Shown here: in pieces, positions 1 through 36,302 of the stretch
Position numbering within the stretch: position 1 is the stretch's first letter
How the letters are laid out: each line of letters opens with the position of its first letter
Translations under genes and position numbers: made by a program
Origin: a virus
Taxonomy: Duplodnaviria > Caudoviricetes
Length of the DNA: 36,302 nucleotides
Virus record (IMG/VR): IMGVR_UViG_3300038674_000376
Location: 1-36,302 of that record
Strand: one strand, 5' to 3'
The notes under the pieces: model-generated
What the model was told of the DNA's origin: nothing
What the model saw: the letters and a program-made list of their open reading frames with translations, nothing else
Database searches by the model: none

Positions 1-3000
1 ACTGAATTATTAAATGATATACCAGAAGCAGAAGAGTTTAAATCTACAGTAGATAATCTATTACTTACATTAGAAACATTGAATAATAAGTATAATCTAA
101 TACTTGAAACTAAAACTAAAGAATTTGTAATAAAGTATGCTACTGATGCTGGTTCACCATTTGTTAATGATTTAGTAGAATGGCTAGATAATCCATCAAA
201 TGATATATCATTCTTAGGTTATTTTGTAGGATTAAGTTCATCTACAAATAATGAAATGATACGTATAATGGAAAATATTATACGTAATCAAAAGAATGTA
301 ACAGATATGGAGACGTTATATGAAGGTAAAAATATAATAGCATTGTTAAACGAGGCTAAGAAATCATATGGCAGCGATATAATGTCGGCATTATAGGAAT
401 TCAGTAAAGATGGTAAACGTACCGGTTATTTTGTAAGAGATAGAAATTATGGTATGTTCCATGATGCGCTTAGTAAAGAATTAGAAAGACTTGCATAGAA
501 ACATAATCTGGAGAAAGGTAGTGATGGTAAATATATATTACCGGAAGATACTGTAGAATTAAGGAGATATACTAAGGATTTAAATAAATGGTATGCTAAA
601 CATGCTGACCGTAGATATGTACCAGAATACTATGAACATAAGAATCGTATATTATCATAGGCTACAATAGAAGCACAATCAAATATATAGAAAAGAATTA
701 ATCAGATATTAAATGTAATTACAGTAGATGGTATAGCTCGTGAAGATTTACTAAGTGATTCTCAACTAGATGAATTAGATAGATTATATGCAGAGCGTAA
801 AAACTTAAGTAATTTCTATAATTTCGATGGTTCACGTAAGACTGGTGAAGATTTAGATATAGCTTTAGAACTTAGAGAATTCAATGAATTAGTAAATGAA
901 AATGTTAAGTATAAAACTGATTATGATAAGTTCAATAAGGCACGTAATGCCATAATTAAGAAATACGGTGAAGATTCCCCAGAGTTTAAGAAATGGGTAT
1001 CACGTAATGTTGTTTAGGTGTACACTGATGAATTTTGGTAGTTATTAGATAAACTACAAGCTCCTACATTTGCCACTAAAGAAGACTAGGAACTACATGA
1101 TGAATTGGTAGGTAGACGTAGAGAATTACACAAGTTATATCGTAAAAGAAATTCATTAGAAATTGATGTTACAAAACTCAATGAAGATGAAATATAGATG
1201 CTTAGAGAATTAGATATAAAAATAGCTAATTTACGTCAATACGTTAAAGTTGATGATGATTCTGTAACATTCAACGATGTAGCCAAGATAGTAAATACTA
1301 AAGAATACTTCAAAGTATATCAACAGAAACAACAAGAAGCACAAGATAAAAATGACCCAAGTATATTCACGGATTGGTATGAGGCTAATCATTATGAGGA
1401 TAGACGTGGTAAGATGCACCCAGTTTCAGTATGGACATATATACAACCAGTTAATATGGCTCATATAGAATATCAACCAAGTAGTAAATGGTCTGAACCA
1501 GATTTAAGTAATTCAAATTGGATTAATAAAGATTATGAACCAAATAGCGAAGAAGCCATATAGCCAAAGAAAGCATTATATGATAACAGTGATGCATTTA
1601 ATAAGATTAAGAATAACAAAGAAGCATTTGCATTATATAATGCTTTGATTGATAGTATGGATAGATCTTTAAGTAAGTTATCATTCCTAACACATTCTAA
1701 TAAATATAGATTACCACAAATGACTGCTAGAACAATGCAGATGGTTGGTAGAGAAAGTAATATATTCAAAGGATTGGGTTATATGGTAAAAGATGAATTT
1801 ACTATTAAGGATGATGATAAAGATTATGTACCTACATTTGATAGACGTCCCGATGGTTCATTGATTAAGTTAATACCAACTAAGTATTTAAAACCACTAG
1901 ATAATCCAAGTATGATTTCCGCAGATACTGTTGGTTCTGTAATAGAATTCTTCAATATGGCTGAGAATTATAAACAGATGTCTAAAGTTAAAGATGATCT
2001 TGAAATGTTATTGGATAGAATGTCTCAATTGGAATACAATAAAGATAATAAATTCAAAGCAGCTGGTACATTAAATGTATTTAAGAAAGCAGAATCATTA
2101 CTGGATATGCATTTATATGGTAAGCGTAAAAATCAAGTAGAAGCTACGATACTCGGTAAGAAGATCAATATTACTAAAGCATTATCAAAAATATACGGTG
2201 TAGCTGGTACGATTAACTTAGCATTTAATATGTGGGCTATGGCAACTAATGCTATTACAGGTAAAGGATATACTGTAATGGAATCTACACTAGGTAGGTA
2301 TTTCAATAAACAAGATTTTGCATGGGCAGAAAAGAATTACTATAATTCATTACCTAAAATTATGGCAAACCTTGGTAATCCAAATGATACTACTAAATTA
2401 ATGTTTATGTGTCAGTTAAATCAAGTTGCTAGGTCTAATGCAGAAACATTTAGTAATTTGGATTAGAGTCCTGTTTTAAGAGCAATAAATCAACATTTTT
2501 GGTATAATGGTTATACTGCTGGTGACTTTGCTGTAAAGAGTACTATATTAGGTGCTGTGTATCATAGCTATAGATTAGTTACTACTCCAGATGGTTCAAA
2601 ACAATTCATGACTCGTGAGGATTATGTAAGTAAATACTATACGGATGCTCCGTAGACAGGTAGGGCTAAATTTGATGAATTTGATGTAACATTATATGAT
2701 GTATACGAATAGGATAAGAATACATATAAAGTTAAAGACGAATATCGATAGTATGTTACTGCAAATTTAACTAATATGGTTAAGAATAAGATACAAACTA
2801 TTGCTGCTAGAATTGATGGTAATATTAATGATACAGATAGAGCTGCAATTCATGCTAATGCTTACGCTTAGTTCTTAGTAATGCACCGTAACTTTATGAT
2901 TGTTGGTTTACAAGATAGATTCAAAAAGACTCAATTTAATTATAACACTGGTGTAGTAGAAGAGGGTATATATAGATCAATACCAAAGTTATTTAATGGT

Positions 3001-3507
3001 GCATTTTCTGACGGTGGATTAAATGTGATACATAATATGATACAGAATTATCATAATATGCAAGATTATGAACAATACGCTGTACGTAAAGTAATTACTG
3101 AATTAGGTACAATATTGGGTGTATCATTACTTGTATCGTTATTATTAGTGCCATTAGCGGATGATACAGATGATGATTGGGCACTTGAAGCATTAACTTA
3201 TATTGCAATGCGTACTGCATTTGAATTTAGAACATTATACCAACCTTTGGAATTAACTGCTTTATTAAATTCACCATCGGCTGCATTCTCTTCAATTACA
3301 AATGCCGCTGAGATGTTGAAGTTAATATGGATACCAAACTACTTTAGTGATAACAGTAGCCCTTTCAAAGAAATATCAACTGGTGCATATAAAGGTATGC
3401 CTAAGTTATTGAGAAACTTTATAAAGGTAACACCGTTTAAGAATGTAATTGAAGCATCAGATCCAAAAGCAAAACGAAAATATCTGGATAACCAGTTAGC
3501 ATTCTAA
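1..3507 (+). CDS. Giant virion cargo/ejection-type protein, 3' part (5' end outside window), amber-recoded (TAG probably Gln)
   Basis: Frame 1 is open from base 1 to TAA 3505-3507 except for 14 TAGs (394, 496, 658, 688, 1015, 1039, 1087, 1195, 1561, 2464, 2653, 2710, 2749, 2869), with no TAA/TGA. ORF-track pieces 79-396, 1198-1563, 1645-2466 and 2881-3507 are all in this frame. There is a hydrophobic segment near the C-terminus (LGTILGVSLLVSLLLVPLA). Its position, converging on the replication module, matches the giant RNAP/cargo genes of crAss-like phages. Product is inferred. Confidence 0.85.
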
Positions 3508-3544
3508 TTGTCTATATTATTGCTCAATAGACTTATATCAATAT

Positions 3545-3586
3545 AAAAAAATAACCAGTTAGCTTAAACAACTAACTGGTTTTTTA
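3545..3586. terminator. Bidirectional intrinsic terminator between convergent late and replication modules
   Basis: AACCAGTTAG (3553-3562) / CTAACTGGTT (3572-3581) 10-bp stem, A-run on the left and T-run on the right. Confidence 0.8.
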
Positions 3587-4091
3587 ATTTAATATCATTC
3601 ATTTCAATGATATCTGGATAATAGTCTTCTTCTGGTAATTCCCTAGTTTCAATAGGTATTGGTGATAGATACATTAAAGCGCTAACTACTTCTGGCAACC
3701 ATGGCGTGTCTTTCCAGAAATTAAGATATCTATTCACATAATCTATTGAACTAGAGATATTACCTCGAAGAATATTATTTATATGTATTCTATACTTTGG
3801 ATTCTTAATAAAAGTATAAACCGTATAATGTTTATCTTCTATTTTTATACTACGTGTATACTTTATTGTCGGTAAAGTTGCAAACTTACAGAATCTTGCT
3901 AAAGATTCTTTTGTGTTTACAGAACTATCGTACATAAGCATGAAACAATGTTCTGTTTGTGGATAATTTTTATCTGTAGTATACATCTTTATAAATCCAC
4001 TTTCTTTTGAAATATCAGCATAACTAATATTTTCATCAAGTAGCGGAAGAATAAGATAATCCAATGTCGTATAAGGATTCGATTCCATCAT
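3564..4091 (-). CDS. Hypothetical protein
   Basis: ORF 3564-4124; start more likely ATG at 4091 or 4088 (MMESNPY), overlapping the end of the exonuclease gene. Confidence 0.7.
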   Translation of the reverse strand: MMESNPYTTLDYLILPLLDENISYADISKESGFIKMYTTDKNYPQTEHCFMLMYDSSVNTKESLARFCKFATLPTIKYTRSIKIEDKHYTVYTFIKNPKYRIHINNILRGNISSSIDYVNRYLNFWKDTPWLPEVVSALMYLSPIPIETRELPEEDYYPDIIEMNDIKLKNQLVV

Positions 4092-5061
4092 TTTTATAAT
4101 AATCTGGTGTATGTTCCCAATCACCTGTCTGTTGATGGTATGAAATTCTTTGTAATACTTCTGTAATTACTCTTTTGCGATCAAGTAATTTTTGTTCATC
4201 ATTCATATCAAATACACGTACTTCATAACTACCATTGTTTTGTATAGCTATAATATATGCTTTAAAATCATATTCATCTGGGTTAACTTTAAGTACATTT
4301 ATCATATACCATGTTAAAGCTAATAAATAATAAGCTACTTGCCTATAATAATCAAATTCTTCAACAGAATGAGCAAAATCATAAACATTCATTGTAGTCT
4401 TTAAGTCAATCAAAGTAACAACTTTATTTTCATGATCGAATATAACTCTATCCAATAATGATTTGCAATGTACTTTAATATCTTCTTTATCAACTTCCCA
4501 GTTGATATGAAATTCGTTGTGACACTCGCAAGTGTTTGTATCTGTAAGCAATATAGATGCCATTTTATGATTTTCAATATTAGACTTAATTGTCTTTAAC
4601 ATATTTAAATCAGAAAATGATATTACTGCTTTATTATTTTCAGTTTCAGTGAGATATTTTAAGTATTCTTGATAAGTATCAATAAAACTATTCATCTCTT
4701 CTAAGCACTTATCATTACTTTTACTATTACTATACGCACTTTTATATGCTTCTAATTTTAATTCATCTTGTGAACCAAATGGGTCTCTAATAATAGCTTT
4801 ACTATAATAATCTAATGCATCTTTCTGTTGTTTAGATTTTGGTACTGTAAAATCCAATATTATATAATTCTTCCAGAACTCATCTGGTTGAAGTAGATAC
4901 ATATGAATCATTGTTCCTTTTTCAAGAAATTTAGCACTCAAACCTTCTTCTTTTCCATCCAACATATTTCGTAAATACATTGGTCCTCGTTTTAAGTATT
5001 GTCCTATATTAGAATTACTTATACGAGACATATCTTCATAATACGGTATACTTATATCCAT
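4036..5061 (-). CDS. PD-(D/E)XK exonuclease (RecE/ExoVIII, DUF3799-like)
   Basis: ISNSNI and GTMIH N-terminal motifs; catalytic KSLLD...IDLKT; YYRQVAYY (Q-x-x-x-Y) motif. Confidence 0.85.
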   Translation of the reverse strand: MDISIPYYEDMSRISNSNIGQYLKRGPMYLRNMLDGKEEGLSAKFLEKGTMIHMYLLQPDEFWKNYIILDFTVPKSKQQKDALDYYSKAIIRDPFGSQDELKLEAYKSAYSNSKSNDKCLEEMNSFIDTYQEYLKYLTETENNKAVISFSDLNMLKTIKSNIENHKMASILLTDTNTCECHNEFHINWEVDKEDIKVHCKSLLDRVIFDHENKVVTLIDLKTTMNVYDFAHSVEEFDYYRQVAYYLLALTWYMINVLKVNPDEYDFKAYIIAIQNNGSYEVRVFDMNDEQKLLDRKRVITEVLQRISYHQQTGDWEHTPDYYKNDGIESLYDIGLSYSSAT

Positions 5062-5062
5062 A

Positions 5063-5962
5063 TTAATCTATTTCATCATCATCGTAATTATACGGTACTG
5101 TCACGTACTCATCTTCATCAATGGTATTGTCTACTTCATATCCATCATCATCTTGTGTAAGTGATTCTAAATATTTAACATCCAACCATTGTAATATTTC
5201 TTCTTTATATAATAAACCTTCTTGTGATTTCAATTCATCATAAATTTCAGAAATCACATCACTTTTTGTATGTAGCATATCTTTTTCTTTTTCAATTTCG
5301 ATAGTAATACACTTATTTTCAACATTGTAATTATCATTTAAATAAGAACAATTATATTGTTTTTTATCAACTCTACTTGGACCACCATGCCAATGACCAT
5401 AAAAATGAGCTTTAAAGTTAAGCTCTTTGCAACGATCATTTAGGTATTCATTGTATGTTGGTGAATCATGTGATAATAAAATATCAACATCATTAGGAAT
5501 ATCCTTAAACCATTCTATACACTGACTAGTAAACGTTGGAGAATCATATCCAGAATCTTCAAATGCCCATTTACTTATACCATAACCAATTTTATTGATA
5601 TATGGTGTACCGTAGAATTTAAAATCTTTGTATGTATAAGATTCATTAACTAACAATATTAATTTATTATTTGTTAATTTAGCTAACTCAGCTTTGAATA
5701 CGTCATACTCCTTAAACGGATCATTGTGATTATATAAATGCTCAATAAGAAAATCATGATTACCTGGTATTACAAATACTTTATCACAAGGTAATCCATT
5801 AACCCATTCAACAAATCGTGTAGTCCACCATTTACGAGATGTTTCTAAGTTGCGTTGATCATTCAAATTAATAACATCTCCACATATACATAGTACATCA
5901 CATGGTTTAATATCTATCTGTGATATAGCGCCATGTATATCACTAATTGCTGTTATTTTCAT
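5063..5962 (-). CDS. Calcineurin-like metallophosphoesterase with acidic tail
   Basis: SDIHG, CGD, PGNHD, SHD and GHWH motifs. Confidence 0.9.
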   Translation of the reverse strand: MKITAISDIHGAISQIDIKPCDVLCICGDVINLNDQRNLETSRKWWTTRFVEWVNGLPCDKVFVIPGNHDFLIEHLYNHNDPFKEYDVFKAELAKLTNNKLILLVNESYTYKDFKFYGTPYINKIGYGISKWAFEDSGYDSPTFTSQCIEWFKDIPNDVDILLSHDSPTYNEYLNDRCKELNFKAHFYGHWHGGPSRVDKKQYNCSYLNDNYNVENKCITIEIEKEKDMLHTKSDVISEIYDELKSQEGLLYKEEILQWLDVKYLESLTQDDDGYEVDNTIDEDEYVTVPYNYDDDEID

Positions 5963-5978
5963 AGTTTTTTAAAAAATT

Positions 5979-6000
5979 AAGGGGTTATTACTAACCCCTT
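5979..6000 (-). terminator. Intrinsic terminator-like hairpin
   Basis: AAGGGGTTA/TAACCCCTT stem, followed by a T-rich run on the - strand. Confidence 0.6.
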
Positions 6001-6007
6001 TAATTAT

Positions 6008-6994
6008 TTACTCATCATCAGACCACTCTTCATAATCTCCATCATCATCGCTACCTTCATCATCACTTTCATAGATATCTGGGTTACTATCAAAAGTTTC
6101 TTCCTGTTTATTACCCATAATTGTACCCATTTCAGATAATGCTTTTTTATAAGGTTTACCAGTAATATCAGAAATTGCCGCTGCAAGACGCTCAGTATCA
6201 GTTTTTTCTTCTTTCTTTAGTCTAGTACTAATATTCATGATATCAATAAGATCTTCCAATGTAAGATCAGCATCATCTTCAAATAATTTTACTTCATTCA
6301 AGAATGAAATAACATTATCAATAGATAATAACTTGATATTCTTAATTACGAACTCTGATACCTTAACAGCATCACGAATACCCATATCAGTTACAATACT
6401 AGCAATAAGCTCAATATTATCACTAGGGGTATAAGTACGTAAATAACGTATACGAGAACAACGATCTTGCATGTATTCAGACACATGACGTAACTCATTA
6501 CATGTCATGATTACTAATTTTTTAGATGTTGCTTGTACGCCATCTAAGAACTCAAGCATCTGATTGGTATTCCAATTCTTTTCAACTTCATCAAAGATAA
6601 CACATACTGGTTCATTAAACTCTTTAAAGAAAGAATTTAATTTTGATGCTGGGAAACTCGACGACACTACAATAATAGGTAGTTTACTCTCATATGCTAA
6701 CACTTTAGCAAGGACAGTTTTACCAGTACCTTTTGTACCGGCAAGCATTATACCTGTTGTCTGAGTAGATGCATTTTCAAAATATGTCAGTACACGTTTT
6801 TTAAAGATTTTATCTTTTTTCAATTCGTATACTTTTTTCGGTAGGTTTAGTTCACCGTTTTCAGTAAATATATACGTTTCCCTATATCGATCCCAATTCA
6901 AATCATAGACTTTACTGGGAATTAGATCATAATCAAGACCTTCTGGTTTTACACGTATACCATCACTGGTTTTTATAAATTTAGCTTTAGACAT
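6008..6994 (-). CDS. AAA+ ATPase with acidic C-terminus
   Basis: Walker A GTKGTGKT, Walker B VIFDE, sensor-1 MTCN, DRCSR arginine-finger region. Confidence 0.85.
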   Translation of the reverse strand: MSKAKFIKTSDGIRVKPEGLDYDLIPSKVYDLNWDRYRETYIFTENGELNLPKKVYELKKDKIFKKRVLTYFENASTQTTGIMLAGTKGTGKTVLAKVLAYESKLPIIVVSSSFPASKLNSFFKEFNEPVCVIFDEVEKNWNTNQMLEFLDGVQATSKKLVIMTCNELRHVSEYMQDRCSRIRYLRTYTPSDNIELIASIVTDMGIRDAVKVSEFVIKNIKLLSIDNVISFLNEVKLFEDDADLTLEDLIDIMNISTRLKKEEKTDTERLAAAISDITGKPYKKALSEMGTIMGNKQEETFDSNPDIYESDDEGSDDDGDYEEWSDDE

Positions 6995-7001
6995 ACTTTT
7001 G

Positions 7002-7388
7002 TTATTTTTTTGTTATTAATTGATCAATCATTTGATTGACCTCTTTTTGGTTGTGAACTAAATAAAGTGTATAGTTCAACTTATTTGAATATAAATAATA
7101 CTTAAATAGTTTCCATCTTAAAGGAAAGGCATCGTTTTGCATACCCTTACATTCTATTATGATGTTACCATTTATAACAAAATCTGGTGTATAAGTCATT
7201 GAACGAATGTTTTCACCATTAAACTAGAATTTCGGTAAAAGTTCATACTTATTTTTTTCATATTCAACATTCTATATACCAGCTTGTTGCAGTTTTATGT
7301 AGGTATATGTTTCAAGTTTACTCCTAAACTTTATCCCTTCGTACATATTAACTGTAGCATTCTTTACTTTCTTATTTTTACTTATCAT
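7002..7388 (-). CDS. PD-(D/E)XK endonuclease / Holliday-junction resolvase-like (T7 endonuclease I / DUF1064-like), with two in-frame TAG codons
   Basis: From ATG 7388: MISKNKKVKNATVNMYEGIKFRSKLETYTYIKLQQAGI*NVEYEKNKYELLPKF*FNGENIRSMTYTPDFVINGNIIIECKG... (* = TAG at 7272-7274 and 7224-7226). The FRSKLE, EYE, YTPDF and IECKG motifs are all in one frame; 128 aa. Confidence 0.85.
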
Positions 7389-8355
7389 ATTGTTTTGTTA
7401 TTATTTTAAGCATCTCATTTTTAGTAGTTTCAAAGCCATTTAATGCAACAGCATCAGAAATATCTTTAGCTTTAAGTCGTTTGGGTACTAAAATCGATTC
7501 TAAGCCTGTTTTAAGGCTTATTTTGCGACTTTGCTGCACTCCAGTAACATCTCTATCGAATAGTATTAAAACTCGCTTAAAACGCTTTAAAAGATCATTT
7601 AACACAGTATCTGGTATAAAAGATGATTCAGATGATGGTGCAATTGCACTAATCCCCATTTCATATAATACCATAACGTCTTTTAAACTCTTTGTGATTA
7701 CCAACAAATCACCTTTTTTAGGTAATTGTTCATAACCTTGTATATCATACTGTGAAGTATTTGTTCTCCATTTAGCATGTTTTTCTGCCAATGGTCGATA
7801 TATTTTAAAAGCATTAAAGATTCTGTATGCGTACATTGGATTATCATCTTTATATATACCTTTAACTATACCATTACATAGATAATATTTTATACTATCA
7901 ACTTTATATTTCTTTAAAGTTTGTAATGATATATTGAATTTATTCCAATAATTGATATCTATCTGTGAGAAATTTTGTCTTACAATACCAATTATAGTAG
8001 ATTCTTCTGGTAAATATGCTTTAGATGGATCTAGTTTTGTAGTCGGTTTAATATTAAGTTGTTCTACTATATTATAGAGTATATCATCATATGACAATAT
8101 ACCAGTATATAATGATACAAACTTGATAATATCCCCACTTTCACCAGTACCATGATCTTTAAATAATAACGTATTTTTACTTTTTGAGTAAAAAATACCA
8201 AATGACGGATTCCTATCCTTACGGAAAGGAGACTTATATATATGACCTACCTTAAACTCACCAATATAGTGAGCGTATATATCATAAACATTTACTTTAG
8301 AAAGTATCCAATCTAATGTGATGTTTTTCTTAATTATTCTTTTCTTGTCATACAT
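7378..8355 (-). CDS. DNA primase (DnaG/Toprim type, crAss-like)
   Basis: Degenerate Zn-finger region SPFRKDRNPSF...FKDHG; Toprim TKSLKDVM, LFDRD, KDISD. Start moved to MYDKKR (8355) because the longer ORF overlaps a tRNA. Confidence 0.9.
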   Translation of the reverse strand: MYDKKRIIKKNITLDWILSKVNVYDIYAHYIGEFKVGHIYKSPFRKDRNPSFGIFYSKSKNTLLFKDHGTGESGDIIKFVSLYTGILSYDDILYNIVEQLNIKPTTKLDPSKAYLPEESTIIGIVRQNFSQIDINYWNKFNISLQTLKKYKVDSIKYYLCNGIVKGIYKDDNPMYAYRIFNAFKIYRPLAEKHAKWRTNTSQYDIQGYEQLPKKGDLLVITKSLKDVMVLYEMGISAIAPSSESSFIPDTVLNDLLKRFKRVLILFDRDVTGVQQSRKISLKTGLESILVPKRLKAKDISDAVALNGFETTKNEMLKIITKQYDK

Positions 8356-8371
8356 ATTAAAAATATTTAAG

Positions 8372-8445
8372 TTCTTTAGGTAGGACTCGAACCTACAACC
8401 TACAGATTCGTAATCTGTTATTCTATCCAATTGAACTACTAAAGA
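8372..8445 (-). tRNA. tRNA-Arg(ACG)
   Basis: TCTTTAG/CTAAAGA acceptor, GTTC/GAAT D stem, ACAGA-TTACGAA-TCTGT anticodon arm, GTAGG-TTCGAGT-CCTAC T arm; CCA not encoded. Confidence 0.92.
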
Positions 8446-8825
8446 GTATTATAGCATTTAAGTAGAACTTAAACGCTATAACTTATTGTTTTGTTGAACT
8501 ATTTGTTTTTTCATTATATGACTATTTCAGTATAGTCAAAAATCCAGACAGGGACACTCTCCAGATTAGCTAAGTTAAGCAATATTTTGACAAATTTATG
8601 AAATAATTTTGTAATCTACTTATTCTTAATATAACTATTAAAAATGAACTATCGGATTCAAACCGATTAAATATATTTTAAAATTAAGTTTAATTGTTGC
8701 GGACTGAATTAAGAACAGATAAGCTCTAAAAGAACTTAACTATTGCACCGGCTGAATTACAACATGTTTTAAAATATAAGTATTAACAATAAAGTGTGTT
8801 AAGCTTTATCTACCTCTAACGGAAA

Positions 8826-9623
8826 TCATTCATTTTCAATTTCAAATAATTTTTCAATCTTTTTTAATTTTTCTTTTACTGAGTCTTTTGTTAAACATTC
8901 TCCAGTATCTAATGTTATTCTTTCTTTTGTATCTTTCCATCTTAATGGCGCAGCTCTGCCAAGACCGTAACTACATTTAATTTTTGCAGCCTCATGTCTA
9001 AAACAGTGAATTCTAAAGTACCAAGGGGATATGCATGTTAATAGCATTCCTTTTATTAATGGTTCTTCAGCTCGTTTTATACATGTGCTAACTCTATATA
9101 AATTGCAATCACTTTCTTTATATCTACCAGCATACTGCGTGTTCTCAATAACGTATATTGCTACACGATAACCATTTGTTTCTAAAAAATCAGCAATCTG
9201 TACCGCAGTAAATGCTTTTAATAACATTTTATCACTACTTACACCACAGTTCTCAGCTATATTTACATAAAGGTCTATAATTTTTCCAGTACCAATACCA
9301 GCTTTCTTAATTCGTTGGCGCATACATGGAGATCCTGATAGCATTCTATCATAATCTAAATCATCGCCATCAAATTCATTCCACCGATATTGTGCTCTAG
9401 AACCACCAAGAACTGTGTTTAAATCCAATTCTTTTAATTCATCTAAACCTTTTTTATAGATATATTTTGATTCCTCAGCTTCCTTTACAGATAAACCAGC
9501 GAACCATGAGTTATCTTCACGCATAATTTCATCAAATTTGGAACGATTACCTTCTTTTTCATCAAATGTAACAGACTCCCTATAGAAATCTATTATATTG
9601 TCATATTCTTTTATGTAATCCAT
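8826..9623 (-). CDS. Putative vWA-like (CobT-like) partner of the adjacent AAA+ ATPase
   Basis: Coupled to the MoxR/CobS-type ATPase (1-nt TAATG overlap); GDDLDYDR and beta-alpha IDLYVNIAENCGV pattern; partner role inferred from the usual AAA+/vWA pairing. Confidence 0.6.
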   Translation of the reverse strand: MDYIKEYDNIIDFYRESVTFDEKEGNRSKFDEIMREDNSWFAGLSVKEAEESKYIYKKGLDELKELDLNTVLGGSRAQYRWNEFDGDDLDYDRMLSGSPCMRQRIKKAGIGTGKIIDLYVNIAENCGVSSDKMLLKAFTAVQIADFLETNGYRVAIYVIENTQYAGRYKESDCNLYRVSTCIKRAEEPLIKGMLLTCISPWYFRIHCFRHEAAKIKCSYGLGRAAPLRWKDTKERITLDTGECLTKDSVKEKLKKIEKLFEIENE

Positions 9624-10843
9624 TATGATGCTGCATTAAGTTGTTTTAAACGGGTAAAGTATTCATCTGCTGTTTCTCCCGTTGCGATATTGTATGGTTT
9701 ATCCTTATCTTTTAAGAAAATATTTTTCTCAATATGAGGTAATGAATCCTTGATTATCTTTTGTTCTTTATCTGTCCAATGAACAATTAATAACTTTCGC
9801 CAATCAAGTATACCATTATATTTTAGTTTATGACCAGCAATGATCATACGGGTTGATACAATTCTACGTAATTCATTATCTTTAATGATTTTACGTAAAG
9901 CATAACAATAACTAAGTACTTCAGTGTCAAACTGAGACTCATAGAGTTCAGAATACGTAACCTCTACAATACTGCCTATAAAGCGGTCTATAGTGGACGC
10001 ATCCAGTTGGTTGTTTGCAACATATTGACGGTCTGCACCCGTACCAAATGTATTACTTGTCGCAATTATAATACATTCCGGATGACGATGAACTAAGCCA
10101 GTAGTAGTCTCAATTTCATCATTGGCCAGCGCTGCATTTAATACCTGCGCTACAGCAGGATCCAACGCTGTCATTTCGTCAATTAATATTATAGATGGTT
10201 TAGCATAGAATTCAGCAAATCTAGTAGGTTCTCTACTAGGATACTTATAACCAACAAATTCTGTTGCTGATGTTCCTATACCACATGATATACACAAATA
10301 AGGTAAATCTTTTTCATTAGCTACTTTACGTGCTATTGTAGATTTACCTGACCCCGCAGGGCCAACCATCCAAATATTATTCATTCCAGATTCAACAAGT
10401 CTACTAACTTTTTCCTCTGGTGACAAATCAAAAATATTAACACCTTTACTTTCAATTTGTCTCTGGAACTTTACATATTCCAACTCTTTCGTCTTATTTT
10501 CAATTCGTTTTACAAGATCTTCAATCTCTGGAGCAATATGTCTTCCTTTAAGGGAATTAAATATTGTAATAGTTTTTATTGAAGTTTTATAAATATTACC
10601 GAAAGCATCTGTAACAGCTATTTTGTTATCTGGTAACTTTGCTGAAACTTTGTAAAGATCTTTGCGATTGTTTAATCTTTTCTTCTTGCCATTATCCTTG
10701 ATGGTTGTGGTAATACTACCATAAAACACATCATCAATATCAAGAGTTTCACGAGTTAATGTTAACCCGAGATTTTCTGCTTCATATTTTAGATTAACAG
10801 CATCTTTACCAAAAAAGATTTTGTTAATTATATTTGATATCAT
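9623..10843 (-). CDS. MoxR/CobS-like AAA+ ATPase (AAA_5)
   Basis: GPAGSGKS, ILIDE, ATSN, QLDASTIDRF and VSTR motifs. Confidence 0.85.
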   Translation of the reverse strand: MISNIINKIFFGKDAVNLKYEAENLGLTLTRETLDIDDVFYGSITTTIKDNGKKKRLNNRKDLYKVSAKLPDNKIAVTDAFGNIYKTSIKTITIFNSLKGRHIAPEIEDLVKRIENKTKELEYVKFQRQIESKGVNIFDLSPEEKVSRLVESGMNNIWMVGPAGSGKSTIARKVANEKDLPYLCISCGIGTSATEFVGYKYPSREPTRFAEFYAKPSIILIDEMTALDPAVAQVLNAALANDEIETTTGLVHRHPECIIIATSNTFGTGADRQYVANNQLDASTIDRFIGSIVEVTYSELYESQFDTEVLSYCYALRKIIKDNELRRIVSTRMIIAGHKLKYNGILDWRKLLIVHWTDKEQKIIKDSLPHIEKNIFLKDKDKPYNIATGETADEYFTRLKQLNAAS

Positions 10844-10864
10844 TATTTATTTTTTGATAATTAA

Positions 10865-10894
10865 ACAAAAAAGGTAGGCCATAAAGACCTACCT
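10865..10894 (-). terminator. Intrinsic terminator
   Basis: - strand AGGTAGGTC-TTTAT-GGCCTACCT followed by TTTTTGTTT. Confidence 0.75.
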
Positions 10895-10918
10895 ATATTA
10901 TTTCTCTCAGAATGATAA

Positions 10919-11512
10919 TTAGAATGGAAGATTATCGGTAACTGGCGCACTAGTAGGTTCTAGCGGATTTGTAACAGTAACTTCCTTATCTTCTACAACA
11001 CTCTTTGTAAATTTATCAATTGACAATTCTACAATTGAACTTGTCTCACCCTCTGGTAAGTTCATAGGTTCAATAAAGGTATATTTAGTATACCTAGGAA
11101 GTGTAGTGTAGTTATTATCGTTATAAACGATCTTCACACGAACGAGAATATCTTTATTCGCATTGTTTAAAAATGCTGCAACTTCTTTCGCAAATTCTTT
11201 AAATGTAGTACCATTAAAGATGAGTTGTTCATCTTTATAGAATACTAATAGAATTTGCATCATCCTACTAAATTGATTATCTTCTTTTTTCTGAACGGTC
11301 TCATCCGTATCATTTGCGGTACGATTTGGTTTATATTCCGTATGAACGAATATAGCACCATCTTTCTCAAAACGAATTTCTAGAAAGTCGTTACCATTTA
11401 TAGAAGTATCAACTTTTGCTGAAACTAACTTAACATTTTCTATTATCCCCGCTGGGATATAATTAATCACACTCGCTTTAGCGATGGATTTTGCTCTTTC
11501 TTTATTGTACAT
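10919..11512 (-). CDS. Probable single-stranded DNA-binding protein
   Basis: Follows the Sak4-like ATPase; beta-rich N-terminus; flexible tail ending DNLPF, typical of SSBs. Confidence 0.65.
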   Translation of the reverse strand: MYNKERAKSIAKASVINYIPAGIIENVKLVSAKVDTSINGNDFLEIRFEKDGAIFVHTEYKPNRTANDTDETVQKKEDNQFSRMMQILLVFYKDEQLIFNGTTFKEFAKEVAAFLNNANKDILVRVKIVYNDNNYTTLPRYTKYTFIEPMNLPEGETSSIVELSIDKFTKSVVEDKEVTVTNPLEPTSAPVTDNLPF

Positions 11513-11525
11513 ATATAGTAATTTT

Positions 11526-12266
11526 TTATTCTGGTAAATATATTTTATCCCAATCGACTGTTACGTCATTATCATCATTGCTTTCTGCGATAACAATTTT
11601 CTTACCACGCAAATGTTTTGCTCTGGCTTCGATTATTGAATTATCACCACCTTCAAATGAAATTATTGTCTGGTTTTTCTTTCGATAAACATAACCAACA
11701 GCATCTGCTTCTCCGCAGACGATATCGCCAAGTTTACCTACTAAATCAATTGCCATTTCTGTCAATTCTTCACCTTCTTTATTAATAATTTTATCCTTAG
11801 TATGACCAATTAAAATAAATTGATCACATAAATCTTTAAACATATTAATAACCTTTTTAACTGCTTCTCTAAGATATAAATATCCAGCTCCATTAGGAAG
11901 CGTACGAACATCTGTTCCTTCCCACTTTTTAGCGGTAGGTAGTTGTCTATATAGAGTTGCGGCATAAGGAAGACATATTTCTTCTAAACGTGTAGCATTA
12001 TCTATAGCAATTCGTTTATAAGGCTTTTTGCCTAGTTCTGCTATCTTAGCTTTAATTGCTTGTGCAATCTCACCTAAGTCGGCAACTGACCTTGCTTGTA
12101 CTGATAGTGCTTCTAAGAACTCACTACCACCTTCAAGGTCTATAATTAAACATTGATCTAGAAAAGATAATAAAGTGGTTTTTCCACTTTTTGGTTTGCC
12201 ATATAATACCAGGAACCTAGGATTAGAAACCTTAGGTTCATTTTTTTTAATAGGAAGTGTTAACAT
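11526..12266 (-). CDS. Sak4-like / AAA_24 ATPase (recombination)
   Basis: LYGKPKSGKTT, IIDLEGG, IAIDNAT, GAGY, ILIGH and ADAVGY motifs. Confidence 0.85.
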   Translation of the reverse strand: MLTLPIKKNEPKVSNPRFLVLYGKPKSGKTTLLSFLDQCLIIDLEGGSEFLEALSVQARSVADLGEIAQAIKAKIAELGKKPYKRIAIDNATRLEEICLPYAATLYRQLPTAKKWEGTDVRTLPNGAGYLYLREAVKKVINMFKDLCDQFILIGHTKDKIINKEGEELTEMAIDLVGKLGDIVCGEADAVGYVYRKKNQTIISFEGGDNSIIEARAKHLRGKKIVIAESNDDNDVTVDWDKIYLPE

Positions 12267-12297
12267 AAATTAATTTTTAACACTCTATATACAATTG

Positions 12298-12326
12298 TTT
12301 GAAATGATTTTGAAAATATTTTGAAA
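12298..12326. promoter_or_regulatory. Array of three TTTGAAA at 11-bp period
   Basis: TTTGAAA at 12298, 12309 and 12320, about 30 nt upstream of the Sak4-like start. Confidence 0.6.
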
Positions 12327-12354
12327 AGTTAGTATATAAAGATATATTTTTTAA

Positions 12355-12801
12355 TTAAAACCGGTAAGTACGAATAATTATAACAATTGTTTCAATACTA
12401 ACGGTTTCTCTTACTGTATACGGAATCATTTTATATCCGTACTGAATATGATCTTTGTAGACTTTTACAGGAACTCCATCCAGTAAAAAGTCATATGTAG
12501 GTTGATATTGCTGTTTTCTTTTCTTTTCATAACGATCTGCATAATATGCCATTTTTCGTAGTTCGAAAATTTCATTCAAATCGTCTGTGGTTTTTGCCAA
12601 AATTCCAGCATAAGGACTAGCTGTAATATCTCGGCGAATGAATGCACGGTTTAATAGATCTTCAAAGGCATTTCTTTCTTCACGTTCTTCACGTTCTTCT
12701 TTAGCTGCATTTAGCCAAGGAATACTTTTTGCTATTTCATTGATAATAAAGTTTTTCAACGGATCTACTTGTTTTGTTTGTTGTGCGAATATCTTAAACA
12801 T
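12355..12801 (-). CDS. Hypothetical protein
   Basis: 148-aa ORF packed in the operon with an A-rich leader. Confidence 0.75.
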   Translation of the reverse strand: MFKIFAQQTKQVDPLKNFIINEIAKSIPWLNAAKEEREEREERNAFEDLLNRAFIRRDITASPYAGILAKTTDDLNEIFELRKMAYYADRYEKKRKQQYQPTYDFLLDGVPVKVYKDHIQYGYKMIPYTVRETVSIETIVIIIRTYRF

Positions 12802-12805
12802 AATC

Positions 12806-13756
12806 TTAATCTTTTAATTCATTATTTAATGGTGCAGTTTCAATCAAATCACCATATTTTAAATTGTTATCAAACTGTAGTATACATGGTTCACCAACAT
12901 CCCTTATCTTTAAGAAATGTAAATAAACCTTACCTTGTACAGGTAAATGGTTAGGCCCGTACGAAATTATATTTTGTAACTCAGGTCTTGATAAAACAAT
13001 TATAAAATCTGATGCTTGATAAACAGCATCCGATGCAGCCAAATCACTACGCATTGGGTAATGTAGGCTTGGGTTATTGAATCTCTCAGGGGATTCTATG
13101 TTACGATTCATCTGTGAAATCTGTATTATACTTGTACGAAATAACTTCTTACATCGTATAAACATTTTCTGTAAATCGACAATAGTTTTTCTTTCATCAA
13201 AACCTTCAACTAAAAGTACATGGTCTAATATAATAATTAGCCATCTTCCTTTAGCGATGTTTTTATGAAAATATTTTATAGTACTTTCTATTTCTTCTAC
13301 AGTACCAGGAGTATCCACATAATATATGGGATAATTCTTTATACGTTGGCTAACGTTCTTTACCTTCTGAAAATCATCATCAGATAAGTCTTCTTCACCA
13401 CTATATAGTTCTGTAGTAGTACGTCTAAGTTTATTAGAAATCTTTCTAGTTACCTGTCGATAACTAAGCATTTCAAAACTTATACTTAATACTATAACAT
13501 CCTCACCGGGATTCAAATCAATTAAATCTGTTTCTAACGTGTTGACAAAGGAAGATTTTCCTGAGCCTGAAGCACCAGCTACGGTAAATACCATACCCGG
13601 TTCAATACCACCTGCGCAAACTTTGTTGAATTTTGTCCATCTTGTTTTTAATGGATTGATTGTATGATTTTTTCTACTCTCAATATATAAAATAGATTCA
13701 TCAACAGCATCTGCGATAGGTTTAAACTGTAGCATATTAGAATACTGTGGTTCCAT
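12806..13756 (-). CDS. dnaB: DnaB-like (SF4) replicative helicase, C-terminal domain only
   Basis: GASGSGKS, SFEM, IILDH, ISQMNR, RSDLAAS and LKIR motifs. Confidence 0.9.
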   Translation of the reverse strand: MEPQYSNMLQFKPIADAVDESILYIESRKNHTINPLKTRWTKFNKVCAGGIEPGMVFTVAGASGSGKSSFVNTLETDLIDLNPGEDVIVLSISFEMLSYRQVTRKISNKLRRTTTELYSGEEDLSDDDFQKVKNVSQRIKNYPIYYVDTPGTVEEIESTIKYFHKNIAKGRWLIIILDHVLLVEGFDERKTIVDLQKMFIRCKKLFRTSIIQISQMNRNIESPERFNNPSLHYPMRSDLAASDAVYQASDFIIVLSRPELQNIISYGPNHLPVQGKVYLHFLKIRDVGEPCILQFDNNLKYGDLIETAPLNNELKD

Positions 13757-14300
13757 ATGCCTCCGTTTTTATTGTTTCTTCTTTTACACGATCCTCGTAA
13801 TATTCCCATCCATGTTGAACGAGCCATTTCCACATAGTTTGCATATAAATCATTTTACCGGTTGTTACTTTATCTTGTAACTCAAATTTCAAACAGTCCA
13901 TGATGTGATCATGCATTGCTTTAGATTTACCAATAATTTTATTATATTCTTTTCTACATTTGTTTACATTTGCCTTTAGATAACCTTTGGTACCATCTGG
14001 TCTTAAAACATAAACTGGAAATGTATTATAAAATTCATCAAAGTAGGAGGCTTGCTGTTTTTCCAACATTTCTTCTACTTCTTTTGATATTTTATAAATT
14101 ACGTTATCATTGTCCTTATTAATAATAACGATATTACGATTTATTAAGTCTTCGATTTCTTTACTAGGTATGAGATTAAGAACATCACTAGCGTTTTTGA
14201 CATTGGATTTTGATCCGCTATTTATAAGACTTAATAAGATTAATTGATTTAACGAGATATTTAGTTTTTTTATAAAATCTATTTCTAACTCTAAAATCAT
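13737..14300 (-). CDS. Putative replication initiator / helicase loader
   Basis: Lies between PolB and DnaB; wHTH-like N-half and FDEFYNTFP C-terminal motif. Start assigned to MILELE (14300), leaving the TTTGAAA array in its leader. Confidence 0.55.
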   Translation of the reverse strand: MILELEIDFIKKLNISLNQLILLSLINSGSKSNVKNASDVLNLIPSKEIEDLINRNIVIINKDNDNVIYKISKEVEEMLEKQQASYFDEFYNTFPVYVLRPDGTKGYLKANVNKCRKEYNKIIGKSKAMHDHIMDCLKFELQDKVTTGKMIYMQTMWKWLVQHGWEYYEDRVKEETIKTEAYGTTVF

Positions 14301-14362
14301 ATATTGATTGGTTTTGGAGTTTGTTTGAAATAAGATTTTTGAAATTGTTCTGATAAAGTTAA

Positions 14363-16219
14363 TCAAAACAAACTTAGTTGTAATGGTTTCAAGGCTCTTA
14401 ATAATTTATAAGCCTCATATATGTAATATCTATAGTTAATATTTCTATTTTCTGTAGATAAATTGTCTAATTTGTTTAGTAGAGTTACACCTGACGCAGC
14501 TAACATATTTTGGTACTGTTTTGTAATATTATCAGTTTTCCATTTCCATAAGTACCCACCATTGGTAGATGCATAGAAACGATTAATACGTTGTTGCGGC
14601 ATATTCATGTATTCTACATTCCATTGCTTACCTGTTTTTTCTGACATTAGAAAATCTCTAATATCTACACAGGATTTTATAGTTTCTTCTATTGGGGTAC
14701 CGTTTATAAAGAAGTTTATTACAGCTTTTGGTATTATCTTAGGAGTTAATCCTTTACCAAGCTTAGTCGATGTAATGAAACATCCCTTCTCTTTTATTGT
14801 ACCATTTTTTGTTACAGCAAAATAATCATTAATTGCTAATTGATATAAGCCTTTAAACTCTTCAGTTTCCATAGTAAGTCTACTAAATTGCTCAAATTCT
14901 TTTATGACTTTGTCGTACTCTTCTTTCTTATCCTTTTTACAGGTAAGAAATAAACCATCAGTATTATACTGAATAATTCTACAACCAATAGCAATTAACA
15001 TTTCTGCTAATTTTAATAATAATAACTGACCATTCATTCGAATCTGCATTACTGCGAATGGGCTATATAGCCAAGAATACTCATTCTGATAATTACCAGT
15101 TACTGCATTTAGTGCTAGTTTTAGAGTTTCATTCTTATCTTTATTACCATTATGTTTTGCTTCAATACGCTCTGTACGAATATTGGAATATACTTGTAAG
15201 AATTCTTTACCTAAATGTGGTGGTACAAATCCATATTCAATCAATAATGATGGATATAGAGATGCAGCATCAGTATCTAGTAATAGCTCATCATCTTTTG
15301 GTATTATTATTTCAGGTTCATTTTTACTATGAATACCACCAACACCAACAGATATCTTTGTACCATCTAATATGAATGTTTCTTCTAATCCTTTTCTACC
15401 AGGGCTCACTACAGCCATTTTAAGCCGTTCTAAGAGACTTTGTAGTATAGGTGTAGTGTAACTAATCTGAGGTAGTATAACGTCCTTGAGTGGAATATAA
15501 TCCATTGGAGAACGTAAGTCTTTAATGTCATCCCATGTTTTGTTAGTTAGTTGTAGATACTTTTGTTTTAAAATCTCAGTACCAATACCAACACCATCTT
15601 TCGATAAAACATTTATATTATATTCTTTTTGAATAGACAAACGTAATGATATTAAACTTTTGGATCTATCTAACAGTTCATTAGTAGACATAACATCATT
15701 AATATTATACAGAATCATATCATCGTATCTATCGGGAGATAATGGTTTATCCCAATCTGTAACAAATTCTTCTACATTTTTAAAATGCATTGTTACTTGC
15801 ATTTCTTTCAGTGAAACCCTAAGAGCTTGGCTGAATAACATAGTTAGTAAATCTAATGTTTTGAAATTATTTGCATACTTATATTCTTTCCATAATTGTA
15901 AATTATTATCTTCACGTGAAGTAATAGTTCTACTTAGATTGAATATAGATTTACAAATAGTTTCAGCATCATATTTACCAGTACTAAAGTACTTAATGCA
16001 ATAATTTATAATAGGATTATCATAATGAATATTATTATAACCTACAAAATATACTGCATTATTTAAAAAGAAACTAACTAATTCTTGTATCTGATTTGTT
16101 CTATCTGATACTTCGAATTTGTACAGTTCATTGTTTTCTGTATTAAGTATTGTTACATGAAATATATTTATAAATACTTCAACGTCATATACATAACACG
16201 GAATTCCATTAATTTGCAT
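14363..16219 (-). CDS. polB: Family B DNA polymerase
   Basis: Exo I YDVE, Exo II GYNNIHYD, Exo III YNINDV; polymerase motifs DAASLYPS, KLALNAVTG, YNTDG; C-terminal QLSLF. Confidence 0.95.
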   Translation of the reverse strand: MQINGIPCYVYDVEVFINIFHVTILNTENNELYKFEVSDRTNQIQELVSFFLNNAVYFVGYNNIHYDNPIINYCIKYFSTGKYDAETICKSIFNLSRTITSREDNNLQLWKEYKYANNFKTLDLLTMLFSQALRVSLKEMQVTMHFKNVEEFVTDWDKPLSPDRYDDMILYNINDVMSTNELLDRSKSLISLRLSIQKEYNINVLSKDGVGIGTEILKQKYLQLTNKTWDDIKDLRSPMDYIPLKDVILPQISYTTPILQSLLERLKMAVVSPGRKGLEETFILDGTKISVGVGGIHSKNEPEIIIPKDDELLLDTDAASLYPSLLIEYGFVPPHLGKEFLQVYSNIRTERIEAKHNGNKDKNETLKLALNAVTGNYQNEYSWLYSPFAVMQIRMNGQLLLLKLAEMLIAIGCRIIQYNTDGLFLTCKKDKKEEYDKVIKEFEQFSRLTMETEEFKGLYQLAINDYFAVTKNGTIKEKGCFITSTKLGKGLTPKIIPKAVINFFINGTPIEETIKSCVDIRDFLMSEKTGKQWNVEYMNMPQQRINRFYASTNGGYLWKWKTDNITKQYQNMLAASGVTLLNKLDNLSTENRNINYRYYIYEAYKLLRALKPLQLSLF

Positions 16220-16221
16220 AA

Positions 16222-16317
16222 TTATCCTACTTTACAATCTAACAATGAAATTTCTTCATTATAAAGATTAGTACGCAATAAATACAAATTAAAATTTATC
16301 AAAATTTCTTCTTTCAT
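16222..16317 (-). CDS. Possible 31-aa peptide upstream of polB
   Basis: ATG 16317 with an AT-rich leader, stop 2 nt before the polB start; short, so uncertain. Confidence 0.35.
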   Translation of the reverse strand: MKEEILINFNLYLLRTNLYNEEISLLDCKVG

Positions 16318-16348
16318 AATATATATAATTAAGTTAATAATACATATG

Positions 16349-16377
16349 TTTGAAATAATTTTGAAATTGTTTTGGAA
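16349..16377. promoter_or_regulatory. TTTGAAA/TTTGAAA/TTTGGAA array at 11-bp period
   Basis: Copies at 16349, 16360 and 16371. Confidence 0.6.
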
Positions 16378-16386
16378 TGTTATTTG

Positions 16387-16458
16387 TTGCGGAGAGTGGA
16401 TTCGAACCACTGATTTCCAGCTTATGAGGCTGGCGAGATACCACTTCTCTACTCCGCA
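16387..16458 (-). tRNA. tRNA-Met(CAT), partly initiator-like
   Basis: TGCGGAG/CTCCGCA acceptor, GAGA/TCTC D stem, CCAGC-CTCATAA-GCTGG, AGTGG-TTCGAAT-CCACT; followed by A-CAA (no CCA). Confidence 0.92.
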
Positions 16459-16467
16459 ATGTTAAAA

Positions 16468-16604
16468 ATAATAATTACTGCTGCATCAAGTTCAGTCATA
16501 CTTTTCAGTATATCAACAATCCCTCACTATCTAGATTCATTATCATATATCATATGATTACCTTACAGCTGTTATAACCTCGGTATTTAGGTCGTAATTA
16601 TTAT
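16468..16604 (-). ncRNA. Candidate multi-stem structured RNA
   Basis: 11-bp closing stem ATAATAATTAC/GTAATTATTAT; internal GACCT/AGGTT, GCTGTA/TGCAGC, ATCATAT/ATATGAT and ATACT-GAAA-AGTAT. Confidence 0.5.
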
Positions 16605-16612
16605 ATTTTATT

Positions 16613-16840
16613 TTATTGTTGTATTCTAGCTAGAAATAAATCTATGCGAGAATCATCGTAATAACAATCATATTCTGTTGCTATTAGGGGTTTCACAATA
16701 TCTGGAAACATTTCACAAGCTTCTGTAAAGATAGCTTTACCAAGAGTAACTTGACCATTTATGCAGATTTTTTGTTCTGCTTTAGTCTTTATTTGTATGA
16801 TATCTATGATATCAGGTTTATGCCGCTGCTCGTTGTTCAT
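16613..16840 (-). CDS. Hypothetical protein
   Basis: 75-aa ORF with a DCYYDD motif, overlapping the upstream gene end. Confidence 0.75.
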   Translation of the reverse strand: MNNEQRHKPDIIDIIQIKTKAEQKICINGQVTLGKAIFTEACEMFPDIVKPLIATEYDCYYDDSRIDLFLARIQQ

Positions 16841-17579
16841 TTTGTGAATTGTTTAATAAAGTGAATACTGGCATTCCATACATTCCATTTGCTGGTTTAT
16901 TATATTCAGCAATAGGTATTATACGTATACCGTAATAGTCTTCTGTTGTAGACATCATTTTTTCATGCAAATTCTTTGCGATCAATCTAGTTCTTTCAAG
17001 ATTATGAGCACTATAAGTTGTTGAAAAATCATAAGGTAAACCTTTTGAATTATTCATACTTACAATTACAGCAAAATTGTTTTTATTTTTGCTATAAGTT
17101 TTTTGTTCTCTGATATCATCAATGATACATTTGATTTGCTCTTCATGTTGCTCATTAAAGGCACGTTGTCTATCTCTACGTACAACTGTAGAAATTGACT
17201 CTTTTATCAAAGATTTATATTCTCTGTTTTCAAAAGCAACAGCTTTCTCTGCCTTCTTAACGGCAAATTTAGCTTTCATTTCTTCATTTGTCTCAACTTT
17301 AACTTCTTTTTTAACAAACTTGAGATCGTTTAATTTCGGATGTCTTGATCCATATCTCGTATGTTCAATACCATTCCGATCCATATATATCACTTTTATT
17401 GCAATTTTATTTGCCTTATTTGCATTTTTTGCAGATAATCCAGCTTCAGTCCAGAATAAAGTTCTAGGCTGTTTTGATGGTATTGCTTTGTTAATGGTAA
17501 GTTTATTAGTAACTTCACCACGTTTTTTAACATTTGCTTGATATATATTGTTTCTTCTTTCTCTTTTTTCTTTATTCAT
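16818..17579 (-). CDS. Hypothetical basic protein
   Basis: 253-aa K/R-rich ORF. Confidence 0.8.
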   Translation of the reverse strand: MNKEKRERRNNIYQANVKKRGEVTNKLTINKAIPSKQPRTLFWTEAGLSAKNANKANKIAIKVIYMDRNGIEHTRYGSRHPKLNDLKFVKKEVKVETNEEMKAKFAVKKAEKAVAFENREYKSLIKESISTVVRRDRQRAFNEQHEEQIKCIIDDIREQKTYSKNKNNFAVIVSMNNSKGLPYDFSTTYSAHNLERTRLIAKNLHEKMMSTTEDYYGIRIIPIAEYNKPANGMYGMPVFTLLNNSQNEQRAAA

Positions 17580-17610
17580 AACTTTTTAATTTTGATAATT
17601 AATAAAATAA

Positions 17611-17630
17611 GGCTGACTATGAGATCAGCC
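17611..17630 (-). terminator. Intrinsic terminator
   Basis: GGCTGA/TCAGCC stem followed by TTATTTT on the - strand. Confidence 0.65.
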
Positions 17631-17645
17631 CAATAAGTTAGTCTC

Positions 17646-18140
17646 TTAAGCAGCAATCGCCAAAGGTGTTGCGTCCTCTAGCTCTCTGTTATTGAATTCA
17701 TCCATCTTGAGTTTTATCTCATTGATAGCCAAGTCAATATTCTGGATTTCTTTCTTAATCAAATCGGAAGTAAATACTTCTGTCTTTGTCAAGTTTCTTT
17801 TTCCTTTTTTCGCTTTTAGTTTTGGGTCTAAAGTGCGAATCTTCATTAACTGAACTTTTCTTTCGTTGAGTTCTGTCAATTTAAATACATTAATAATATT
17901 CGCATCTGCTGGTAAGTCCTTAATATGCATACCCATGTTAAAACATTGTTGTTTCAACTTGAAAATAACTCTTTGTTCAGCCATTTCACATATCTTTTTA
18001 TAAACTTCTTTCAAATCATAGTTTCTTTTTTGACGCTTGTCAATCAAGTTTTCTGATTTTATGATATTCCAGTATTTTGTGATAGACAAAGATAAACCAT
18101 CTCTGCCAGATATTATTGTCATTGGTTTGATTTTTCCCAT
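17646..18140 (-). CDS. Hypothetical coiled-coil protein
   Basis: 164-aa ORF ending PLAIAA. Confidence 0.8.
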   Translation of the reverse strand: MGKIKPMTIISGRDGLSLSITKYWNIIKSENLIDKRQKRNYDLKEVYKKICEMAEQRVIFKLKQQCFNMGMHIKDLPADANIINVFKLTELNERKVQLMKIRTLDPKLKAKKGKRNLTKTEVFTSDLIKKEIQNIDLAINEIKLKMDEFNNRELEDATPLAIAA

Positions 18141-18446
18141 ATATTTGATTTTTTTAATTGGTAAAAACGAACCTAACCATTCGTGCCCCAGTCCACATCG
18201 AAATGGCAGCCACTTTTCCTCATGGCTTTCAATTATTTATAGTCAGTTACGGCTACACATAAGGGGCATAAAATAAAGTAAGAGACCCATCATCTCATAC
18301 TTTCATATTGTAAGAATATTTTATATATAAATAATTTTTTATTTTCTGATTATTTCCATCCATCCGTAGATAATCTTATTTTATTAAATACTTATATTTA
18401 AAATATGTTGATTTTTCTAAACCTTATGACCCATCGTCAGTTTTGA

Positions 18447-19007
18447 TTAATCTTCTGGTTCAATAAATAACGAACCAATTGGGAAACTTCCGCAACCATT
18501 GTCCAAAACAACGTGAACCGGAATTGTATCTCCATTATTACGTTTACCCGCATTTTTGTTTGAAGCCTGCCGGCGTGAAGCTTCTTCTACATCCTCATCG
18601 GTAATGTAGTTAGATTTAAAAGTACCTTCTGTCACACCAAACATTGCTGCTTGAAGTAACATGTCTACAACTAAGTCATATTGTCTACTATCGATAGCCT
18701 TCTCAATGATATTTTGAGCAAGATATCTTTTTAAATTTGCACCAATTTTACCAGGTTTGGCAATTTTGTTCAAATTTGCAGCAATACGAAACGCAACCAT
18801 AGCGAATTCTATGACACGTTTATCTTCTGGAAACAAACTATTCCACCAATTCTTTGGTGTTCTACCTATTAGTACTGACCCATCGTCTTGTACTACAATT
18901 GTTTTCGGTAAATCACCATCCATTAGTATATCCTTGTTATAAGACGGATCTTCTAACAAATGTATTAATAGTTTTTTTCTAGAATCACTAATCAAACTAA
19001 TTTGCAT
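18447..19007 (-). CDS. Hypothetical protein
   Basis: 186-aa ORF with an A-rich leader. Confidence 0.8.
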   Translation of the reverse strand: MQISLISDSRKKLLIHLLEDPSYNKDILMDGDLPKTIVVQDDGSVLIGRTPKNWWNSLFPEDKRVIEFAMVAFRIAANLNKIAKPGKIGANLKRYLAQNIIEKAIDSRQYDLVVDMLLQAAMFGVTEGTFKSNYITDEDVEEASRRQASNKNAGKRNNGDTIPVHVVLDNGCGSFPIGSLFIEPED

Positions 19008-19020
19008 AGTTTAATTAAAA

Positions 19021-19587
19021 TTATCCCAAGTTCTTGTAATACTCGGTAGTCTGTGCAATCATAAGACTGTTCAGATCGGTAAGAGCACGAGATTGGTTCA
19101 ACAAATCTTCAGCAAGCTTTTCAAGCTCGGTAGAAGTTTCTTTATTAATAGCAACGATTAGTTCTACTAATGACTTTCTGTCATTAAAGAAATAGGGACG
19201 ATCAACATCTTCAGCTTTTGCTAAGTTGATTGCTTCATTCAGAGCCTCACGAGTAGGTTTCTGAATTTCCGGAGAGGTGGACAATTTAAATGTCAACTTC
19301 GGATCATTATTAAACATTACCTGTAATTCGTTAGTGAGAGGATTCTCAACTGGCGAAACAGCAAACAAGTCAATGACTTCGAGATACACTTGCTTTGCAG
19401 CATTCTTCAACATGAAGTATTTACCTTCACGAACCTTATCGTTATGCTTGAGGTCGATATTACCAACCCTAACTACACACAGGGTTTCACCTGCGAGGCT
19501 ACTGTAGGCTTTAAATTCAGCACGCTTAGCATTGAATTTGCTCTGCATACTGGGGTCAAGGCCTTTGAAATTATTTTCTTTACTCAT
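19021..19587 (-). CDS. Hypothetical protein
   Basis: Start reassigned to MSKENNF (ATG 19587), preceded by AAAAAGGATTTAT; 188 aa. Confidence 0.8.
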   Translation of the reverse strand: MSKENNFKGLDPSMQSKFNAKRAEFKAYSSLAGETLCVVRVGNIDLKHNDKVREGKYFMLKNAAKQVYLEVIDLFAVSPVENPLTNELQVMFNNDPKLTFKLSTSPEIQKPTREALNEAINLAKAEDVDRPYFFNDRKSLVELIVAINKETSTELEKLAEDLLNQSRALTDLNSLMIAQTTEYYKNLG

Positions 19588-19599
19588 ATAAATCCTTTT

Positions 19600-21630
19600 T
19601 GATTCAACTCCTGATGGAGTCGCGATTATAACTAATTTAATTAACACTAAAAAGAGGTGCAAACACTGTATTTTGTATCCACTGGTAATTAATTCACGAC
19701 GCCATTGTCGCTCGCTTTAAGAAAACTTTGAAAACGAATTATATTACGATGTACCCATTCAAGGGATAACAGTGTTGCAATTCAAATTCTTTTGATATAT
19801 TTCTGTAAATTTTCTGAAATACATTTGAAAAATATATATTATAGCCAAATCAAAACAACTTACTAGAACGTAGTGTTTTACACTACTCTGCATGCTCCCT
19901 TTCGGACACTTTACTCATTAGACGAATGAGTCAGCAGTACTTCACTTATTTATCCTTATACTATTTTGCTTCATGTTCGAGATTTATTTTATAACGTATC
20001 GCACATTGATATAAATAATACCTAACTTCCGTTATTTTTAGTTATCACTTTTCATACCATATATCACGTTAAGCAATATATAGGGGAATCCAATGGTAGG
20101 ATATACTAAGCCCATCCGAAAAACACGTATCGTGTAAAGCTAAACTATATGAAATTATCGGTGAATTTTACTTCAACGGTCGTTTAATAAAACGTTACCA
20201 AAATCCTTATATAATTGCTGTCAATCTTTCATGACACCCACAATTATAATGCTTTATCGAGCACTTTCGAGGTCCTAAATGTGATTAAATTGAATGTATT
20301 TTTGGATTTCCACCAATCATCCCTAATGAGGGGAATCAGCGATCTTTTTCGACAAATATGTTGCGCATATTTACGTAAAAAGGTTCAATGGGTTGCAATA
20401 CTATAATGTCACATTACTCCAAGGCCGCATCAGTATATCGATCGTGTGGATATATTTATCCTAGCGGGTGACTTCCTTGCATTTATTTGCTTTGTTTTAG
20501 CTGGTTGCTTCAGCGTCCCACAGAGGTTTTACGTTCTTCTGATTCTCAGTCAGCAAGCTACCTCTATTGCAATCATATATATACTTACTTTATCTTGGAG
20601 TAGATAATCTGTTATATATACTACGTGCTTGGCTTTAATTTCGATCCGATTCAGGATGTTTCGGGAACCTTGTTTCCATTTGAATGAGTTTGGAGAACTG
20701 CTTTTTATGCTTTTGCGCTGTTTATATCATATTACAACAATATATGATATACCAATATCCAGTAATAATGCGTACTCAGATCGCAGAGGTTGATTATTCA
20801 TAGGTTAATATTACCTTTATAGTCGTATAAATCAACAAATGGACGACTTTATTAAAAATTAATTACAAGTTCACCATGCATCTTATATCTCACACTGACA
20901 TATACGATACACTGATTGTTGCAAATCTAAAATATTAAACAAGTATTTGACACGTAATTTACTTCTCAGATACTAACTCTAACGTTCGTATCATTACGCA
21001 TAGGTTTGTCACCTAATCCAGTTAACCTGTCATATAGCTTACATACAACGTAATACTATATGGGTCATAGCTACTCAGCCATGTCTTTTTTAATATTTAA
21101 TGGTGCTACTAATTTTTAATGAAACTCCTTCATAAAAGTAGAGTATTTAAACTGCGAAACACTGTCTAAACTAGCCCAGCTGGCTACTACTTTGAACACT
21201 AAGTTGTTGTTTTTATATACTTTTTATCGCATAATGGGGGCTTTGGACACTCCCTGGAAGACGCTTCACGGTCTGTAGTTTTGGGCCACTCGTGTTGAAT
21301 TCCTTTTTGATTCATCTTATGATTAAGAAGCGAATTCTATAGAGGTAAACGATACCCCTTGAGTTTTTTAGCCGGTGGTTCCGGACTTACGTGAAATTCA
21401 TTATAAGCTAATCGCCAAACGGTTCTCATTGATACTCATAACATGGGCCAACTCTCACTCTCCCATTTTCTTAATGCTTTTTCAGTAAAAAACAATAAAT
21501 ACTACATTAAGTTATCATAGTAATTACATTATCGTTGATAATCTTTCCTATCCTGTATTGCTTTATAATCTATTATAACTGATCAGGTATATAATAAACC
21601 TTTGATTATTTATAGCATTTATATTCCGAT
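19600..21630 (-). ncRNA. ~2 kb ORF-free, densely base-paired region: candidate very large structured RNA (or RNA cluster)
   Basis: No - strand ORF >=60 aa inside; more than 20 hairpins, long-range stems and a predicted pseudoknot (see findings). Strand inferred from flanking genes and GNRA loops. Confidence 0.6.
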
Positions 21631-21635
21631 TATAA

Positions 21636-22004
21636 TCATTCTAGTACCGGATTGGTTTTATCTTCACCAATATTTGCTAATTGAAGAATTGAATTTTTGG
21701 GTGCTTCTTCAAGTTTAGCAAATCTATTTAATAACTTATTTCCAAACCTCGTATCTACAACATACGTTGGTTTTTCAACAGTCACGGTTACGTACTTGAT
21801 GACAGGTTTGCCATCGTTAATATTCTCAGCTGTCACGTTAACATCAATCTTCACATCGTTTTGACGTGGAACATCGATAAAACGTGGGACAATTTGTGTT
21901 TCACTAGCAACTGCTGTTTCAGTTGGTGTGAAATCAAAAAGTCCACCAATCGTACTCCCAATAAAGAGTACAATTAGTGTTATGATTAGATTACTTCGTT
22001 TCAT
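21636..22004 (-). CDS. Hypothetical secreted/membrane-anchored protein
   Basis: MKRSNLIITLIVLFIGSTIGGLF signal/TM-like N-terminus. Confidence 0.75.
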   Translation of the reverse strand: MKRSNLIITLIVLFIGSTIGGLFDFTPTETAVASETQIVPRFIDVPRQNDVKIDVNVTAENINDGKPVIKYVTVTVEKPTYVVDTRFGNKLLNRFAKLEEAPKNSILQLANIGEDKTNPVLE

Positions 22005-23418
22005 TTGCCGGCTCTTCTTTTGCAGGTTCTTCTTTCTGAGTTTCCTCAGTTTTAATTTCTTCTACAGAAGTTTCGGTAGCTTCAACTGGAGTATCTTCTA
22101 CGTAAAATCGTTCAACAGGGTATTTAAACGCTGTTGCAATCGATTTCATTTTCGTAATTAACGCTTCAACTGCATCACCACCGGTTAAATCAATACCTAA
22201 GTTTGCAGCTAGGGTAGTTTTTAACTTCAATGGTTGAATATCTACCTTGAATGTTTCATCAAGATGAATATCCACAGCTTTGTTCAATTTTTCATTCGGT
22301 TTAGCAAAGATTTCTGCTATCTTTTCTATAAACACATCATGTTTTGCAATATGAATGTCATATAACCTACCATAAAATGAAGATGAGAACGTTCTGTTGT
22401 TTTCTTGAGACTCAACTTCAGAACTTCTTGACACAAACAACGTGATCATGTAAGATAATTCTTCATCGGAAAGCACATTTTCAGGAAAATGATTCTTCCG
22501 AAGTGTTGTGAAAATCGTAAACAACTCATTATTAGCGATAAATGAGCCCGAAATCATTGACATGTAACAACTCAATAGCAAACTTGATTTGCTCTTTACT
22601 AGTGTGTTACCGCCCTTCTTCGGATCAGGCTCGAATATTGTGAATTTTTGCAACATACATTTCATTGCCTCTTTTGTGTCAGAGATTTTGTATGCCTTCT
22701 TCACTCGATTTAGGCCTTCAATAAAATTGACTGCCATTGCCTGCATTCCATCAGCTTTGGTATTTTTTCTTGCCAAGGCTGCGGTAATATTTGCCAACTT
22801 TTCTTCCTCTGTCATATCTGCTGAAATATCAGGGATAACAGTTTGCTGCGCTAACTTGACTTCCTTTTTTGCAGTTACCTCAATTTCTTCAGGAACTTCA
22901 TCAAATTTAATCTTAGTTTGCCCATCTGTACCAGAGGGTAGCAACTTTGTAGATATCCCGAACATACTGAATAATTCTTCAGCATATTTTTTAGCGGTAT
23001 CGTTTTGCATCAATAAGCCCATTTCTTTTCCTTCGGCGTTGATTTGAGCATATGCCCTAATCGATTCGAAACAAATTGACATGTTTACCATGTAATTGAG
23101 TGAATCTGCAAGATTTTCAGGAATTAATCCCCTTTGCAATCTACTATCGGTTAATGCCGCTAATTGAACACGAGCATCAGGACTTAGCCGTGCTCCGTCT
23201 TTACCAACCATCTTGGCTGTAACCACATCTAATGTGATTTCATCCTTTTTAGGAGCTGGTATGATTTTTGGGGTTGCTGCTGCCACTTCTACTGGTTTCT
23301 TTTCTTCTGGAGTTTTCACTTCAGGAGCTTTTGTTTCTACCGTTTTTTCTACTGGTGATTCAACTTTTTTTACTGATTTGTCACCTGTTGCTTTTTTGTT
23401 GTTATTTTTCTTTGCCAT
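21991..23418 (-). CDS. Hypothetical protein with low-complexity K/E/P termini
   Basis: 475-aa ORF. Confidence 0.85.
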   Translation of the reverse strand: MAKKNNNKKATGDKSVKKVESPVEKTVETKAPEVKTPEEKKPVEVAAATPKIIPAPKKDEITLDVVTAKMVGKDGARLSPDARVQLAALTDSRLQRGLIPENLADSLNYMVNMSICFESIRAYAQINAEGKEMGLLMQNDTAKKYAEELFSMFGISTKLLPSGTDGQTKIKFDEVPEEIEVTAKKEVKLAQQTVIPDISADMTEEEKLANITAALARKNTKADGMQAMAVNFIEGLNRVKKAYKISDTKEAMKCMLQKFTIFEPDPKKGGNTLVKSKSSLLLSCYMSMISGSFIANNELFTIFTTLRKNHFPENVLSDEELSYMITLFVSRSSEVESQENNRTFSSSFYGRLYDIHIAKHDVFIEKIAEIFAKPNEKLNKAVDIHLDETFKVDIQPLKLKTTLAANLGIDLTGGDAVEALITKMKSIATAFKYPVERFYVEDTPVEATETSVEEIKTEETQKEEPAKEEPANETK

Positions 23419-23488
23419 TTTTTGATAAAATTTTTAAATATTTGAACAAAATGTTAATTATAATTATTTACTGTATTCATGACTTACG

Positions 23489-23854
23489 TCAAGAATCATT
23501 AATGTATTCGGTAACTAGGTTACCAATTAGTACCGGTGCTATTAAAAAATAGTTGAAGTTATTGTCACAACTAACCATAATATTACTCTCAAAGTCATAG
23601 TTGGTAATTACATTCTCTACAAAAGATGTAATTCCACTTTGAGTAGTCTGGTTAGCTTTTTTAACTTCAACATTTTCCTTGGTATTATTCCATTTAGCTA
23701 TCTTGTCCTTAGCTAAACTAATACCAGCACCAACGATGATACCGAACAACAAGATGGCCATTAGCTTGTTGAACTGTTTCGAACTTTTGTAGTAGTATTT
23801 GCATACCAAAAAGATAAACAAAATACCTACTAATAAAAGAATAAAATTCATCAT
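23489..23854 (-). CDS. Hypothetical membrane protein (2 TM)
   Basis: Two hydrophobic segments: FILLLVGILFIFLV and LMAILLFGIIVGAGI. Confidence 0.75.
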   Translation of the reverse strand: MMNFILLLVGILFIFLVCKYYYKSSKQFNKLMAILLFGIIVGAGISLAKDKIAKWNNTKENVEVKKANQTTQSGITSFVENVITNYDFESNIMVSCDNNFNYFLIAPVLIGNLVTEYINDS

Positions 23855-23881
23855 AGGTTTGAAAATTTGAGTTTGAAAAAA

Positions 23882-24442
23882 TTATGTTAATTGATTTATG
23901 ATTTCTTTTAATCTTACTCTGGCTTTACTTAAAGTACTTTTTAGTGTACTCTCAGGTATGTCGAGTTCGTATGAAATCTGTTTATAAGATTTCCCGTCAA
24001 TTCGGGCTTGGATCAAATCACGATAGCGTTTCCTTAGTTTAGGTAAGGCTTTCATGATTATTTCAACATTTTCTTTAGCTATATTCTCATCTTCTGGTGA
24101 TGCAGATAGTTCATTCAATTGAATTGTACTTTCCTCATCGTCAATATAGTTGTTTAATTTCTCATTTTTCATCTTTCTAATGTAGTCAATAGAAGTGTTA
24201 ATTGCTATTGTTTTTATCCACATTTCAAAAGATATATTATCTACAAAAGATTCTATTTTTTGATAGACTTTTGTAAATGTAATAGAAATTAAATCGTCGG
24301 CAATATCTTTATTTTTTACAATATTATATATCGTCAACCATATTGTTTTATAAAAATGATGGTATATTTTAGAAAATGCTTTTTCAGACCGATTGATTTT
24401 AACTTCCTCAACTAATTTGTTGATTTCTGCTTTATCTATCAT
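23882..24442 (-). CDS. ECF-type RNA polymerase sigma factor
   Basis: Region 2 (ADDLISITFTKVY...SFEMWIKTIAINTSIDYIRK) and region 4 HTH (KSYKQISYELDIPESTLKSTLSKAR); start MIDKAE at 24442. Confidence 0.9.
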   Translation of the reverse strand: MIDKAEINKLVEEVKINRSEKAFSKIYHHFYKTIWLTIYNIVKNKDIADDLISITFTKVYQKIESFVDNISFEMWIKTIAINTSIDYIRKMKNEKLNNYIDDEESTIQLNELSASPEDENIAKENVEIIMKALPKLRKRYRDLIQARIDGKSYKQISYELDIPESTLKSTLSKARVRLKEIINQLT

Positions 24443-24459
24443 AGGTCTTAATTTTATGT

Positions 24460-24489
24460 GATATACAGTTAAACCAATAACTGTATATC
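24460..24489. terminator. 12-bp hairpin between genes (terminator or processing site)
   Basis: GATATACAGTTA/TAACTGTATATC; no clear U-tract. Confidence 0.45.
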
Positions 24490-24497
24490 GGAGCAAA

Positions 24498-25115
24498 CTA
24501 AAATGGCAAACAAAACTCAGCATAAGCTTTAAGCTCTGCTTTTCTACGAACTTCGTACAATTCACGAAGCCAATTTGACCACATTATTTGTTCTTCGTTT
24601 GTCAATATAGAAATACTAAAAATCATCGTTACGATTACTCGCATACTTATGTCGTCGGTCATAAGTTTCCTGCTATCAGTGTTTCCATAATTAAAACTTT
24701 TCATTAATTTAGTGTATCTTCTAACTATGTCTTTTACTTTTTGGTCAAACATAGCTAGATTACATTTCCCGTTATATCTCCATAATGGAAGATATGCATT
24801 GTAATCAAGTTCACAATCACACGTCTTGTATGGTATATTATATGGAGTATTTCCAATATATGTACAAGCCATATTTTTTACTTTCCTATGATTAAGTTTA
24901 ATAAACTCAACTCCTGTAAAGTTAAATTTATGTCGATCTTCTTTAATAAACATATTCATTATAGAAAATCTTATGTCTATTGACATTTGTTCCGAATCAT
25001 AAGAGTTTAGCTTTGTAACATATCCATTGTTTTTTGTTTCAACGACTTGGTTTCCTACTATTATTTTACGGTTCGTTTTTCCGAAATACCGTAAATCATA
25101 CACCCTTGATTGCAT
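24498..25115 (-). CDS. Hypothetical protein (ends CLPF, TAG stop)
   Basis: 205-aa ORF; stop is TAG at 24498-24500. Confidence 0.75.
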   Translation of the reverse strand: MQSRVYDLRYFGKTNRKIIVGNQVVETKNNGYVTKLNSYDSEQMSIDIRFSIMNMFIKEDRHKFNFTGVEFIKLNHRKVKNMACTYIGNTPYNIPYKTCDCELDYNAYLPLWRYNGKCNLAMFDQKVKDIVRRYTKLMKSFNYGNTDSRKLMTDDISMRVIVTMIFSISILTNEEQIMWSNWLRELYEVRRKAELKAYAEFCLPF

Positions 25116-25536
25116 ATTTTACTTGTTTTAGAATACTTGCAGCTTCTACTGCTGTATGCCCATTTTTCATTAAAGAAAATTTGAATTTAGTATCAGCATC
25201 TTTGCCGTGTTCTAAAATCATATTTCTATAATTCATAATATCTTTGTCATGGATATTAATTACTTTAGACGCATTTAGCATTTCTTCTATTTCATCTTTA
25301 ATAGTTATTATACCAAATCCATCTTCAAAAGTATACCCATATGGGTTAGCTTTAATTTCAGTTATTATTGGACTTTTTGGTCCAATCTTAACAACATCTC
25401 CATTTTTATAAAATGTTGAAATGTTAATTCCAACAATTATATCCAATAATGGCGGAGTACCGACTACTTTACAAAGATACATTTCATTAGTTTCTTTGTT
25501 GGTAATCAATAAGTTACCTGGTAGTATTTTAATCAT
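25096..25536 (-). CDS. Hypothetical protein
   Basis: Start MIKILPG (25536), overlapping the upstream stop. Confidence 0.75.
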   Translation of the reverse strand: MIKILPGNLLITNKETNEMYLCKVVGTPPLLDIIVGINISTFYKNGDVVKIGPKSPIITEIKANPYGYTFEDGFGIITIKDEIEEMLNASKVINIHDKDIMNYRNMILEHGKDADTKFKFSLMKNGHTAVEAASILKQVKYAIKGV

Positions 25537-25711
25537 TTTTGTAAAAGTTATCTGCCACAATTCCGGCATCGGTTAAACTTATTTCAAATGTATCTCTCAC
25601 TAATGCTGCAAATTCCATTTTAGATTTTGCTTCAGCTTTCGCTGTTTTTACTAGCTCGATAAGGCGATCTTTTTCACCGTTATCAAATTTTACCCATCGT
25701 ACTATTTGCAT
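25529..25711 (-). CDS. Small hypothetical protein
   Basis: 60-aa ORF tightly packed in the operon. Confidence 0.7.
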   Translation of the reverse strand: MQIVRWVKFDNGEKDRLIELVKTAKAEAKSKMEFAALVRDTFEISLTDAGIVADNFYKND

Positions 25712-25713
25712 AA

Positions 25714-25998
25714 TTATAGGTTGTTTTCAAGATCCTTCCAGTACTGACTACCTTCTTTGGTATTCTCAATATTGAAACATTTTGTTAATGAACAGTTAGT
25801 CACAAGATGAGATAATCGATTTAACACTTTTTTAGTGCGTTCTTTCGCTTGATTCCCATTTCCACCACGACCTTTCCAATTACTTGGAATCGAGTCTCTG
25901 TACATATAATTACAGAATGCCGTTAATTTTTTTTCTTTTCTTAGAGAATCCACCCATCTTTGCGGTAGAATCTCAACAATTGTAGTTTGATTAATCAT
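25714..25998 (-). CDS. Hypothetical protein
   Basis: 94-aa ORF ending in a TKEGSQYW motif. Confidence 0.75.
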   Translation of the reverse strand: MINQTTIVEILPQRWVDSLRKEKKLTAFCNYMYRDSIPSNWKGRGGNGNQAKERTKKVLNRLSHLVTNCSLTKCFNIENTKEGSQYWKDLENNL

Positions 25999-26063
25999 TT
26001 TTACATAGATTAAAATTAAAAATTTTGATATTATTAACTAACTTTATAAAATTAAATAAAATA

Positions 26064-26158
26064 TGATCAAATGGGCATCCGTTTACCTATTGAGTAGCTC
26101 AAATTTGTTAATTATGGGCTACTGGAGATTCGAACTCCTTTTTTAGTACATTTGATCA
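26064..26158 (-). ncRNA. Circularly permuted tRNA-like RNA (T arm, closed acceptor-like hairpin, D-like loop)
   Basis: TGATCAAATG ... GGAG-TTCGAAT-CTCC AGTAGCCCA-loop-TGAGCTACT CAATAGGTAAACGGATGCC CATTTGATCA. Confidence 0.6.
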
Positions 26159-26160
26159 AT

Positions 26161-26230
26161 TGGGATAGAGCCGGACTCGAACCGGCGACCTTAACTTTTA
26201 CATTACGCTCTACCCCTGAGCTATCTATCA
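26161..26230 (-). ncRNA. tRNA-like RNA with truncated anticodon arm and encoded CCA
   Basis: GATAGA/TCTATC-CCA, GCTC-AGGGGTA-GAGC D arm, GCCGG-TTCGAGT-CCGGC T arm; anticodon arm only 14 nt (TAATGTAAAAGTTA). Confidence 0.75.
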
Positions 26231-26231
26231 A

Positions 26232-26456
26232 GGACACTTTATTTTACTAGGGTGATAGTCCAGACCCCGAGATTACTTTTAGGCACTCAGCCTAGTGTAA
26301 TCATTGATTAACATTTTGCCAGTTATGGCTTTATTGACCTATTCTATTTCACAATGTAGCAATCAAATGCCTATATGCCCCGTTTTTTAATGTTACTTGT
26401 GGAGCATGAGGTATCGAAACCTCGTCTTACTACTGATTAATAGACCTAGCAGTCAA
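26232..26456 (-). ncRNA. ssrA: Circularly permuted (two-piece) tmRNA
   Basis: Acceptor piece ...GTAGTAA-GAC-GAGGT-TTCGAT-ACCTC-ATGCTCC-A (ends 26400); 18-nt spacer; coding piece starts GGGGCAT (26381) giving G3:U70; ATAACT then GGC resume codon, tag GKMLINDYTRLSA-TAA (26320-26279); downstream pseudoknot. Confidence 0.85.
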
Positions 26457-26461
26457 TTTCT

Positions 26462-26644
26462 TTATGCTATAGCTAATTGAGATTCCAATAACTTATTATT
26501 TAATCTCTGTAGCTGCCTTTCGTTAGTTTTAAGGAGTTTTCCTTTTAAACTAGGTAGAACCATATTAATAATATTGATTCTTCTTTCCAAATGTGTAATC
26601 CTTCTCGTATAGAGTTTGCTTACACGTTCGCTTTTGTTTGTCAT
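26462..26644 (-). CDS. Small basic coiled-coil protein
   Basis: 60-aa ORF ending QLAIA, directly upstream of the tmRNA. Confidence 0.65.
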   Translation of the reverse strand: MTNKSERVSKLYTRRITHLERRINIINMVLPSLKGKLLKTNERQLQRLNNKLLESQLAIA

Positions 26645-26661
26645 TTTGATATGATTTTAAT

Positions 26662-27288
26662 TTATAAAAATAAAACTTTTAGTACAGAATCATAAGATTT
26701 CTGTGCTCTAAACACACGTATTATCCCAGTATTAACTGATAAATAGTATATACCTTTATCATTTCCTTTAAGGAAATATGCAGTTAAATTAGTTTTCTTA
26801 ATGGCAATTCTACCACCACCAAATAAACGTAATACTACCACATTTGACCTACTTCTACCAACTACTTTGCTGAATGCAATTATTTTTAGTGCTGTTTCTA
26901 CAGACAATACATCTTTAGTTTTAACTAAATTCATGAATTCCGCTAGATTATATTTTGTAGCACTTGGTCTTAATTTCGATAACATTAAATTCATTTCATT
27001 ACATATCTTAGTCAATATAGTACGAATTTCGTAATACAATGTATCTTTGTTCAATTTTTTTAACAATTTTTTAGTTGCTATTTCTATTGATGTTGATTCA
27101 CTGTTTATAAATATTGATAATGACTGCATGAAATAAGGTACTTCAGATAAGTCTTCATTGTTTTCATGAAAAGATTTAACTAAATCTCTTATATGTTCAC
27201 AAGTAGCTATCTGATCAAATTCGATCGTTTTAACAATATCCTCATCTTGGATATGTTCTCTTATACTTATTTCGATGTAACCTTTCAT
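26662..27288 (-). CDS. Hypothetical protein
   Basis: 208-aa ORF. Confidence 0.75.
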   Translation of the reverse strand: MKGYIEISIREHIQDEDIVKTIEFDQIATCEHIRDLVKSFHENNEDLSEVPYFMQSLSIFINSESTSIEIATKKLLKKLNKDTLYYEIRTILTKICNEMNLMLSKLRPSATKYNLAEFMNLVKTKDVLSVETALKIIAFSKVVGRSRSNVVVLRLFGGGRIAIKKTNLTAYFLKGNDKGIYYLSVNTGIIRVFRAQKSYDSVLKVLFL

Positions 27289-27302
27289 AAAGTTTAATTA
27301 AA

Positions 27303-27437
27303 AGTGATATTTGTGCATATTTGTGTATCTTATTTTGCACTACCCCCTTTCCTTCGTCTAATTATCTCATAAGAGACATTGCCGTTGAATAGCCAGCGTA
27401 TCGCTACGTTAGGGTTCTGGGTTTTTAAATATCACTA
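27303..27437 (-). ncRNA. Candidate structured leader RNA
   Basis: 10-bp closing stem AGTGATATTT/AAATATCACT enclosing TAGC/GCTG and TGTCTC/GAGATA hairpins. Confidence 0.45.
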
Positions 27438-27476
27438 GATTTGGGATTGACCACCATTTTGTAAAGTTTTAATTAT

Positions 27477-27659
27477 TTACAAATCTCTTCCATAACACTC
27501 TGGCGAGGGTGCTTGAAAGTTTATCTTAGGAACACGTGTGGTATTATCAGCGAACTGACAAACGTCACAATGTTTTTTGTTACAGTTACTCGGGCAATCG
27601 TTAAGTTCTTTACGCTTACGGGTTGCAATGAGTTTTTGCTTAGCTAGAAACCTTCCCAT
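27477..27659 (-). CDS. Small Cys-rich (Zn-binding?) protein
   Basis: MGRFLAK... with CPSNCNKKHCDVC; 60 aa. Confidence 0.65.
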   Translation of the reverse strand: MGRFLAKQKLIATRKRKELNDCPSNCNKKHCDVCQFADNTTRVPKINFQAPSPECYGRDL

Positions 27660-27768
27660 ATTTACCTTCCTTCCTATTATAGGGTTCAAGTTTTTTATGT
27701 TTTAGTTTCTTTTTGTATGGAGCTTGAGCCATTTCTTTCTCATCTCTCCAAGGTTTACCTTTTGCCAT
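27640..27768 (-). CDS. Small basic peptide
   Basis: MAKGKPWRDE...LEPYNRKEG; 42 aa; start reassigned to 27768. Confidence 0.55.
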   Translation of the reverse strand: MAKGKPWRDEKEMAQAPYKKKLKHKKLEPYNRKEGKYGKVSS

Positions 27769-27775
27769 AGTCACC

Positions 27776-28051
27776 TTATTTCTTATAATTAGGTTTGTGA
27801 TATTTAACTCCACATATTTTGCAGTAAGTACGTTCTTTAATCGTTTTACTTTCTGCTTTTGCAGGATCAAACTCATGATCCCATTTATGTCCTTCTAGGA
27901 CACATGTGATTCTGTTTTTATCACTCTCTGATGGCGATTCTTTTTTGAGAATTGCACACCAGAATGGCAAGTTCCAATCAAACACTTTGTTTGGTTTTAG
28001 TTTAAATAAAATAAACCAAATCAATTTTAATTTCTTGATAAAATTTTTCAT
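27776..28051 (-). CDS. DUF1660-like phage Zn-ribbon protein
   Basis: CVLEGHKW...RTYCKICG pattern. Confidence 0.65.
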   Translation of the reverse strand: MKNFIKKLKLIWFILFKLKPNKVFDWNLPFWCAILKKESPSESDKNRITCVLEGHKWDHEFDPAKAESKTIKERTYCKICGVKYHKPNYKK

Positions 28052-28334
28052 GTTTTTACATTTTTAAAATATTTTAGTGAAATGATGACGCCCAGGGCAT
28101 TCTGGGATAATTTAATAATCAATATAAATGCCTATATTGATAGTAAAAAGAAAATGTTACGCTTAACCATCTTGTTTACTAAGTTAATACGAATTACACT
28201 TTTCAACATTTGTTAATAATAAATAAGCCTACACTAACATATCTTTTAAATAAAAAATACATTAATTACTCAATTAAAATGACAATCGCAAAGTTTTAAG
28301 TCTTTGCAGTATAACTGTCAAATTATACTTATAA

Positions 28335-28475
28335 GACTACCTGATTTTTACGTCCGCACGATCAATAATAACAACGTTCGATTCGAAATCATTTGCTAGC
28401 AATTATTGTTATTATATACGCCCCACAGGTTTGTCATCTTCTGAAGACTATATCTATTCTCACGAACCGATATAG
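28335..28475 (-). ncRNA. Candidate multi-stem structured RNA
   Basis: CTATATC..TTC-GTGA-GAA..GATATAG hairpin; nested GAC/GTC, ACCTG/CAGGT, CGTA/TGCG and ATAATAACAA/TTGTTATTAT stems. Confidence 0.55.
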
Positions 28476-28499
28476 CGAGTCGTTCATAAAATATGGCTT

Positions 28500-28922
28500 T
28501 TATTTGGTGTCTTTTATATGAACTGTTACAGTGTCTTTAATTAATGGTGGGTCTTTCGTCAGTATATCATGACCGACTCGAGCACCATACTCAACACCTT
28601 TGTAGTATTCAATATTACTGAGAATTTCATTTGAAACCTTAATCGGCGTTACAGAATCTGTACCAATTTTCATCAGTACCGCTCGTAGCAGATTGTCTGA
28701 TATACTACAGTAAACACTGTCAGCATATCTCTCAGTTCTAACTGAATCACGTTTCGCCAACTCACTTTCGATCGTTGGTGATTTCACTGTGATAATTACT
28801 TCTTTTGTTTCGGTTTTGGTAAACCATTTGTTAATTTCATCTCTTTTCAGAAATGTAACCAAGATAAGTCCTACTAAAAAGATAAGACCTAATACCGCAA
28901 ATACTTTTTTTCCTTTTTGCAT
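28500..28922 (-). CDS. Membrane-anchored hypothetical protein
   Basis: N-terminal TM segment VFAVLGLIFLVGLILVTFL. Confidence 0.8.
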   Translation of the reverse strand: MQKGKKVFAVLGLIFLVGLILVTFLKRDEINKWFTKTETKEVIITVKSPTIESELAKRDSVRTERYADSVYCSISDNLLRAVLMKIGTDSVTPIKVSNEILSNIEYYKGVEYGARVGHDILTKDPPLIKDTVTVHIKDTK

Positions 28923-28947
28923 AAATTTAAATTTTGATAATTAATTA

Positions 28948-29199
28948 CTATTTAATCGTGTCTCCAATATTAATATTGAAGAATACGTGAGCTTTCACGT
29001 AAACACGATTCTTTGATTTAGTTATTGGGTTTTCTACTATTAAGAACTCCTGATTAAAGAGTTCACCCTTCCTAATTACAACACAATTTTTATAATTATG
29101 TTTAAGTTCAATGTAATTTTTGGGAGTGTTGTTATGAACAACAATTGGTATACCCAATAAGAGTATACCAATTATAATCCCGGACAAGAATTTTTTCAT
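28948..29199 (-). CDS. Small membrane-anchored protein
   Basis: N-terminal TM segment, C-terminal IGDTIK; stop TAG immediately followed by TAA. Confidence 0.75.
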   Translation of the reverse strand: MKKFLSGIIIGILLLGIPIVVHNNTPKNYIELKHNYKNCVVIRKGELFNQEFLIVENPITKSKNRVYVKAHVFFNINIGDTIK

Positions 29200-29214
29200 A
29201 CCACAAAATTTTTG

Positions 29215-29341
29215 TTATCTAAAATGGATTCGAACCATTATATAACAATCAAGCATCATGATTATTATGTTTTCCCTGTATCAAATTTTGATACCCGTAA
29301 CCATTGTTTTACAAACACAATGTGGATTAAACTATTAGATA
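29215..29341 (-). ncRNA. 127-nt tRNA-like RNA with D-loop replaced by a two-hairpin insert and a 10-bp anticodon stem
   Basis: TATCTAA/TTAGATA acceptor, TA linker, GTTT/AAAC D stem, AATGG-TTCGAAT-CCATT T arm, A discriminator. Confidence 0.75.
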
Positions 29342-29643
29342 AATAATAAATTACAATAATACTTCACACTAGCTACATGTTTCATATTATTCCAGTTATG
29401 TTTTGTTGCTAATGCGGCTACATAACAAGCGAGTATTTCACACTGTCGATCAAACAGTGTTCTTACGATTATCCTTATTCTAAAATATGATTTCTTGGGA
29501 CAATAATTTTCATAAAGAATATCATAGCTTACTCATTTCATATTTTAAAATATCCAAAATATTGGTAATACTTCAGATTTTTTTCGGATTAGCACTTCCC
29601 CACCTTTACCAATAGGTTGGAAGTTAATGGAAAGATTATTTTT

Positions 29644-30879
29644 TCAAATCTTATCCTTTATTTCTTTTAATTTCTTTAAATATTTGGTATCAATTGGCAA
29701 TTGGTATCTTGCACAATTAATTATATGTATAAGTATCAACATCTGATATATGTAATCAGTATAATTTAAACTAACCATACAAAAACGAAACTCAACGGTG
29801 TTAAAACGATCATTCCAACGCATATTATCTACGAAAAATCCAAAATATTGTGTATTGATACCTAGATCAATTTCAAAGATATCACACAATAGTTTAAAGT
29901 TATCTATAGTTAATTTTGTTGCATTGTTATATATATCCATCGTACGAGGTTTTCTATTATTCTTGTTATGGAATTTGGTATCAGCTTCGTTTAATACACC
30001 ACAGTCTATATGCATATGTACTGATGAATTTTTCGCTAGTTTGTCATTTTCTTTCATATATTCTAAAAGAATATACAATCCTTTGAAACCAGCAATACCG
30101 TTCAATCGTATACGATTTTCACGTAAACGCCCTGCATGATCTCCATCATATCCTGAATCAAATGATATACAACCATTTTCTAGTATTCTATGTTGAATAT
30201 TATCTGGAGTTTTAGTTCCATCATATTCAATTTCAATACCAACGTTGATGTAGTTTTTACGCATTGATGTAATTTTCCTATTATATGCTTTGTTAAGTAA
30301 TTGTACAAATTCTTTTAATTGTGCAATAAACTTATTTTTACACTTTAACCAAAGTTTAGCATCTTTTATATTGTCGAACATTGGTATTACGATATATATA
30401 TCCCTAAAAAACAGTGTATTCAATAATCCTTCAAAATAGCTAACAGAATGCGGTAAATAAATATTATCTACATTGCGTCCCCAACGTTCAAAACTAAATA
30501 ATTTATATCGATTTAAAACTTCACGTTTAAGTGTTTTCATTTTATTCATCAATTTAAATAATTCATTTTCTTCATAACTATGCAAGTTAAAGAACATTTC
30601 ACCTTGGATTGATGCATTTAATTTTATAGGTTTTTTTTGTTTACCCGCTTCTAATAACATATTTACATTAATAGAAGAAAATTCCGTTATTAATCTCTCT
30701 ATACTTTTTGTTTTTGGTTTTCTCCAACGTACATCAGGATTAACAATTTTTTCAGTTTTATATGACCATAGTGAATTTATCACTTGATCACAATGACGTT
30801 TGTTACTCTGTTTTGCTTTAAACAAAGTAAGAGCTGTCGGTGATGTCATCATCGCAGCGAGTAAGTCATCTTTCCACAT
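29644..30879 (-). CDS. Putative amidoligase (COOH-NH2 ligase type 2-like) domain protein
   Basis: VGIEIE, RENR, SSVHMHID and TVEFR motif order in the C-terminal half. Confidence 0.7.
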   Translation of the reverse strand: MWKDDLLAAMMTSPTALTLFKAKQSNKRHCDQVINSLWSYKTEKIVNPDVRWRKPKTKSIERLITEFSSINVNMLLEAGKQKKPIKLNASIQGEMFFNLHSYEENELFKLMNKMKTLKREVLNRYKLFSFERWGRNVDNIYLPHSVSYFEGLLNTLFFRDIYIVIPMFDNIKDAKLWLKCKNKFIAQLKEFVQLLNKAYNRKITSMRKNYINVGIEIEYDGTKTPDNIQHRILENGCISFDSGYDGDHAGRLRENRIRLNGIAGFKGLYILLEYMKENDKLAKNSSVHMHIDCGVLNEADTKFHNKNNRKPRTMDIYNNATKLTIDNFKLLCDIFEIDLGINTQYFGFFVDNMRWNDRFNTVEFRFCMVSLNYTDYIYQMLILIHIINCARYQLPIDTKYLKKLKEIKDKI

Positions 30880-30892
30880 AATAATGTTTTTA

Positions 30893-30928
30893 AAAAGAGT
30901 ATACTATAATTAAATAATATACTCTTTT
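30893..30928. terminator. Terminator-like hairpin
   Basis: AAAAGAGTATA/TATACTCTTTT. Confidence 0.6.
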
Positions 30929-30943
30929 GTTAAAACTTACTTT

Positions 30944-31213
30944 TTAATATCCACGGCGACATGGTTCACCGTCACGGGAAGATGTTGATTTCTTGTCTTC
31001 CTTCTTGCTTTCTTGTTGTTCTTTGGCAATCACACCAGTTAGAACAATATCCACAGCAGTTGCAATTTCAATATCTTCCTTATAGGCTTTGGTGGTGAGT
31101 AAAGCTTTTGCTAAAGCCTTTTCATCTTTCGAGCCTGAAGCTATTAATTTTGCTGCTTTGGAAGTTGGTGACAATTTAATGCCACTTGCTAATGAAAATA
31201 GATCCTTTTTCAT
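30944..31213 (-). CDS. Hypothetical protein
   Basis: Start MKKDLFS (31213); 89 aa. Confidence 0.7.
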   Translation of the reverse strand: MKKDLFSLASGIKLSPTSKAAKLIASGSKDEKALAKALLTTKAYKEDIEIATAVDIVLTGVIAKEQQESKKEDKKSTSSRDGEPCRRGY

Positions 31214-31245
31214 AATTTTGATAATTAAATAAATAATAAATGAAT

Positions 31246-31704
31246 TTAGTTTAATGGAAAACTTTCCATGTGTATTTGCTCTAGTAACCATTTTCGATAC
31301 TCTTTCAAAACTTCTATTTTTGAAGTAGTATCATCAGATGGGAACCACATAACATCAGTGAATCTAGGATTGTTATTCTTATATTCTTCAACATATACTG
31401 GATGCCCTTTAACAAGCTCCAATATTGTAGGAAATGCTTGAGTTAAATACATAGGTCTTACATATAATTCCTCGTATTCTTCTTCAATTGCACTGCTCAA
31501 TGCAGTTGCAATATGCATTGCTGGTACTTCTTTAATCTTCATTATTGCTTTTTCAACAAAATATAATTTGTCTTGAGCATTAAGGTTACAAGAAATAACT
31601 CTTTTCTTTGTTGCATTTGCATCCCATTTAGAGATTACAGTTAATATAACAAACCCTATTGTGACAACAGTCACAACAAATAAAACTAATTCAATAATTT
31701 CCAT
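31246..31704 (-). CDS. Membrane-anchored hypothetical protein
   Basis: N-terminal TM segment; 152 aa. Confidence 0.75.
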   Translation of the reverse strand: MEIIELVLFVVTVVTIGFVILTVISKWDANATKKRVISCNLNAQDKLYFVEKAIMKIKEVPAMHIATALSSAIEEEYEELYVRPMYLTQAFPTILELVKGHPVYVEEYKNNNPRFTDVMWFPSDDTTSKIEVLKEYRKWLLEQIHMESFPLN

Positions 31705-31954
31705 TTGATATGTATTTTTAATTAATTAATCAATTTTGCATTTTACACCTAAAACTTACTATATACCGTACGCCTACAATAGTAGATTACGATTAATAAG
31801 AAACTGGTGCACTCAATGACTTGTGAAGTTATTAGTTTTTGGTATTAAGTTATATTCACGACCCAACTTAAAAAGGACGGCTACCTGTCTTATATACCGC
31901 ATGAGCTAGCGGTTATCGTATATTTATTTGATTTCACTCAAATCAATATTATAA

Positions 31955-32272
31955 TTACCACAATGGTAGTAATAATCCACAACGTTTTTGTTTTTGTTTT
32001 TGTTTTTCTTCTTTGATGAAGTTTTTAAATTCGTCACTACAATATATATTCAACCAGAATTCTTGATCAGAGTCATTACACAAATCCAATGCAATATAAA
32101 TTGACATTGATATGTATTTAACCATAGCAATTTGATTACTTTGTCTGTAATAACTTCTTGTTTCGTATATAATGTTAATGTATCTACCCAGAGCTTTATG
32201 TTTCTTTAAAAACATAATTAACCTATAAGGCATCTTATACCTTATTTGTTTCTTTGATAGCCGATTTTCCAT
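31955..32272 (-). CDS. Hypothetical protein
   Basis: 105-aa ORF. Confidence 0.7.
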   Translation of the reverse strand: MENRLSKKQIRYKMPYRLIMFLKKHKALGRYINIIYETRSYYRQSNQIAMVKYISMSIYIALDLCNDSDQEFWLNIYCSDEFKNFIKEEKQKQKQKRCGLLLPLW

Positions 32273-32278
32273 GATGTT

Positions 32279-32890
32279 TTATTTTTTAACATGCGTACAA
32301 AACCCTAAATCCTCTATAGATTCGATCATTTGCTCGTATTTTTTTTCAAACTTCGAACAAATATTATCAAATTCTTTAACACTTATTTTACCGGATACAG
32401 ACTTTTTTATCAACTCTTGTTTAAACGGATACATTAAATCCAAACATTGTTCATTTGCTTTTATATCTTTAATACTACATATATTGTATTTTAAAGTAAC
32501 CCAAAGAACATTGATATGATTCCGTATATCCTTTACCAATACATTAGAATTAATAATATTACCAAAATCTTTTGTAATCTTTGTTAATATTAGTTTTTTT
32601 CGACCTTCTGAATCATCGTTAAAGAAATCATCCCATTTTGGTTTTACGCCAACTAATAAAAGTTTTGGTAAACTTAGAATATCAACACAGTCTGAAACTG
32701 AAACCTCTTCGGTATCTGTCACAATATCTTTAGTACCACACTCTAACTCCATAATCATAGATTCTGCAAACATGTCTCCATGAACTACAGCAATTCTATC
32801 AAATAATTCTTTGAATTTAGATTCTAGAGTGCTATTATTTACATACTTTTCTGTAAGTAAATCAACAGTTAGTTTATTTATTGGTTTCAT
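32279..32890 (-). CDS. Hypothetical protein
   Basis: 203-aa ORF. Confidence 0.75.
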   Translation of the reverse strand: MKPINKLTVDLLTEKYVNNSTLESKFKELFDRIAVVHGDMFAESMIMELECGTKDIVTDTEEVSVSDCVDILSLPKLLLVGVKPKWDDFFNDDSEGRKKLILTKITKDFGNIINSNVLVKDIRNHINVLWVTLKYNICSIKDIKANEQCLDLMYPFKQELIKKSVSGKISVKEFDNICSKFEKKYEQMIESIEDLGFCTHVKK

Positions 32891-32896
32891 TTCAAT

Positions 32897-33352
32897 TTAA
32901 ATTAATTCACACATTTTCTGTAAAGCATCATCTAAAGCTTCTTCATAAGATGGAAAATCTTCAGCATATATACCTTCTTCCAACTTCTGGCCTTGTTTCG
33001 TGATTCGATACATCCAAGATTCTTGCGAACATGAATATATTGTTACATGCAACTTATGTTCATCTCTAAACCATTTTTGGGCTAGATATGATTTTACCAA
33101 AGGAATGACTTCTTGCTTTTTTATAGCACCATTATCTAGCTTTTGTTCAAAGCTTTTAATAGTTGGATCATAACGAACAATAACTTCACATTCAACCCAA
33201 TTTGCTGGATCTTTTCTTACTTCTGGATCTGTGGACTCACAGTGAAAGTTAATTCTTCTAATAACAAAGTCAATGGGAGTATTATATCCTTTCTCTTCTA
33301 ATTTTTTTGCAGTTTCTAATGATGCGAAACCGTTGGATATTAATTCTAACAT
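32897..33352 (-). CDS. Hypothetical protein (Bacteroidota-phage type)
   Basis: Start MLELIS (33352); SLETAKKLEEKGY, AQKWFRDEH and SYEEAL motifs. Confidence 0.75.
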   Translation of the reverse strand: MLELISNGFASLETAKKLEEKGYNTPIDFVIRRINFHCESTDPEVRKDPANWVECEVIVRYDPTIKSFEQKLDNGAIKKQEVIPLVKSYLAQKWFRDEHKLHVTIYSCSQESWMYRITKQGQKLEEGIYAEDFPSYEEALDDALQKMCELI

Positions 33353-33395
33353 AATTTGCCTATTTAATTGATCATTAGACGTAATAGTAAACAAA

Positions 33396-33430
33396 CAGAA
33401 GCCACTCAACATTTCTGCTGAGTGACTCTG
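33396..33430 (-). terminator. Intrinsic terminator
   Basis: - strand CAGAGTCACTCAGCA-GAAA-TGTTGAGTGGCTTCTG followed by TTTGTTT. Confidence 0.75.
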
Positions 33431-33437
33431 CTACCTC

Positions 33438-34112
33438 TTAAGCTGGTACTGCTGGAGCGGGGCCGTAGATAGGCGAGCCGTCTGCGTTAGTACCGATTTG
33501 CACAATCGTACCTGCCGCTGCCTGAGCTGTTTGAGCTGTTGCTGCCGCTTGTTGTGCTTGAGGTGCTTGAGGTGTGATGGCTGGTGTCTGTAAAGGCTCC
33601 GTTGCTGCTGGAGCAATTGCCACAGGTTCGCAGTAAGCCTGAAAGGCACGCATTCCCTGTTCCGCAAGTGACATACCTCGTACCATTTGCTCTTTACCTT
33701 GTTCATCAGTGTAATACTGAACGAATACAACGATACCAGTTTCTTTTGGATATACTAAAGGTGTCCCGTTACTTGATTTCACATAATCACCCGCTTTCCA
33801 ACGTCCTGTTGGGTCATCAGTAAGGTGACGTTTGTAGAAATCTGTAGCTGGGTAATAGGTCTCAAATCTACCGAAGATATACTCCAGTGATTCAGGAATC
33901 GGTTTAGCCTCTGCTGCTGTACCACCGTTTGCAATTGGTAGTAATGGCTTTAGGATATTAACGATGTTGGGAAGAAAAGAGGTAAACCTCTGTGACTGTT
34001 CCCAATAACAATTCACGTTTGTAGCATCTGCTACAATGTACTGATTGCCAGCATTTTGTTTGCCTGCTTCTACTGTTTTGATTTGGATGTTCTCCAGTTT
34101 AAACATTGCCAT
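33438..34112 (-). CDS. Early hypothetical protein with A/P/Q-rich tail
   Basis: 224-aa ORF with higher GC and its own terminator. Confidence 0.85.
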   Translation of the reverse strand: MAMFKLENIQIKTVEAGKQNAGNQYIVADATNVNCYWEQSQRFTSFLPNIVNILKPLLPIANGGTAAEAKPIPESLEYIFGRFETYYPATDFYKRHLTDDPTGRWKAGDYVKSSNGTPLVYPKETGIVVFVQYYTDEQGKEQMVRGMSLAEQGMRAFQAYCEPVAIAPAATEPLQTPAITPQAPQAQQAAATAQTAQAAAGTIVQIGTNADGSPIYGPAPAVPA

Positions 34113-34689
34113 GGTCTTTAAAATTAAATTGTTAATAAATAAGTTAGCGCTATATATTAAATGTTAAATTAATGTTAAAATAAAGAGAGATTGCTATAAA
34201 TGAGGGAACTAGGATAGTCCTCTTTTAAGACCATCGTCTACTCAAACAATCTCTCTTAAAACTTACTCTAGTTGTGTTGAGTCAGTGGACGTTAACCACG
34301 CATATAGTACTTTATTATCAATCGTCTCTTAACAGAGTTGACCATGATAATTGTACTGCCTCTCAAACGTTTTGTCAGTAAGAAAATAATAATTAAAAAT
34401 CACACGTATATAATAACCTATATACCTGTGACCAAAAACATCCCAAAAACGTACTGACAAGTCCACTAGTGCTTATAACAAGTCTACGCTACGTGATGTC
34501 TTTTTGTTAATAATTTTTAATGTTTGTCCAGAGCTTTATAAACATTTGCAACTATCTATAAAGATGTTGGATATGGTGGTTATCCCATGCTAGAACCTTA
34601 ATTATATGTTACTATAATTATGCGCTACTATTCTAACTTTAATAGCATTCCTCATATTATAAGGTTAATATGAAAAAACCTTTTTTAAT

Positions 34690-34950
34690 ATAGCATTATT
34701 GTGTAGTTGTGGATGATTTGTTATGGTTTGCTTTATATACGCCACGTACTATACACTACGTACTAAGCACCATAAACTATACACCATAAAGTTGACAGCA
34801 ATCTTTATACTATCAACTCACAACTATGCACAATGAGCTATAAACAATGTTTTTATTTTCATTGCATCATTGTGTAGATGGGGTTGAATTGTATGTTTTT
34901 ACTTTTACTATTAATAGTAATTTATATTTACAAAACTATATACTATACAC
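34690..34950. repeat. Direct and inverted repeat cluster in a ~900-bp non-coding region
   Basis: 28-mers at 34693-34720 and 34864-34891 (23/28 identical); inverted copy at ~34812-34842; ACTATACAC at 34748, 34776 and 34942. Confidence 0.65.
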
Positions 34951-34990
34951 TATGTATATTTATATGTTCTGTGTACTAAAAACTTCGATG

Positions 34991-35013
34991 GAATGGGGAA
35001 TTTCACCCCATTC
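34991..35013 (-). terminator. Terminator-like hairpin
   Basis: GAATGGGG/CCCCATTC, right after a TAG stop. Confidence 0.6.
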
Positions 35014-35016
35014 ATT

Positions 35017-35415
35017 CTAATTACCAAAGCAACCATTGTTAGTATCATCCATCCTAGTAATACCCAGTTTCTTCAATAGATCATCTACAGGATCATTTTC
35101 AAGTACTACCATCTCATCAAAAACCTTAGCTAAGATGAAACTTATGCAGTCTGTTATACTTTTCTCAGATAATTCCATTGAACTACCTTCTTTACAACCT
35201 GCTATAAACTCCTCATCTCTCACTGTTATTGTTACACCACAGAAACATGGCTTATTCAACTCGTGAGATGCCTTTTGTGCCATCTTGGTAATATCTTCAA
35301 TACTACCCATAATATCAGATACACAATTGGCCCCTGCTACTGCTACATTAACTCCATTAACAGGTACATTCTCTTCATCGAATGATTCACATAATAAAAC
35401 ACCTAATTCTACCAT
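35017..35415 (-). CDS. Acidic hypothetical protein (TAG stop)
   Basis: 132-aa ORF. Confidence 0.75.
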   Translation of the reverse strand: MVELGVLLCESFDEENVPVNGVNVAVAGANCVSDIMGSIEDITKMAQKASHELNKPCFCGVTITVRDEEFIAGCKEGSSMELSEKSITDCISFILAKVFDEMVVLENDPVDDLLKKLGITRMDDTNNGCFGN

Positions 35416-35494
35416 AATAATTGTTATTTAACGTTAAATAATATTAATTAATAACCCATAACATCAGTAAAAATACCGATGAAATGGGTTAATT

Positions 35495-35725
35495 TTACAT
35501 ATCTTCAGGCTCATCATCACGGTAAGTCATATACGCCAAACCAGCGAAGAACAGGCCAGTTATGAAGAAACTACCAGCCCAACATAATATTTCTATTACT
35601 ATCGCTCCGTCTAGTCCTCTAAATACCCAAAACAGGGTTGCAATACATGCTGTAAGCATTGACATAAATGTCAATAACAGCATCAACTGAAATATACCTT
35701 TAAAAAGGTTAAACAGTCTTCTCAT
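35495..35725 (-). CDS. Small membrane protein (2 TM)
   Basis: Two hydrophobic helices and an acidic tail. Confidence 0.75.
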   Translation of the reverse strand: MRRLFNLFKGIFQLMLLLTFMSMLTACIATLFWVFRGLDGAIVIEILCWAGSFFITGLFFAGLAYMTYRDDEPEDM

Positions 35726-35751
35726 AATTATATATAATTAAAGTTAATAAT

Positions 35752-35999
35752 CTATAAATGTGTTCAAGTGGTTGAGTTGAATCAAAGGATAAGCAAGTAT
35801 TACACCTGCTTATCAATTTGAACATAGCAACCCTTGTACTTGGGTCGCGTAATCACTTCTTTGGCTGCTTTCTGTGCAGCTTTGATGTCTTGGTAGTCTA
35901 CACTACCTGTGGCAATCACTTCCTTACCACGTTTGATAATTAGTTTCATATATCTTAATATTAAGTTAAAACTATGTATGTGGTCAAGTGGATGAATTG
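35752..35999 (-). promoter_or_regulatory. Duplicated 28-bp upstream element, candidate early promoter (copies 35752-35779 and 35972-35999)
   Basis: CTATAAATGTGTTCAAGTGGTTGAGTTG vs CTATGTATGTGGTCAAGTGGATGAATTG (23/28); each lies between a hairpin and a start codon. Confidence 0.6.
35800..35949 (-). CDS. 49-aa basic protein (below ORF-track cutoff)
   Basis: MKLIIKRGKEVIATGSVDYQDIKAAQKAAKEVITRPKYKGCYVQIDKQV-TAA, with the repeated upstream element and a hairpin at 35788-35814. Confidence 0.7.
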   Translation of the reverse strand: MKLIIKRGKEVIATGSVDYQDIKAAQKAAKEVITRPKYKGCYVQIDKQV

Positions 36000-36026
36000 G
36001 GTAAAAATAAATAAAACCAGTAGATG

Positions 36027-36302
36027 CTACTCTACTGGTTCTATTTTGTAAGTGAACTCGCAGTCGTCTTCACGACTAACGAACATACCGCTACATTCTT
36101 CTGCAACACGATTAACGTGCTGCAAACACTCATCATACGTTCCTTCAAAGTCAACATAAGAGATGTCACATCCCCTATATTCCACGACTTTGAATTTACT
36201 CACTAGCCTCTTTTCACCAAGAGGTAGCCCATAATAAATCTGTCCCTCAAAGAGGAACAACTGCTCTAGATAATCAGCATCACTAAGAATGCCAATAACT
36301 AG
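36027..36302 (-). CDS. Hypothetical protein, 5' end outside window (TAG stop)
   Basis: Frame open to the window edge; stop lies in the loop of hairpin AACCAGTAGA/TCTACTGGTT (36015-36040). Confidence 0.7.
   Translation of the reverse strand, partial: LVIGILSDADYLEQLFLFEGQIYYGLPLGEKRLVSKFKVVEYRGCDISYVDFEGTYDECLQHVNRVAEECSGMFVSREDDCEFTYKIEPVE

Follow-up and report, generated by a model that had tools for sequence, protein, structure and literature searches.

A conserved, covarying non-coding element of about 2 kb in Suoliviridae phages, predicted to be a giant RNA that partners with the adjacent 188-aa protein

The window analyzed here is a 36,302-nt stretch of phage DNA (IMG/VR record IMGVR_UViG_3300038674_000376) and is part of a Crassvirales genome. 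It contains a 2-kb gap between genes (21635-19588) that is very probably a structured RNA under selection. A preliminary description of this DNA had proposed a very large structured non-coding RNA at this place in a Crassvirales genome, and that proposal is now supported by synteny, covariation, and frame-breaking indels. Our favored explanation, held with somewhat more confidence than doubt, takes the gap for a non-coding element that is conserved and covaries among the Suoliviridae. It would be read from the minus strand as one multi-domain RNA, assemble into a particle with the adjacent 188-aa protein, and be subject to feedback control. Large ornate RNAs are rare, and their functions are mostly unknown. 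The Suoliviridae are common human-gut phages, and about 2% of the genome is given to this element in every subfamily sampled.

Read along the minus strand, the locus is headed by a phage sigma factor gene (23882-24565), followed by genes for a 121-aa hydrophobic protein (23489-23854), an uncharacterized 475-aa protein (21991-23418), and a 122-aa protein with a hydrophobic N-terminus (21636-22004), which borders the gap on its upstream side. Downstream of the gap, on the same strand, lie genes for proteins of 188 aa (19021-19587), 186 aa (18447-19007), 164 aa, and 253 aa, and then those for DNA polymerase and helicase. In annotated relatives, a gene similar to the 186-aa gene, by size only, also follows the 188-aa gene. 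Pfam and PHROG assign a family to the sigma factor and to no other protein of the cluster. A protein atlas returned no usable match for the 188-aa or the 475-aa protein, and a viral scan with a single protein as the query returned none. Phage BS162P1, which gave a weak sigma-factor match, lacks the locus in the 19 kb that was fetched. When the gap itself was used in a DNA search, matches were confined to eight crAss-like records, and all classified records that were fetched are Suoliviridae.

The preliminary description had noted about 2 kb without a credible open reading frame, and indeed the gap holds no ORF longer than 63 aa under translation table 11. The longest M-to-stop frames are 45, 99, and 90 aa under tables 11, 15, and 4, respectively. 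A gap of 1954-2547 nt is present in 163 of the 171 sequences examined (132 distinct once duplicates are removed, in 11 species clusters); the other eight are missing one flank, and every sequence that has both flanking genes has the gap (163/163). In a larger set of loci, the 5′ block and the downstream gene were found in 302 of 319, covering 15 species-level clusters. The gap is also present in all 20 annotated relatives fetched, 19 of them labeled Suoliviridae and the other being Dulem virus 42. These cover the Uncouvirinae, Bearivirinae, Boorivirinae, Loutivirinae, and Oafivirinae, five subfamilies across which interval length is steady at 1.9-2.55 kb; Crassvirales families other than the Suoliviridae were sampled only indirectly. 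Among GTDB contigs, 7 of 40 pattern hits were true matches, all with this gene layout, and one of them is binned with Segatella copri. Across 15 species, nucleotide identity is 0.55 in the gap versus 0.46 in the upstream coding DNA. Within species, 159 of 178 indels break the frame, and the remaining 19 are multiples of three.

These data bear on the possibility that the gap acts as DNA, either as a replication origin or another DNA-level element, or that it encodes recoded small genes. In favor of it, small or antisense ORFs are annotated inside the gap in some records, and the folding energy of the gap is at chance level. However, the indel spectrum argues for non-coding sequence, the code 15 ORF calling proposed as a check in the preliminary description left no gap ORF conserved under tables 11, 15, or 4, and the pseudoknots described below are compensated. 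A replication origin, named there as a finding that would refute the RNA, is rejected since GC skew turns near position 3500 and not at the gap. We consider a DNA-level or recoded-gene explanation highly improbable, and a structured RNA remains the preferred reading. Antisense ORFs of 160-168 aa occur in the gap of two Oafivirinae (L324, 3599-4081; L332, 3477-3983) and are weakly alike (E 8e-4); in the sister genome cr124_1, the longest ORF on that antisense strand is at most 82 aa.

The single sequence does not establish the structure of this RNA, because both the stem count and the minimum-free-energy (MFE) z-scores of the gap are at chance level. All nine stem pairs named in the preliminary description are exact reverse complements and lie at or within the positions given for them. 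The density of such stems, which had been read as a signal, is unexceptional: the gap holds 40 perfect stems of at least 7 bp versus 33 ± 6 in shuffled sequence (maximum 46), and other 2-kb windows hold 30-60. The MFE comparison suggested there was also unfavorable, with z-scores of 150-nt windows in the gap lying mostly between -2.5 and +2, weaker than those of the flanking genes. Windows of 400 nt in the gap gave z-scores of -0.4 to -3.3.

Covariation provides the evidence for structure. Helices of at least 4 bp with 80% of sequences paired were scored by the number of extra Watson-Crick pair types. In the gap, 11 helices score at least 5 and 7 score at least 6, as compared to means of 1 and 0 in eight column shuffles and 1 and 0 in a parallel-run control. 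With 27 species, six helices score at least 6, versus one. A coding control, which is an imperfect match because its identity is lower, affords three helices at the lower threshold and two at the higher. Both of the latter fall in a separate covarying RNA structure inside the 3′ end of the 121-aa gene (23556-23662, minus strand), a short way upstream of the 475-aa gene. It is composed of nested helices with scores of 9 and 13, has an MFE z-score of about -4.6, and probably represents another cis element of this cluster. RNAalifold models of four domains, built from 15, 13, 8, and 8 of the 15 species, picked for carrying or aligning in the domain, show changes on both sides in 8/14, 14/16, 21/56, and 8/20 pairs. 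In an all-against-all test of single pairs, underpowered at 15 sequences, one pair exceeds all 12 null maxima.

Three elements were also examined by permutation, in windows picked by eye after the alignments had been viewed and with relatedness uncorrected. The pseudoknot named in the preliminary description pairs better within its own species (16.2) than across species (12.4), a difference reached in 0 of 2000 permutations, with 21 of 27 species anchored, a count that retains probably wrong picks in L170 and L333. The 3′ helix gave 0/5000 permutations (11/27 species anchored), and a pseudoknot in domain 1 gave 2/5000 (19/27 species). Most of the stems proposed from the single sequence are borne out by comparison: those at 19662/19769, 19870-19886, and 21031-21062 covary, as do the 20821/20843 stem and the 20789/20830 pseudoknot that it accompanies. 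The stem within 20344-20382 corresponds to a covarying helix around 20354-20372, and that at 19913-19931 is conserved with one compensatory change. In alignments judged by eye, the 20723-20751 stem and the GAAA and GAGA tetraloops proved to be specific to the window.

The predicted RNA occupies 19588-21570 on the minus strand, with its 5′ end estimated from conserved blocks and its 3′ end possibly entering the leader of the 188-aa gene. From about 21550 to 19600, it contains covarying helices together with two pseudoknots. Its 5′-most covarying hairpin (21538-21551) scores 7. Domain 1 contains helix P1 (21470-21511; 21511-21505 with 21476-21470), which scores 8, and hairpin P2 (21466-21462/21447-21443), whose loop pairs with 21394-21391 to give a pseudoknot (21391-21466). 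The P2 region surrounds the near-invariant GAGAACCG (21427-21420), which appears as GAGAACC(G/A) in 26 of 27 species. The conserved TATGATAAC (21509-21522) was considered as a genome-wide promoter and rejected, as it has one exact copy and near matches at chance level. Domain 2 carries an AUCA module (21295-21340) that is the predicted protein-binding site, and a covarying hairpin with a conserved UCCAAA loop lies at 21236-21255. In L280 and L311, domain 2 has a second UCCAAA hairpin, and in L280 the AUCA module is relocated into an insertion.

A helix formed by 21204-21201 and 21127-21124 closes a variable subdomain (21124-21204) and contains the sole pair above all null maxima. It is followed by a central junction (20950-21085) with two hairpins (21079-21070 and 21013-21003) that we take to be T-loop-like. 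These hairpins are absent in two species, and in cr6_1 (L004) they occur in reversed order, at offsets 517 and 639, resembling a circular permutation of the domain. The H-type pseudoknot with species-specific compensation (20789-20848) comes next, and then a two-hairpin segment (20486-20552) discussed below. A GCAA-loop hairpin and a hairpin with the conserved GGUGGAAAUCC, the latter present in 22 of 27 species, occupy 20304-20372. The 3′ part comprises a covarying three-way junction and hairpin (19860-19946), which two sister species appear to lack and which has diverged in the Boorivirinae, and the 3′ helix identified by permutation (19662-19776). Domains are gained, lost, and reordered between species. 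An ACATGT palindrome, absent from the window, occurs at an interval offset of about 1010-1290 in 15 of 27 species (L001, L004, L006, and others); as RNA (ACAUGU), it is possibly a dimerization loop. The most divergent interval, that of cr118_1 (L323), lacks the GAGAACCG core and, by the scans used, both AUCA modules; it still has the gap and the central pseudoknot.

The preliminary description had placed GAAA and GAGA tetraloops on the minus strand while noting that some wobble pairs favor the plus strand. The wobble count favors the minus strand: helices chosen by Watson-Crick pairs alone contain 28 G-U versus 17 A-C appositions when read as minus, a modest bias. This bias, the loop motifs, and the direction of the genes together lean toward the minus strand as the favored reading. 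None of the listed datasets containing the sequence is on record as RNA. In three of four sequencing runs, reads cover all 30 bins, and no gap-skipping joint is among the joints listed; these three are flagged as probably DNA and are silent on transcription either way.

None of the helices with a span above about 110 nt exceeded the controls, so continuity as one molecule is a prediction. The absence of a very long-range helix would also be expected of an array of smaller independent RNAs (decoys, sRNAs, or small ribozymes) that are co-transcribed and then cut apart. The loss, duplication, and reordering of modules, and the other small RNAs in this genome (a hatchet ribozyme, RAGATH-9, and tRNAs), are likewise consistent with such an array. 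However, the total length is held at 1.9-2.55 kb in five subfamilies, the order of the core motifs is kept, and no Rfam family reaches threshold in the gap of the window or of 10 relatives. An array is therefore unlikely in our judgment, and we continue with the interpretation of a single multi-domain RNA.

The observation that connects this RNA to a protein, and one that is new here, is that a module inside the RNA is repeated before the start of the downstream 188-aa gene. The sequence AATCAAAAAGG has exactly two exact copies in the window, at 21312-21302 and 19604-19594, and its one-mismatch count is at chance. Both copies share a layout consisting of an outer helix, CG, a 4-bp hairpin with an AUCA loop, a second AAUCA, and AGG. 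One is the module in domain 2, and the other (19587-19632, minus strand) lies just before the 188-aa start codon, over the translation initiation region of that gene, and is a predicted operator. Both module hairpins covary. A model built from 11 downstream copies, the window's own included, detects the internal copy with 27.8 bits (E 4e-4), and its next match has 13.2 bits. In 10 held-out genomes, the same model finds the downstream copy in nine and the internal copy in four of five Loutivirinae. A pattern scan of 30 species detects the internal module in 20, the downstream module in 22, and both in 15, as compared to about four matches in total in shuffles. In 15 of 30 species, then, the large RNA shares its module with the initiation region of the gene, as expected of an autogenous operator.

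The main result against this model is the absence of the internal copy in 10 of the 30 species, namely nine Oafivirinae or Oafivirinae-like intervals and cr118_1. The downstream copy is retained in 7 of these 10. An AUCA motif occurs in the P2 loop of domain 1 in L324, L326, L332, L091, and L096, and this loop may serve as a substitute site in intervals without the internal module. The outer helix of the operator is weakly supported by permutation (59/5000, 15/27 species). Shine-Dalgarno sequences are not read by Bacteroidia ribosomes (PMC7797042, PMC9976891), and the AGG may therefore be retained as part of the module. Closing of the module would still cover the bases directly 5′ of the start codon.

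A second interpretation is that the entire gap is a giant cis-acting 5′ leader that controls transcription or translation of the downstream genes and DNA polymerase, with no free RNA accumulating. Such a leader would lie on the same strand as the flanking genes, as the gap does, and the structure extends to the start codon. The minus strand of the gap has no terminator-like site. The weak resemblance of one segment to GP20-b, a cis-regulatory motif, points in the same direction. However, an element of 2 kb whose near-invariant core sits 1.8 kb away from the start codon is far larger than leaders are known to need. An operator copy 1.7 kb upstream also fits a binding site better than a switch. 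We regard a giant leader as fairly unlikely. RNA mimicry is a way in which ribosomal proteins and other RNA-binding subunits autoregulate, and the mimicry between the two modules makes a giant ribonucleoprotein with the 188-aa protein as a subunit the best reading. The preliminary description had suggested an RNP with the flanking uncharacterized proteins; that suggestion stands as a prediction, for which the duplicated module provides specific support in the case of the 188-aa protein.

The structure model of the 188-aa protein (pLDDT 86) comprises a helix, a five-strand beta domain, a helix, and a C-terminal helix of 50 residues. Its structural kin, seven matches at E ≤ 0.001, come from Suoliviridae records only, a range that matches that of the RNA. 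Comparison of the whole protein with solved structures across the PDB returned only coiled coils, through the long helix (Z ≤ 6.4), and solved RNA-binding folds gave no significant match. The order of secondary structure fits an Sm/SH3-like barrel, for which the best Foldseek E values are 0.29 and 0.54. A small beta-barrel dimerized by a coiled coil would suit the two AUCA motifs. In L328 (cr53_1), the downstream protein (1821-3020) is about twice as long, with 399 aa, and an HNH endonuclease gene comes next.

Our proposed mechanism can be stated as follows. Transcription of the gap on the minus strand would yield a single multi-domain RNA, and this RNA would assemble into a particle with the 188-aa protein encoded directly downstream. 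The protein, which probably dimerizes through its C-terminal helix, would hold the two AUCA motifs of a module. While RNA is available, bound protein would be consumed in the particle; surplus protein would bind the module on its own message, close the outer helix, and block initiation. In ribosomal-protein operons, feedback on the message balances protein and RNA, and the proposed loop would balance the 188-aa protein against its RNA in the same manner.

The role of the particle is the most speculative part of the proposal. T-box RNA and RNase P use paired T-loops to bind the tRNA elbow. The particle may be a scaffold that the two small hydrophobic proteins of the cluster tether to the membrane, much as OapA does with OLE, a bacterial RNA of about 600 nt. 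Being made between the sigma-factor and DNA-replication genes, it may act on host translation or RNA by means of its paired T-loop-like hairpins. This guess is made because of the hydrophobic neighbors, the OLE precedent (PMC12286853), and the T-loop-like hairpins. Extended to all Suoliviridae, it would describe an RNP machine of a kind not seen before, built on a single prokaryotic RNA of about 2 kb that is neither ribosomal nor an intron, with autoregulated subunits, a membrane anchor, and paired T-loops engaging tRNA or the host ribosome, a picture that we consider conceivable yet doubtful.

Neither the gap of the window nor those of 10 relatives match an Rfam family at gathering score, including in the cmscan comparison that the preliminary description had proposed, and the GOLLD, ROOL, and OLE covariance models give no match in the gap at E ≤ 10. 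The segment at 20486-20552 has a sub-threshold resemblance to GP20-b (RF03003; 31.2 bits, E 2.5e-4), below the gathering score of 36.2 required for membership. It is 67 nt, covers 3% of the element, and has no counterpart at threshold in the 10 relatives. A large catalytic RNA deserves mention, for instance an unrecognized ribozyme that is intron-like or processes tRNA and uses the 188-aa protein as a cofactor, given that large complex bacterial RNAs are often catalytic (PMC5737381). The pseudoknots, the T-loop-like hairpins, the nearby tRNAs, and the permuted tmRNA near the element in relatives are consistent with it. However, no group I intron, group II intron, or RNase P model matches the gap even at E ≤ 10, the position is intergenic rather than within a gene, and the element is present in all genomes with both flanks (163/163), unlike a mobile intron. 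Group I and II introns and RNase P RNA are accordingly rejected as identities, and a catalytic RNA appears quite unlikely.

Among known large RNAs, GOLLD is similar in being very large, ornate, and phage-encoded, with tRNA genes nearby and a conserved core plus a variable part; it differs in being about 830 nt and forming an RNA-only cage (PMC12286853), whereas the predicted RNA is about 2 kb, is best conserved at its 5′ end, and carries a likely protein site. If it is one RNA, its length of about 2 kb would amount to more than two GOLLD lengths and would more than double the size range that GOLLD set. ROOL is likewise phage-associated, with several junctions and pseudoknots; it averages 581 nt and has no known protein partner (PMC5737381, PMC12286853). 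The statement in the preliminary description that GOLLD and ROOL are well under 2 kb agrees with these lengths. Unlike either, the predicted RNA has a named candidate partner and a 46-nt predicted binding module, so the proposal can be tested immediately, in vitro and by cryo-EM, with no need to culture the phage.

OLE with OapA, OapB, and OapC (PMC12286853) is likewise a large RNA that belongs to a fixed gene cluster and has protein partners, of which one associates with the membrane, and two small hydrophobic proteins flank the cluster here; it differs in that the gap has no Rfam match and the cluster proteins, save the sigma factor, have no Pfam family. Autogenous control by ribosomal proteins resembles the present case in that a single module appears both in a large RNA and where translation of the protein's own gene begins. 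It differs in that the 188-aa protein has no known family or solved fold, the gap RNA is not rRNA, and the binding is predicted. Phage K lnc001 and lnc002 are long intergenic phage RNAs, lnc002 being about 1.15 kb by table coordinates (PMC9241854). They come from an unrelated host and phage and were found by expression, whereas the gap RNA was found by covariation, the comparison being by description only. A search of full texts, covering part of the subscription literature, found no description of the gap RNA, and none of six non-coding terms occurs in the main text of PMC7886860. Fragments of the gap may already be catalogued as short motifs, for instance in the motif sets of PMC5737381 or in later catalogues of structured phage RNAs.

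Several other RNAs lie in the window. A candidate permuted two-piece tmRNA was noted by eye at about 26120-26430 (minus strand), with a tRNA-like gene of unreadable anticodon inside it (26162-26230, minus strand); neither ARAGORN nor Rfam calls a tmRNA in the window, and relatives do have one at that position. tRNA-Arg(ACG) lies at 8371-8445 and tRNA-Met(CAT) at 16386-16458 (minus strand). A hatchet ribozyme (28339-28448, 84 bits) and RAGATH-9 (27302-27450, 90 bits) are also on the minus strand, and RAGATH-9 or RAGATH-22 is found nearby in relatives.

Follow-up and report, generated by a model that had tools for sequence, protein, structure and literature searches.

A 127-nt RNA body with the shape of a tRNA is predicted at positions 29215..29341 on the minus strand of the window, the whole 36,302-nt stretch of phage DNA analyzed here. 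Folding and comparison of relatives show that this predicted body stands at a fixed slot behind an amidoligase-like gene, with stems that covary and arms that vary freely across 11 phage lineages; because the D loop and anticodon arm vary while the stems covary, the conserved part is the tRNA body and not the insert in its D loop. The reading ranked first, to which an even chance is assigned, is that the body is a non-decoding tRNA-shaped end domain that would set and protect the RNA ends of a cassette comprising the gene, a non-coding spacer, and the body. This reading is favored because ten other lineages hold the body at the same slot while the arms vary.

The window is a 36-kb phage fragment, and its own record is 36% complete. 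Its DNA polymerase shares 54–63% identity with its counterparts in the top-ranking uncultured crAss-like phage records, of which two are filed under Crassvirales, Suoliviridae. Fourteen runs with a wastewater or bioreactor label contain near-identical DNA, and one of these may be the source.

Predicted fold and parts of the body

The body has the following parts, in tRNA numbering where applicable; the window represents lineage A, and the other lineages are described in the next section.

29215..29341, minus strand: 127-nt RNA body of tRNA shape, from position 1 through discriminator A73
29335..29341, minus strand: 5′ strand of the acceptor stem, paired over 7 bp to 29216-29222, U1-A72, seen in fold and covariation
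29334-29333, minus strand: U8-A9, directly after the acceptor 5′ strand
29329..29332, minus strand: D stem 5′ strand, partner 29269-29272, same letters in lineages A–D
29273..29328, minus strand: 56-nt D loop, with A14-A15, a 3-bp closing stem, a three-way junction, and A21
29302..29322, minus strand: insert hairpin 1, 6 bp with a 9-nt loop
29295..29301, minus strand: junction linker, 7 nt
29278..29294, minus strand: insert hairpin 2, 7 bp with a 3-nt loop
29243..29267, minus strand: extended arm at the anticodon position, 9 bp, loop UGAUGCU at 29258-29252
29240..29242, minus strand: variable linker, 3 nt, common to lineages A–E
29223..29239, minus strand: T arm, 5 bp with consensus T loop
29212..29222, minus strand: acceptor 3′ strand and discriminator A73, CCA not encoded

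The cloverleaf is the minimum-free-energy fold of the body (−28.3 kcal/mol, z −2.42, equalled by 3 of 200 shuffles), and it contains every helix of the original prediction at the same positions. Pair probabilities are 0.73–1.0 in the acceptor stem, 0.56–1.0 in the D-loop hairpins, 0.87–1.0 in the anticodon arm, and 0.70–0.97 in the T arm; the weakest helices are the D stem (0.48–0.60) and the 3-bp stem closing the insert (∼0.5). An alternative fold, in which the D stem takes a second partner within hairpin 1, is less stable by 5.3 kcal/mol. When a tRNA descriptor is allowed a long D loop, its matches in the window are the body and two canonical tRNAs, with none in 400 dinucleotide shuffles. 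CCA is considered not encoded because position 75, two bases past the discriminator, differs between strains. The core contacts of established tRNA anatomy, U8-A14, A15-U48, and A9-U12-A23, would all be possible in the body, and the GG of the junction linker is a candidate partner for the T loop. An anticodon-like reading of the hairpin 1 loop, with two possible registers, was dropped, as it is present in no relative.

Finder-missed phage tRNA-like genes are usually taken as pseudogenes or intron carriers. The body escapes the standard finders, as had been expected: ARAGORN makes no call, and Rfam 15 does not report it as a tRNA at E ≤ 1 or E ≤ 10. The anticodon stem was originally counted as 10 bp, a length that it reaches only if A26 pairs with U44; in the tRNA register it has 9 bp, with A26 and the 3-nt variable linker. 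Its loop does lack U33, having G33 in that place. The claim that this is not a decoding tRNA is supported by G33, C37, the over-long arm, and the odd loops of relatives at the same slot, whose anticodon loops have 4, 6, 9, or 30 nt or are a GAAA tetraloop.

The cassette and its relatives

Body, spacer, and gene lie on one strand together with further structured RNAs downstream, and the body is flanked on both sides by same-strand genes.

29644..30879, minus strand: amidoligase-like gene (glutamine synthetase/YbdK fold), 411 aa, the full-length form of which is always followed by the body
29342..29643, minus strand: structured non-coding spacer, ∼300 nt, between the ligase-like gene and the body
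29349-29437, minus strand: spacer motif shared with L276 (5374-5466), L272 (5332-5418), and L349 (2927-3013)
28948..29199, minus strand: 83-aa ORF with hydrophobic N terminus, beginning 16 nt past the discriminator
28339-28448, minus strand: hatchet ribozyme (Rfam, 84 bits), 0.8 kb downstream of the body
27302-27450, minus strand: RAGATH-9 RNA (Rfam, 90 bits)
26279-26457, minus strand: circularly permuted tmRNA, missed by ARAGORN (Rfam tmRNA_permuted, 25.6 bits, E 0.017, below gathering)
26162-26230, minus strand: second odd tRNA with shrunken anticodon arm, right behind the tmRNA (ARAGORN tRNA-???, Rfam 45 bits)
20486-20552, minus strand: sub-threshold Rfam match, GP20-b (E 0.004)
5955-6004, minus strand: sub-threshold Rfam match, preQ1 (E 0.26)

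The distance from gene to body is 303 nt in the window. The spacer is itself structured (fold z −3.47, with none of 100 shuffles as good), and no terminator-like site is found between 29644 and 28948; a sigma-70 promoter scan returned 31 matches, about the number expected by chance (22.9 ± 5.1). Spacer and body are probably carried on one transcript. The motif common to the spacers of lineages A–D is a 7–10-bp stem around a UUGCCAA-like loop, followed by UGG and a hairpin; it has no Rfam match, and RNAalifold yielded no consensus fold for it. Neither the fixed link to the upstream gene nor the 300-nt non-coding spacer was mentioned in the original prediction. The downstream order of hatchet ribozyme and RAGATH-9 RNA recurs in lineages B and C, with a permuted tmRNA as well in C; several hatchet ribozymes are present in relatives, and this wealth of other elements that cut RNA in the region counts in favor of the end domain. 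In the permuted tmRNA of the window the 3′ acceptor/T piece precedes the 5′ piece and G3-U70 is present, and L272 and cr114_1 have a called tmRNA at the syntenic slot.

Neither Pfam nor PHROG gives a match for the 411-aa protein, and the 35 aligned members are without a Pfam match as well. Its Atlas neighbours are Amidoligase_2 clusters, with PF12224 in 20–92% of members, and its predicted C-terminal half weakly resembles the folds of glutamine synthetase, YbdK, and Pup ligase (Foldseek E ∼0.01), the top VIA rows being glutamine synthetases (Z 8.2, rmsd 4.0, 172 residues). Invariant columns are ExE, R-E-R, HxH, and ExR, which may correspond to the ligase motifs. An Atlas search with the N-terminal half and a PDB sequence search yielded nothing usable, and the protein showed no RNA-binding domain. 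The gene is patchy, being present in 2 of 45 records chosen by polymerase similarity, and a short 267-aa form that lacks roughly residues 43–200 has no recognizable body in the two loci seen.

Homologues were reached via the upstream 411-aa gene, and their loci were scanned with a covariance model and by eye. The body follows the full-length gene in all 57 loci having at least 430 nt downstream, a set of 11 lineages that includes many duplicates of lineages B and C; one further locus lacks downstream DNA. The proteins of these lineages are 24–42% identical to that of the window, and in the relatives the body lies ∼220–520 nt behind the gene, the non-coding stretch ends in the body, and the next gene is close. 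Linker, D stem, A26, and the 3-nt variable linker are common to lineages A–D. Lineage B, from gut phages, has a single D-loop hairpin and a 6-bp arm with the loop UGAUGCU, which occurs in the window and in none of the other nine lineages; lineage C, which includes the RefSeq Crassvirales genomes cr114_1 and cr125_1, where the body is unannotated, has a 4-nt loop; and in lineages D and E the D loop is short and an anticodon is absent. The 3′ side of hairpin 2 in the window is similar to the lone D-loop hairpin of B and C. A normal anticodon loop is kept in only 2 of the 11 lineages.

In the six more distant lineages a leader hairpin abuts position 1 of the body (L284, L285, and L351–L356). This hairpin has 11 matches in 2.15 Mb, all 11 at the body slot, and together with further spacer blocks common to these contigs it suggests a longer conserved RNA. 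Among the six are a tRNA-His (L352) and a tRNA-Pro-like gene, both callable by ARAGORN, two lineages whose anticodon loop carries a 30-nt insert, and two in which the loop is a tetraloop or has 6 nt. In the protein tree B, C, D, and E fall together and the six leader-hairpin lineages form a separate group; the order of insert gains and losses is not inferable because the tree leaves A unplaced.

When B and C bodies were sought by DNA pattern alone, the gene was in the locus for 21 of 22. The exception, L322 (IMGVR_UViG_3300045988_058582), has a clean 1.85-kb deletion relative to L262 that takes the ligase-like gene, the spacer, and the first six bases of the body (acceptor 5′ strand), and is either a real mutant or an assembly artefact. 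A BLASTN search with the element against 50,697 phage records returned nothing, a strict pattern had no match in IMG/VR, and relaxed patterns matched at least 120 and 33 stretches, with no member of the amidoligase-linked family among the matches listed. Single-protein locus searches of IMG/VR with the 140-aa and 411-aa ORFs found none. Searches of 49–50 polymerase-related records by DNA, pattern, and single-lineage covariance model gave no relative, blanks that say little because the model also missed lineage D in G018. The relaxed cloverleaf descriptor is unspecific, giving spurious parses in AT-rich DNA and mis-parsing five lineages, and degenerate bodies were therefore accepted only with a shared-sequence anchor, either the leader hairpin or acceptor/D-stem identity.

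Phage tRNA-like genes of unrelated sequence with 20–60-nt D-loop inserts were also observed on other contigs:

L083, 391-501: D-loop-insert gene
L093/L110, 391-502: D-loop-insert gene
L109, 391-498: D-loop-insert gene
L124, 394-517: D-loop-insert gene with CUA anticodon
L182, 165-397: D-loop-insert gene
L236: D-loop-insert gene
L238, 590-703: D-loop-insert gene
L321, 1484-1571: D-loop-insert gene, with a 3-nt variable linker as well

A further set of phage tRNA bodies carries inserts in the anticodon loop with a recurring CAGCAA-like motif (L035 133-258, L072, L121, L167, L172, L188, and L254). These inserts presumably resemble skipping-rope RNA, and Rfam gave tRNA matches only for these bodies.

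Across the hand-parsed bodies of the 11 lineages, 229 of 236 stem pairs are formed, and most positions of the acceptor and T stems show several types of pair. An alignment of A, B, and C contains 17 pairs changed on both sides (a result reached in none of 500 shuffles, with 0–3 such pairs in slid controls), although it comprises eight model-fitted sequences and such alignments favor their own structure. Homologues with acceptor and T stems, in the absence of which the original prediction was to fall, are thus found, and their stems covary. The D loop ranges from 7 to 56 nt, the anticodon loop from 4 to 31 nt, and the discriminator is A or C; the consensus T loop is absent in 6 of the 11 lineages, and neither a consistent identity set nor a conserved surface sequence is found across all 11. 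Complementarity between D and T loops within a lineage, exemplified by UGAG/CUCA in lineage B, gave P = 0.04 for all 11 lineages and P = 0.07 for the six with altered T loops in a test that is post hoc, uses related sequences, and is marginal; it suggests that the tRNA elbow may be preserved. The region of the 9-nt loop is the same in A and B despite diverged stems and proteins (33% identity).

Variation among strains is also lower in the body. Four DNA runs from four studies contain 25 variable sites in a 581-nt stretch, none of them within the 127-nt body (P = 0.002). In the metagenome relative L258 the body differs at 1 of 127 positions and the spacer at 18 of 302 (Fisher P = 0.018), the sole change in the body being U-A to U-G in hairpin 1; against third codon positions (17/412) the difference is not significant (P = 0.088). 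In lineage C the variable columns are 1 of 91 in the body versus 73 of 275. Purifying selection on the body, as indicated by these counts, supports the end-domain reading. No insert-free allele is found among the four DNA runs and L258.

RNA evidence consists of library contigs from small shares of four runs (X15–X18), which give no indication of habitat, cannot show RNA ends, and may contain carried-over DNA. Long contigs are present in the spacer in three of the four runs. Two contigs from different studies end at 29273-29275 with no loose end, at a point where DNA contigs go on and ∼60 nt short of the predicted 3′ end, and one of the two reaches back to the stop codon of the ligase-like gene. 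Because both cross the predicted RNase P site, they represent uncut molecules or inefficient cutting. The contigs leave 29152-29272 uncovered, a gap that proves nothing, and the four RNA runs contain no splice joint at their partial coverage. As a weak hint, these contigs fit a stable RNA of ∼430 nt ending in the body.

Possible roles of the body

RNase P, 3′-trimming nucleases, and the enzyme that adds CCA read the acceptor/T helix and the D/anticodon stack. The end domain is ranked first because the helices read by these processing enzymes survive, whereas the parts read by synthetases and the ribosome are lost; normal decoding is excluded because of G33, C37, and the long arm. In the proposed mechanism the phage would cotranscribe gene, spacer, and body; host 3′ trimming and CCA addition would leave a stable end at A73 and release the message downstream; and RNase P would occasionally cut at position 1, which would detach the 127-nt RNA from that of the spacer. 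On this view the D-loop insert would not be cargo; it would be bulk that is tolerated at the outer elbow and is kept since it must fold away from the core. A role of the tRNA ends in processing and stability, as first proposed, would be compatible with the pattern of conservation. The accompanying idea that the RNA displays extra domains as a decoy or aptamer is not supported for the family as a whole, in which the two-hairpin insert was seen only in the window lineage, two lineages have one D-loop hairpin, and eight have D loops of 7–12 nt. Counted against the end domain are the loss of the T loop in 6 of the 11 lineages and the hairpin abutting position 1 in six, both of which could hinder RNase P, the two lineages with ARAGORN-callable tRNAs (His, Pro), the RNA-library contigs across the predicted RNase P site, and the non-significant comparison with third codon positions in L258. 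The identical loop of A and B hints at binding as a role beyond processing, and a processing signal alone leaves the tie to one gene unexplained.

That tie is better accounted for, together with the A/B loop identity, if the body, by itself or together with the spacer RNA, is the partner, substrate, or decoy of a protein and its L shape is what is selected, a possibility that is ranked second and considered less likely than the end domain. The protein would most simply be the adjacent amidoligase-like one, or otherwise a host tRNA-binding defence or repair factor. The gene is patchy yet always accompanied by the body when full-length, its short form lacks the body in the two loci seen, all but one of the 22 pattern-found B and C bodies have the gene beside them, and D/T-loop complementarity suggests that the elbow is kept. 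Nevertheless, the protein has no detected RNA-binding domain, the 11 lineages have no surface sequence in common, the elbow test is post hoc and marginal, and the linkage may be simple cassette co-transfer. A Ro60/TROVE gene is likewise absent from the window's own record (0/1, 36% complete) and from five related records (0/5, three of them at least 90% complete). A more specific form, in which a mobile ribonucleoprotein cassette would combine a ligase of glutamine synthetase fold, having an extra N-terminal domain, with a 300–500-nt RNA that ends in the body and acts as substrate, carrier, or antitoxin-like partner, is considered doubtful.

Three further alternatives concern the origin or decoding capacity of the body. 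A decaying tRNA pseudogene with accumulated insertions might be suspected from the near-canonical tRNAs at the slot in two lineages, the odder forms elsewhere, and the one B contig without the acceptor strand, but it is improbable: all stems pair, the changes are compensatory, and the body is less variable than its flanks, so that covariation largely refutes it. It is very improbable that the body is a tRNA gene with introns, from which splicing would remove the inserts and leave a decoding tRNA in the manner suggested for the tRNAs of Lak phages. Conserved inserts in phage tRNA genes are on record (10.1101/356790), the D-loop insert is flanked by sequence resembling a short D loop of the normal kind, and U33 and a CAU triplet result if positions are counted from the D stem; however, two separate precise excisions would be needed and the 3-nt variable linker would stay, the insert boundaries differ among lineages, the insert-free D, E, L285, and L351 still lack an anticodon loop, and neither an insert-free allele among strains nor an Rfam intron match is seen. 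Finally, an atypical decoding tRNA with a long stem and 3-nt linker like those of tRNA-Pyl, reading His codons via AUG/GUG at positions 34–36, is highly improbable: although lineage B has a 6-bp stem, a 7-nt loop, a 3-nt linker, and C73, GUG stands at the triplet in one B strain, and L352 is a tRNA-His, the window has G33, C37, and a 9-bp stem, A–D lack G at −1, other B strains have AUA at the triplet, and C, D, and E lack such a loop.

Comparison with known systems

In the literature searched and in Rfam 15, no description of amidoligase-linked tRNA bodies was found; the candidate list of PMC10690425 (10,006 RNAs), the Lak intron table, and the original RAGATH papers lie outside this scope. 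The apparent novelty is the fixed cassette with the amidoligase-like gene, because the D-loop-insert design recurs on unrelated phage contigs; the cassette appears to be new. Its slot amounts to a natural experiment in which 11 lineages retain the stems of a tRNA and drop or remake its loops, and it shows which tRNA parts a phage needs when decoding is not needed. The presence of lineage C in cr114_1 and cr125_1 makes the RNA directly open to testing in vitro and in metatranscriptomes from the gut. Should the RNA be a partner for the adjacent enzyme, it would give a first handle on the function of phage amidoligase-like proteins, and if the ribonucleoprotein reading is true, it would represent a new type of enzyme–tRNA-mimic system in some of the commonest gut phages.

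The body shares with canonical class I tRNA (RF00005) a 7-bp acceptor stem, U8-A9, a 4-bp D stem, A14, a 5-bp T stem, and a consensus T loop. It departs from that class in having a 9-bp anticodon stem in place of 5 bp, G33 and C37 in place of U33 and a purine at 37, a D loop of 56 nt in place of ∼7–11 nt with G18-G19, and a variable region of 3 nt in place of 4–5 nt or a long one. With tRNA-Pyl, as described in PMC7609411, it has in common an elongated anticodon stem and a very short variable region; tRNA-Pyl as described there decodes and has a linker of one base, a D loop of 5 nt, and no T-psi-C, in contrast to the two-base linker, huge D loop, and consensus T loop of the body.

Lak megaphage tRNA genes have been reported to carry 'enigmatic' introns, with insert-free alleles existing for one tRNA (Devoto et al., 10.1101/356790). 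Those genes resemble the present case, as far as that account describes them, in that they are phage tRNA genes whose conserved additional sequence is handled wrongly by gene finders. Unlike in the Lak case, the insert here sits in the D loop, no insert-free allele is seen, and an anticodon loop is missing from D and E, the nearest relatives without an insert.

YrlA of M. smegmatis is cleaved by RNase P and acquires CCA (Chen et al., 2014; PMC4201824). It is, on that description, a tRNA-mimic RNA beside a protein gene, phages included, that has D, T, and acceptor parts without decoding. YrlA adjoins Ro60 and has a Ro60-binding stem (PMC4201824), whereas the body has an amidoligase-like neighbour and true tRNA ends. 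The YrlA model (RF02553) has no match in the window or its slot-mates.

The t-elements, of which mascRNA and menRNA are animal analogues, offer a further comparison. In plant mitochondria they direct cleavage by RNase P and RNase Z (Forner et al., 2007; PMC1920247), and, as characterized in that report, they resemble the body in being tRNA-like with a non-canonical cloverleaf, in lying inside a longer transcript and between genes, and in serving as a proposed RNase P and 3′-processing signal. For the phage RNA cleavage is a prediction, and unlike the t-elements the body has the full four stems and is linked to one gene in 11 lineages.
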